DNA of 64,000 bases from Anolis carolinensis (lineage: Eukaryota), in NCBI RefSeq assembly GCF_035594765.1, contig NC_085846.1:20757190-20821189 (forward strand). The letters run 5' to 3'. Shown piece by piece: positions 1 through 64,000 of the stretch. Position 1 is the stretch's first letter. Every line of letters starts with the position of its first letter. The notes below the pieces were generated by a model. The model saw only the letters and a list, made by a program, of their open reading frames with translations, searched no databases and was not told the DNA's origin. The translations under genes were made by a program, and so were the position numbers.

Positions 1-476
1 TAGCCTCTTTTCTTGCATCTGTATTTAATCCAGTTACCAGTGTTTGGGGCTAAGTAGGATTATTTTTGAAGATCCACTGTCAACATGATTGGAAAAAAAT
101 AGAGGGTGGGTTTTTTTGCATCTGGAAACAAGTTTTAGGTGCTAAGATGCTAGAAAGGTTGGGTACACAAAGTTCACAAGTGATTAAATGTGCTTCATGG
201 GCAATTACTTGTCTTATAATCCTGTGCATAGCTTCTTTGTTCCTGTCTTACTGGATCCAACATTTTGTTTACGCAAATACTGTATACTCAGACCTTGCTT
301 TGCTAGGAACTCCATATTAATGCAAGGTACAAAAGCTGGAAGATGAGGGTGATATTTATGACTTCTTCTTGCCTGATAAATATATTCTTGAATGGCTCTG
401 TTATCTGTTTATTTTGTAGTTGTGAAAATTGTACATGCCCTAGCTGATATTCTATCGTGTAAATAAATGTTATAAA

Positions 477-1027
477 CTGGAAGTTGCTGCCAATTGTTAG
501 AGAAATAAGGTTGAACACTGTGAAAGCCACCCACTGTATGGCTAGCAGCTTCCTCCCAGTAGACATAAATCAATGAAAAGTTTCATGAGAACCACTACTC
601 TTCTTAATATTCTTTTAGCTACAACCCTGTGGGCAGAAAAATCAGGTAATCCCAACAGGATGGCCCCCTACGAGGGTCTTCCTCAAGGGCAAACCAAGAA
701 TTGGCAACTTGGAAGTCCCTAAACAGACTCAGAAGTGGAGGTGGCAGATCAAAAGACAACCTGGCAAAATGGCACTACCTGGAAGAATCCTCCACCTTGT
801 GCGATTGTGGAGCAGAACAAACAACTCAGTGCTGCATGCTTGCCCACCATGCCCTGTCTCATGCACAGAGGAAGAACTGTTTACAACTGTAGACAACATG
901 GTCACTGTTGCCCATTTTTGGTCTAAAATTATTTAGCTGCTTGTGGTCCCTTTATTTTATCAGTTCTATACTTATCTATTTATGCAATGTGTTTGACACG
1001 AATTAAATAAATAAATGTAAATAAATA
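477..1027 (+). mobile_element. 5'-truncated, decayed Vingi/Ingi-like non-LTR retrotransposon 3' end
   Basis: Across frameshifts it reads EVAANC..KVEHCESHPLYG..PPSRHKSMKSF and WKSLNRLRSGGGRSKDNLAKWHY..CDCGAEQT..CP..C..FWSKII, a C-terminal zinc-knuckle region. A short UTR and a (TAAA)n tail at ~1004-1026 follow. Confidence 0.75.
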
Positions 1028-2694
1028 GTTTTAGTTTTAGTGTGTGTATTATTAGCACCTGATGATTTGGTTACTAATAGGGAAGTCTGAATTTTGGTTT
1101 GATTTGGAGATCTTGAGAATAGGAAATATAGCAACTAGTTGTTTAAAAAGAAGTCAAAAGCACCTCAATGGGCTCATCTATATGGGACTAATGTGCTCGG
1201 TGTGTGTTTGATCCTCCACTTTTGGTAGGAATCATAGCTTTATCTGGTTTAACCTTACATTAAGAGAAGTCAGGAGATACTACAGACTTTGCCTGAAGTT
1301 TTAGCAATCCCATGGCTTTGGTGCAGTGTAGATAGAAGGAGCAGATTGAATTTGACCAGTCTCCAGTCCACACTATGAATTGCCATCATGAGCAATCGCT
1401 TTAACTTCCATGTGACTTTCACTATCCCAGATGACTTTAAATATGATATCCCCTCCTCCAGCTTTCCTGGTTGTATGGACACCTCTACTGATGTGAGCAA
1501 GAAGTGTCTGCAGAAACCACGAGTTCACATGGAGCTTTGTGGTCATATTGAAGAGCAAAGGCCACATACATGGCAAAGTCGGCAACTGATGTTGTTTCGG
1601 CCCCACAAGACTGGCTAGATACCAATCTGCAGATTCAAGGCCAGTTTGGGGCATTTCTATTCAACTATTTCAGGATTAACTGGCCAGTGTAGATGAGGAC
1701 ATTAACACCCAGTAAATGCTGAGTTCACTTGGTTCAGAGTGGGTTAGAGAGATGGAAAATCTAAATCACATGCTAACTCTTGATCCTGGTTAATTTATCT
1801 AGAATGGACCTGCATGTAGTTTGAAACCTTATCAAATGGTTTTTAGGAAGCTTGTCTTCCAGATTAAACCTGTTCCGTCTCCCAGAGGTTTGGTTTGCAT
1901 TTTTCCATAGCTGTAGAAAATAGCACCTGTTTGCATTTGCTCCAGGGTTGCTGCAGATTCTGCAGCAGTCTGATAGTTAGGATATTAGCAGAGTTTGTAG
2001 CCAGTTCAGCAAAGTCTTTGTTGCTTGCAGCCTGCAAATGTATCAGTTTGTTCTGGAGACCGCCCCTTTTTCTGGGGAAAGAAGGCTCCATTTTGAGAAG
2101 CCTTTTCTGCCTTCTAAACTGAAGAAGAAACAACTTAGATGTGCTTGCGTGGCCAAGCCAGACCAACTCTGTAAAGACCATCGTAAGTACTGACCTGCCT
2201 TTAAAACCAGTGCCGAGCAGAGATAGAGGAAAGATCTGTTCTTTCTAATAGCTTTGGCACTGGGGCAGAGAACATCTCCGGATTTCTTTTCCACTGGAAG
2301 AAGCCCTACCAACTTTGCCTCAAAAACTAGCTTTGAGCTTAGATAGTTATAGACCTTTTTGATAGCAGTTCAGGGCTAGGGTAAAGAGGATCTCAGGATC
2401 TCTTCGCCTTTGGTGGAAGTTAACCCAGCAACTAAAGGGGAAAAGCAAGAAAGGAACATCTGCAAGGTTTTATAAGTTGACTGTTTTTATTTGCAACCTT
2501 AATTACATGTACCAAGTCTGCCAAGGACTTTGTGAAAATAAAATTTTGTTTGATTGTTCTACTTGAAGTGCCTTTGATTACTGGGATTTCCAGAACTTCT
2601 AAGTAAGGCCTCCACAGTTCACCTGGGCAAAGGAAGAAGCACATCCTAAAGCTTAAAAAGGTACCTGGGTGTGACGGCATTAAACCAGTGAAAG

Positions 2695-3369
2695 ATAGGA
2701 GATTTCTGAAATGGTCTTGATGATACAAATGTAAGAGTCCAGGGTTATTAGAAGTGGAAACAAAGTGACTAAAGAGGAGACTAAAAAGGCTGCTATTTCA
2801 ACTGCTAGAGTATCTTGGTGGGACAGTCTTATCACAGGGGTAAATCACAGAAAAAATATTTAAATTTGTTGGATCCACCAAAACATAGTTGAAATTTCAA
2901 CAAAATTATGAGACCAATCCAGTGAGCCATGATCCTGAAATCAGGACATTGCAGATTTTGGAATTCATGAACATCGCACAATGGGGAGATTTACATATTG
3001 TTAACTAATGATCATGTGCGATCACTGCAAGGAAGTAACATTCTGTACTAGCAAATAACCCAAAGAAATACAATTGTGCAAAACAGCTCCTAAGATATTA
3101 ATTTGTTCCCACTCAAAAAATTCGCAAGCATCCATGGCATGATGGTGAGCTGTAGCAAGTCTCTAGGAAGGCCAAATTTCCAAGAAGAAATACATGGGTG
3201 GGTAAAAATGTTGATTAAGAACTATTAGAATGATAGTTAGGAGGTTCCAAGTAACAATGTAGATGGGTAGGAATAACACAAAAAACAATGTATGCAGTTT
3301 ATCATTGTTAAAATCCACAAGGATAAAGATGAGGGGATTCCTCTGGTTAACCATTCCTTGGTCCATATT
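2695..3369 (-). pseudogene. Olfactory receptor pseudogene, multiply frameshifted and truncated after TM5
   Basis: Reads MDQGMVNQ..IFILVDF..PPMYFFL, then a frameshift, then NLAFLETCYSS, GCFAQLYFFG..STECYFLAV, KYFFCD, another shift, then PVIRLSHQDT..LFPLLITLDSYICIIKTISEIS. It has internal stops and no KAFSTC or NPxIY region. Confidence 0.85.
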
Positions 3370-4238
3370 CCAGGACACCTGGAATAGCAAAGAATAGCAG
3401 GAAAGGCTATGATGAGTAATGCAGAAATAATTTTAATTCAATTTCTATCTAATGATGGCTGTTTGAATATATTCCCCAGTTAGAGATATCATCACCAGTA
3501 CAAAAAACATGTGCACTCTTCTTAACAGTGAACATAATAACTGAAATAAGGCAACATTAATACAACCAAAATGCAGGTGCTGTTCTCAGTCCACAATGCT
3601 AGGGTTTTGGTGGAATCTATAACTAGATATTTTCGGAACCAGTTTAAACACGAGCTAACTATTACACAAGTTTACAATGATAACATTAAGCTTTGACAAT
3701 GTAACATTTATGTAAATACTATTCATGCAGCTATCCCAGTTTTAAACAGTTGTTTTCTAGTTGTAGGTTTTTGGGTGCCTAAGGTGGAACCTTCAACAAA
3801 CCTTTAAGTATCTCAAATTTTCCTCTGGTTCAGGTCAACACCTGAGTCATGAAAAAAGAAGGACTAAATAATAACGTTAACTTTAAAAAAATGCCTAGAT
3901 AGGATCAATTGTCAGACGTGGATGAATTAAACTTCAGATATCAGTTCTGTGGGTGGTTGAGGGTGCTTTTTGTCTGGAAGAAAAATTCAACAACTTCATA
4001 TTTACATTGGCCATTAATGTGGACTGCTATCAAAATATTTCTGGCTTCTATTTACAATGTGGATTGTGTACTGTTAATTTCGACATATCCTTTCATTATG
4101 CACACATATGTTTTATATTCATATCCTTTCTGTTTATAACCCTTCAGATGTTCATATCACCTTGATACCTGAAACATTCTCCCTAACAAAGCAAATGTTC
4201 CCTAACTCAGCTCAAAATAACTAACTTTCATTTTTGGA

Positions 4239-5201
4239 TCACATTCCCTCTCTCTTTAAAATTACCCATTTATTAATTCCTCTTTTCAGAGTCTCTTTGA
4301 CCTCTTGATTTCTTAGGCTGTAGATGAGAGGATTCACCATGGGAGTCAGAACAGTATAAAAGAGGGAGAATATTTTGTGCAGATCTCCATGGGCATTACC
4401 TTTTGGTAAAATGTATACAACTATTAAGGTGCCATAAAATATTGTAACCACCATGAGGTGTGAGGAGCAGGTAGAAAAAGCCTTCTTCTTTCCAGTAGTT
4501 GATGGGATCCTAAGAATTGTGGCAATAATATAGAAATATGATGTCAGTGTCAAAATAAATGGGGGGAAAATATCAACGGAAGAGAGTATGACAGCTAAAA
4601 CCTGAATCAACTGAGTGTCGCTATGAGCAAGTTTTATAACTGAAGGGAAATCACAAAAGAAGTGGTTGATTTCATTAGAGCCACAGTAAAGTAAAGAAGA
4701 CATTAAGATTATGATAATGCTAATTGGTAAAAATGCACTTATCCAAGAGCCAGCTGCAAGCTGAATAGAAAACTTGTCATTCATTAGGTTTCCGTAATGC
4801 AGTGGTTGACAAATTGCTAGGTATCGATCATAAGACATCACTGCCAGAAGGTAACACTCCGTACACACAAGGAATCCAAAAAAGTAGAGCTGCACCACAC
4901 AGCCAGTAATGGAAATGGTCCTGTCCCCAGTTAGTAAACTAACCAGCATCCTAGGCAGGATAGTTGAGCTGTAAAATGTCTCCATGCAAGATAGATTTCC
5001 CAGGAAAAAGTACATTGGTGTGCGGAGATGCTGACTGGATACCACGAGGAAAATGATGGTGAGGTTTCCAACCATGGTGGTCATATAAATTACCAGAAAA
5101 AAGAGGAAGAACAGTAAATGCAAATCCTTCAGTGTTCCAAATCCCAGGATGATGAATTCCGAGATACCAGTTTGGTTTAAACATGCAGTATTTGGTATCA
5201 T
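4239..5201 (-). CDS. Olfactory receptor, class II (OR10/OR11-like), 320 aa, intact
   Basis: Motifs NQT glycosylation site, [55 protein letters not shown] polypyrimidine/AG acceptor lies just upstream of the ATG (5208-5230). Confidence 0.95.
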   Translation of the reverse strand: MIPNTACLNQTGISEFIILGFGTLKDLHLLFFLFFLVIYMTTMVGNLTIIFLVVSSQHLRTPMYFFLGNLSCMETFYSSTILPRMLVSLLTGDRTISITGCVVQLYFFGFLVCTECYLLAVMSYDRYLAICQPLHYGNLMNDKFSIQLAAGSWISAFLPISIIIILMSSLLYCGSNEINHFFCDFPSVIKLAHSDTQLIQVLAVILSSVDIFPPFILTLTSYFYIIATILRIPSTTGKKKAFSTCSSHLMVVTIFYGTLIVVYILPKGNAHGDLHKIFSLFYTVLTPMVNPLIYSLRNQEVKETLKRGINKWVILKREGM

Positions 5202-5526
5202 TGTAATCTGTTTATGAAAAGAAAAACAAGAACCCTGTGCTTATTAAAACAGTTTTCTTAAGGAGAGGATTGGCCAAAAAAAAGTTTTGGGATTTTTTCC
5301 CTCTCAATCTGAGGGGAAAAAATATGTGAAGACTTCAGGAAGGAAGGTGTATTTGCAATGGTCATACAAGGAGAGTACTATGGACATTTATATAGACCAT
5401 GTTGACCAACTTCCTTTATTGAACAAATCCTGAAGTCAGAACTCGGTAGTAGTCAAATTTGAATCCCAGCAATATTTTTCTCAGATAAAATAAAATCTAA
5501 AACAGTCTCAAATTTGCAAATGATAT

Positions 5527-6620
5527 CCCTATCAAATTTGCAGAAGATACAAACTAAGGATATGTGAAATGGCAGAAATCTATTCTGTTTTCGCTCTGTT
5601 TTCAGGTCCGTTCCCCCACCTCCCTAGTTGTGTTTTTGGGAAGATTATTCCTGAAATGGAACTCTAGATCCCAAAATCCAGATCCGAATGCCCCCCCCCC
5701 TTTTAATCTCCCAGAATCTTCCTGAAAACAGAATCCGGGAGGGGGGCACATAAAAATTGATTTCTGCCATTTCGCACATCCCTAATAAATTGGGATAGGT
5801 AGCTACTACACTGGAAGTTAAGAACAGAATTCAAAAGGACCTTAATAAACTAATAAGATGACTGAAATTAATAAAATGAGACAAAATTCTACATTTAGGT
5901 CACAGAAACCAAATTCACAGTTATAGAATGGGGTGGGTGGGTGGGGGGTACTTGCTTCACGAATACTACGTGTGGAAAAGACATGGGGGTTATTGTTGAT
6001 CCTAAATGGAATATGTGCCAGCATATTCTGATTTTAGTTTGCAATAATAGAGGTATAGTTTCCAAGCCAAAAGAAGTAATAGTCCCACTATATTTTGCAA
6101 CTGCCAGGCATCCAAATGAGGTCTGTGTTCAGTTCTGGGTGCTTCATTTTAAGAGGAATATAGGCATATTGGAGCAGATTCAGAAGAAGGATAATAAGAG
6201 ATATAGAGAAAAAAAAACATGAGGAAAGGTTAACGGAGATGGGCATATTCAACATGTTGAAAAGAACACTGAGGGAATGATATAATCATAGTTTTTTAAA
6301 TACCTTTATGGCTGCGACAAAGAGGGAAAGGTACAGACTTGTTCTCTGCTGCTTTCGGGGATAGAATTAATGGTTTTAAGTTACAGGAGAGTAGATTTTG
6401 ATTGAACATTAGAAAAAGCTTATTTACATTGAGAGTGGTTTGGCATTGGAAGAAATTAACTAAAGAGGTGTTGTGGGGTTGCTTTCACTGGATGTCTTCA
6501 AAAAGAATCTGGACAGCTACCTGCTGGGAATGGTCTCATTGGAAATCCTTAATTCGGCTTGAGGTTGGACATAATGGATTATAAATTCCCTTCCAAAGCC
6601 CTTTCATATATGATTATATG
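5527..6620 (+). mobile_element. Decayed CR1 LINE 3' portion, interrupted by a MITE
   Basis: Remnant peptides IKFAEDT(N/K)L, RIQKDL, KILHLGHRNQIHSYRMG, KDMGVIVD, CVQFW..HFKR and LNIRKS. It ends in a CR1-like ggttggac...cccttccaa...atgattatatga terminus. Confidence 0.8.
5556..5784. mobile_element. ~230-bp MITE with ~25-bp terminal inverted repeats, nested in the CR1
   Basis: aaggatatgtgaaatggcagaaatc (5556-5580) pairs with gatttctgccatttcgcacatccct (5759-5783). Confidence 0.75.
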
Positions 6621-7459
6621 AAAAGGTAGGGACCCTTTCATAACTATTAGACCTTCTAACCAACACATAGACATTTTTCATTGCAGATATCCATTCTCCT
6701 GATAAGATGAAATAATGCGAGGAAAAAACATATTTCCAAATAGTACATCTCCCTAATACAAAATGTTATGAAAACACTTGCATTAAAATAAGTAAAAGGA
6801 AACCCATATAAGAGATGTACATGGTTGAGAGAGAAAAGCTGTGTTTGTGAATGTGCATTCATGTGCGTGAGAATTGCATAGAAACATATTGGAAGAATGA
6901 ACATTCTATTCCAAAAGCTCAAGACTATCCCTTGAAAACCATGAGTTTAATCAATTTACTCACATATATGGCATTATTACTTCCAATTCCTAAAAGGATC
7001 AATGTTGCGTGATCTCTAAAAGGCCAGTTGAAATATCTTTGCCTTACCTGTATATATGTGTCTTTTGTTGAGAAGAGAATATTCTAAATAGTTCTTTCAG
7101 TTGTATTTATATTTGTGCATTCATACCTATACTGAGCTCAAATACATCATCCAATTTTATTTTTAAAATACCATGAAGTCCCCCAAGAGCAATCATTGCA
7201 TTCAGATGTGATTTACTGATTTCTATTCAATGAAAATCATTTCCCATTTGGGAGAAAGCGAATAATATGGTTTTATCAAAACGAAAAGAGATGTAGATTC
7301 TTGAATTCAGAGAGGCTTTTAACAACATTTTTCTATCCTTCTGAGAGACATTCAGATTAAAATCAAATTAACCCTTCTTCGAAAAATCAAAACTAACAGC
7401 AGATTTACTTGCAAACTGATTAAATGGCAATTTCAAAATTCATTTTTGTTGGTGTTGCT

Positions 7460-7625
7460 GTTATTTAGACCCCATTTTTCCCTCCACAAAGGAAACTCAA
7501 AGCGACTTACAATAAAAACAGTTCAATACAATTTAAGACCCAAAATATATAAACATTAAAATAGAATTAAACATCAATTTAAAAAGAACAGTTAAAATCC
7601 TTCAACCAATTTAGAATGCATTCAA
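7460..7625 (-). mobile_element. Decayed L2-type 3' end
   Basis: The reverse complement resembles the L2 tail at 39290-39486: a T-rich UTR followed by gtaagtcgctttgagt. Confidence 0.5.
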
Positions 7626-8013
7626 ATATACATTACAATACTCTGTGATTCTGTCACATTGCCATTCCCTTAGTGCTGACAGGAAGAGATCTGAAACCTA
7701 AAAGAGATATCTAGCACATGAGATGATTGACAAGAATAACAAGAATGTTAAGACAATCTCCAAGATTCTAGATTTTTTTTTCAAAGGTAAGATATTTATG
7801 CTAAATATATTTGGCACAAATTGCAGAAACATTGACAAAAACCACATCTCAGTTTCATGTTGGAGAGAAATCACTCAAAGCAGTTGGGAAGCATTCAAAA
7901 TGCTGTCTCCCTGCACTGAGATGGCCACTATCAATTATAATCTCAACAATGGGAAAGATGCTTACCATTCCTAATTGTACAGAATCGTCTTAAAAGATAG
8001 TAAGGCTTACTCA

Positions 8014-8372
8014 GGCCCCTTCTACTGCCATATAATAAAGATTATCAAAGCAGATTTTTTATCATGTCAGAAGCAAATTGAGGGTACTGTTATAATGTAT
8101 TTTTAAAAACACTAACAATTTTTTAAAACTTGACTTTATTCTAGATTTCCTTTGAACAGAAGCTGGCCAATTGGAGTGCCTCTGGTGTTGCTGTGAGAAG
8201 GTCCTCCATTGTGTATGTGGCAGGGCTCAAACTACATTGTAGTAAGTGGTCTGTGGTTTCCTCTTCTCCACATTATCTGCTTTTAACTGAATTATATGAG
8301 TCAGTCTACATTGCCATATAATCTAGTTCAAAACAGATAATCTGGATTTTATATGTCTGTGTAGAAGGGGCC
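8014..8372. mobile_element. Non-autonomous DNA transposon (Harbinger/PIF-type MITE) with 3-bp TCA TSD
   Basis: TIRs ggccccttctac ... gtagaaggggcc, with TCA on both flanks (8011-8013, 8373-8375). Related shorter copies are at 50380-50454, ~54236-54306 and ~60187-60280. Confidence 0.7.
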
Positions 8373-8709
8373 TCAGTGGTACTCAAAATGGTAATTCATG
8401 GACCAGCGATTGTCCAAAATTTCTGCTGAATTTCCTGGAAAAAAGGTAAATGTTGCAATAGCCTTGGCACACTGGAAAGAAAATAATTGCTGGTCTCTTA
8501 CACTAGCTAGGTCTCCCTGCTCCAGGTCCATCTTCTCTGACTTTATGCTTACTACACTTTCAATTTCCCTAGCTCTCAGGGGCCTTCTACACTGGCAGGC
8601 AATGCGGGTCCAACTTGGTGCTTGGGATGTCAGATCAATTCTGCACAGTGTTCTGGTTAGGACTCCCTCAACCACCTCAGAGGCTGGAGAGAGTTCCTAC
8701 TGCCTAGAT

Positions 8710-8768
8710 CGGGCATGGGCAAACTTTGGCCCTCCAGGTGTTTTGGACTTCAAGTTTGCCCATGTCTG
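8710..8768. mobile_element. Mini hAT-type MITE (59 bp)
   Basis: TIRs cgggcatgggcaaactt / aagtttgcccatgtctg with an imperfect 8-bp TSD gcctagat/ccctagct. Same family as 26374-26508. Confidence 0.65.
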
Positions 8769-9859
8769 CCCTAGCTGCACCAAACACAGTTCCACACTAG
8801 TGGACAGCTACCTTAGGAGTCTCCTTCTGCCACTCATGTCTCAGCTGTTCCCAGCTATGCCATGCCACCTAACTGCTCCTAATGTTGTTGTGGCTGGGAA
8901 CAGTCAAAACATGAGGGGAGGGTGTGCCGTTCGCCAGACAATAAAAAAACTATAAAGCTGAAACGTGCCGTCCTTTATCCGGGCGAACTGCAAATCCCTA
9001 TAAGCTGTCCTAAAAATATTGAACGACTGAGTCTGGAAAACTTCAAAAAAGGATGTTTATTCATACAAGGTTGTAAACCTGGCACAGATCTTAAAATTAC
9101 AGAAAATGAAACAAATTTCTATAGGTTTTAGTTGCAGAATTATCCCTGGTTCCAGAAGGCAAAGGTGATTATAAAACCATTATACCCTAATCACGCTGTC
9201 TATATTAGAAGGAGAAACTCTTTCCTTCCCTATCTTTACAGCAAAGATTAGTTCTAGAAGCGACGGAATAACCCTGCTCCTCTAACTAGATTTCCTATTC
9301 CAGATCAGTATAATTCAATAGGCTTGATCGATCCATGAAAAATTTGATTCTAAACTCGTTTCAAAACTAGAGGGGGCAGTTTTTCGTTTTTGTTGCTAAT
9401 AACGAATTTGGCCCCCAAAATTTTTCGAAATTAACGAAAATTCGTTATTTTCGAAATTAATTCGTTAATGGCGGACGCGCATGCGCGGTGGCTCAAAAAC
9501 AGCCCGAAGGGGGGGGGACTTAGGGGGCTCTCCCGCCCTCATTTTTTGAGTGATCTTCTTCAAACTTGGTACAGTGGTAGAACACATTTAACACTGATAG
9601 GTCACCAAAATGTGGAACGTTTCCCTTATCCTCTGATTTTTGGCAAATTTTCATAGCTTTTATAATAAACCATTTTTTAATAATTGCAGAAATCTGTTCC
9701 TGGTTTGAAAGTCTTATTTCCTGTTAAATTGGGTTGTCTTTACTGTGAAAGTCATTGTTCTACTTCAGAAACTTTGTTTTTGTGGCTGAAACTTTGTTAA
9801 ATTGGTGTGTGTGTGATATATATTGTGTATATAGTCCCTGCTTGTGTGTGTGTGTGTGT

Positions 9860-10020
9860 AGGTAAAGGTAAAGGTATCCCTTGACGTTAAGTTCAGTCAT
9901 GTCTGACTCTGGGGGTTGGTGCTCATCTCCATTTCTAAGCCCAAGAGCCAGTGTTGTCCATAGACACCTCCAAGGTCATGTGGCCGGCATGACTACATGG
10001 AGTGCCATTACCTTCCCAGA
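9860..10020 (-). mobile_element. Sauria SINE 3' half, inside the hAT element
   Basis: Reverse complement of the 16615-16770 segment, including the (ACCTTT)n tail, next to a (TG)n tract. Confidence 0.85.
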
Positions 10021-10024
10021 AACA

Positions 10025-10383
10025 CCCAGAAAATGGGAATTCCAGACAGGAAACAATCAGGGCCAGCTAATACCTCCCAACAAAGGATTCCCCCAGGTAG
10101 GAAGCAGCCAGGCTTTGAAGCTGCAAGGCTATTCAATGCTAATCAAGGTGACCAATTGCAACATTCACACTTGCCTCCCACAGACAAGAGTTCTTTCTCC
10201 CACCCTGGACCTTCCACAGATATATAAACCCCACTTGCCTAGCTTCGCACAGACGTCAAAACCTCTATGTCTGCCACAGATGTGGGTGAAACGTCAGGAG
10301 AGAATGCTTCTGGCACATGGCCATAGAGCCCGGAATACATACCACAACAGTGTGATCCCGGCCATGAAAGCTTTCGACAACAC
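10025..10383 (+). mobile_element. Penelope-like element terminal-repeat fragment with a core-deleted hammerhead motif
   Basis: Shares gccacagatgtgggtgaaacgtcaggagagaatgcttctgg...ggccatgaaagc..cgacaacac with 14112-14250 and 37205-37306. The family is linked to the GIY-YIG remnant at 14640-14870. Confidence 0.75.
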
Positions 10384-12810
10384 AACCACAGTATCCATTC
10401 AAGTTCATGTAGCGTGGTATGGACTGGAGACCTGTATTGGGGGGAGGGAGGGTGCGAATCTGGGCCCCTGGGAGCAGCCGAGGACGGGCCTGGCCCACAC
10501 CCCCTCGCATCCCGGGCCTCTTCCTCCTCACCGCCGGGCCCCTCTCGGTCTCTCCAGGCCTGAGCTGAGGCGAGGCGGCGGCGGCGGCCATTTCCCCCCT
10601 CCGTCTTCCTCCTCCTCCTCGGCCTCCTTCCCCCTCGCCCCCTCCCATTGGCTGAGCCTCCCATTGGCTGAGGGGCAAAAGGAAAGGAGTTTGGGTGATT
10701 TGCAAAAGCTTTTTTTTCTTAACGAAAAAAACGAAGAAATAAGAAAAAACGGCCTCTCGCGATTCGAAACCGCGATATCCAGACGTGTGGACAACCAAGG
10801 TTCTATATTGCTTCAAAACAAACGAAAATAACGAATTAATAACGGGTAACGGGAAAATCGAATTATTTGAGCAAGCCTATAATTCAATACTTATCTAATT
10901 TGGATAGGCTTAGATTGGCCTGGTTTTGAGGATGATTTGTCCCAGTTAGCTTGCACAGCTGCAGCACGTTGGAAGACTATAGCCAAAATGAGGCTCCAAA
11001 ATGGAGACTAGACCCTGGTAAAAAAGGGCGGTCCTAAGATGTTGTACTCTTTGACCAATCATTGCAAAGAAAACTGCAGCCAGCTCTTGCAGACTCCAAG
11101 CCACTTTTCCTGGGCTTTTGCAGCCAGAGGCTGAAACAAAATGTAAAGGAGGGAAAACAAACAAACGACCAATAGGTAAGGCAAACCATCGTCCTGGGGG
11201 ACGGAACAGAGGGTGTGATGACAAGGGACTACCATCCCATGTGACAGACAATCTGAGCCCAGGGAATGCAGAATGGTAGTGAAGATATTTGCCGCTCTTT
11301 TCAGTTAAGAACTGGTCCAACTGTCTTTATAGCCCCCAAATTGGGGAAAAGCCTGAATCCTGGATTAGGATTACCCCTGTCTTGGATCAAGGCTGCATTG
11401 TGATCTTTCCCCATGTTATGCTGCTTCAACCCTGTGTGGTGATTAGTCACTACGAGGCTGATTCACATAAACACCAACAGAAGTGGTCAGTGTAAATGCT
11501 CCCTTAATTGTAGTCTAGCCTTAAATTTTAGTCCAGGAGGGTTCCAATTTAGCCAAGATTTGCTCTAGTTCTTCTATTAGTTTTGTACCATAATTAACTC
11601 AAGGAAGTCTCTCTCCTGCCTCTCCCCTTCCCTGCTTCAGCTTTAGAAATGCCCTTGAGTTATGATGTGTTTCTAATTATTTAGGAAGCCAATTTTAAAG
11701 GTGGTAAGGAGATGGCTAATCACATGGGAGAGCAGAAGATAATTTGGAGTATTTACACAAGACTTTGCAATTGTGAGCCTGCATGCTCAGAAACACAGTG
11801 TTCAACCCTCTGTTGAACACTGAAAAATGTATCTAGAGAAAACAAAGAAGGTTGATTCAAGAATCTTTTCATCTGTGGCTTTTTGATGCAAAAGGCTAAA
11901 AAATACATATTGGCCCTTCCTCTGTTCAGGTATAATTTCTAGCATTGTTTTGTCATATGAACAAGGAGTGACAGAAGGGGGGAAAGGTGTTATAAACAGT
12001 CTTGTAATAGCTCAGTTTGCTTTCATATGGGATTTTTTTCCCATCTCCAATATCTGTTTGAGTGAAGTTCATTTCTCCATCTGTAATATATCATTCATGT
12101 CTCTTTCTCTTTCTGCTCCCCCACCAGCTACAATATACACATTAGATTTGGAGATACCCTTACTTTTCTGTTGAAAGAATGAAAAAATGTGTCTGCTTGT
12201 CAGCTTCTGATATTGGATCTTTTCACATTCACACATCAAAAGGTAAATGTTCAAAAAATATTTTTTCATACATGGGGTGACATTCAGAGGCATGTTTTGG
12301 ATGTGAGAGTAATCTGGCTGTGACATCTGTCACCCCATTGATTGCCAGGTTGATTTGACTGATCTGGCTGGCTAGGCGGGTGTCCCCTTCCTCCCACACT
12401 GCTCCATGTGCATCCTTCCCAGAGCTGCATGCTTAGTGGAAGAGGATGATGTCCCAGGTATAGAAGAAGTGTCCTGAGGTACATTTAAACAGCTTAAAAT
12501 AACAGTTGGGCTTGACTAACACTTTCTATACATTCCACAAAGTTTATCTGTTAAATCTGTTGTTATGTTTCCTCCCCAACATGCACTTATTTTGGAATAT
12601 TAGTGTATAATGTCATCCTTATATTTTTACAGTTTAAGCCACTTTCCCTCCAAAAGGATCAGAGAGGTATATATAGAGTTCCCTGATTTCAGAAATGTTT
12701 TACATTAGTCCAATAAAGCAGATGATACATTTATTGCAATGTTTAAAAGTGTTAGACGGTATTCCTTTCTTTCTGTTCTCAATCCATTTGCATTGTTTTT
12801 TTCCCCACAG

Positions 12811-13809
12811 ATGCAGATCACTATTTATGAAACATGGAAAAATCAAACAGACATTACAAAATTTATCTTGCTGGGATTTGGAAACCTTATGGAGTTTCAG
12901 ATGTTTCTTTTTCCCGCACTCATTCTGATCTATATCCTAACTATGTTTGGAAACATTCTCATTGTTATTCTGGTTGTATTTGAACCACACCTTCATACTC
13001 CTATGTACTATTTTTTAGCTAATCTATCCTGCTTGGAAGTTTGCTATAGTTCAACCATCCTGCCGAAGGTGCTGATAGATCTTCTAACTGGTGACAAATC
13101 TATTTCTCTTTTGGGCTGTTTCACACAGCTTTTTTGCTTTGGGTGCCTTGTAATTGTTGAATGTTATCTCCTCTCAGTAATGTCTTATGATAGATATGTT
13201 GCAATTTGCAAACCGCTTCACTATGCAACTATTATGAATGGCAAGGTCATTCTTCAATGTATGGCAATATCATGGATCTGTGCAACATCAATTTTAATTG
13301 TCATCGTATCTTTGATGTCACAGTTATCCTTTTGTGGCGTCAGGGAAATTGACCATTTCTTTTGTGATTTCGCTCCAGTACTCCAACTCTCTTGTAATGA
13401 CACAACCCACATTAGATTATTAGCTGTTATATTTGGCTCATTTGATATCCTGCCCCCATTTATATTGACTATCACATCTTACTTTTGCATTATTAGTGCT
13501 ATATTGAGAATTCCATCCACTACTGGTAGACAAAAAGCATTTGCTACTTGTTCCTCTCATCTCATTGTGGTCACCATTTTCTATGGAACACTAATGATTG
13601 TTTACTTACTACCAAACTCTATTGCATTTAAAAAGGTATTTTCAGTCCCATACACCATACTGACTCCCATGGTCAATCCTCTTATATACAGTCTGAGAAA
13701 CAAAGAAGTGAAAGAATCTTTGAAAAAGACCATAAGAATATTAATTGGTTTCAATGAAAAAAACAGATGGCACCCAGTAGCTGTATTTGGACATAACATT
13801 ACGTCATGA
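12811..13809 (+). CDS. Olfactory receptor, class II (OR10/OR11-like), ~332 aa, intact; paralog of 4239-5201
   Basis: Motifs NQT, LHTPMYYFLANLS, MSYDRYVAICKPLHY, HFFCD, KAFATCSSHL, PMVNPLIYSLRNKEVK. The likely ATG (12811) directly follows the acceptor ttttttccccacag. Confidence 0.93.
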   Translation: MQITIYETWKNQTDITKFILLGFGNLMEFQMFLFPALILIYILTMFGNILIVILVVFEPHLHTPMYYFLANLSCLEVCYSSTILPKVLIDLLTGDKSISLLGCFTQLFCFGCLVIVECYLLSVMSYDRYVAICKPLHYATIMNGKVILQCMAISWICATSILIVIVSLMSQLSFCGVREIDHFFCDFAPVLQLSCNDTTHIRLLAVIFGSFDILPPFILTITSYFCIISAILRIPSTTGRQKAFATCSSHLIVVTIFYGTLMIVYLLPNSIAFKKVFSVPYTILTPMVNPLIYSLRNKEVKESLKKTIRILIGFNEKNRWHPVAVFGHNITS

Positions 13810-14111
13810 TCTGTGTTGAAAGGAGTTTGTTTAAAAAGACAAAATGTGGGCAGTAGAGATTGGGATTGCATGCTTGAGGTTACTGTCCCTTTACTGTTCT
13901 GATGGTGTATATCTATTTGCATTTATGGAAAGATGATATCATCATACGTATTTTGAAATTATTCTGTCTAGACGCAAATAATACAGTTTAAATAGGACAT
14001 ATAAAAAAGATTTGGTGAATGGGATGATTATATATCTAGGTTTGTGTGTATATTAGTAATACTTTTTGCTAACAAAGCTTGGTCAACAACAAACACAATG
14101 AAAAACATACT

Positions 14112-14250
14112 AGATACCTCACAACTTCTGAGGATGCCTGCCACAGATGTGGATGAAACATCAGGAGAGAATGCTTCTGGAACATGGCCATACAGCCTGG
14201 AAAACACGCAACAACCCTGTGATTCCTGTCATGAAAGCCTTCAACAACAC
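14112..14250 (+). mobile_element. Penelope-like terminal fragment with hammerhead motif
   Basis: ctt-CTGAGGA-tgcctgccacagatgtggat-GAAA-caTC-agg at 14125-14165. Confidence 0.75.
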
Positions 14251-14534
14251 ATGAAACATACCAGTATTTCTCTTTCAGATACATACTGTTTGATGGAGGT
14301 AGAGTCTGTGGTGGAGATTGGATATGGATAATATTTGAACTTGTATTCTCATCTGTGATTAATTTGACTCATCCTGCCAAACACATTAGCTGCTATCTAT
14401 CTTCTTGATCTGTTTTCAGATAATAGTCCCAATTTGGACACAAGCAACTGGCTCCCATTGGCTAAATGGATACCCATATTAATAACTAGTTACAAATGGA
14501 AGTGCCAAATGTCTTAGGAATAAACTAAGTATTA

Positions 14535-14975
14535 GGTTGCTATGAATTTTTCAGGCTGAATGACCATGTTTTAGTAGCATTCTTTCTTGACATTCCACCT
14601 GCATCTGTGGCCTGCCTCTTTAGAGGTCTGTTGAAAATGACCAGATTTAGTTCATTTTCATAGTTTTCTCTTTTCTGTCGAAATTGTCCACATGCTTGTG
14701 GATTTCAGTGGATTATCTGTGTAGTCTGGCATGATGTTTGTCAAAGTGGTCCAGCATTTCTGTGTTCTCAGATAATTTTCTGTGTCCAACTTGGTTCATC
14801 AAGTGCTCTGCAGTGCCTTTCATGTTCTTTGATTCGTGTTTGGGTGCTGCTTTGTAGACTTGTCCCGCAGTGGTTAGAGGATCCCTCTACTGGATCCCTC
14901 TACTGGAACATGGCCATACAGTCTGAAAAACTCACAACAATCCAGTGACTCCAGCCATGAAAGCCTTTGACAATA
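14535..14975 (-). mobile_element. Penelope-like retroelement remnant (GIY-YIG endonuclease C-terminus plus terminal repeat, with an inverted short copy at ~14900-14975)
   Basis: The minus strand of 14640-14870 gives CGQVY..QTRIKEHERHCR..EHLMNQVGH..ENTEMLDH..RLHR*STEIHKHVDNFDRKE.TMKMN. A degenerate hammerhead-bearing repeat follows. Confidence 0.8.
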
Positions 14976-15313
14976 CAAACTATGTGTTGTCTTGGAATTC
15001 TGTGAATGAAACTCATAGTGTAGTGTAATTTTCTTTTTGAAATAAAACAAAATCCAAAACCTACATAAGAGTAACACTTTTATCTCCCAACCAAAATTCA
15101 CAAACAACTTTCTGCAATCTTTCAAATATCCATTGGCTTCTTCATGAGGCCAAAAAAGTTAAACCATCATATAAGAAAAGAAAATCATAGTTTGTTAGAA
15201 TCACAGGATTACATTTTGTATTGGTGACAGTTCTGTTGTACATAGTTCAATTGGTTTGGAGGGATTTCATTGCAGGCATGCAGTCACTTCCCCCTTGGCC
15301 ATATGGAGAACTA

Positions 15314-15535
15314 GGGTGCATCTACACTGTATAATTAATGCAATTTGATGTCACTTTAACTGCCAGGGCTTATTACTATGAAATCCTAGGATTTGCAGTC
15401 TAATGGGACACCAAAATTCTTTGGCAGAGAAAGTTAAAGTCCTTGTAGAATTACAACTCTTACGATTTTATAGCATTAAATTATAGCAGTTAAAATGTTG
15501 TCAAAGTGCATTAATTATACAGTGTAGATGCACTC
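15314..15535. mobile_element. MITE with ~28-bp TIRs (gggtgcatctacactgtataattaatgc family)
   Basis: gggtgcatctacactgtataattaatgca ... tgcattaattatacagtgtagatgcactc. Further copies at ~26360-26680 and 43681-43900; partial copies at ~22740-22925, ~56720-56915 and ~59404-59490. Confidence 0.75.
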
Positions 15536-16449
15536 TTAAGTGATAATATGGTGATTGGTGCCATTTCTCCTCCTACTCTGCATTCTTTGCATAAGGTATA
15601 GAATGGGCTTTCTGGAAAATAATGATGGTATTCACAATTGATAGGTGATTAAATTATTAATGGACAACCATCAAGAATACTTCTGATACCACCAACAATA
15701 TAATTTCTTTTCTTTTCTTTTTTTTTTGCTAGTTTGTCAGCAATTAAGCTTGAGATATTAAAATTGTGTAAAGGTTTATTTAAAGCAATTTCCCATGGAG
15801 TAGGGTGGTGCAAAATTAGAATCAGAACCAGAGACATGGATATAAAATGGAAAAATAATCTAGAATTGCAATAATGAGGATGGAAAGTTGACAGAAACTA
15901 TTTGAACCTGGTGATCCAGAAAGCAAGATGGGGCTTAATTGTGTTACATATGTTGTTGTCATTCTTGATAGAACAAAGTAGGGAAGTCTTTCAAGGTTGC
16001 TGTTCTATGTCTTCTACCTAATTAAAACATTCAACTATCTGATTGTCGTTTTTTTTTTTTTTTTAATGGAATCCCTTAACAGTCAATTCCAAGCAGCAAA
16101 GATTATTGAAGTTTAACATTTCTCACTGTTGCTGATTTCAGTTCACTATTTATTTATTTACAATATTTCTACCCCATCTTTCTCACGCGAAGGGACTCAA
16201 GGCGACTTACAGAAATCGGCAAAATTTAATGCACAGAACAGAATTTAATAAAATCAAACCACAACTTTTAAATCAATTAATTTTACTTCTTCTAATTATA
16301 TCCACTAAGCTTTTTTCAGTTTTTGACATCATGTTTCAAATCTATTTCTTGTTGCTTCTTCAGCAAGCACATACTTATGTCCTCAGTCTGTTTTGTTTCC
16401 ATGTAGAGTTCATAATTATTTACGTGTTTGTATGTTTCTACCACTTTTA

Positions 16450-16770
16450 GGAGCCCCAGTGGCGAAGTGCGTTAAAGCACTGAGCTGGAGACCGAAAGGT
16501 CCCAGGTTCAAACCCCGGGAGCGGCATGAGCGGCCACTGTTAGCTCCAGCTCCTGCCAACCTAGCAGTTCGAAAACATGCCAATGTGAGTAGATCAATAG
16601 GTACCGCTGTGGCGGGAAGGTAACGGTGCTCCATGCAGTCATGCTGGCCACATGACCTTGGAGATGTCTATGGACAACGCCAGCTCTTCGACTTAGAAAT
16701 GGATATGAGCACCAACCCCCAGAGTCGGTCACGACTGGACTTAACGTCAGGGGAAACCTTTACCTTTACC
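16450..16770 (+). mobile_element. Full-length Sauria SINE
   Basis: tRNA-like head (TGGCGAAGTG A-box, GGTTCAAACCC B-box), body gccaacctagcagttcgaaaacatg, BovB-like tail and (ACCTTT)n end. A 9-bp direct repeat taccacttt lies at 16439-16447 and 16772-16780. Confidence 0.92.
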
Positions 16771-18694
16771 GTACCACTTTCAACTAAATTTATTCATTTT
16801 CCTTCTGTTTTCTCTAAGTTTATTATACGTCTTTTAAAAATAAAATCTCCAAGTATCTCTGTTTTCTTTCTTCTTTATTTATACACATAAATCCAATTGC
16901 TAGTCCTATATAAAGTAAACCAATGCAGTCAATCAGAACTCAACAAGACAACAGTATTTAAATTCCATTGATTCAATCATTTTGCTCCAGTTGGAGAAAA
17001 TTATCAGTTGAATTGAATTAGCAATCGTTTATTGCAAATAAAGAGCAACATTGTAAACATAAAATACAACAGGATGTGATACAATAAAAGAACAAAACTT
17101 TCCCCAGGGAAATCATGTGGATCTGTATGTTGAGGTCACCATGTATCCCTGGAAATGGCACCATTTGTTTGTACACCAGTCTGTTGATTTCTGTCAGCAT
17201 GCATTTTTGAGGACTCTTAATCTTTCATGGAGCGACAGAAGGGCCTCATGGAGAATGTAGGGTTGTTTGTCTTAGGCCTTCTTTCTTCTGGCAGCGAAAG
17301 CTGAACAGGTTGTATTTTGTATGTGTTTCTTGTCTCAGTGGGATTCCTTCTGCCTCTGTTTCTCTCAAGAAGGAAAACAATCTGCGCTTTTTGTTCCTTC
17401 TCAGCCACTTTCTTCACCTTCAGAGCGAACCAACAAATTGCTTCAGGCTCTGAGGCAAAAGAAAGGTGTGCCTTGGGATGTAGGATGGTCTCGATACAAT
17501 AAAATGTTAATTGGCTTAGACACAGATTGAATGAATTTAAAGTTACTGTATATTTTTTAAATCATTAAAATTACAGTACATCTAATTTAAAATTGTCCCA
17601 AAACACTTCATAAAAATTTCTAGGTTCAGCCACTTCAAACAAATGCCCTGCCTGACTTACCTCCCCCACCATCCCCTCTCCTGGGTTCTCCTTTCCAGGA
17701 GGCCTTGCGCCCTGTGCTTTTTGGCGCGCTAGCTGGGCAGCCAATCAGGTTTGCTCCAGCCTGCGCCCGGACCAGCTGCATGCGAGCCCTGCTTTGTTCT
17801 GCCAATGCAGGCAAAGCAGGGGCAGAACAGCACTTGGTGCCAGTCGCCTCTCAGCTGTCCCATCCCTCCACCCTGAAATTGTATCATTGTATGCATTTAT
17901 TGTTCAATTGCTCAGCATTTGCTTTAATCACAACTTGGGGGCGTGTGGCATGGGCCCTGGATCCAGTTTGTGTACCTCCCCCCTTTATCGGTGAGGGGGG
18001 AGTGTCCTCGTGGTGTAGGGGTGCGGCAGTACCAGTGACCCAGGCCAGAACCAGTCGGCTCACTGCCAGGGACCCCTACTGTTGTGAAGTGGCATTGATC
18101 AGCATCGGACTGTCCAATTCTTGACCCAGGACCTATGCATGGCTGCCAACCCTGTTTCTCATTGTAATCAATTAACAAGTTGTAGCCTTTGGTTATCCCA
18201 AACCTATTGTATCTGTCTTTCTTTGTGGGTTTCTGGTGGGGGGAGATTGGTCGCCACTGCCCACGCAACCAAAATCCTTTCTGGTGCAGTGACATCTGAT
18301 TTATGATTTGTAAGAAAATCCTAATAGTAAGAGTGGATTTCTTGAAAGTCAAGTCACCTTTAGCATAATTTGAATAGTTTTTCTTGAAGTAAAAAGAAGC
18401 AGATTTTAAAAATGAAAACTGCAGATGTTTCAGTAAGATAATAGCTAGAACAATTTTATATAGGTAATGGTCCAAATATTTAAAGTATTGAATTGTATGT
18501 ACTGTCACCATCTGTATATCGTGCCTCATGGCAAAAGAAACAAGGAGAGATTTGATATCCACACCTGAATTCTGTATGTCATTTCAATTTAATCAATTCA
18601 TACATTTCTATCATGGGAATGAATATTTAATGTAAGGCATACTTTTAAAGACTTCACTTCAAACAAAATCTGTTTGATAAATGAAAGATTCACC

Positions 18695-19614
18695 TCATAA
18701 TAATTTGAAACGTGAATTTGCTTTTCCAAGTATATTTGTCTTTCTGTTCCACTCAGGTCTCAGCACGATAATGTAACACTTAGGGAAAAAGATAAAGCCC
18801 AGTAAAGCACTACTGGAACCCAAGATTGCAAAAATTTCCACTACCACCATGGATTTGCCCGTATTACTTATGTAAGTTGACACGAAGGACAACCAAACAG
18901 AGCAAAACACCAGCATGCTGAAGGTGATTAGTTTGGTTTCATTAAAAACTCCAGGCAACTTTCTGGCGAAGAAGGCTACAATGAAACTGACTATGGCGAG
19001 AAAGCCCATGTAGCCTAGTACAACATAAAACATGGAAATAGACCCTTCCTTACAAAGAAGAATGATATGATCATGTCCTGATGGCTTTTCCATATCTGGA
19101 AAGGGGGGAGATGTTACCAGCCAAATGCCACAGATTACAACCTGAATAAGAGAGCAGAAGAAAACTATGGAATTTGTCAGCCTTTTCCCTGTCCAATGTT
19201 GCCAAGTGCTTCCTGGATTTTTAATCAAAAAGGCTAATATTACTGTGATGGTTTTTGCCAAGATAGATGAAACAGCAATTGAGAAAACAATGCCAAAAAA
19301 TGTTTGGCGTAGGAAGCAGGAAACTTTACTTGGCTGTCCAATGAATATCAAAGAGCAAAGGAAGCACAGGAGGAGGGAAAAGAGAAGAACAAAAGTGAGA
19401 TCACGATTATTGGCTTTCACTATGGGTGTGTCCTGGAACTTGAAAAATATTCCTAGGATTAAAACTGTGATGAGGGAAAGAAACCCTGATATAAAAGCTA
19501 AAATAGCTCCCAAAGGCTCATTATATGAAAGGAACACAATCAACTTTGCAATGCATTTATCACGGCTGTCACTTGGATACTGATCTTCTGGGCATTTTTC
19601 ACAGTGATCCATAT
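18695..19614 (-). CDS. V2R exon 6 (7TM domain, stop codon)
   Basis: Acceptor tttttttag, then (D)[63 protein letters not shown]. 920 nt. Confidence 0.95.
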
Positions 19615-20650
19615 CTAAAAAAAGAAAAAAAAGAAACATTCATGCAGACTTTTACCACAGTCCAAGCAATATAATGTTGATCATCTGAATTAAAATCTAT
19701 AAGAACTTACTTTGTCATATTAGGAATGCAACCCAATGTCATAATCATGTTAAGTAGGCTTCAAGTTTATGAACTCATTTTCTGATAGTTTTGGTTTTTG
19801 ATCAGGTATAGAAAAGCATTTCTGTGAAGTTGATATTTTTTTATCAAAATTATCCATTTCTCTTCTCCACAGAAACAAAACATTGCTTAAACATTTGTGG
19901 GAGGTGTAGCATATTTTATAATGGAATGACACATTTGCATGGAGTTTGTTATGTTTTTGGAAAGATAAAATGCACATTGCTAAAAAGGTGGTTAAGACAA
20001 ATAAATAAAGATGCACACAATTGAAAAATGTGCAGAAATGTACTTTAATGAATGGGGTAAAAGGCATACTTAAATAAATTTGGACTTTTTGGAAAATACA
20101 TACAGAAAATGCAATGAACCTCCATATGTGAAGACAAAATAAGTTTCACAACATGACACTACCAAAGCATGGCAGGAAAATGCAGACACAGATTAAAATT
20201 ACAAAGGATTCAACAAAGGGGTTTTTTATGCCACTAATATTATATGAAAGTTCCAGGTGGATGATATCTTTTCCAGTAGAGTCAATATATAATGAACATA
20301 TTGAAAGCATATTTGTCTACCATACACCGTTGTTTTGGCAAAACAGAGTGAACAATTGATGTACTTCTCTAATCCAAATGACTGTCAGAAAAACACCCTG
20401 TAGAACTAAAACTGTTGAAGAAGAAAAATAAATGTGCAGTTCAGTAGAGTAGCAGAGTAACCCTGCAAAGTAAATTATGCACTTCAGTGCTGATTTCTAA
20501 TCAGAGACCCAAAATATAGATGATTGTGATGTTGTATATCAACAAATCCAGCATCATGGTTCTTATCTGTATCAGAAGTCTTAATTGCTCACCAATTAGA
20601 TGTACAATAGATGTATCTTGGCAATCAAATATTACATAGGGAACACATAC

Positions 20651-20774
20651 CCTTCTGGCTAGAGATTGTTCCTTCTGTACATGGAACACAATCAAAACAG
20701 CATGATAACTTCCCAGATGCAAGAGATCTTCTGTATCCGGGATGGCAACTTTCACTGCACACAGAAATTGGAAT
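20651..20774 (-). CDS. V2R exon 5 (cysteine-rich domain, 124 nt)
   Basis: ctcag|IPISVCSESCHPGYRRSLASGKLSCCFDCVPCTEGTISSQK G|gtatgt. Not in the ORF track. Confidence 0.93.
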
Positions 20775-21197
20775 CTGAGAATAAAACTCTTTGTTATTTT
20801 AATGAAAATTGTGAAAATTCATTTTAACAGCACAAGAATAGAACCCAAAGCAAAATATTTGTTGAACTGGAGCAACATTAATTTGATCTGTCTCGCTGGT
20901 CTAAATCTAATTGCTACTCTCAGCTGAAACAACCTTGCTGATCTAATTATAAAATGAATAGCAACTAAACTTCAATGTAAATTATTTCTAGGTTTTGTAA
21001 TATGGTACAAGGGTGGGCTAACACAAGTAACTCCCCTGAACTTTTGGCTCTCAGAGTGTACCATATCTAAATTCTATAAATAGGTGATTTTATGGTCTGA
21101 ATTGAGGAAGTTCCATTTCCACATCAACAACCAGAAAAGGATATAATATTATTTCAGACCATATTCCTGTGTCTACATCTTCTCCATTGGTCCACAG

Positions 21198-21595
21198 CAG
21201 AGCCGGCCCTAAGTAATTTGGGGGGGGGGGAGTAGGCAAACCAAATCTTTGCACCACCCCCAATTTGCCACCCCTACAAACCAATACCTGAGAGCTGGGG
21301 CGGCGGGGACCATCACTTACCAAACAGCCGAACGAGGAAGGCCAGGCTCCGGGAAGGCCTAGCTCTTCTAGGGAGACCTTGTGAGGTCTCGCGAGGTCTC
21401 ACGAAGTCTCCCGAAGTCTCCCGAGAAGAGCCTGGCCTTCCTGGAGCCTGGCCTTCCTCATTCTGCCATTTGGTGAGCGATGTTCCCTGCTCCCACCACC
21501 ACTGCTGGGGACCATCGCTCGCCTCGACAGCGCCCCCCCCTTTGACATGCGCCCCAAGCGGCGGCTTCAGCCGCTTCAATGTTGGATCGGGCCTG
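21198..21595. mobile_element. GC-rich hAT-type non-autonomous element in V2R intron 4
   Basis: Perfect 8-bp TSD gtccacag (21190-21197, 21596-21603), imperfect TIRs CAGAGCCGG / TCGGGCCTG, and an internal 10-bp tandem repeat. Confidence 0.75.
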
Positions 21596-22179
21596 GTCCA
21601 CAGTGATCCAATTACCATGGTAATGGCTGCCCCTACAAAACTCCAGGCAGGCATCACTCCAAGCAATAGCTATCTGATCTGTTGGAGATCAGGGCACAGC
21701 AAAAACATGTTTCCACCTTGCTCCCATCACTGAGATCACAGAAATCAGAAGCAGGACCCCTCTCACAATTCCTCATTGCACCACCAAAAGTTGGCAGGAA
21801 GAGACTTGAAACATAATTCTTCTGCACCTTGCTGACCAGAAAAACAACCCCTATTGTCTGATAAAGTTTTTACTTGTTAAGGTAGGTTTGTAGGGTTCTG
21901 CATCAAGTTGAAAATAGTCAAGCAAAAGAGCTATGGACTCAATACAGGAATGTGTTTTACCCATTGGGAGAGATTTTTCTGAGAATGTGTAGGCAAAACA
22001 TCCAGTGTTTAGAACATGGGCTTTACTTTAAAGAAAAAGAGATACCAGAATCCAAAGAATAAATGGAATGTATAAATTTCATCAAAGGAAGCAATTATTA
22101 CCATTTGCATCTTACATTCTGAACTTTATGTTACTTTTTGATACTTAAAGATACAGATGTGAGAAACAAGGTTCTTGAC

Positions 22180-22407
22180 CTGGTTATCTCTGTTGTTCCA
22201 CACCACAGATTCATCATTGATGGTGATGGTGGGACCCAATGCAGCCTGAAGTTCCACACTCCCAACTTGTGTAGCTACTGCGGAATTATTTGGAAATATG
22301 ACCCAGTTTAATATGTCATACCCAGAATGCAAATCATGATTCTCATCAAAAGATATTTCTTCACCTGCAGAATTATTAAATCGGATTTGCCTCAGGAAAG
22401 AGTGAAG
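22180..22407 (-). CDS. V2R exon 4 (228 nt)
   Basis: tattag|LHSFLRQIRFNNSAGEEISFDENHDLHSGYDILNWVIFPN...WNNRDNQ|gtcaag. Confidence 0.93.
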
Positions 22408-22927
22408 CTAATACATGTGGGGGGGAAAGAGAACAAGATGTAATGACAAACACAGTCATACAACCAAAATGTTTTTCTACTACTTGACAGAGCAACATTT
22501 CAAGTGATATTGGGACTATTGCCACATTTCATCATTATAACCTAAATAAATAAAGAATAGGACAAAAGTTCTTTCTATGGAAATACTGGAACATTTTTTT
22601 TTCTTTAGCAACCATTTACTTTAGAATGTAGTAATGGTGGGTGCTGCAAACTGAGGACATTGCCACTTCATACTGAGGATGTAGCAAGCTGGTTTCCTAG
22701 TGCTTTGGGGCCTAAGGTTGACTCCACATTGGAAAAAGAAATGCTGTCCGACAGCATTTTAACTGACATGGCTTAATGCTATGGGATCATGGAAGTTAAA
22801 TTTTACAAGGTCTTTAACCTTCTTTGCCAAACAGTTTGAATGCCTCACCAAACTACAAATTGCAAAGCATTGCATTATGGCAACTAAAATAGGGTAAAAT
22901 GTAATTACTTCTACAGTGTAAATACAT

Positions 22928-23180
22928 CCTGAGACAAGGAGCAATGGATTCAAATTACAGAAAAGGGGATTTTTTCCCAAAAACATTAGGAAATTTTTTC
23001 ATACAATAAAAACTGTTCAGAAGAGGAATATGCTGCCTCAGAGTGAGGTGGAGTCTCCACCCCTCGAGGTTTTTAAGTAGAAGTCAGATAGCCAATTGTT
23101 GGGAATGCTGTAACGGTGTATTCCTTTGTGGGAGAGGGTAGACTTCTTGGGTCTCTTCCAACTCTATCATTCTATAATTC
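22928..23180 (+). mobile_element. CR1 3' fragment in V2R intron 3
   Basis: gagacaaggagcaatggattcaaattaca..aacattagga.. ending ggtctcttccaactctatcattctataattc. Confidence 0.7.
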
Positions 23181-23481
23181 CAATTAAAATCCATCCCCCC
23201 CCCCCCCCCCCAAATCTTTCAGTTGTCAAATTTCTTGCATTGCCATGATGTAAAACTTCAGTTGAGCACTTTAAAATGCAGTTCAGGCAACCAAGCTACC
23301 AAGGGAATGTAAACACAGCACATTCAAGAATTCTAAAAAATTGATGTTTTTCATAGTCTCATATCATATCATAGTTTCTATGATAAACCTCCCCTAACCA
23401 AGGAAGGATTTCCCTACTGTGATCTAAAATTTAGTTTCTTAGTTAATTATCTCTGTCAGAATGTATTGATAAAACACTTAC

Positions 23482-24297
23482 CTGCCATGCCTGTATTTTA
23501 AATAATTCCACTTTGACATTTCTTTTCTTTTCTGAATGGAGGAAATAAATTTTATGTAAAGTGTGAGCTATGACATAAACAGCATTGGAAATACTATAAC
23601 TGACACTGGATGTGTCCATATTGAACAAATCAATGCTGACATCCTGTAGCTTTTCAGTACTATTACATTTAGGCCAGGTTGGATCCAACCTGAAAAAGGG
23701 CCATGAGCAACGGAAGACATGGGCCCAGAAGTTTTTCAGGTAAAAATCATTTGGGTATTGCTCAGGATCAATGCCTATAAGGAAATCCCGGAACCCTGGA
23801 ATCTCACGTTTATGGACTGCTAAGGAGATGGCACCATGGAGTGATGTCAAGTTCCAGGGTTTTCTGCTGAAATGGGAGGTGAAATCCCAAGCTTCGGTTG
23901 TGATCCAAACCTTTCCACCCATCTGTTTTTCTGATAGGGCAAGATTTAGTGAGATTAGCTTATATGTTTCTCCATGAACAATTACGACATTGGATGATAA
24001 TCTGGAAATACTGCTGGACAATTCACTCACGGATTCTTCATGAAATGGACGGTAATTAGGCAAACATGATATGGATTCAATGCAGCAATTTATTTTACCC
24101 ATTTCTTGGGAAATCACTCTGATAAAATTCACTCCAGCTTCATTATCTGTAGTGATTAAGCCAACCCACTTCCAGCCAAAATGGGCAAGCAAAAGGCTAA
24201 TGCCAGTGAACTGCGTCAATTCATTTGGAACCATTTGGTAGAAGGAAGGAAAATGGAATTTGTCACTCAAAGTGGAGGCAAAGGGGCCATAGCTGAT
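23482..24297 (-). CDS. V2R exon 3 (Venus-flytrap domain, 816 nt)
   Basis: cttag|ISYGPFASTLSDKFHFPSFYQMVPNE..HFGWKWVGL..KVWITT..IPGFRDFL..YSISNAVYVIAHTLH..QAWQ|gtaagt. Confidence 0.95.
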
Positions 24298-24764
24298 CTA
24301 AGAAAAGCAGTAGAGAAACATATTTCATAAGATGTGTGATTTTTCAGAAACTCACATACACGACATATTAACAGCAATTCCTATCGTAAATATGGACCTT
24401 ATGTCAATTGAGTTTAGTATAAACAAAAACTTTACTGAAAGAGACAATTTGGGTGGTGGTGGGATAAGGGTAAAATATACAACAGTCTCTTCCCTCACAT
24501 GCAATCCTCATGTAGTTAAATCTGAAAAATACAGTCAGAAATGACAATCTTTTCACATTTGCAATTCAAGACTTTTAGCCTGTATAGCAAATAGGATATT
24601 GCCCTCCTCTTTCACTTCAATCCTTTAATTCCTTCAGTTATTCATATTTGCAATGATTTTTGTTGAGTCTTGTTTGGTATTTTCTTGGATTGTCTCATGT
24701 ACTTATTCCAAATATATCACTTTGTGGAATGGAATTCTATGCAATACATGCTACAATTCTACCT

Positions 24765-24856
24765 TGAATGCGATTTCCTGCTTCTTAGCGGGGGGTTGGA
24801 CTGGATGGCCCATGAGGTCTCTTCCAACTCTACTATTCTATGATTCTATGATTCTA
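24765..24856 (+). mobile_element. Short young CR1 3' end in V2R intron 2
   Basis: gggttggactggatggcccatgaggtctcttccaactc followed by (ATTCTATG)n. The flanking repeat attctacct occurs at 24756-24764 and 24851-24859. Confidence 0.8.
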
Positions 24857-25180
24857 CCTAAGAGATTGTAGTCCTGAAATCTTTGATATTACAAGATAAA
24901 AATTATAAAAAATAGTTTTTTCCATCACCTGAGAAAAGTATGTTTTTTGAGTAACACCATGTGTGAGGCGAAGGCACGCATGAAGTTCGGAAAAAGACTG
25001 GCTTGTCCATATCATAGTCCAATATTCAAACTGTTACAGCTGGCTCTCACAGTGCGGCCATTGCAGCTCCCTTGTTCACAACACTTTTGTTCATCAATTC
25101 TAAGGCATTTTTTAAAAAGAAAGTGACTTCCCCGGAACCAGCAAATTTCTTGTTGCATGATACTTTTCTAATAGCCTTAC

Positions 25181-25469
25181 CTGTGGAATCTTGTATATCC
25201 CTAGAACATTTGCTATACTGATGGTTATGTCAGATCTTAGCCCGCCGAGAATTGAAATAAGCTGTTTTCTTATACAGTTGTAGTTAGGAATCCCACTTTT
25301 TTTCCCAGAGCTTAAGCATATAGAATCCAGATAAGTTAGCTTTGGAAACAAAAAATCTTGACTCATAGAAATTCCAAGTGTGAGGTTAGGTAAGAGGGTG
25401 ACATCTTTGTTAATCTCCTGTATTGTGAACAAGAAGGCTAGGAGGTACTGAAATGTTTTGGGTAATAGG
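25181..25469 (-). CDS. V2R exon 2 (289 nt)
   Basis: ttccag|(I)LLPKTFQYLLAFLFTIQEINKDVTLLPNLTLG..IPNYNC..LGIYKIPQ|gtaagg. Confidence 0.93.
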
Positions 25470-26373
25470 CTGGAATGAAAAATCATTGGTAATATAGTTA
25501 CATATTTTTTGTAGTAAATAGTATATGATATATTAAAAAGAGATTGTGAACAGCTATGCAAACGTTTCTCTCCCTAAAACTTCCTTTATAATCCTGATTC
25601 TCGTGCAAATCTTTCTCAGTAAGAAACATTTTTTTTAAAGTGAGGAATGGGTTATAGCTTAAAGAGGCAGCTATTATATGCCAAGTTGCTTTAAGGCTGT
25701 GGTATTTTAACAGCACAGCTTCTTCTTTGCACAGAATCACTCTCAAAAGCTAGCTTGAATATGCAAGCCAAACTGATGAAATATATTAAGAAAGCCATAA
25801 TCTAAAAAAAAAAAATCAAGGAAATTCAAGAGATCTATATCCCATTGCCATATAATTTTGTTGTTGTTTTCAGAAAGGAAGTGGCACAATTTCTCTGCTA
25901 GAAAATATTGCCAGTAAAAAGTAGCATACACACTAAGATGAAATAGTCATCAGCACTAACAAGTAACCATAATCTAACTCAGGTTCAGGGAATCCTAAAG
26001 CCATTGGCTCAAGCCAAAATATTTTGCACTAATTGAAGATAAATATTTAATCATCCAAACCTAAAATTGTGTCTATGCCTCACTGCTGATGTGACAAGTT
26101 TTATTTTCCTCCTCTGACCCTAGCAGCCCTCTCTATTTTTGAGAAACTATTGTGGGAGAAAGGACAAAAAAGGGAGAAATGAAAATTGAGTTCAAAGAAA
26201 TAAAGTGTGTTTATTTTATGTTTTATGTTTTCCCAACCAAATGTGTGAAATGATAGATGTTAACATTCTGTTTCTGTTGTTTCATCTACTCCTCAAGGAA
26301 AAAGGAGGAGAAGTGCTCTGACTAGTAAACCACACTGTGCCAAGAAATAGGAAAACTAAGGGTGCATCTACAC

Positions 26374-26508
26374 CAGATATGAACAAACTTTGGCCCTCCA
26401 GGTTTTTTTAACTTTAACTCCCAGAAATCCCAGTCATCTTACCAGCTGTTAGGAATTGTGGGAATTGAAGTCCAAACTACCTGGAGAACCAAAGTTTGCC
26501 CATGCCTG
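26374..26508. mobile_element. hAT-type MITE nested in the TIR of another MITE
   Basis: TIRs cagatatgaacaaactttgg / ccaaagtttgcccatgcctg, with duplicated target atctacac / atctacgt. Confidence 0.7.
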
Positions 26509-26859
26509 ATCTACGTTGTAGAATTAATGCACTTTAACTGCCAAGGCTCAGTGCTATGGAATCATGAGATTTACACTCTTTGGCAGAAAAGACTAAAGTA
26601 CAATGCTGTGGTTTCCATCGCTTTGAGCCATAGCAGTTGACATGATATCAAAGTGCACAAATTCTATAGAAACACTCTAAAATAGCATTTGAATTGCACA
26701 ATGAACAATTTCATGATTTACTCAAAGTAATTGCAGTATCGTGTTTCTGCCATGATCCTGTCCTTTGTGAATTTTATTGCAGAAGTATCATTTCTTTGCA
26801 TTAGTTTAAAGGCAGAAAGCCAATCACTCTACATAAATTATATCCCTAAATGTACTTAC

Positions 26860-27074
26860 ATTGCATCCAGTAAATAAGGAGATGGCTTTTTTTCAAAAGG
26901 AATAGTTGTTTCCTCAATCATTCCAAGAAAATTAGAGAAGATGCCACCAATAATGACATCTCCATCTTCATAATACCCATTGCTTTTAAGTTTTCTGAAA
27001 GGACAGGTGTAACATTCAATCTTGATAGAAGGTTGAGATATCATTAGCCACAATACCAGTATCCAGCAAAACAT
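26860..27074 (-). CDS. V2R exon 1 (signal peptide, 215 nt); full gene 18695-27074, 2592-nt CDS, 863 aa
   Basis: MFCWILVLWLMISQ..YYEDGDVIIGGIFS..AT|gtaagt. Exon lengths 215+289+816+228+124+920 sum to 2592 with compatible phases and no internal stop. Confidence 0.9.
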
Positions 27075-28449
27075 ATTTTGGCTAGGAAAATAAAATTTCT
27101 AGAGGAAAAAAGCATACTTCCAGCAAGAATCAAAGTTAAGTCTCCTAATAAGAATTGTGGAGGAAAAAGGGTGAATCAGATAGAAATGAGAATAGTGGAA
27201 TTTGAGATGGAAAAGAGAATACGTAGAAACAAGTATAAGATGTAATTGGAAAGAAATGGGATACCAAAGCACTGGATTCACAAATCGTTTCGACATCTTA
27301 AAGACATGACTATGATTTGAATGCCAGGCATACACAAACAAAAGAAAAGACAAGAAAATGAAAATAAGTATGTGAAAATATCTGCAGAAAATAATGAAAT
27401 GAAATCAATACAAAGAACATGTAGAAATAAAGGAAGATCTACTTAGTATCTGGGACTGGATTCACGTTTTGCGAGAAACTAGGATACAAAATCTCACATT
27501 TTCACATGGAAAACATTTCTAATCAAGTTCTTCCAGATTAACCATCAAACAAAGTCTCATCCCCCACACACAAAACCAAAATATATATTTATATAAATAA
27601 TAAAGAAAGGACTTAGTAACACATTAAAGATCTTCCCTGCAGTGCCACAGGGCTCTCAAGCAAGCAATTAATCTCTTAAGAAATACACCTATTTATTGAT
27701 ATGCCTTGAGCAAACCAGCAAGGTGTTGCTATTGAATTCTCTTCTTTTTCATGATTACAGTAATTCCAATAATTATTGTTCTTTAGTTAATGCTGGCAAG
27801 AAATGTGTCATTGTCCAAGCAATTTTATGTCAGAACTCCCCTTCCAAACCACCCCGACAGAAAAACAACATTTATTTTCTAATCTTTCTGTATCTCCCAA
27901 TAGTGAAGAAAAGCTGTAATAAAACATAGTAAAATAATTTAAAAGCTCATCAAATTAAAATAGACACCTCATCTCAAAAATGATAAACTTGATTTTATGC
28001 CTGTCCTTTAGTATATGTGTTTTAATTGTCTTGTTTACATCTATGCATTTTTACTGTCATGTATCCCTTGAGGGTTGTTTGTGGTTGTTTATCTATTGGT
28101 CATTTTATTTGTTTCTTGTAATTATTTTTAATAGTGATGTGTACTATGACTGGGCTTTTGTTTTGTTTGTTTAGTGCAGTGAGGAAGGTTAGACTGTAGT
28201 GCTGAGGGCTTTTGGGTGGGTAAAGAGATATTTCCTAAGATTTCTCATGAGTTATTGGTTTGGGTTTTGGTTCTGTTGGACTTTGGAAAGTGATTGAGGG
28301 TCCGAGTATGTATTGGTAAGTGTAATTAGTTCTCTCAGGAGAGTAGGTTCTAGAACATTTGAGAAAGATCAGTGAGAAAGGGTGGAATACCTTTGAAGGT
28401 TTTTTGAGTGGTACTGTTGGAAGGTTTTTGGTGAAAGTTGTACAGGAAA

Positions 28450-29478
28450 ATGAATCAGTTGGGAACTCATGGGAATACTGAACTTTCTCACCTGTGTGAA
28501 CTTATGGGGAAGTCGCTTGACCTCGTCTTCTCACAACTTGCTACATTAAATGAGAAGATAGACTACCTCTTCAAAGGGATCTCCCTCTTGGTGAGCAATC
28601 CTGGTCAGTGTTACATCGGGAAGGAAGAGGACATCGCGACTGCCACTTCAACCGAGTATAAGTGGTCTTTGACTTCTGATGGGGAGGGTGGGGAATGGCA
28701 ATCAGAACATAAGGAGGAATTTTTGAAGGAAGATGGGGACGTTGAGAATGAGAGACAGCTTCCTCATGACTACAGGGGAGAAGGGAGGGCTGGGCATAAG
28801 GTTACGGATCAGGGTTTAAAAAGGACAATTGCACATGGAATATCCGAGTCTGGCCTGTGCACACTTGACCCAATGCGCCACCAAAAATATTTACCTCAAT
28901 TAGAAAAATTGGCGTTTGAAATAACAGACTCATGGTTGAATAGGGGCAGATGGACCTCCAGGAGAGCGGTACAGGAGTCCCTCGGTCAAATACTATCTGT
29001 GAGCCCAAGTGTAGTCAAAATTAAGTTCATTTCATGGCTACGTAGGGACTTTCAAGCTCAGGACCGCTCCATACGTCTCGTTATCACCTTTGATGATAGC
29101 ACTTTAATTGAAGCACTTTGGGCGCGTAAACCCCTGTTGAATTCATGGGGTATTAATATTAGGAAGGTATTTCTGGACCCCACAATCCGCCCCTTGATGG
29201 CAGGTTCGGAACTGCATTTTCAAGGTACCATTAGTTCCAGAATGGTTAGTGCCCATGACTCTTTATCTAGGTCCCCTCCACTCTTAGAATCTTGTGTAGT
29301 GTCCCCCATTTCAACTCTAGACCCTTCCCAATCTATTCTCGATTCCCGCCCAGAGACATTGCTCTTGTTTAGTCAATCTAGTTCCCCTGACTGCTCCATC
29401 ATCTCATCATTACAGGATTCATTCTCAGACTCTAAGCAGGATAGAATCCTGAGTCGCTCCCCATTTATGGACAGCTGA
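28450..29478 (+). CDS. LINE ORF1 (coiled-coil-like N-terminus, RRM-like middle, Ser-rich tail)
   Basis: 342-aa open frame from ATG 28450. Heptad-like LDLVFSQLATLNEKIDYL, the motif RLVITF...LWARKPLLNSWGINIRKVF, and a position directly upstream of ORF2. Confidence 0.7.
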   Translation: MNQLGTHGNTELSHLCELMGKSLDLVFSQLATLNEKIDYLFKGISLLVSNPGQCYIGKEEDIATATSTEYKWSLTSDGEGGEWQSEHKEEFLKEDGDVENERQLPHDYRGEGRAGHKVTDQGLKRTIAHGISESGLCTLDPMRHQKYLPQLEKLAFEITDSWLNRGRWTSRRAVQESLGQILSVSPSVVKIKFISWLRRDFQAQDRSIRLVITFDDSTLIEALWARKPLLNSWGINIRKVFLDPTIRPLMAGSELHFQGTISSRMVSAHDSLSRSPPLLESCVVSPISTLDPSQSILDSRPETLLLFSQSSSPDCSIISSLQDSFSDSKQDRILSRSPFMDS

Positions 29479-32400
29479 CTAGGGCATCGCAATGAGAGCT
29501 CTATCCTGCCTGTCGCCCTGGGGGGAGTGGACCGGAGCCTGGGGGAGACCATTGAGGTCGTGTGGGGGAGGAGGAGGAGTGGTCACCTTTATCCCAGGGA
29601 TAAGCGCAACAGAGTTCTTGCGACCCTGGAGAAGGATAGGAGTGGTAGCCTCCATGACAGTCCCCTCCGTTTGAAGGTCCTGCTATTTAATGCCAGATCC
29701 GTCAATGGTAAATCAGCTATCATCCAGGATTTGATCCTGGATGAAGCGGCGGATCTGGCTTGCATCACCGAGACCTGGTTGGATGAGCCCGGCGGGGTAA
29801 ATCTCGCCCAGCTGTGTCCTCCAGGTTTCGGGGTGCAACAGCAGGCCAGAGCCGGGGGGCGGGGAGGTGGGGTTGCGGTGGTCTTTCGGCAGACAATCTC
29901 CCTGGTCAGGTGCGCCATCCCGCAATCTGCAGGTTTTGAGTGTGTCCATCTTAAGGTGGGTACCCGGGACAGTTTGGGGATTCTGCTGGTGTACCGTCCA
30001 CCCCGCGACACGGCAGTCTCCCTGCCCAAGCTGGCAGAGGTGATCTCTGGTGCGGCTTTGGTCTCTCAGCGGCTGGTAGTGCTGGGGGACTTTAACATTC
30101 ATGCCGAGGCCACATTAACTGGTGCAGCTGAAGACTTCATGGCCGCCATGACGACCATGGGACTGTCCCAAGTGATATCTGGTCCCACTCATCAAGCTGG
30201 ACACACACTTGACCTGGTTTTTGTTGCGGCAGATGGTGAGGTCGGAGTGGAAGAGCAAAATATTCTTCCGTTGTCATGGTCCGATCACCACCTGATCAGT
30301 TTAAGACTCACTGTGACCTCAAACCTCCGCAGGGGTGGTGGACCCATTAAGATGGTCCGCCCCAGGAGACTGATGGATCCAGATGGATTCTTGAGGTCTC
30401 TTGGGGATCTTCCTGTCATGGAGGCTGACGATCCTGTCGATGCCTTGGTAGATCGCTACAATAGCGAGATGTCCAGGGCAATTGACATGATCGCCCCCGA
30501 ACGTCCCCTCTCATTGCGAAGAGTCACTTCGGCTCCCTGGTTCACGGAGGAGCTGGCAGTGATGAAGCGCTCGAGGAGGGGACTAGAGTGCCACTGGCGG
30601 AAAACTCGTAGCGTTTCTGACCGAGCACGGGCTAGAGCCGCTATTAGGGCCTACTCCGCGGCTTTGCGGGCAGCCAGGAAGACCTTCACGACTGCCCGCA
30701 TAGCGTCTGCAACTAACAGACCATCGGAGTTGTTTCGGGTCGTCGGAGAGCTCCTTCACCCTCCTGAGGGGGGAGGGGCACCCGAAGACTCGGCAACTCG
30801 GTGCAGCGAGTTCGCGCACCACTTTGCAGACAAAGTCGCTCAGACTCGCTTCGACTTGGATGCTAGTTTTGTTGCAGTGCCAAAAGAGGTAACTGAGGCA
30901 CCTGTCTGTTCGAACTTGTGGGATTCATTTCAGCTTGTTCGCCCGGATGACGTGGACAGGATCCTTGGGGCGGTGAGAGCGACCACTTGCTCTGCAGACC
31001 CTTGCCCCTCGTGGCTAATTAAATCGGCCAGAGGAGGGTTGGTAGAGTGGTTTGTGATGATAATTAATGCCTCTTTGGATCAAGGCAAATTTCCATCTGT
31101 CCTCAAACAGGCCATAGTGAGGCCTATATTGAAGAAGGCCTCCCTTGATTCGGCCATTCTAAACAACTACAGACCAATCTCGAACCTCCCTTTCTTGGGC
31201 AAGGTCCTGGAGCGGGTGGTTGCCTCGCAGCTCCAGGGTTTCCTGGATGACACCGATTTTCTGGACCCATCGCAGTCTGGCTTTAGACCTGGGCACAGTA
31301 CTGAGACGGCTTTGGTCGCCTTGGTGGATGACCTCCGCAGGGAGCTGGACAGGGGGAGTGTGACCCTGCTGGTTCTCTTGGACATCTCAGCGGCTTTCGA
31401 TACCATCGACCATGGTATCCTTCTGGGACGGCTCTCCGGGATGGGCCTTGGGGGCATGGCTCTGTCGTGGCTTCAGTCCTTCCTGGAGGGCCGTTCCCAG
31501 TTGGTGAAGCTGGGGGACACCTGCTCAGACCCCTGGCCTTTGACCTGTGGGGTCCCGCAAGGTTCCATTCTGTCCCCCATGCTTTTTAACATCTACATGA
31601 AACCGCTGGGAGAGGTCATCCGGAGTTTTGGAGTTCGGTGCCATCTCTATGCAGATGACACTCAACTCTACTACTCCTTTCCACCGAACTCCAAGGAAGC
31701 CCCCCAGATACTGAACCAGTGCTTGGCAGCTGTGATGGGCTGGATGAGGGCGAATAAGCTGAAGCTTAATCCCGACAAGACAGAGGTCCTCCAGGTCAGT
31801 CGTATGTCCGATCGGGGTATTGGGTGGCTACCTGTGCTTGACGGGGTCGCACTCCCCCTGAAGGCGCAGGTCCGCAGTTTGGGGGTCCTCCTGGACTCAG
31901 CACTGACACTTGATGCTCAGGTGTCGGCCGTGGCCGGGAGGGCCTTTGCACAATTAAAACTTGTGCGCCAACTGCGACCTTACCTCGTGAAGTCTGATCT
32001 GACCACGGTGGTCCATGCCTTAGTTACCTCTAGACTGGACTATTGCAATGCACTCTACGTGGGGCTGCCCTTGAAGACGGCCCGGAAACTCCAACTAGTT
32101 CAACGTTCGGCAGCCTTGCTTCTAACTGGAGCAAATTATAGGGAGCGGTCAACCCTCCTGCTTAAGGAGCTCCACTGGCTGCCGTTCACCTTCCGGACCC
32201 AATTCAAGGTGCACGTGATCACCTACAAAGCCCTGAACGGTTTGGGACCCTCCTACCTTAGGCATCGCCTCTCCCCCTACGAACCTGCACGATCTCTTCA
32301 TTCGTCGGGGGAGGCCCTCCTCTCGCTCCCACCTCCGTCACAAGCACGGTTGGTGGGGACGAGAGAGAGGGCCTTCTCCGTGGTGGCCCCCCGGCTCTGG

Positions 32401-32493
32401 AACTCGCTCCCCAGGGAAATCAGGCAAGCCCCCACCCTGGTAGCATTCAGAAAGAGCTTGAAAACCTGGCTCTTTACTCAAGCCTTTAGATAA
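29479..32493 (+). CDS. LINE ORF2: APE endonuclease plus reverse transcriptase, uninterrupted
   Basis: Motifs NARSV, CITETW, VYRPP, VLGDFNIH, GHTLDL, SDH, NYRPISNLPFLGKVLE, QSGFR, LDISAAFDT, GVPQGSILSP, YADD and LHWLP. The frame is open from immediately after the ORF1 stop. Confidence 0.97.
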   Translation, partial: LGHRNESSILPVALGGVDRSLGETIEVVWGRRRSGHLYPRDKRNRVLATLEKDRSGSLHDSPLRLKVLLFNARSVNGKSAIIQDLILDEAADLACITETWLDEPGGVNLAQLCPPGFGVQQQARAGGRGGGVAVVFRQTISLVRCAIPQSAGFECVHLKVGTRDSLGILLVYRPPRDTAVSLPKLAEVISGAALVSQRLVVLGDFNIHAEATLTGAAEDFMAAMTTMGLSQVISGPTHQAGHTLDLVFVAADGEVGVEEQNILPLSWSDHHLISLRLTVTSNLRRGGGPIKMVRPRRLMDPDGFLRSLGDLPVMEADDPVDALVDRYNSEMSRAIDMIAPERPLSLRRVTSAPWFTEELAVMKRSRRGLECHWRKTRSVSDRARARAAIRAYSAALRAARKTFTTARIASATNRPSELFRVVGELLHPPEGGGAPEDSATRCSEFAHHFADKVAQTRFDLDASFVAVPKEVTEAPVCSNLWDSFQLVRPDDVDRILGAVRATTCSADPCPSWLIKSARGGLVEWFVMIINASLDQGKFPSVLKQAIVRPILKKASLDSAILNNYRPISNLPFLGKVLERVVASQLQGFLDDTDFLDPSQSGFRPGHSTETALVALVDDLRRELDRGSVTLLVLLDISAAFDTIDHGILLGRLSGMGLGGMALSWLQSFLEGRSQLVKLGDTCSDPWPLTCGVPQGSILSPMLFNIYMKPLGEVIRSFGVRCHLYADDTQLYYSFPPNSKEAPQILNQCLAAVMGWMRANKLKLNPDKTEVLQVSRMSDRGIGWLPVLDGVALPLKAQVRSLGVLLDSALTLDAQVSAVAGRAFAQLKLVRQLRPYLVKSDLTTVVHALVTSRLDYCNALYVGLPLKTARKLQLVQRSAALLLTGANYRERSTLLLKELHWLPFTFRTQFKVHVITYKALNGLGPSYLRHRLSPYEPARSLHSSGEALLSLPPPSQARLVGTRERAFSVVAPRLWNSLPREIRQAPTLVAFRKSLKTWLFTQAFR

Positions 32494-33054
32494 AGATTGC
32501 TCATCCAGAAGCAATCTGAATCTGTGACCATTCTTGTACCGGTTTGCACCTTTTACCTTTGTCAACTCGATATAGACACAGGGTCTATTCCCATCCCAAT
32601 TTGCACTTCCAGAATTTCCACACTTTATCAGTCACCTTGTGTTTACAATATTTATATGGTGCACTTTACCCAGTCTACTTTTACAATCTCTCAGTTTTAA
32701 TCCATGTTTTTATTAGTTCTTGTTTTTTATTGGCTAATGTTTTATTTTTATTTTTTTTATTTTTTTATTGTGCAAGTTGTTGTCTATTGCTGTGTTTTAT
32801 ACTGCTACTGTTTTTATTCGGGCTTGGCCCCATGTAAGCCGCCCTGAGTCCCCTTCGGGGAGATAGAGGCGGGGTATAAAAATAAAGTTATTATTATTAT
32901 TATTATTATTGAGGAGAGGCAGATAACAGATAAATTATTATTATTCACTGAGATCAATAACAGTGCTTTGATGGTAAATAAGTATGTGAATGTGTGATGA
33001 AAAGAGGTGGGTGAGAGGACCTATAGCCTAAATCTAACTGCTGGTGTAAACTTA

Positions 33055-33768
33055 GGTGCCATCTACACTGAACATTTAACATAGTTTAAAGCTTCAAACT
33101 GTAGTGGCCAGACAATAAAATTCTCACACAAGCATGTGAAAGAAAGACCTTAATGCACATCAGGGTCCATTCAGATAGCTTACAAAATGTGTGAGCTCCC
33201 ACATTTTTACCTGGGGCATCCAAACGATGCCTCAGGTAAAAGTGAATTAATTTGGCACGTGGAAAGACCAGGATCTTTCAGAAGCCCTGGGTTTTTCCAG
33301 CTGTGAACCCTGTGTGAATTGGGCCCAGGGATCGTGGTGCATGACTTCCAGGCCTAATCCACACAGTTGTCTTGGGATTTCCAGGCCCCCGGAGCCTGGA
33401 AAACCCAAGACAGTCCCCACCCCCTCCCCAAATTCCCTTAAAAAGCCTTAAAAACTAAAAATTACTTACCCAGCCACCATTACTCTGCTGCCAGCCCTCT
33501 CCTGGCACATAGAAATGGTGTGCCAGGAGAAGGGGGGGAGCAGGAGCGATTTTCCTCCTTCCCCTCTTCTCTTGGTGTATCATTTCTAGGTGCCAGGAGA
33601 GGGCCGGCAGCAGAGTAATGGTGACTGGGTAAGTAATTTTTAGTTTTTAAGGCTTTTCTGGGGAGGTTTCTTACAGACTGGAACCATTACCTCTGCATAA
33701 AAAATTCACTTTCTTTGATATCAGTTTGAATTGAAATTGCATTAAATGGCCATTGGAGATGGGGCCTC
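33055..33768. mobile_element. Nested fold-back/Harbinger-type non-autonomous DNA elements with a large internal palindrome
   Basis: Outer ends ggtgccatctacactg / cattggagatggggcc. There is a hairpin at 33205-33241 and ~95-bp inverted arms spanning 33441-33657. Confidence 0.65.
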
Positions 33769-35678
33769 AAAGGGTCATTGAATCAATTTGTTCAGTCACT
33801 ATTCAACAATTCATACAATCATTTTACTCTAGTGTAAGAGTGTCAAACTCATTTTCATTAAGGGTCTCATCAGCCTTATGGTTTCTTTCAAAGAGCCATT
33901 GAATCCATGGATGGAGAATCCTTGGATACAGAGGGCCCACTATAATTTTGTACATAGTGGTCTGTGTTTGGGTCCTGAGATGTTATTGAACAACAACTCT
34001 CATGACTTTTGAATCATAGAGTGTTCCATCTACAACTTAAATCAACTGTGGGGTAGAGTTTTCATGGTCTAACCAGTCAAAGACATTTCAGGCCAGTTAG
34101 ACTATCACCTTTACCTTTCTTGTTGCTTCTGTTGCTCCCTCCACCATGACAGTGGCTACAGAACTCCAGAGTGCTCAATCCCTGGGTGCTTTTCCTGACA
34201 TCAGGAGGGCAACTGCAGCAACGTGTATAGTAGTGACTGTGAGGCCCCTGCTTACTCTTTCTCCTGGAATGTGGAATGAGATATGAGAGGTTTGTGCTTT
34301 GCTGTTAGAAGTAAAGTAGCAACCATAAGGACAAAGACCAAGATGGGATAGAGAGGCACCACTGACCTCCATTGTACAGCTATTGCTGTTTAGTAAAACC
34401 AACATATTGCCAAGAGCCAAGTTACCACCTCAGCAATTCTTCTCCTCTTGCTCTCAAGATCGGAGCCAAGTGGAAAAAAAAAATGGAAGTGGTGTTACAA
34501 TACCCCTTGGTGCTGTCCTAAACATGTCCAAGGATTTGGGTGTTATATTAGTGCAGAATAATATTCTACTACATAACTGGTGAACTTAGGGATCCAAACA
34601 GATGCATTAATAGCCATAAATGATGAGGCAACCCTCCCAATCAAAAGAAATGTAAATTCTGTAATGTTAGCCTTCAAACCTTTGAGATTGCTGGAGCAAT
34701 AACACGTAAACATCTGGATCCTTTTGCAGTTTATTGGGGATGTCACTGTGAATTGATTGTTTATTCCCTTGCTAGTGTCAGTCTTCAAATCCCTCTTGCA
34801 TTTGAAGTTGGGGAATACTACATCATCCAAGCTGTCAAGTGGAATTTAGTAATGAGAACTCACTAGGTTTATATAGACAGTGTTTTCCAGTAATATGAAA
34901 AGTCATGATAATCAAAGAAGGGCTTCACTTCATCAGAGATGCCTTATAATTTCTCCATGGTATGTGAGCATTCCCTTTTATATTTGATAATCCAATGACT
35001 CATCATCTTTGCCTCCCATTTTACATGAATTAAAAAGAGAAAAGGCTTCATGGGTCTCAGACAGGAAACCAAGAAGGTGCTCTGGAGTTACTATCTGTGA
35101 CATCTTGGACAGCATCCTTGGTAGATTAAATAAACAATAATCCATCATGAAGGTCTTCTCTTTTCACAAGCCACATTGAAATGGGCACTGTACATGAGTG
35201 TTGCCATCACTGTGGGATTCCATGGGCCAATTGCACAGTGGTTGCCATTTCAGGATTTTGTTTTGGCATATATTGAGTGACAGCATATATTTTTAAACTA
35301 TGTAAACTTTATGTAGAATTAAAATATGGTGATTGCATTTTGACTGTTGATCAGAGACAAAGCACATTAGAATCTAGAAGAGCTTGTGGCAACACTCGTC
35401 TTGTCTTTTTCTCCAAGGATCTTATAGCAATGCTGTGATTCAGGTTTTGTGAGAAAATATTGATTATCCTAGACATCCCCTAAATGAATGGGGATGCTAT
35501 GTCTAAGCTCAAGACTTAGGCCTGTCATTTTTAAAAACAGCTTTTGAAACTTTATCTAGGCCTTCAATGTTCCCATGTACATTTTCTTTTGAATTTCATT
35601 TCTACAGTGCAACTACTAAGGTATAGCTCACCATCCTTCAGGAGAGATAAAACAGGGATAAATAAATATAATTAGAAT

Positions 35679-35679
<1 letters not shown>

Positions 35680-35733
<54 letters not shown>
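35680..35733. repeat. (TTA)n microsatellite, probably the tail of a short L2 3' remnant
   Basis: About 18 units, preceded by ggagagataaaacagggataaataaa. Confidence 0.85.
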
Positions 35734-35734
<1 letters not shown>

Positions 35735-36031
35735 TGTGGAATCATTCTGTTTTTCTAAGGTCTCACTAATAGAAAATAGCTATCATATCGTTGGCCATCA
35801 ATGTAGTGGACAACGGGCTATTAATGTGGAAATAAATGCATGATTCAAGCAATGTGTACAAGGCTTCCATCACATTGATCTTGGAGATTGTTGGGAGCAG
35901 AAAGTGAGCTTTGGTATGAAAACTGATGTTCTTATGTGTGAAATGATCCTATTTGCTTGCATATCTTAATTCTACTAAAAATCTTGAAATTATAATTTTT
36001 TAATGATTTAAAGCATGTTATCCCAGAGAAA

Positions 36032-36973
36032 ATGGAGAATCATACAGAGATTACTCACTTCATACTGATGGGCCTAACAACTCAACAGGAGCTTCAGAAA
36101 CTTCTTTTTGCCCTCTTCTTATTCCTCTATTTAGTTACTCTCCTGGGCAATGGAACTATTGTATGTGTTGTGTGGACAGAGATGCAACTTCATACTCCTA
36201 TGTACTTCTTTCTCAGTAATCTCTCCTGCCTGGATATTTGCTATTCTACAGTTATCCTTCCTAAAATACTGTCTGGTTTATTTCTGGGCCATCAAATAAT
36301 ATCCTTTGCTGGATGCATTACTCAGCTCCATTTCTTCCATTTTCTAGGTAGCAGTGAAGCTCTTCTTCTAGCTGCCATGGCTTATGACCGCTATGTGGCT
36401 ATATGCAACCCACTGCACTATCCAGTCATCATGTCCAGACAGATATGTCTTCTACTGGCAGCTACCATTTGGAGCATCGGGTTCTTTCATGCTCTAATGC
36501 ATGCAATAATGACATCCCAAGTTCATTTTTGTGGCCCCAATGTCATTGAGCATTTCTTTTGTGACATTAAGCCACTACTGAGATTGGCCTGCAGCAACAC
36601 AAGAGTCAATCTCAGTCTTCTCAACATTGTCACAGGTTTACTTGTAATGGCTGCTTTTTTCTTTACACTCCTTTCCTACATCTACATTATCTCCTTCCTT
36701 ATACTGAAGGTCAAATCACATAGCAGAAGATGGAAGGCTTTCTCTACCTGTAGCACCCATCTCACAGTTGTATGTTTGTTCTATGTGCCAGTTTTGTTCA
36801 ACTACATCCCACCCTCTTCAGGAGACTCTCCACAGAAGGACATGATAGCCACTCTTATGTACAGTGTCATTACCTCTGTCTTAAATCCTTTGATCTATAC
36901 CCTAAGGAACCAGGATATGAAATCAGGCATTAGGAAAACTGTCCACAGAGTACTAATATCTATAAAGAGGTAA
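36032..36973 (+). CDS. Olfactory receptor, OR12D-like, 313 aa, intact
   Basis: Motifs MENHT, LHTPMYFFLSNLS, QLHFFHFLGSSEALLLAAMAYDRYVAIC, HFFCDIKPLLRLAC, KAFSTCSTHL, LNPLIYTLRN. Confidence 0.95.
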   Translation: MENHTEITHFILMGLTTQQELQKLLFALFLFLYLVTLLGNGTIVCVVWTEMQLHTPMYFFLSNLSCLDICYSTVILPKILSGLFLGHQIISFAGCITQLHFFHFLGSSEALLLAAMAYDRYVAICNPLHYPVIMSRQICLLLAATIWSIGFFHALMHAIMTSQVHFCGPNVIEHFFCDIKPLLRLACSNTRVNLSLLNIVTGLLVMAAFFFTLLSYIYIISFLILKVKSHSRRWKAFSTCSTHLTVVCLFYVPVLFNYIPPSSGDSPQKDMIATLMYSVITSVLNPLIYTLRNQDMKSGIRKTVHRVLISIKR

Positions 36974-37107
36974 GCAACATCGTGAAATCCACTTCATAGT
37001 TTGGAGTGCTCTTCTTGGTGTGCATCAATATTTTGGTTTTTAGAATGTGAAGATGGATATGATAATTTTTCATTCCCACCCACAAGAATTATGACATTAT
37101 GGTTCTT

Positions 37108-37306
37108 TGTGTTGTCAAAGGCTTTCATGGCCAGAATCACAGGGTTGTTGTGTGTTTTCCAAGCTGTATGGCCATGTTCCAGAAGTATTCTCTCCTGACA
37201 ATATACTTCACAACCTCTCAGGATGCCTGCCATAGATGTGGGTGAAACGTCAGGAAAGAATACTTCTGGAACATGGCCATACAGCCCGTAAAAAATGCAA
37301 CAACCC
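37108..37306. mobile_element. Inverted pair of Penelope-like terminal fragments
   Basis: A minus copy at 37108-37199 and a plus copy at 37205-37306 with complementary ~57-bp arms. A hammerhead motif lies at 37214-37254. Confidence 0.8.
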
Positions 37307-38184
37307 CATTAAGGTTCTTTTTCACAAGATTCATTTATATGTGATAGTTTGTGAGACATTCTGTTTGTAGAAATTGGACTTACTTGGCTGCAAGTTGGGT
37401 CTAGATCTATCAATTTGCAAACTGTATTGTTTTCCAAGAGGGGATGAATGGGAGAATTCAGCAACATATTTTGGAGCTGACATAACTATTTCCCTATTGC
37501 TATTATTGGGAGGAATGGATTTTTAAAAACTCTTTTTATATAGACTGTGTGAGTTTGCAAGGTTTCAGTTCAGGTAGTGAACCCATTACTTCACCCTCCC
37601 CAATCACACTTTGGATTATACTTGTTATTTAACTTTACAATTGATCAATTGAAATCAGTGTGATGTAAGGTTGTAATATATACCAACAAATGAAAACATG
37701 GATTATGATGGATATATTCAAATGATAATCATTTATTTTTATGTGTAATATTTAGAATTGATCTTTGATATATATAACTATTTTCCTGTTTAGAAGGATT
37801 ACACTTTCAGAACTTATAAGACCCATTGATTTCAGTGTACTTATTTAAGGTGTAACATATAATCTAATTGAACTGCATTAAGAAGCAACACATTTAAATT
37901 GCCCTATGGTCATCATATCTTTATTAAATATTTTTAATTTTTAATTTGTTCGATTAACAATAAAAAAATCTCTACTTAAGATATACAAACATACACTATT
38001 GCACTTTGAAACTTTAATATAAAGGTATATCTATTTCTGTATGCATTCCTAATGTGTGTGAGAGATGTGTGTATGTTTGTGTATGGAATTCAAATCTTTC
38101 TCACAGCAAAAAGAAAATTGTGAATATTATTCACTACTTTCTTTGAGAAGAAAGTTAGTTAAGAAGTATGTCCCTACTATAGGG

Positions 38185-38841
38185 AGTGGTCAACGCCCCT
38201 CTTTAAGCAGCTCCACTGGCTACCAATAAGTTTCCGGGCCCAATTCAAGGTGCAGGTTATTACCTAGCAGGACCTGCTTATCTCCGTGACTGCCTCCTCC
38301 CCTATGAACCCACGCGGGCCTTGAGATCTTCTGGGGAGGCCCTCCTCTCACTCCCACCCCCGTCTCAGGCGCGGTTGGTGGGGACGAGAGAGAGGGCCTT
38401 CTCGGTGGTGGCCCCTCGGCTCAAGAATTCCCTCCCCAGGGAGATCAGGCTGGCACCCTCACTGTCCATCCTTAGAAAGGACCTTAAAACATGGTTATTT
38501 CGATGTGCATTCTAATAAATAGTCCCGGTTAGTTATTAGTGGCCACAACTACTCCACTTTATCACACCCCACTGTTATTGATTGAACTCTGTAATGAGAT
38601 CCTTAATTCCCTTTTGTAGAGTCTGCTGAATTTTATCTTACAGTTTGTATATTTTGTTCAGACTCTAATGTTCTAATGTTTTATGTTGATATTTTATGCT
38701 GGTTTGTATGATTATACTATTTTACCTGTTTTACATTGGTTTAATTATGATGTATTTTATTATATTTTGGAACTGGGCTTGTCCCCATGTGAGCTGCCCC
38801 GAGTCCCCCCTGGGGAGATGGGAGTGGGATATAAAAATAAA

Positions 38842-38878
<37 letters not shown>
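38185..38878 (+). mobile_element. 5'-truncated L2 copy related to the intact element
   Basis: LHWLP..RSSGEALLSLPPPSQARLVGTRERAFSVVAPRL matches the ORF2 C-terminus. It has the same 3' stem-loop and (TTA)n tail. Confidence 0.9.
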
Positions 38879-38879
<1 letters not shown>

Positions 38880-39289
38880 TGCTGTCACAGAGGATAGGGG
38901 CAAACCCAATAGTTTTAAAATATGTGACTGTAGATTTCTGCAAAGTAAACCGTATTTTCTGCATGGGAGGGGAGACGACAACATTTTCTTCATGGAAGCA
39001 ATATTTCAACAGAAAATTCTGTAATTGGGATTTTCTTTCACTTAACATTCATATGAAGTTGTTTTGCACAGAAAACAGCATTTTGTGCATTAATTCAAGC
39101 ACAGAAAATGCTGTTTTCAATATATTTAGAAAATTAAAATCCTATTGAAACCTGAATATTCTCTTCTTAGACCATTGTTTGATAAAAATGAGAAGAAATG
39201 TGGATGAATTCTTCCATATATGATAACTGCAGCTAGATTGCTGTATGCAGAGATATGGAAAGATATGGTTTTACCTACATGAACTGACT

Positions 39290-39441
39290 TGTTTTAATGG
39301 TTGAATTTTTAACTGTGAATTTTTAATGCTGTTTATATTTAATTCTGTTTTAATGTTTGCATATTTATATATTTTAATTATATGCAATTTTTTATGTTAA
39401 GCCACTTTGAGTCTCGTTCAGGAAAGATAAAGCAGGGTATA

Positions 39442-39486
<45 letters not shown>
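39290..39486 (+). mobile_element. L2-type 3' end with (AAT)n tail
   Basis: T-rich UTR, taagccactttgagtctc..aagcagggtataaat, then (AAT)n. Confidence 0.65.
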
Positions 39487-39487
<1 letters not shown>

Positions 39488-40269
39488 TGCTGAAATTGGA
39501 AAATTGATAACTTTAATTAATGAAAGCAGTGGACAACTATAAAAAGAACAGAATTTAGTGAATATATGAGAACAAAATAGTTTTTTTAATTTTGATTGAC
39601 AGTTAAATTCATTAATAAATAAACATAATTTAAAGTAGTAATAGTTGATAATTTACAATTATAAACTGGCAAGTGGGAAGTCATACATACTCCTATGTTA
39701 TTTAGGGGGATTTTTGTATGTAATTGCAATAGTAAAAGTTATTAAAATTGTATTACTAAATTGTTAATGTTTCCCTTTTTGTTATTTTTCCATTGTATAT
39801 GTAGTTTATACTTTTAGTATGGTGGTATTTTGCTTGGGGATAACTATACAGTTGTTGTGGATATCTTCTCAATCTTAACTCCTATGGCTGGATTCTTGAT
39901 CTGCACTTTCCTCAGAAAATGCTACACTATTTTGCTGAAGCTTGAAGGAAGATAAGAAAGAATTAAAAGGGTAAATTTTCTGTGGTTGAATCCCATTAAA
40001 GTGAACTATTACAGGTCTCATTGATTACAGTAGTGGTGAGTATAGGACATTATACTGGAAATGTTTCCATATTTCTCTACCTGAAATACTAGGGGAAACT
40101 CTACTTTGGCCAAAAGTCTTACCCCTACAGAAATTCTATAGGTTTCTACAAAACTGGAGGTCATAAAAATTCAAAATTGTATGTTGGTCTAACAATTTTG
40201 AGTTCTAGATCCAAAAATTACCTCAGATTTGCTCCATTAAGTATACTTTTTCCTCAAATCATTTTTATG

Positions 40270-40760
40270 GCCCAGCTCACCTGTCCGAATGTATCTCCCT
40301 CTATGAACCACCTCGTAGGTTAAGATCTTCTGAGGAGGCCCTACTCTCAGTCCCACCTCCTTCACAGGTGTGGTTGGTGGGAAAGAGGGACAGGGCCTTC
40401 TCAGTGGTGGCCCCTTGGCTGTGGCACCCCCTTCCCAGCAAAATTAGATCAGCTCCCTCCCTTCTGAAATTGAAAATGTGGATGTGGGAGCAAACCTTTG
40501 AACAATAACTCCGTGCAATAAATAAATATGGAATAAATACAATTTTGACTGGAATGGCTCCTGGACTATGATTTTGGGTTGTATGGTTTTAATTATTAGT
40601 TTTAATATTTAGATGTTTTTAACTTTTTGGTTTTTAATGTATATGTTTTTATGTGTATGTCTGTTTATGCAGCATCAAATTGTTGCCTATTTGTATGCCT
40701 CTCTGAGGTCCTCTTCAGGGTGAGAAGGGCGAAGTATAAATAAAGTAAATGAATAAATAA
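40270..40760 (+). mobile_element. 5'-truncated L2 3' fragment
   Basis: YEPPRRLRSSEEALLSVPPPSQVWLVGKRDRAFSVVAPWLW, followed by a 3' stem-loop and (TAAA)n. Confidence 0.85.
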
Positions 40761-41923
40761 ATTTATAAATATGTGTCTAAATAAATGAAGTAAGTGCTAA
40801 AATAATTAATGAATTTTTTGAAAGAGATGTGTGTTATATTTTATTGTTTTTATTCAGCACCCAAAGATACGCAAAAATCTACTACAATATTCAAAAAATA
40901 TTCTTCACTCCAGCCGGATACATATACATATATTGATATGCATTTTTCCAGTGACAATAATTTGATCATTAGATTGCACATATAAGGTCAAAATAAATAT
41001 CATAAGTCATTTAGTAACACTTTAACAACTTTGGATATAGAAGATTTCTCTGCTGTCTTCCCTCAGAAAACAAGTTCAGGTCCAATGATATGATTACCAT
41101 GTTTCTGGGGTTTTCTTGCTCTCTGTATGGTCATTTGATTACCTTTTATCTACGATTTCCTCATCATTCCACTAAATTCACATTGTACCTACAATTTATT
41201 TGTATAGACAAGCCCTATAGTACAACTAAATTCAGGACTTCACCATGTCCCTTTTCTTTCTAAGCAAAAGGCAAGATTCTGCTTGCTTTCATTTCACATA
41301 TGATATGGTATCCCTCCAAACATAATGGAGATGTGCCTGGTTACTCTTCTCTCCCTGAGAGATGAGAAATAGTAATTGGAAAGGTTTCTCTCCAATTATT
41401 GGGGTCAAAGTAATTATCTTCCACTAGTTTGGTCTTCAAAACAAAACACCTCTTACTTAACTTCTGGATGCTTTATTGGACATTGAAGGGCATTGACTAC
41501 ATCCATGGGAATTTTTAAAAAGTAGGTGTAATATACCAATGCCCTCAAACTATGCAGAGAAGCTATAGCTCTCATGTTCATAGATAAAGCCTTTTGTCTA
41601 GCCCAGAATAGGAAAAAATAAGATAAGATTCTGGTGTTTGTGCTTCGGAAACTGTACAGAATATTGTTCTGAAGGCAACCCTATCATAAGTTTTTCAAGA
41701 CAAATTTTATCCAGAGAAGATTTTCTATGGCATTACTAAGAGGGTATGACTTTAAAACAATTTATTAAGAATTCTTAATTTGGTTTCTTCCCAGAGAACA
41801 ACACTCATATCACTGCACCATGGTGGCTCTCACTGTACAAGATACTTCTAGTATTTACCATGTTAACTCACTGAGTCAGCTAAATAACTCATCTAATGTT
41901 ACAATTCTGAGTTGAGGATTCAA

Positions 41924-42850
41924 TTAGTTTCTGTTGAGCCTTACAAATTTCTTAAATTCATCTTTCACTTCTTTGTTCCTTAGACAGTAGATAATGGGAT
42001 TGAGAACAGGAGTGATCACAGTGTATTGTACAGCTATAATTTTGTCAACGTCCAAGTACATGGATATAGGTCTGACATAGGTGTAGATTGCTGAGCTGTA
42101 GAAAAGAGTCACCACCATAACATGGGAAGAGCAGGTAGAGAAAGCCTTCTTTTTCCCTTGTACAGAAGGTATCTTCAGGATGGAGGAAACAATGTAGACA
42201 TAGGAGACTAGAGTCAATAAGAAGCAACCAAATCCCAAGAAGATATCTGTCACCAGCATTAGGTATCGGTTGAATGTTGTGTCAGTACAAGAAAGTAGTA
42301 GCAGAGGAGGTAATTCACAAAAAAAGTGATTGATAGTCCTAGGTCCACAGAAGGATAAGCGCAGGAGGGAAAGAATATGAATGTTTGCAAGGAGAACACC
42401 ACATACCCATATCACAATCACCAAATAATTACAGACTTTCCTGTTCATTATAACAGTGTAACGTAAAGGATGACAGATGGCTACATAGCGATCAAAGGCC
42501 ATTACAACCAGTAGTAAGAGCTCAGAGCCTAGGAAAATGACAAAAAAATATGCCTGCGTGAAGCAGCCTTGCACAGAGATGGTCTTCTTGTTCATTAAAT
42601 TCCTCAGCGTCGGGGGAACAATTACAGTGATACAGCAAATGTCCAAAAGAGAGAGGTTGACCAAGAAAAAATACATGGGCGTATGAAGAGTAGAACACAG
42701 TCTAATTATTGTGATAATAGAAATGTTACCTGCCAGAGCTGCAGTATAAGCTGATCCAAAGGCTACAAATAGAATAAACTGTGCTGAGGAGATGGTAGAA
42801 AAACCTATTAAAATAAATTCTGTCACAGTGCTTTGATTCTTTATTTCCAT
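41924..42850 (-). CDS. Olfactory receptor, class II (OR13A/13G/5V-like), 308 aa, intact
   Basis: Motifs [70 protein letters not shown]. Confidence 0.95.
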   Translation of the reverse strand: MEIKNQSTVTEFILIGFSTISSAQFILFVAFGSAYTAALAGNISIITIIRLCSTLHTPMYFFLVNLSLLDICCITVIVPPTLRNLMNKKTISVQGCFTQAYFFVIFLGSELLLLVVMAFDRYVAICHPLRYTVIMNRKVCNYLVIVIWVCGVLLANIHILSLLRLSFCGPRTINHFFCELPPLLLLSCTDTTFNRYLMLVTDIFLGFGCFLLTLVSYVYIVSSILKIPSVQGKKKAFSTCSSHVMVVTLFYSSAIYTYVRPISMYLDVDKIIAVQYTVITPVLNPIIYCLRNKEVKDEFKKFVRLNRN

Positions 42851-45490
42851 CTCTATATACAGTTTTGTTCATACTAGGAGAATAAACTCTGATTTGAAAG
42901 GTTAGCTGATAAAAGTATTTGTCATCCTAGGAGAAGACCACCTGGCGATGAAAATGTCTTATTCTGCGAGGTGCTGCAAATGAAGAAGATACTTCAACTA
43001 AATCATGAAAGCATGCATTGGTTGTAGAATGTGCATGGATTGTGCAATAACTTCCAAAGTGCATGATTTAATGTCACTTTCATTTCAATCAAGACTGCTG
43101 AACATTTTGGTGATGAAAGCTAATGAGAAAATGTCTCATTCAATCCCATCCCCCATCCAGAAATTGAATTGATAACTAGCATGCCCACTGTAAAGAATAA
43201 GAGCAGGTTATGTGATACACACAAGTCTATCCTCCAACAGAAAACAAACACTTGTGGATTACAGAAGGAATAAGCAGAGGACTACCACAGTTGCTTCCAG
43301 GTGCCTCAGTCTGCCCCATTTTTTGGGTCAATCTTGGTTAGCAAAAAACTCATTTTTTGGGATGCTATCAAGCATTTTGATAAACTGTTGAATCAACATG
43401 ATAAAGAACTATTTTGTTAAATATTATGCTGTGTATGGGTGGCCAGGACATGAAATACATCCTTCATCCCCCCCCCCCCCCTGTTAAATCAGTGTTAGTG
43501 ACTTCAAGGGCCAAAACTGAACTTGCCATACCAATTCATCCTCATATTCCCGTAAAGAATGGATTAAATTGCAGAAATTGGTCTTTGTTCATTAGCTCCA
43601 GCCAAAGATATTTGGGATCAAAATGAAATAAATTAAGTGCTCTCCTCAAATTGCACCAAAGTGACTCTGTAATTTTCAAAGGGTACATTTACACTGTAGA
43701 ATTAATAGTTTGACACTATTTTAATTGCCATGGTTCAATGTTATGGAATTATGGGAGTCACAGTTTGAGGAGATATCAGCATTCTATAATAGAAAAAACT
43801 GAAGACCTTGTAAAACTACGGCACCCATGATTCCACAGCATTCAGCCATGTCAATTAAAGCAGTATCAGCCTGCATTAATTCTACAGTACAGCTGCACTC
43901 CGGAATTTCATGAATACTTTAAGGATTCAGAGGGACACAGCAGTGATAGTGGAGAAGGTGATGCAGCACCACAAGCAGTTTGAGGACCCCAGATCTTGGG
44001 AATGGGAAATCCATTTGGGATCTTAACCAGAGCTCTTCCTACTGCTGCTTCAGTACTGCTGATGGCAATACTGCCCATTTTTCAAGCAAAGAAAATATCA
44101 AAGTGGAATAGGAGAAAGGCTGGTGTGTTTTTTTTAAGATGGTTTTACTTCCTTTTTTTGAAAGCAATGCAGAAGAAACTAATGCTAGACAGCCCCTATG
44201 TTTTCATTACTTGTGAAAGCAGAAGCTGTAGCAGTACTCAGGGCTTCCAGGGGTGGCTTGAAAGCCAACATTTACTATCATAGATTGGGACGAGACCACA
44301 AAGGATACCCAGTCCAACCCGCTGCTTTTTGACACCAATAGATGATAAAGTTCTAAATAAATCCACTCACTCCTCACAAATGTTAGTCAGCCTCTGCCAG
44401 CAATTAAGATACTAATCAGTTGTCATTACAATTTCCACTCACCTCTACATTATTTTCTCAGGCATCCTTATTTAGAAGTCAGTTTTGATGATGTTCATTT
44501 TTTCCAGCTTGGAACCTGTTTGGAATTATAGCCACAGAAGTGTTTCACAGAAGTGTTTCAATACTGTTGGTATTGTTATGTGCCCTCAAGTTATTTCTAA
44601 TTGATGGCAACCCTAGGGTATACCTATGATTTTCCTAGCAAGATTTCTTTAGAAGCCACTTATCTTTACATACCACTGTTTCTGGGAGAGTATGGCTTAC
44701 CCACTATGATATGAAAGAGCAAAACTCTTTAAATCCTTTTGCAGCTTATATCTCTTCAGTCAATTTGCAAAGTTGACCTATACAAGGCTGAATATGCAAG
44801 AAAAAATGAAAAACTTTTAATCTGAGTTTACCAAACTTGTAAATATCTTCCAATCTATTAAAGATAAATAACAGTTTTTCCCAGTACTTACAACTCTTCT
44901 GATGTGACATCAAGAAGCATTGTCAGAATGTTGCTTTCCAGACACAATTTTACTCTCATGATTCATGTCCCAGGTGAAATCTGAATCCCATTCTAGATAA
45001 ACTAGGGTAGGCTGATTGAACACACATGAGAGTGTAAGTGAAATGCACACAGAGTAATTTTAGTGTGTGCATTTTAGCACCTTTTTACAAGTAAAGTTAT
45101 GGAACACAAAGTTTGTTCCCAAAGGTCCAGGACAATTAATCTACTAGCTCAGTCACAACTAAGGGTTTTGTAGTCCAAAAATGAGTTCTATTTTCAGCTC
45201 CTGGGGACTACTTTACATTTGATTTGACATATTTGTGGGTTATTATCTTCTGTGAACAGAAGATTTTTTATTATTATGTGGAAGAGAGAAATGTGGGCAT
45301 ATAGCAGGGAAATGTCACAATCATTAACTATAACAGTTAGCTATAAATCTTAAAGTAGAAACTGGACCTACATCCAGATTTTATTTAAATTGAAATCCCA
45401 TCAGGCAGCATACCCCAAGGAATTACGATATTTTGAAGACCATCATGATTTGGAAAGTTACACCAAATTAGTGAAAGTCACTCTTCACAA

Positions 45491-47230
45491 TGTTATGCGA
45501 TTTTAGCTCTGCAAGAACCAGGGCCCCAATTCAAAATAAGACCAGGCAGGGTAAACATAAGAATCAGAAGCTTTATTAACTTAGGCCAATAGTGGATGAC
45601 AGGGAAACAGCACTCTCAAATCAGACAGAGGTAATGGGAGACATTTATAGAGACTTGATAGCTATTCAAATTGACTTCTCTCACTCTGAGCACTGATTGG
45701 TGCAAGTTACAATCTGTGTACTGGTAGAGGTGAGTCATCTGCCACTACGGCTGATTGGTTTCCTTGTCTGGTAAGAATTTTAATAATTTTAATACTGTCA
45801 TTATTCAGTTTGAAGCTTGTGGCTGTTTCTGGGTCTGCTTTCAGTTGGTGCATAGAGAAAGAAATGTGGGCAGGAGTCGGGCTCATGTGTGTTGATGGCT
45901 CTAATCCTGTCAGACAGGATCTTACAATAAGTCTGGGCTTGGGTAACAATGGCTGTCAAAACATCATGATGGACTCCAAGAGAGAGACCAAGTTAAGGTG
46001 TTGTGTGCCCTTTCCAGGTGACCAGGTATTAATTCATTGTTGAGTGTGTTTATTATTAGTTAAGAAGGGATGCTCACAGAATAATTATGCCAGCTGCCCA
46101 AATGAGTAATGGGATTAGTCCTGGTGGATGATTGTTCAACTATGTATTTGGAGCAAAATTGCATTTGGGTTTCAGGTAGACTGTGTTTCTGGGGGGAAAG
46201 TTGACTTTGGACATCAGCCAGTGGGATCCTTCATGGCACCTTTCTGGGCCATAGTTTTTGGGTTCCCTTAGTTTTGATAACAAGTACACTAGCAGATCCT
46301 AACAGATCCTTAGGTTTTTATCCTTTGTTTGGTTTATTAAATAACAGATTTACATTACCTGTGCAAACCTAAATAAATTAAGACCAGCTGCCAGTCCATT
46401 CTGATCTAGTCTCTTATGACTGCATCATACATACCAGCTGTTGCAGACCTTACTTGCAGAAGCACAGCAGAGCAAGGGGGAGGAGCAGTCAAGCAGCCAT
46501 TACAATAGGTGCAGTCTGATTGGCTGATGCAAATGAGAAGTTGCTTCGCAAATGGAGATAGGAAGAGCCATAGTGACAGTTGGAGCCAGGGAATTATTTT
46601 TCCGTTAGAGGTTGGAATTCAGGCAGTTAGCAGTTGGTGTTTGGAAATCAGTCTGTTAGGAGTTGGAGTTTGGAAGTTTGTCAGTTGAGAACTGTGTTTT
46701 GAAAAGGAAGCCCCTTTGAGGAAATATAGTTAAAGTCTTCAGGAAGGGAAAGGCTGAGAACTTTATTTGTAAACTCTATGGTCTAGTGTGTTGCTATTTA
46801 AATCTCAGGAAAAGTGGGCTTAAAAGTAAATTGTCTTGTTTGTGTTTCCTTGGTGAAGGAACATATTTACACAGAAACCAAGTTATATGAACATCCTTTG
46901 AGGAGAATAGCATAAGCCTTTAATGAAACCGTTAAGCATCTTTACTGTTCAATGTTAATGAAACCATCACACAAAATTACTGTTCAAACTACAAATAACC
47001 ACTTTCTTGTTTCTCCTCACATAAAGTGTCACATGTGTCTCTCTCAACATGCTAACCTAGAAGAGGCTCCTGAATAAAGCATTGGTAGCAGCATTTGATA
47101 AAGGTAGCAAGTTCGAATCCTCTACATATTTGGTGGCAGCAGAAATAAAAGCCTTAGCAATTCTGGCAAATTTGAAAAATCCTTTCTGTTACATATTTTC
47201 GAACCCCCCCCCCCCCCATCCTCCATAACA
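45491..47230. mobile_element. Possible solo-LTR-like sequence(s), possibly nested
   Basis: TGTTATG (45491)...CATAACA (47230) and inner TGTTGCAGA (46439)...TCTGTTACA (47193), plus CCAAT and AATAAA motifs. No TSD was found. Confidence 0.3.
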
Positions 47231-49276
47231 TTCTTCTACAGTAATATATTAACAACTTTTTGCTAATTGTAAGTGAGACATTTGTGATGTTCTATGAATA
47301 TGCTTGGACCTTATGAATTTAGCTTGATTATTTTGTGCTCATGGGCATTTTATAGAAAAAGCTGTGTTTTATTACTTTGACCATGACACCTGATATTCCC
47401 TGCAATTACTATTTCAAAAATAAGCATCTACTTAATATGCATTCTTTACATATGAACAAACCTCATAATTAAATTGGTAGCATAAAACTCACTGTTGTCC
47501 TTTTATGAAATACTTATGCTTCCCTTCCTAGACCACAGGTTAATTTGGCCATTTGTGCACTTTTCTATTAGTATATATAAGGGTAAAAAACATTGAAACC
47601 AGAATTTCTTCTGATATTAAATAGGACTTAATGGTCTTTTTAAAAAAGAGACCATACTAATCAATGCAGACATAATAGTAAACTGTCAAAGGAAAACTTG
47701 TATTTCACCATGTTTACTTTTTTATTATACATGCAATTCCATTGTCATTTTTTACTTAAACTCCATTTTTTCAATCCATCCATGTCCCCAAAGTAGCTTA
47801 CAAAGAATAAAAAAATAGCAATACCATCAAACAACATATTTTAATATAAACAGGAACAAGATTGCAGAAGTAAACACCTCCAGTTAAACAGATAATGTTA
47901 ATTAAAATATATTAAGATTATGTCTAAATCATAATGGAGCAAAATAAGCTGTTAGTGGAATGGAGTTAGTTACAGTGTTGTTTCTGATATCATCTTACTC
48001 GTTTTCCAAGTGTTGGTGTAAATCCATGAGGTTCCACATTCTACACTATTTAGGTTTTCAAAGTTCAGAAACATGTATTCAGCTGTTGGCTATTCTGTTA
48101 ATGTATTATGGCAATATACCCAAGACAGTCATTTGCATGTACCAGAGAATAAAAGAATCAAGATATTTTCCTATTAGAACACAGTGCAAGAGTAGGGACT
48201 TCCTGAACCTACAAAGATCCATGTGGATGCCTTTTGCTGCAGGTCCAGACATAGGAAAATGGCAATACACCTTTCTATGGATCCTCTCGCTCTTGAGTGA
48301 CATGACAATGGTCATGTTGGCATGGAGATGCATTGTTCAAAAGAAAAATGTGGATTGGCAGTGACATCAGTAGGTGCAGCTACAGAGATATAGCTATGCG
48401 AAAAGTGTATGTCTCCTGATGCATGATCTCAGTTGACATTTTAAAAATGCATGCTGTGACATATCCAATTCCTCCCACCCAATTGTGGTCTACATTTCTG
48501 ATGTCTACATTTGTTTTTATTTACTTACTTATTATTGGTAGCATCCCAAGAACATGACACTGAAACAGTAACATGATTAAGAAGGGATAGGCCCTTGCTC
48601 TGAATCTTTTTCTAGGGATTTTCTGAACTCCTTGGCATGACTAACCTCATTTGAAACTGAAATGCCCTGGTGTCTACTACTGCTTACTTGAGAAGAAAAT
48701 GAGTTCATTGAATAAGCTCTGGAATCCCAAACAAGAAGTAAATGGAAATCAACACAAATTTATTTTAATAATTATATTTTCTGAAGCTGTAATACATAAG
48801 GTTCTACTGATGTCAGAATGGACTAGCAAGGCAGGAATAAAAAGACCCCCTCCTTGTTTATGATTGTGCAAAATTAGCCGATGTGGCCACAGTGGTCAAG
48901 CACACACACGGAGCTGTATGGCTAGTGAGATGGCAGCGTCAAGGGGCTAAGTGCAGGGAAAGGATGGTGATGGCAGTGTTTTTCTGGACATGGAAAATGA
49001 ACTCAATCCAGCATTCTTGACTGCCATGAAGCCCCAGAATTCTCTGGCATTTCCTGCAATGTCTGGATCAACCTTTATTTTAGCTCAAGGTAAGGCAAAG
49101 TTGGTATAAGGACAGAAAATCTTGGATTCTTACTGGAAGTCCCCATGCATTGTGCAGTTAGACAGCACTGGATTTGTAATGAGTTCACATTTTTATCCAT
49201 TTAGATGACTCCTTATAATCCATGCACGGATCTATCTTAGTCAATTATTTTCCTTTGGATTCCTAGTTCTCCTTGT

Positions 49277-50209
49277 TTATCTAACAGGGCATTTCCTTGC
49301 TAGATTTTTCTTCAGTGCCTCTTTCACTTCCTTATTTCTCAGGCAATAGATGAGTGGATTGACAGCTGGAATGACCACGGCATAGAAAATGGACACTATT
49401 TTGTTAAGGTTGAAAGGGTGAATTTTTCTAGGTCGAGCATACATGAAGACTGCTGACGTAAAAAAGATGATGACCACTGTGAGGTGTGAAGCACATGTTG
49501 AGAAGACTTTCTTCTTTCCTTGGACTGTAGGGATGTGAAAAATTGAAGTGATGATGAACAGATAGGATAGAATGGTTACAGCGAGTGGACCAAGGAGAAT
49601 TACCAAGGCCAGAATGAAATCTACCAACTCAGCCGTTGACATATCAGTGCAGGAGAGGTTGAGTACTGGGGAGATATCACAAAAAAAGTGATTAATCACT
49701 CTAGGACCACAAAAGGTCAGCCTGGAGATAAAGATGACTTTGACTAAGGAGGTGGAGAAGCCACATACCCAAGAGAGCAAACCTAACTGGAAACAAAATC
49801 TATGTGTCATAATAGCTGAATAGCGAAGTGGGTTGCATACTGCTATGTATCGATCATATGCCATGACAGCTAGGAGGACACATTCAGTACACATCAATGA
49901 GATGAAGAAGTAGAGCTGAGCCATGCAACTTTGGAAGGAGATGGTCTTGCTCGGTGACCAGAAATCCACCAGCAGTTTGGGAAGTGTGACACTGATATAC
50001 CAGATTTCCAAGAAAGACAAATTTCCAAGGAAAAAATACATGGGTTTATGAAGGCTCCTGTTATTTTTTACTAAGGAGATAATGATAAGATTCTCTGTAA
50101 CTGTTAGTATATATGTCAGAAAGAAAGTCATGAAAAGAAATAGCTGGAGCTCTAGTCCAGAGGGAAACCCCACAAGGATAAATTCAGAAATGATAGTGTT
50201 GTTTTCCAT
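49277..50209 (-). CDS. Olfactory receptor, OR6B-like, 310 aa, intact
   Basis: Motifs [86 protein letters not shown]. An acceptor lies at ~50227, upstream of ATG 50209. Confidence 0.95.
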
Positions 50210-51769
50210 CTCCCAAAAGAATAGACCTATAGGCAAGGAAAATAATGGAGATAATGACATTTAATAAAATTTATAGCACACAAAGTATAAACAGAAACTG
50301 GAACACTCACATAATGTTAAAACTTTTAACAAATTAAAATTAATGAATCAATGGATATTATTGATATGATACTAAATATGCCCCCTTCTACACTGCCATA
50401 TAATTCAGTTCAAAGAAGATAATCTGGATTTTAAATGACAGCGTAGAAGGGGCCTAGATGCTTAATTCTGTAAAGAAATGACTTTTATACACCCATAAGG
50501 GAATTTTTGAATTTTTCCTTTTGACACAATAGACCTTCATGCTATACCAAAACATGCTTTAAAGTTTTTCCCCAGTTTTAAGATTGTTCACAACAGAGAT
50601 ATAATGGTCCTTCAAGAAAAGGGGGTGATAAAACTCTTTGACAAAAGGATAAACAAATATGATTGTTCTTCTTTTTGTCATCACTTTGAGAATTGTCTCT
50701 CTGGCAAAAAATGTTGAAACCAAAGTGTGTTTTTCTCCTGAGTATTAATATGAATTTATATATTTTTATTTCGATACACACTGTTTCATTTTTAAAAAAG
50801 AACTACCAATGTGTCAAGAGGTCTGAATTCACTGCTTCAATACAAGAAGAAGTCTAACATAAAAAAATAAATGTGATGTGGAATTTTGCTGTCTTTTTCT
50901 CTCACACAGGCAGCCCTCCCAATAAATATGGGACACATATTTCTACTGTCTCTTTAGAATTTCAAAAGGTGGAAACACTGAGGATGGTATTGGCAAACCT
51001 AGCCAAAGTGAACATCTCAATGCCCATCTCATACATTCAGTTTTTCTATACAAACATCAGGTTGTGGTTTCGTTTAAGTTCCAATGAAATCAGTGAAAAG
51101 TTAAGCACAATTTACACCTGTGTTGTTTTCAGTAGGAAACAAAATGCAACTGACTTACTCTAGATCCACCTTAATATGTCCTTAATACTGGATGTCAGTG
51201 CAGTTTTGGAAATAAATATATATAAATATATATACATAAATATTTGCATTTTAGAAATCTGTTAATATTTTAAAAAATATAATTCACATATGTTATTTTT
51301 CAAATATGCACATATATCTATGCATATACACTCCACGCTAGCTCTTTGTATGTATTTGCTACTATTTTTCTTCTTGCTCCCATCAATATTCTCATGAACA
51401 ATACAGATTTTCCTATTAATCACTATTACTCCAATCCTCACAAACGTTGGCTATAACATAAATGAATACAAAAGCTCTGTTGAATTCTCAACTCACATTA
51501 GCTTGGCAGGGACTGCTTGTAGATTTTCAGATATCGTTGGTTTGAAAGTCTGATCAATACGTCCAATAACATGAAATATGTTCAAAGTGCCTGAAGCTTT
51601 TCACAGCCAAAGATTATACCATGGTGACTTCTTTTCTTAGAAGAATGTCCCTTGGTCTTTTGAGAACTCACTCGTAGGTGAGAACTCACTCGCCTTGATT
51701 TCTAATTAATGAGCCCCAGATCCCCATGATCCCTCAGTGGCTTGAGAGAGTTAAACAAACAATGTCTTG

Positions 51770-51945
51770 TACAGTAGACCCTTGGTATCTACTGGGATTT
51801 GGTTCCAGGATGCCACCCCCTTCTCCAGATAGATATCAAAATTTGCGTATGCTCAAGTTTCATTATACATAATTGTATAGCAAAATGGAAAAATCAAGGT
51901 TTGCTTTTTGATTTTTTTAAAAAAAATACTTTCAAACCATGGTAT
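51770..51945. mobile_element. Tc1/mariner(Tigger)-type MITE fragment
   Basis: Begins ta-cagtagacccttggtatc. A complementary end ggatacagagggcccactata is seen at ~33923-33943. Confidence 0.45.
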
Positions 51946-52019
51946 GTACATTATTAACAAAACAATGGCATAGTAGAATGGTAAAAATGGGTAAGAAGGC
52001 AACATTCTCATTATATAGC

Positions 52020-52021
<2 letters not shown>

Positions 52022-52050
<29 letters not shown>
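52022..52050. repeat. (CA)n microsatellite
   Basis: About 14 units. Confidence 0.95.
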
Positions 52051-52052
<2 letters not shown>

Positions 52053-52839
52053 TTGGGGACCATCATTATAAAAACGTGATAATACTGTACCTTACATTTG
52101 TCAAAGGAAGATGAATAATTTCTTCAACATAGTTTCCAACTATATTTGTAACTGAACTTATGCACATGAAGAACTGCAAAAAAAAAAAAATCACCCAGAA
52201 ATGCATTTAACACAGAAACTTGTATATTTCTGGCAATTTGTTTTCACAATTTATTATGCAAAATACTTTCCTGGAAATATAAGTGTTTTATTTGCCAATG
52301 TTTTTTAAAAAACAATTCATTAATTCCACAGTGAAGACCATGTGTAATTTTTTGGGAAACCATGGGTAGGTTTGTATACAGGGGAAAAAAACCAGTGTTG
52401 ATCTGGCTTCCACTCCATGCATTCCTGTGCAGAATAACTACATGGAACACCTTTGGAAAGTTCAAAAAACTTGAAAAAAATACAAAAATATTTGTTCTCC
52501 TCCTCTGCAGGATGGATTAGATGAAATTTATTCATAATCAAATGCAAGGATGAAATAGTCAAAACTTAATAGTCTTTGGGCATCTGCATACCCTCCACCT
52601 CCATGCACATGTGATATTTCCCTTAGTAAATGTCAGTTATTGGTGAGCTGGCAAGTGTGTATGTGTGTATATATATACATGGATAATTAAGGCTTGGTAA
52701 ATGAGGCCAGCTAAAAGTTAGGTAATAAAGATCTGTTTTGCCCATAAAGATCTGTTAAAATTCTTGACTGCTGCTTTAGATACTGGACTACTGGTAAATT
52801 ACCCCCCTCCACAAAAGAACCTTCCTCTTGTTGATGTGG

Positions 52840-53048
52840 TTTATTTATTTATTTATTTATTTATTTACAGCATTTATATTCCGCCCTTCTTACCCCGAAG
52901 GGGACTCAGGGCGGATCACATTACACATATAGGCAAACATTCAATGCCTTTTAACATAGAACAAAGACAGACAAACATAGGCCTCGAACTCATGACCTCC
53001 TGGTCAGAGTGATTCATTGCAGCTGCTCTCCAGCCTGTGCCACAGCTC
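52840..53048 (-). mobile_element. Internally deleted copy of the tRNA-head/L2-tail SINE
   Basis: The reverse complement matches the head (gctgtggcacag..gaggtcatgagttcgaggcc) and the tail of 61250-61701. The middle ~250 bp is missing. Confidence 0.85.
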
Positions 53049-54869
53049 GAGCTGTTTTTCCTTTTTCCTCAAGAGATAATGGTTGATGCATAGAATGAAT
53101 CTCCTTCTACTCTATCTTGGGTACGATTTTGGAGACTTGATGTAAATTTAGGATTCAAGAGAATAACATCAATTATGTGTGTGTGTGTACACTTCCTTCA
53201 CACTTTCAATGAACACATAGATTAAATATGAGCCTTCAGCAGTTACAAAATTGGAAATCCATTTTATGATCACCTAACTGCTGATTTGTTGATTTATGCT
53301 GTGGTCTTCACTGCCAACTTGAATTTACTGCTTTTATGTTGTGTACTTTTGTTGCTTATCCAGTGGATGTCAGCATAAAACATGACACTTGAGAAAAGTT
53401 AAAAGACACCACCACCCATCTTGTACCCAAACTAACAGCCCTACTAGAATCAATTCAATATAGGAAAATTTAAAAATGAAAAATAAAATGCTGACCCTTT
53501 AACATTAACATGTATTATCTGTCAACATCTGTTTTGATCCCATTAGTTTTATAGGGTTTTCTTAGGCAAAATTTTTCATAAGTGGTTTTGCCAATTTTTT
53601 CTTCTGAAATGTAGCCTACAGCAGCTGATATTTGTTGGTGGTTTTGATTCAACTATTAACCAGGGCTGAGCTTTCTTAGATTCCAAAATCATATGGGATC
53701 TGGTGTTTTAAAGATGTGCCCTCCAAAATAGAAATATAAAATCACTAACAGTTTCTTTAAAAAGAGATCAAAGAACTATTTCAGCAATTTTCTTCTCACT
53801 GTAAAAATGTCTTTGAAAACTATTTTTGAATGCTATTCACAGTCTGGGACTTACCTACGCAAAATTTGAATATGTTTGTTTTACACAGAAAACAGTATTT
53901 TATGTGCAGAAAAACATGTTCCCCATAAAAATAATATTTTCAACCTAGAAATATTAATTCATGTGCAGAAATGATATATTCTTTACAGATAGTGCTGTTT
54001 TGAACAAGTGTGAATTTTAAGCCAAATAACTCCTGATGTGCAAAGTTCTTTATTTGTCCCGGATTTTTCTCATTAGCATGTCACAACATTCAAAATTACA
54101 AGTTTTTGACAATTTTAGAATAATTTTGCTTTCAAATCCAATTTAAACATTAGTCTTCAAATTCATTATACACTGCAAAATTCCTTTGTCCCTACCTCCT
54201 TAATTAGCTGAGCTGATGTCATTGCCACAAACTCAGGACTGATCTACACTGCCATATAATCCAGTTCAAAGCAGATAGTCTGGATTTTTATGGCAGTGTA
54301 GGTGCCAAAAATAGGTTCCAAAAATAGTGATCTTTCAATCAATCTTTATTGTGCCACAAACAGTTTGACAAATGTTTGTTTAACACTTAGTGTGGAAAAA
54401 GGGAGAAAAATCCAATGAGATATAACGCCTTTAAATAAATACATTTTCTTTATTTTTTTCAAATTTATATATGCAACAAGCAAGGTTCATAATGACAAAA
54501 ATATTGGATTACTAAGAGGAATTGCGCTTATACATAAACAATGTTGGTGTCCACAAAAAAGAAATGTATATATAACATTACAAGCTTTCATTAGTCCTAT
54601 TTTGCTGTGAGAAAGTCTTCCCTTAATGGAACCTGGGAACTGCAAGTTGGTGAAAATTGTTACATTTTCCAAATTTTAGAATCTTTTCATGTCCTAGCAA
54701 TTCTTCCCAAAGTTCCTTGAAGCAAAAAACTGCTAAATTATCTGTACAGGAGGAAGAAGGCAAAGAAGGAAAATGAGTTGAAGAAAGATTAAGGATTAAG
54801 GATAGTGAAATTTTTTGGCACATCAGAGCTCAGGAGCACCCTCACTTTTGCCAATAAAATGCCATGTTA

Positions 54870-55838
54870 TCAACAAACCATGATCAGAGCTCCAATACTT
54901 TTTACAAATATCCAGCTGTTAATCATCATCTTCTTCAAGGCTTCTTTTACATCCTTGTTCCTCAAGCTATAGATCATTGGATTAAGAAGTGGAGTAACTA
55001 CTGCATAAAAGACTGAGGCTACTGTGTCCAGATCTGAGGCAAAAGGGGAGATGGGCCTTACATATATGAAGATGACTGTGGAATAGTAAATCACCACCAC
55101 AGCAAGGTGTGAGCCACAGGTGGAAAAAGCTTTCTGCCTTCCAGTGACTGAAGGTATTTGGAGGATGGTTGAAATGATGAAGGTGTAGGATACCATAGTG
55201 AGAAGGCACGTGCTGAGGATGACAAGGGAGGCCAGAACTGAGACCAGTGTAGAGCTGAGAATGGTATTGCCACATGACCGTCTCAGGAGTGGTCCAGCAT
55301 CACAAAAGAAGTGATGGATTTCCTTAGGTCCACAAAATGATAACTGAGATATTAGCACAATAGGCACCAAAGGAGCCAGGAAGCCACCCACCCAGGCTGC
55401 AATCACTAGCCAAGTGGTCAATTGTAGGGTCATGAGGGCTGGATAATGAAGAGGCCGGCATATGGCCAAGTAGCGATCATAAGCCATAGTAGCTAGAAGG
55501 AAACACTCAGTGGAGCCCAAGGCAAAAAAAAGGTAAAGTTGAGCAATACAACCTGTCACAGTGATTGAACTTCCACCAACCAGGAAGCTTTCCAGCATCT
55601 TGGGCACAGTGGAGGTAGTATACCAGATCTCCATGAATGAGAAATTGCCAAGGAAGTAGTACATGGGCCGCTGCAATTTACGATTTGCCTTGATGACTGA
55701 GATGATGACTACATTGGCTGTGATGGTGAGGATGTAAGTAAACAAGACTAGAGTGAAGCACAGCATACGGAGTTGTGGAGAACCTGGGAACCCCAAGATG
55801 GTAAACACCTTTACCACAGTCCTGTTGACAGATTCCAT
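54870..55838 (-). CDS. Olfactory receptor, class II (OR6F/OR11-like), 322 aa, intact
   Basis: Motifs NRT, PMYYFLGNFSFMEIWYT, MAYDRYLAICRPLHY, HFFCD, KAFSTCGSHL, PLLNPMIYSLRNKDVK. Confidence 0.95.
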   Translation of the reverse strand: MESVNRTVVKVFTILGFPGSPQLRMLCFTLVLFTYILTITANVVIISVIKANRKLQRPMYYFLGNFSFMEIWYTTSTVPKMLESFLVGGSSITVTGCIAQLYLFFALGSTECFLLATMAYDRYLAICRPLHYPALMTLQLTTWLVIAAWVGGFLAPLVPIVLISQLSFCGPKEIHHFFCDAGPLLRRSCGNTILSSTLVSVLASLVILSTCLLTMVSYTFIISTILQIPSVTGRQKAFSTCGSHLAVVVIYYSTVIFIYVRPISPFASDLDTVASVFYAVVTPLLNPMIYSLRNKDVKEALKKMMINSWIFVKSIGALIMVC

Positions 55839-56298
55839 GTTGGCATCCGTTCTGAGTAGTATTGTGGTGGGAAGAAGAAAAAAGGAAGAGGAAGAAGAAA
55901 GGGAACAATAGAAAATTAATGGTGTGATATATGCTGTGGTTGTAAGACAATTTTATATTTAAGTTAACTCATCACTAGATACGAGTCCAGTGCATTATAT
56001 AGTCCTCATATCAATTAGCTTATTTGTTTGTTTTTTTAAAAAGTATCCTCACACATGAACCATTATAACAGGAATCTGCCCAGTGCTGTCTTCCCTGAGG
56101 TTACGTTATGTAATGTACTAACTATGCAGCATGCAGCTGAGATTTTTTTAAAAAAACTTCTGGGTAATCATAGTGAGGCACCCTCAGAGTTCACACACAT
56201 CCTAACCTTACCCCCTGTATTACACAGGTTAGGTTAAAAGCCATCTCTATCCATTACCGATCCATACTATGTATCCATACACTTATGCCATATCCAAA

Positions 56299-56428
56299 CC
56301 CCCTCAATGGATTGTCACCTTGTCGTGGTGAGGGGGCTTGCGTGTTCCAATGAACCTGCGAGCACAACCACCGGAGACATGCACTCCCAGGAGTGGCCAC
56401 AGGAGAGGATCCAGACCAAGAACAATCC
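56299..56428 (+). ncRNA. Predicted HDV-like self-cleaving ribozyme
   Basis: P1 CCCCCTC/GAGGGGG; P2 GGATTGT/ACAATCC; P3 ACC/GGT; L3 TTGTCGT; P1.1 G56322-C56337; long P4; J4/2 ACCAA with putative catalytic C56416. Confidence 0.75.
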
Positions 56429-56694
56429 GAAGACCCTAAGACCTCAACGGCGGAACAGGCGGAGGATAACATGGTACATGTTACAATAGCTGTGAAGGTG
56501 GAAGAAGGCTGCAACAGACTGAGAAGCCACTGTTGTTGTGTAATCACACCACTGCTGGAACCTCACTCTGTGAAGACTGTGTGTTGACCAGCTGTGCGCC
56601 GACCTCCACACATTAAAAAAACTCACACACAGGCGTCTTCCAAGAAAGATGGAAGACAATTGTCCTTGAACTACGAGGGATCGCCTAAGAAGAA
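56299..56694 (+). mobile_element. Non-autonomous short retroelement with an RTE-like 5' end and (AAG)n tail
   Basis: 5' motif caccttgtcgtggtgagggggcttgcgtg..caatga, which resembles RTE-clade 5' ends. The 3' end is gagggatcgcctaagaagaa. The TSD gccatatccaaa / gctatatcaaaa matches at 10 of 12 positions. Confidence 0.8.
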
Positions 56695-59600
56695 GCTATA
56701 TCAAAACTGCAAAACTCTAGCAGTTTGACATCACATTAGCTGCTATAGATCAATGGATGGAATTCTGTGATTTGTAGTTTTGTGAGATATTTACTCCTTT
56801 TGTTCAGACATCTCTGATGCCACAACAAATTACAAATTACAGAATTCCAAAGTTTGGAACTGTGGCAGTTATAGTGGAAGCAAACCACTATAATTCTGCA
56901 GTGTGGATGGTCTCTTAGTGACAAGAAAAAATACTAACTTTCAGCTTCACATTATGAACCAAACGTCATTATACTTAATGTAGCATAAGGTCTCCCACTG
57001 TTTTTCCATATCTGAATCCATTATCTTACCTATTGCTAAATCACACTCTGATTCCAAATAAAATTAAGTATGGCCAGTCCACCTAGATCATAGTAAGGGC
57101 CTATCAATCCTCATGTAGATTCTGTTTCCTACAATACCCTAGTGAAACTTCCAGTTCTAAACATAAAATTTCAATGGTTTCTCTTGAAAATTATTTTATT
57201 TTAGAAGGTTTCTCCTAGCAATGGAATTTCATTCATATCTGCTCAGAAGTAAGTTTCATTCAGCTCACTAGGAATTACTGAAAGGCAAACAATTCCAAGT
57301 ATAGCAGCTGTGAACTAAATGAAACAGTATTTAAATAGAATAGAATGCAAGTTTTAAATTTTGTACTACAGTACCTCCCTTTCAAGGGAAAATGCAGTTC
57401 TGAACCTCACACATTTTGTGTTCTCAATGTAGATTTGTAGACAGTGGTAAATAATGAATTTTATGAGGATGCAATGTATAATATTACCATATGAAAGCAA
57501 TATATGGCATTTCATCATTTTAAACTATTCCATTTTTAAAATGGTTGTATCAATCAGATAATGTAGGGATGAAAAGGGCAAGAACTATAAAGTACTTTAA
57601 ATACATATATGAAGACAGATAGATAGCATTCTGTGTCTGTTATGGGTAAATCTATGTCAACATACACATTCACCAGTAAGGTTTATGTCATTAAAATCTG
57701 TTTGTAAGTAAGAGGGATAACACATAATGTGTACTTACTTTCATAAATGCAGCTTTATGTTTATCTCACCTTTATTGCCAGATATATCTTCTATTTATAA
57801 AATAGATTTTTTTTTTGTTGGAATCATGTCCCCTTGAATGTCTCCATATATTGTTCCAGCAACTTTCAGGAGAATTGAGGCCACTGGATGTACAGAGAAC
57901 AGATTGGTACAAATAATCTCCTTATACTGGTAACAAGAGGGGTATACAGCATGGATTGAAGGAGTTGACAGGGAAGATAAGTATTTGGTTGACAAAAGGA
58001 ACCTCTTCCTATCCACGTGAACCTCTTCAACTCTGAAAAGGATGAGTCAGACACTCTCCAATAAGTTACAATGACAAACGCATAAGATTACATTTGAGAA
58101 AAGACCAACCATTACAGGATACATTATGGCAATTCAGAAAACAGAATATGTAATTCACAAACCTCCTGTAAACTTTGTTGCTAGCCTCTGGGTTTCAGAA
58201 ATACAGCCTCTAAACGTAGTGTTATCTGCAGTTTCACTGCTGATCGAAACCTTATTCTAAATACAGCTAAGGATGCCTACCATGATATCTTGATGCCTAC
58301 CATGATATCTTGTAGCAGTGAATTCCATACATTTTGTATGGTAAGATGAAGGTTTCTGTGTCTCCTGCTTTTGCCACTTCCAAGTTTCTGGCCTATTGCT
58401 ATTATTTCTATACCTATCTTTTAAAAAAGCTTTAAAGGCACTAAAGCTTTGAACTTGTGGTGAGCAAAAGAGTCTCCTCATATAATTTTGACTTTTTTCC
58501 TGTACATTTCCAGTTTAGTAACCTATTTCTCTCCAACATAAGATAGATAGATTAGAAAGGCAAATATTATAAAGAACAAAACCAAAAGAGATGGCATATG
58601 GATATGATAAGGAAGAAATTCAAATAGATATAAAAATTTTTATCTAAATACATTGCACAATCTTCAAGTATATATCTACATCTCTGTCTATCCACCTTAA
58701 CAGAGGGTAATGATCCAGTGGAGTCACAAAATGCTAGTTATTCAGATGACATCAATATATTCTAAGTAATTATAAACAATACAAAAGTATTATTATTAGA
58801 TGAAGCATTCATACCTACATTCTTTATTAAACAACTGCAATCTTCTGTAGATAATATTCAAAATATTTGTTACTTGTATTTCTCACTTCTGTTACCACAG
58901 ATCTAAATTCCTACATCTTACTATTGTTGTTTAAACCTTTTAGGGAGAATTTTTAGTCTATGACATAGAAGACTGATTTTCCTCATTAAATGCTCTTATT
59001 TCTAGTGTTGCTTCACAAACACTAGGGACAATGCATATCTCTCAGCACTAACCTTAGGGACATGTTCACTAATAGTCAAGTATTTAAGCCATCTCTGTGT
59101 GTACTGTAGATACGATAATAACTCTTGTTTACTTAATTTGGAGAGTTGTGAAAAAATTCTCCAACAAAGTTTGGGGATCAAAACTTTGACACCAAGAGAA
59201 AAGAAGGAATACTCAGAACCATAGTTAGAGATGGTTAATAGTGGCCTGTCTCTCCAGGAAAATTTCAGATTAATCCATTTGCTAGCCATGGCGATATAAG
59301 GAAGCTTCTATTCAAGTGTCAGTGTCATATTTTGGAGAGATTTGTATTATTGACATTTGGATAATTATTTTCTTTCATCTATGGTGGATAATTGTGATGC
59401 TTAGGTGCAGCCATCTACGCTGTTGTATTAATGCAATTTGTCACTACCTTAATTGCCATGTTATGGAATCATGGGAGCTGGAGATCTTTAACCTTCTCAG
59501 TCATTTGGTGAGAACCAATTGTGATGATATGCAATCTTTCAAAACGTCGTCAGGAAAAATTATATAAAAAACCTCCAAAAATCAGAGGACTAAAATGCTT

Positions 59601-60594
59601 TCATTATGAAAAGTGATCTTATTACACAAAGTTTCATAGTGTAAAGGGAATGATCTTCCCTCCTTATTAAGAAATTTGGGTTTTTTCATGCATGGAGTGA
59701 CAACCAGGAGTCATAAGACAAAAGGGATCTTGATATTATTTTGCTGTGCACACCTTGATATATGTTATCCAGAAAGCATATTTACCTAGATGAATATTCT
59801 TAGAATATCTTGATATTCACCCTTCACCAGAAAATATTCAAAATATTTCACAAAAATTACAATGGAAGAATACATAAAGTAAAAAAAAGTATTATCTACA
59901 GCAAGGAGAAATGTATATGGTATCATTTTACTTGAAAAATCGTAACTGATGAATATGTAATGTTCCATTGCTAGATGATTCTATACAGAGAAAAGCCAGA
60001 GAATTAGGTATGGGGACTCATATACTGTGAAAGTAGATAAAACTGTTCCATCGCCTTTTCTGATTTGTTGGTCATTATACAAAAAGGAATCTCTGCCTCA
60101 AACTTATTTGGTCCCTCCCCCCCCCCCCCTCAGGAAACAGCACTGGGGAAAGCATAATCAACTTCACAATCCAAGCATGTGTATATGGCCCCATCTATGC
60201 AGGTAAATTTAATTTTATGAATCTATACTGATCATATAATGTAGTTGCAAACTGGATTATAGGGCAGTGTAGATGAGGCCTGTGTGAAAAGTATTATTTA
60301 GCTCAAATGTCTAGGTCTCAATTTCAAGGGAGATAGGCAGCTAAAAATCATTGTATTTTCTGAACACCGCCTTCTTTTTCTGCTTGACCTTTGAATAGTA
60401 GCATGCCTCAAGCTCACCCAGTTGTGTGTGAGTGCTTTCAAGTCACCCGTGGACTTAGTTGATGTCATGAATTTCATAAGGTTTTCTTAAGCAAGGAATA
60501 CTCACATGTTGTTTGACCAGTGCCATCCTCTTAAATGGATCCTATAGCGTCTGTGATTCATTGGTGGTCTCCTTTCTAAGTGCTAATTCATGTA

Positions 60595-60630
60595 AAGGTT
60601 TTCCCCTGACATAAAGTCCAGTTGTGCTGA
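60595..60630 (-). mobile_element. Sauria SINE tail fragment
   Basis: taaaggttttcccctgacataaagtccagttgtg matches the reverse complement of the 16730-16762 tail. Confidence 0.6.
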
Positions 60631-60774
60631 GATTGAAGGACTAGCATCCAGTGGGCATTTACACTATGTAACGAAATTTGAAAACAAAAATCTGTTCCTG
60701 GTTTGAAAGTGTTACTGTATTTCCTCTTTAATTTTGCAGTAATTACATTAGAGTCTCACTTTAACATTTTATTT

Positions 60775-60916
60775 TGTATGTGGTTATTTATGACTTGCTT
60801 TTATTGTCTGATTGATTGGTTTTATTGTTTTGTTTTTATATTGTTCTGTTCGGGCTTGGTCCCATGTAAGCCGCCCTGAGTCCCTTCGGGGAGATGGGGC
60901 GGGGTATAAGAATAAA

Positions 60917-60970
<54 letters not shown>
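60775..60970 (+). mobile_element. Short L2 3' end closely matching the intact L2, with (TTA)n tail
   Basis: tcgggcttggtcccatgtaagccgccctgagtcccttcggggagatggggcggggtataagaataaa is nearly identical to 32818-32886. Confidence 0.9.
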
Positions 60971-60971
<1 letters not shown>

Positions 60972-61249
60972 TTATGTAACATTTATAACATCCCTTGAGA
61001 ACTGCGAATGAAAGGTGGCTATTGGATTTTGGCAAAAGGTTTGAGTTGCTTAACATTGCTATTGGAGGTATAGTAAAACCAGTGTGTTCTGGAAAATGAT
61101 TAAAAAATCCATGGGATGATCCCTTTCTTAAATAAACCTGTACCATCTAGCTTATTATCTTAAATCAGCCAGTACCGCCTACTTATTATCATATGGCATG
61201 ATAGTTTGCAGGTCTTTTGGGTCTTGAGCTAAACACATTCCTTAAAACT

Positions 61250-61701
61250 GGCTGTGGCGCAGCTGTTGAGCAGCTGCCTTAAATCACTCTGACCATGAGG
61301 TCATGAGTTCGAGGCCAGCCCGTGGCGGGGTGAGCACCCGTCAATTAAAAATTAAAAAAAAATAGCCCCTGCTCGTTGCTGACCTAGCAACCTGAAAGAT
61401 AGTTGCATCTATCAAGTAGGAGATAAGGTACCACTTGTAAGTGGGGAGGCAAGATTAACTAATTTACGACCTGGAATGAGGAAGTGCCGTCAGTGTGGAT
61501 GATGAAGCAGCTGCTCCCCCCTGTGGCCAGAATCGAACATCCCCTCAGAAGAAGGTTAACTTGCCTCTGCGTGTGTCTCTCAGTCTCTGTTTGATGTGTT
61601 TATGGGCATTGAATATTTGCCCTATGTGTGTTATAATGTGATCCGCCCTGAGTCCCCTTCGGGGTGAGAAGGGCGGAATATAAATACTGTAAATAAATAA
61701 A
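61250..61701 (+). mobile_element. Full-length tRNA-derived SINE with L2-type tail (Anolis SINE2-like)
   Basis: A-box-like TGGCGCAGCTG, B-box-like GAGTTCGAGGCC, tail gatccgccctgagtccccttcggggtgagaagggcgg, then (TAAA)n. Confidence 0.85.
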
Positions 61702-61916
61702 CGTTGAAATCTGCTCTGTTTTGGATTTGGAAAAAAATACTATGCAGGTGAATAATTCATCTCAAAATTGGAGGAGGCTTATCTTTCCCAGAATTCAATC
61801 ACCTAAGGAGGGTTTTTATAGCAGCAACAATTAAACCCAAAAGCTTCCTTGTCAAGATCTAGTATGATTCCCTGTCTCAAAATAATGATGGCTCACACTA
61901 TAGAATTATATAACAG

Positions 61917-62388
61917 TTCTGGTCCAATTTACCTGTCCGAACGTATCTTCCCCTATGAGCCCACAAGAACCTTAAGATCTTCTGGAGAGGCCCTGTCTCG
62001 GTCCCACCCGCCTCACAGGCACGGCTGGTGGGGACGAGAGACAGGGCCTCCTCGGTGGTGGCTCCCTGGCTGTGGAACTCCCCCCCCCCCAGTGACATTC
62101 GGCAGGCCCCATCCCTTTTGGGGTTCAGAAAAAAACTGAAGACCTGGCTATGTACGCAGGCATTTGAAGAATAAGCATGTGTTGGCTTCGACGCGATCTG
62201 AATTACGGCTCTTGTATAAGGTCTGGTGGATGAATGGCATAAGCACTTTGCATTGTTTTAAACTTTGTATATTGTATTTTATGACTATTTTATGACTGTT
62301 TTAACTGTTTTAATCATTTTAGTTTATTGTATATCAGTGTAACGGCATCAATTGCCACTTGTAAGCCGCCCTGAGTCCCCTGGCGGGG
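61917..62388 (+). mobile_element. 5'-truncated L2 3' fragment lacking its tail
   Basis: GPIYLSERIFPYEPTRTLRSSGEAL.., then a UTR and gtaagccgccctgagtcccc, running directly into another L2 ORF2. Confidence 0.85.
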
Positions 62389-64000
62389 TCTGGTGTGGGA
62401 TTCCCCTGAGAGCATAGCCTTCCTACTGGTGTACCGTGCGCCTAGTGCACCAGCAGACAGCCTATCCCAGCTGCTCGAGACTGTGTCGGAGTGGTCCTTG
62501 AGGTTCCCCAGACTTATCGTCCTTGGGGATTTCAATGTCCACGCTGATACAGACTCTTGCTCAGCAGCAGCTATGGACCTAGTGTCCACCATGGAGACAC
62601 TAGGACTCTCGCTCTGTAGTACTGGGCCCACGCATCAGGCAGGACACATGTTAGATTTGATCTTCAGCGCAGGAATTCAAGTGACCCAAGCCTCTATTAT
62701 AGAGGTTCCATGGTCGGATCACTGTGCCCTGAGGGTCAGGCTGGAGCATGCCTACCCACCTGACAAGGGCACCAAGCCAATTTGGGCTCGCCCAAGAAGA
62801 CTTATGGAACCTAGTAGGTTCCAGAATGCTCTGAAGGATCTGGAGCCTGTCAGCGACTCGATCGATGTGCAGGTGGACACATGGAACATCAGGCTATCCA
62901 ATGCACTCGACGAGATCGCCCCTAGACGCGCTCTCCAACCCCGCCGAAATCGGTCTCCTTGGTTCACCGAGGAACTTCGATCAATGAAGCGGGAAAAGAG
63001 ACGGCTAGAGGGCGTGTGGCGAGAACTTCATGACAGAGCTTCGAGATCAGCTTATAGGGCATTTATGGAGTCCTATGAGCATGCTATCATCGAAGCAAAG
63101 CGAGTATATTATGCCTCTTTGATAGCATCCGCCAGTTCACGACCGGCAAAATTATTCAAAATAATTAGATCTCTAACGACGGTTCCTACTGTCCCAAAAA
63201 GTGATGATCAGGCCCCTTCAGCCGAGGCCTTCCAAAGCTATTTTGTTGACAAGATCTCACTACTACGCCGGGACCTCCCTGCCACAATTAATACAAGGAG
63301 AGAACTTGAGACTCCATGGCCACTTGCTGGGCCTACCCTCGACCGGTTCATCCCACTGGACGCAGAGGCTGTCGATAGGCTCATAGCTGCAGCTGGACCG
63401 ACCACTTGCTCCCTCGATCCATGTCCCTCCTAGTTGGTAAAATCCTGCATGGAGGGATTATGTGAGCCTCTGTTGAAGATAATAAACAGCTCCCTGGAGC
63501 AAGGAGTCTTTCCAGAGGTTTTAAAAGAGGCGGTGGTCTCTCCCCTGCTGAAGAAACCAGATTTAGATCGTTTGGTTCCCTCCAGCTATCGCCCAGTTTC
63601 GAACCTCTCGTTCCTGGGCAAGGTGATTGAGAGGGCAGTAGCGGAGCAGTTGCAACAGTTCCTAGACAACACAGCCGGATTAGATCCCTTTCAGTCCGGC
63701 TTTCGTGCGGGACACGGGACAGAGACTGTGCTGGTCTCTATCACGGATCACCTTCGATGCCAGCTTGATCAGGGCGGGTCGGTGTTGCTCGTGTTATTAA
63801 ACCTTACTGCAGCATTTGACACAGTCAATCACAATCTTTTGACCCACCGCCTTGCCGTTGTTGGAGTCAGGGGGACAGCTTTAAATTGGCTGGCCTCCTT
63901 TCTTCACAACCGTGGACAGCGAGTGGAGAAGGGAGGCCTGGTCTCTGAAAGGTCCCCTCTACTTTGTGGGGTGCCTCAAGGGGCCATTCTCTCCCCTCTG
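62389..64000 (+). pseudogene. 5'-truncated L2 ORF2 of a second subfamily, with a nonsense codon at 63431-63433; runs off the window
   Basis: Motifs LVYRAP, LGDFNVH, GHMLDL, WSDH, PWFTEEL and DPCPS* (TAG where W is expected). It continues in frame with YRPVSNLSFLGKVIE, QSGFR, AAFDTV and GVPQGAILSP. Confidence 0.92.

What the first reader, a model, noticed from the sequence alone, without database searches (positions are those of the whole stretch)
29470..29530. Candidate programmed stop-codon readthrough (UGA-CUAG) fusing ORF1 to ORF2 in an intact L2 LINE
Seen: ORF1 (ATG 28450) and ORF2 are in the same frame. They are separated by one TGA (29476-29478) in the context AGC-TGA-CTA-G, and the next 16 codons up to the GTG called by the ORF track are open. 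ORF2 has no in-frame ATG until EDFMAAM, about 200 codons in and past most endonuclease motifs; the only nearby ATG (29492) is out of frame. CTAGGGC (29479-29485) can pair with GCCCTGG (29515-29521). Known: UGA-CUAG is the leaky-stop context of vertebrate readthrough genes such as AQP4 and OPRL1, and alphavirus readthrough uses UGA-C. Inference: ORF2 is made as a ~1347-aa ORF1-ORF2 fusion, setting the ratio of the two products in a gag-pol-like way. This differs from the reinitiation or coupling usually described for LINEs.
Basis: partly seen in the sequence, partly recalled or inferred. Interest (0 to 1): 0.85.

Follow-up and report, generated by a model that had tools for sequence, protein, structure and literature searches.

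The report
Lizard LINE with conserved leaky stop
An apparently intact L2 jumping gene of an Anolis lizard has its RNA-binding gene and its enzyme gene in one reading frame, split only by a stop codon in a known leaky setting. Four distant relatives share this layout, so the enzyme is probably made as a rare fusion, as in retroviral gag-pol, though no experiment has shown it.

Summary
ORF1 (28450-29478) ends AGC-TGA-CTAG. ORF2 (endonuclease + reverse transcriptase, to 32493) follows in the same frame and has no in-frame ATG for 220 codons.

New evidence here:
- The stop is not a private mutation. Contigs identical across the junction stand at about 20 times single-variant depth.
- A second A. 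carolinensis family, with only 40% ORF1 identity, keeps an identical 11-nt island AGCTGACTAGG, the frame and an ATG-free spacer.
- Three much more distant elements with a homologous ORF1 also have ORF1-TGA-ORF2 in frame, each followed by C: CAACUA (a CARYYA motif), CUA and CGU.
- Varanus L2 copies without ORF1 carry ATGs where this copy has the spacer.
- No ORF1 homologue among 1.84 billion representative proteins is fused to ORF2.

The proposed hairpin is not supported: it folds no better than shuffled sequence and is not conserved.

Best reading (about 0.6) is programmed UGA readthrough making a 1347-aa ORF1-ORF2 fusion. The main rival (about 0.3) is AUG-independent termination-reinitiation.

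I found no paper describing readthrough in a LINE. The scan noted the same junction on other copies of this genome (s1-535981, s1-552482, s1-558061).

The parts
27362..27376 (+). candidate 5' target-site duplication AAATAAGTATGTGAA
   Evidence: A 15-nt exact repeat of 32976-32990. About 2e-4 such matches are expected by chance between the two regions searched. Candidate only.
27377..28449 (+). putative 5' UTR of the L2 element (AT-rich)
   Evidence: Lies between the candidate duplication and the ORF1 ATG. GC is 0.29-0.41. The boundary is inferred, not shown.
28450..29478 (+). ORF1 (342 aa + TGA): N-terminal long helix (28468-28596) and RRM-like domain (28897-29169), C-terminal third predicted disordered
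   Evidence: Translation. No Pfam hit. AlphaFold model: helix 7-49 and a beta-alpha-beta-beta-alpha-beta core at 150-240 with pLDDT above 90. The best PDB fold matches are RRMs, including the human L1 ORF1p central domain 2w7a, at weak E-values. There are 11 homologues, and every one that a source names is from A. carolinensis.
29473..29483 (+). conserved junction island AGC-TGA-CTAGG (stop codon 29476-29478)
   Evidence: Identical to L004:6003-6013 in a family with 40% ORF1 identity. The flanks on both sides are barely alignable.
29479..29550 (+). 24-codon spacer, open, without ATG, in frame with both ORFs
   Evidence: The first 13 codons have the same length in L004, and the only indel between the two is 3 nt. 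Near-cognate codons in good Kozak context: CTG 29518, GTG 29527, CTG 29539.
29551..32493 (+). conserved ORF2 body: N-terminal motif IEVVWG (29551), endonuclease 29686-30288, reverse transcriptase 31135-31794, TAA 32491-32493
   Evidence: Pfam. The motif xIxVVxGxGRY is shared with Anolis, Varanus and Podarcis L2 proteins. Contig depth rises 10- to 100-fold from the 29539-29605 bin onward.
32494..32910 (+). 3' UTR ending in an (ATT)7 microsatellite tail (32890-32910)
   Evidence: Read directly.
32976..32990 (+). candidate 3' target-site duplication
   Evidence: About 65 nt lie between the ATT tail and this repeat, and they are unexplained.

Best explanation
This is a full-length L2-type LINE of Anolis. 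Its enzyme, ORF2p (endonuclease + reverse transcriptase), has no start codon of its own. It is probably made when a few percent of the ribosomes translating ORF1 decode the UGA at 29476-29478 as a sense codon and carry on in the same frame. The linear context UGA-CUAG favours this.

The product would be a 1347-aa ORF1p-ORF2p fusion. Normal termination would give the abundant 342-aa RNA-binding ORF1p. One leaky stop would therefore set a gag : gag-pol-like ratio and tie the enzyme physically to the ORF1p/RNA particle.

Shown: the anatomy, its conservation, and the absence of an alternative AUG.
Inferred: that readthrough happens in lizard cells, that the fusion is the active form, and the ratio.
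For: 1. The anatomy is as described.

2. The context is the published one. UGA-CUAG gives efficient readthrough in four mammalian genes, 12 nt 3' of the stop suffice, the motif is conserved throughout vertebrates, and UGA-CUA alone gives about 1.5% (PMC4132726).

3. The stop is a family feature.
- An 852-nt contig that spans the junction with 2 differences has word depth 134, against about 5-8 for single-variant contigs in the same run.
- A 634-nt contig in another run has 0 differences.

4. L004 is an A. carolinensis element with 40% ORF1 amino-acid identity and 84% ORF2 nucleotide identity. It keeps AGCTGACTAGG exactly, the frame, and a 25-codon spacer without ATG.

5. Three deeply diverged elements with a homologous ORF1 core (29-33% identity; endonucleases 29-40% identical to each other) are all in frame with TGA followed by C:
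- L005: TGA-CAACTA, which fits the CARYYA readthrough motif.
- L006: TGA-CTA.
- L007: TGA-CGT.

6. In L005 the Pfam endonuclease profile starts at residue 5 after the stop. The only ATG lies after the first conserved Asn motif.

7. None of the 11 ORF1 homologues among 1.84 billion representatives is fused to ORF2. Most end in Ser immediately before the stop.

8. Varanus L2 copies have no ORF1 and carry in-frame ATGs where Anolis has the spacer.

9. No SECIS element was found.
Against: - There is no experimental or ribosome-level evidence, and no RNA run could be confirmed.
- Near-cognate CTG and GTG codons in good Kozak context lie 13-20 codons after the stop, so restart there is possible.
- From my own knowledge (Alisch et al. 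2006, which I could not read here), human L1 ORF2 translation does not need its AUG.
- There is no stimulatory RNA structure, and the base just 5' of the stop is C, not the preferred purine. Efficiency may therefore be only a few percent.
- L004, L005 and L007 are degraded copies. The organisms behind L006 and L007 are unknown.
- Only five junctions could be read as DNA.
- Read laying showed contigs, not reads, and hid 514 variant rows, so minority variants at the TGA cannot be excluded.
Confidence: 0.6

Rival explanations
1. Termination-reinitiation without an AUG. Ribosomes finish ORF1 at the UGA. Some 40S subunits stay on the RNA and restart within the next roughly 20 codons on a near-cognate codon (CTG 29518, GTG 29527 or CTG 29539), giving a separate ORF2p of about 990 aa. 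This resembles what is proposed for human L1.
For: - LINEs are known to couple ORF2 translation to ORF1 termination: L1 and SART1, reviewed in PMC5972666 and PMC3708506.
- Three near-cognate codons after the stop have a purine at -3 and G at +4.
- Sequence shared with many other L2 copies starts only around 29518-29551.
Against: - This model predicts no constraint on frame, stop identity or the base after the stop. Yet five of five elements are in frame, all use TGA and all have C next, and four of the five have a published leaky context.
- No UGGGA (TURBS motif 1) occurs within 120 nt upstream of the stop in any element.
- There is no downstream structure of the SART1 kind.
- In L005 only 4 codons separate the stop from the endonuclease domain.
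Confidence: 0.28
2. Independent internal initiation of ORF2, by an IRES-like entry or from a shorter or subgenomic transcript. The in-frame leaky stop would then be incidental.
For: An IRES has been proposed for mouse L1 (my own knowledge, not checked here). The ORF1 and ORF2 modules differ in base composition and in copy number, so they could in principle be expressed separately.
Against: There is no AUG for 220 codons, no structured region, and no explanation for the conserved frame and the UGA-C context across lineages.
Confidence: 0.07
3. This copy, or its family, is a dead nonsense mutant of a single-ORF element. It would have been spread in trans by other L2 families.
For: Fish and frog L2 sub-clades have a single ORF (PMC7140322), and the Varanus copies have no ORF1.
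Against: - All ORF1 homologues are stand-alone proteins that end at the equivalent place.
- The same stop is present in a family with 40% ORF1 identity and in three distant lineages.
- Published work describes lizard L2 as having two ORFs.
Confidence: 0.03

Closest known systems
Vertebrate UGA-CUAG readthrough genes (OPRL1, OPRK1, AQP4, MAPK10, MDH1; Loughran et al. 2014, PMC4132726)
   Same: The stop and the next four bases are the same. The next five, CUAGG, match OPRL1's CUAGGC. Both depend on linear context alone, with no RNA structure needed.
   Different: Those genes add short C-terminal extensions to host proteins. Here the downstream frame is a 1004-codon enzyme of a transposon with no start codon of its own. 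The base 5' of the stop is C rather than a purine.
Gammaretrovirus gag-UAG-pol readthrough and alphavirus nsP3-UGA-C-nsP4 readthrough
   Same: One in-frame leaky stop sets the ratio of an abundant structural or RNA-binding protein to a rare polymerase fusion. Alphaviruses use UGA-CUA(G).
   Different: Murine leukaemia virus uses UAG plus a pseudoknot about 8 nt downstream. No structure is detectable here. This element is a non-LTR retrotransposon, not a virus.
Human L1 unconventional termination-reinitiation and silkworm SART1 UAAUG coupling (PMC5972666; Alisch 2006; Kojima 2005)
   Same: A bicistronic LINE RNA in which ORF2 translation depends on ribosomes that have translated ORF1, and ORF2p output is low.
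   Different: L1 has a 63-nt spacer and an ORF2 AUG. SART1 has overlapping stop and start codons and a downstream structure. Here there is no AUG, the two ORFs share a conserved frame, and the stop context is leaky.
2A 'ribosome skipping' peptides in L2, CR1 and Ingi clade LINEs (Odon et al. 2013, PMC3708506)
   Same: Translational recoding used by APE-type LINEs, the L2 clade included, to make several products from one frame.
   Different: 2A separates products within one ORF. Here a stop codon separates them, and the rare event joins them.
Candidate -1 frameshift (U_UUA_AAC) at CR1 ORF1/ORF2 junctions noted by this scan in the same genome (s1-519648 and others)
   Same: A second LINE clade in the same lizard that seems to make an ORF1-ORF2 fusion by recoding.
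   Different: A different recoding event (frameshift against readthrough). These are AI notes that I did not check.

Membership tests
L2-clade LINE (lizard sub-clade) | ORF2 with an APE-type endonuclease followed by a reverse transcriptase | tested here: met
   Pfam Exo_endo_phos at 2.7e-15 and RVT_1 at 7e-37.
L2-clade LINE (lizard sub-clade) | Two ORFs, with a GC-rich ORF2 (about 55%) and a more AT-rich ORF1, as published for lizard L2 | tested here: met
   GC is 0.45-0.50 over ORF1 and 0.52-0.62 over ORF2, against PMC7140322.
L2-clade LINE (lizard sub-clade) | Short microsatellite-like 3' tail | tested here: met
   (ATT)7 at 32890-32910.
L2-clade LINE (lizard sub-clade) | RT phylogeny places it with reference L2 elements | not tested
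   No named reference LINE sequences were on hand. The closest proteins are unnamed Anolis, Varanus and Podarcis RT proteins. The clade of L005-L007 is likewise undetermined.
Programmed stop-codon readthrough, UGA-CUAG class | UGA immediately followed by CUAG | tested here: met
   29476-29482 reads TGACTAG.
Programmed stop-codon readthrough, UGA-CUAG class | The downstream frame is open and protein-coding under constraint | tested here: met
   1004 open codons encode conserved endonuclease and RT domains.
Programmed stop-codon readthrough, UGA-CUAG class | Stop, context and frame conserved among diverged relatives | tested here: met
   L004 has the identical 11-nt island. L005, L006 and L007 are in frame with TGA-CAACTA, TGA-CTA and TGA-CGT. 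Only five junctions were sampled.
Programmed stop-codon readthrough, UGA-CUAG class | Measured readthrough product (reporter, footprints or peptide) | not testable with these tools
   All runs were available only as contigs, and none is confirmed as RNA.
Termination-reinitiation (calicivirus / SART1 / L1 type) | A restart AUG at or near the stop | tested here: not met
   The first in-frame ATG is 221 codons downstream. The only nearby ATG is in the +1 frame and is absent in L004.
Termination-reinitiation (calicivirus / SART1 / L1 type) | Upstream 18S-complementary motif (UGGGA) or a downstream stimulatory structure | tested here: not met
   No TGGGA within 120 nt upstream in five elements. Fold z-scores range from -0.6 to +2.0. 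This was a simple motif check only.
L1-like (type II) ORF1p: coiled coil + RRM + CTD | N-terminal coiled coil and a central RRM | tested here: inconclusive
   The model has helix 7-49 and a beta-alpha-beta-beta-alpha-beta core with pLDDT above 90. RRMs top the PDB fold search, but only at E of 1e-3 to 1e-2, and L1 ORF1p 2w7a is at rank 49. No folded C-terminal domain is predicted.

The most novel reading that the evidence does not exclude
A whole, old group of vertebrate LINEs that share this helix-plus-RRM ORF1 makes its reverse transcriptase only as an ORF1p-ORF2p fusion, by programmed UGA readthrough. It would be the first readthrough-type recoding in non-LTR retrotransposons. The leaky context has turned over between the CUAG, CUA, CARYYA and CGN types while the frame was kept. 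Tethering ORF2p to ORF1p would give a physical basis for cis-preference.
Probability: 0.5. Interest if true: 0.8.

Novelty: new variant of a known kind. Interest (0 to 1): 0.72.

Why it matters
How LINEs translate ORF2 from a bicistronic RNA is a long-standing open question, and the proposed answers so far are reinitiation, an IRES, coupling and 2A skipping. A LINE that uses the retroviral gag-pol solution, one leaky stop, would add a new mechanism and link LINE and retroviral expression logic. It would also supply a natural and very simple test system: about 20 nt of context, a frame relation and no RNA structure. An apparently intact copy is available for it.

It also matters for annotation. 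Gene finders start these ORF2s at the Met at residue 221 or splice around the stop, so intact elements are mis-modelled.

Tried and rejected
- **RNA stem.** The CTAGGGC/GCCCTGG stem, or any structure 3' of the stop, is not supported. It folds no better than shuffled sequence in all four elements. It is not conserved in L004. It starts at +4, where the ribosome sits (inference).
- **Selenocysteine.** Rfam finds no SECIS or other family at E of 1 or less, apart from a chance miRNA-like hit.
- **Other copies in the window.** There are only 5'-truncated L2 pieces and no second junction.
- **ORF1 word-index searches.** These gave 2 and 3 hits and nothing new.
- **Fetching DNA for protein hits.** P0001, P0003, P0124 and P0125 are not on record.
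- **Other squamates.** The Rhineura copy (L002) is 5'-truncated. The Vipera copy (L003) is too degraded to read a junction.
- **Metagenome scan with the ORF1 core.** It found no relative.
- **Read laying.** Only contigs were available, 514 variant rows were hidden, and the other species (run X21) showed nothing upstream of 29673. It gives no base-level census of the TGA and no evidence of expression.
- **Literature.** The searches of the held library that bear on this question found no paper describing stop-codon readthrough between LINE ORFs. Novick et al. 2009 and Alisch et al. 2006 are not held.
- **My recollection about Ta11.** I recalled that Arabidopsis Ta11 has an in-frame stop. I could not verify this and now recall its two ORFs as overlapping, so I dropped it.
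- **Clade of L005-L007.** No tandem 3' tail was found in L005, and I built no tree for lack of named references.
Full report
**What is there**

- ATG 28450 opens a 342-codon ORF1 that ends GAC-AGC-TGA (29476-29478) and is followed by CTAGGGC.
- From 29479 the same frame is open for 1004 codons to TAA 32491-32493. The ORF lister starts this ORF at GTG 29527, 16 codons after the stop.
- Pfam finds an APE-type endonuclease (residues 70-270 of the 29479 frame) and a reverse transcriptase (553-772). It finds nothing in ORF1.
- The first in-frame Met of ORF2 is residue 221 (30139). That is after the endonuclease motifs LLFNARS, ITETW and GDFN. The only nearby ATG (29492) is in the +1 frame.
- The element ends in an (ATT)7 tail.
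- A 15-nt exact repeat, AAATAAGTATGTGAA, at 27362 and 32976 is a candidate target-site duplication. If real, it implies a 5.6-kb full-length insertion.
- ORF1 is 45-50% GC and ORF2 is 52-62% GC. This matches the published description of two-ORF lizard L2 (PMC7140322).
- A 784-aa A. carolinensis UniRef protein is 100% identical over the part of the query it covers, and its length fits a start at Met 221. The genome is therefore Anolis.

**Is the stop a private mutation?**

No, on three lines of evidence.
- I laid Logan contigs of four runs on 28400-30400. Contigs identical or nearly identical across the junction were found: 28998-29631 with 0 differences, and 28724-29575 with 2 differences. The second has word depth 134, against about 5-8 for diverged single-variant contigs in the same run. 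So roughly twenty near-identical copies carry this junction. Two caveats apply: these are contigs rather than reads, and most variant rows were hidden.
- An exhaustive HMMER search with ORF1 against 1.84 billion representative proteins found 11 relatives. The closer ones are stand-alone proteins of about 320-356 aa, and none is fused to an ORF2. All the named ones are from A. carolinensis. Their C-termini line up with this one, and most end in Ser.
- The scan's notes report the same UGA-CUAG or UGA-CUA junction on three other L2 copies of this genome. I did not see that DNA.

**Conservation in relatives**

Five junctions could be read as DNA.

| Element | Source | ORF1 identity to window | Junction | In frame? 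| ATG between stop and enzyme? |
|---|---|---|---|---|---|
| window | Anolis | - | GACAGC TGA CTAGGGCAT | yes | none for 220 codons |
| L004 | A. carolinensis chromosome | 40% (aa) | GGGAGC TGA CTAGGCCCT | yes | none in the 25-codon spacer |
| L005 | A. carolinensis | 29% (core) | ACATCT TGA CAACTACAT | yes | only one, after the first conserved Asn motif |
| L006 | Logan contig, organism unknown | 33% (core) | GTGAAT TGA CTATCCCAC | yes | none |
| L007 | Logan contig, organism unknown, degraded | 33% (core) | CCTAAC TGA CGTCAAATT | yes | none |

L004:
- Its ORF1 is only 40% identical in amino acids to the window's, while its ORF2 is 84% identical in nucleotides.
- The copy is degraded. It has a premature TAA 12 codons before the end of ORF1, and an in-frame stop where the window has the Trp codon of IEVVWG.
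- In the ORF1 frame it nevertheless reads ...NSGS*LGPLNN...IEVV.
- The eleven bases AGCTGACTAGG are identical to the window. The flanks on both sides are barely alignable.
- The stop is in frame with both ORFs. The spacer is 25 codons without an ATG, and the only indel against the window is 3 nt.

L005, L006 and L007:
- They share the ORF1 core at 29-33% identity. Their endonucleases are only 29-40% identical to each other and are not detectably similar to the window's at E of 1e-3 or less.
- In L005 the bases after the stop, CAACTA, fit the CARYYA readthrough motif. The endonuclease profile begins at residue 5 after the stop.
- In L006 the endonuclease begins at residue 22 after the stop.
- In L007 the endonuclease lies 13 codons after the stop.

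So in five of five elements the two ORFs share a frame, the stop is TGA and the next base is C. If the window and L004 count as one lineage, and conditioning on the discovery case, the remaining three lineages being in frame (1/3 each), using TGA (about 1/2) and having C next (about 1/4) has a joint chance of the order of 1e-4. At this divergence unconstrained bases would have randomised.

The context also changes type between lineages (CUAG, CARYYA, CUA, CGU) while the property 'leaky' is kept. That looks like selection on function rather than inherited sequence.

**A natural contrast**

Varanus komodoensis L2 proteins are about 50-55% identical in the ORF2 N-terminal region. They read M-ESSLA-M-LPLAFPGER...AIGVV where Anolis reads NESS--ILPVALGGVDR...IEVV.
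- Two Varanus copies share their 5' boundary exactly at that first ATG (L001:2984 and L008:3972).
- Neither has an ORF1 homologue upstream.

So where ORF1 is absent, ORF2 has its own AUG. Where ORF1 is present, the AUG is missing and the frame is joined through a leaky stop.

**What the context is known to do**

Loughran et al. 2014 (PMC4132726) reported the following.
- UGA-CUAG drives 3.5-31% readthrough in human cells.
- 12 nt 3' of the stop suffice, with no structure needed.
- UGA-CUA alone gives about 1.5%.
- UGA is the best of the three stops with this motif.
- CARYYA works with UGA or UAG.
- The motif is conserved in those genes throughout vertebrates, which suggests lizard ribosomes respond to it too (inference).

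A few percent of fusion per ORF1p fits the low ORF2p to ORF1p ratio that LINEs need.

**What is not supported**

However, the region folds worse than shuffled sequence (z = +1.4, +2.0, +1.1), and the equivalent regions of L004, L005 and L006 show nothing (z = +0.8, -0.6, 0.0).
- The stem is absent in L004.
- It begins at +4, inside the mRNA channel of a ribosome paused on the stop. Known stimulators start about 8 nt downstream (inference from established knowledge).
- Rfam finds no SECIS.

**The main rival**

The main rival is termination followed by restart without an AUG.
- For it: LINE ORF2 translation is known to be coupled to ORF1 termination in L1 and SART1 (PMC5972666). CTG 29518, GTG 29527 and CTG 29539 have good Kozak flanks.
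- Against it: restart gives no reason for the conserved frame or for UGA-C. No UGGGA motif lies upstream. In L005 only four codons are available for a restart.

I put readthrough at about 0.6, restart at about 0.28, independent internal initiation at about 0.07 and 'dead nonsense mutant' at about 0.03.

**Side results**

- ORF1 is predicted to be a long N-terminal helix plus an RRM-like domain, with a disordered tail. Fold matches are to RRMs, including the L1 ORF1p central domain, but they are weak.
- The ORF1-plus-spacer module and the ORF2 module have different histories:
  - Contig depth jumps 10- to 100-fold at 29539-29605.
  - Similarity to L004 switches from near zero to 84% at about 29518.
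  - The junction island is the only conserved piece of the ORF1-side module.

**Novelty**

Four searches of the held library aimed at this question, and the readthrough, reinitiation and recoding reviews I searched, gave no description of stop-codon readthrough between LINE ORFs. Key subscription papers were not readable, so prior mention cannot be excluded.

The scan found this before on other DNA of the same genome (s1-535981, s1-552482, s1-558061).

Noticed in passing
window 62408-64000: A second, 5'-truncated L2 copy on the + strand. It is 46% identical in amino acids to this ORF2, starts at about residue 164 and runs off the window end.
   Followed up: no
window 38178-38865, 40245-40499, 60849-60940, 61897-62165: Several short L2 3'-end fragments, 74-94% identical in nucleotides to the 3' end of this element.
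   Followed up: no
window 28400-30400 and L004: ORF1 and ORF2 have different histories. Contig depth steps up 10- to 100-fold at about 29540. L004 has 84% nucleotide identity in ORF2 but only 40% amino-acid identity in ORF1. This suggests ORF1 modules are exchanged or evolve far faster than ORF2.
   Followed up: partly
window 28450-29475 (ORF1): ORF1p has no Pfam family. It is predicted as a long N-terminal helix plus an RRM-like fold. Every homologue that a source names is from A. carolinensis, the two Logan homologues are of unknown origin, and the 1.84 billion representatives hold no relative named from any other organism.
   Followed up: partly
window 27362-27376 and 32976-32990: A 15-nt exact direct repeat that could be the target-site duplication. 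About 65 nt, containing a second ATT run, lie between the (ATT)7 tail and the 3' repeat and are unexplained.
   Followed up: partly
L001:2984 and L008:3972 (Varanus komodoensis): Two L2 copies share an exact 5' boundary at the ORF2 ATG, with no ORF1 and no shared 5' UTR. This may be an ORF2-only L2 lineage with almost no leader.
   Followed up: partly
P0129 and P0127 (A. carolinensis proteins): A RefSeq 'ras-GEF domain-containing family member 1A isoform X4' contains an ORF1-like segment, which may be exonisation or an annotation artefact. A UniRef protein joins the ORF1 N-terminus directly to RT sequence, which looks like an internally deleted L2.
   Followed up: no
window 29492-29672: The out-of-frame ATG at 29492 opens a +1-frame ORF of about 60 codons across the spacer. 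The ATG is absent in L004, so the ORF is probably meaningless.
   Followed up: partly
same genome, other windows (scan notes): The scan's notes describe CR1 elements of this lizard with a U_UUA_AAC slippery site at the ORF1/ORF2 junction. If that is right, two LINE clades in one genome use different recoding routes to an ORF1-ORF2 fusion.
   Followed up: no
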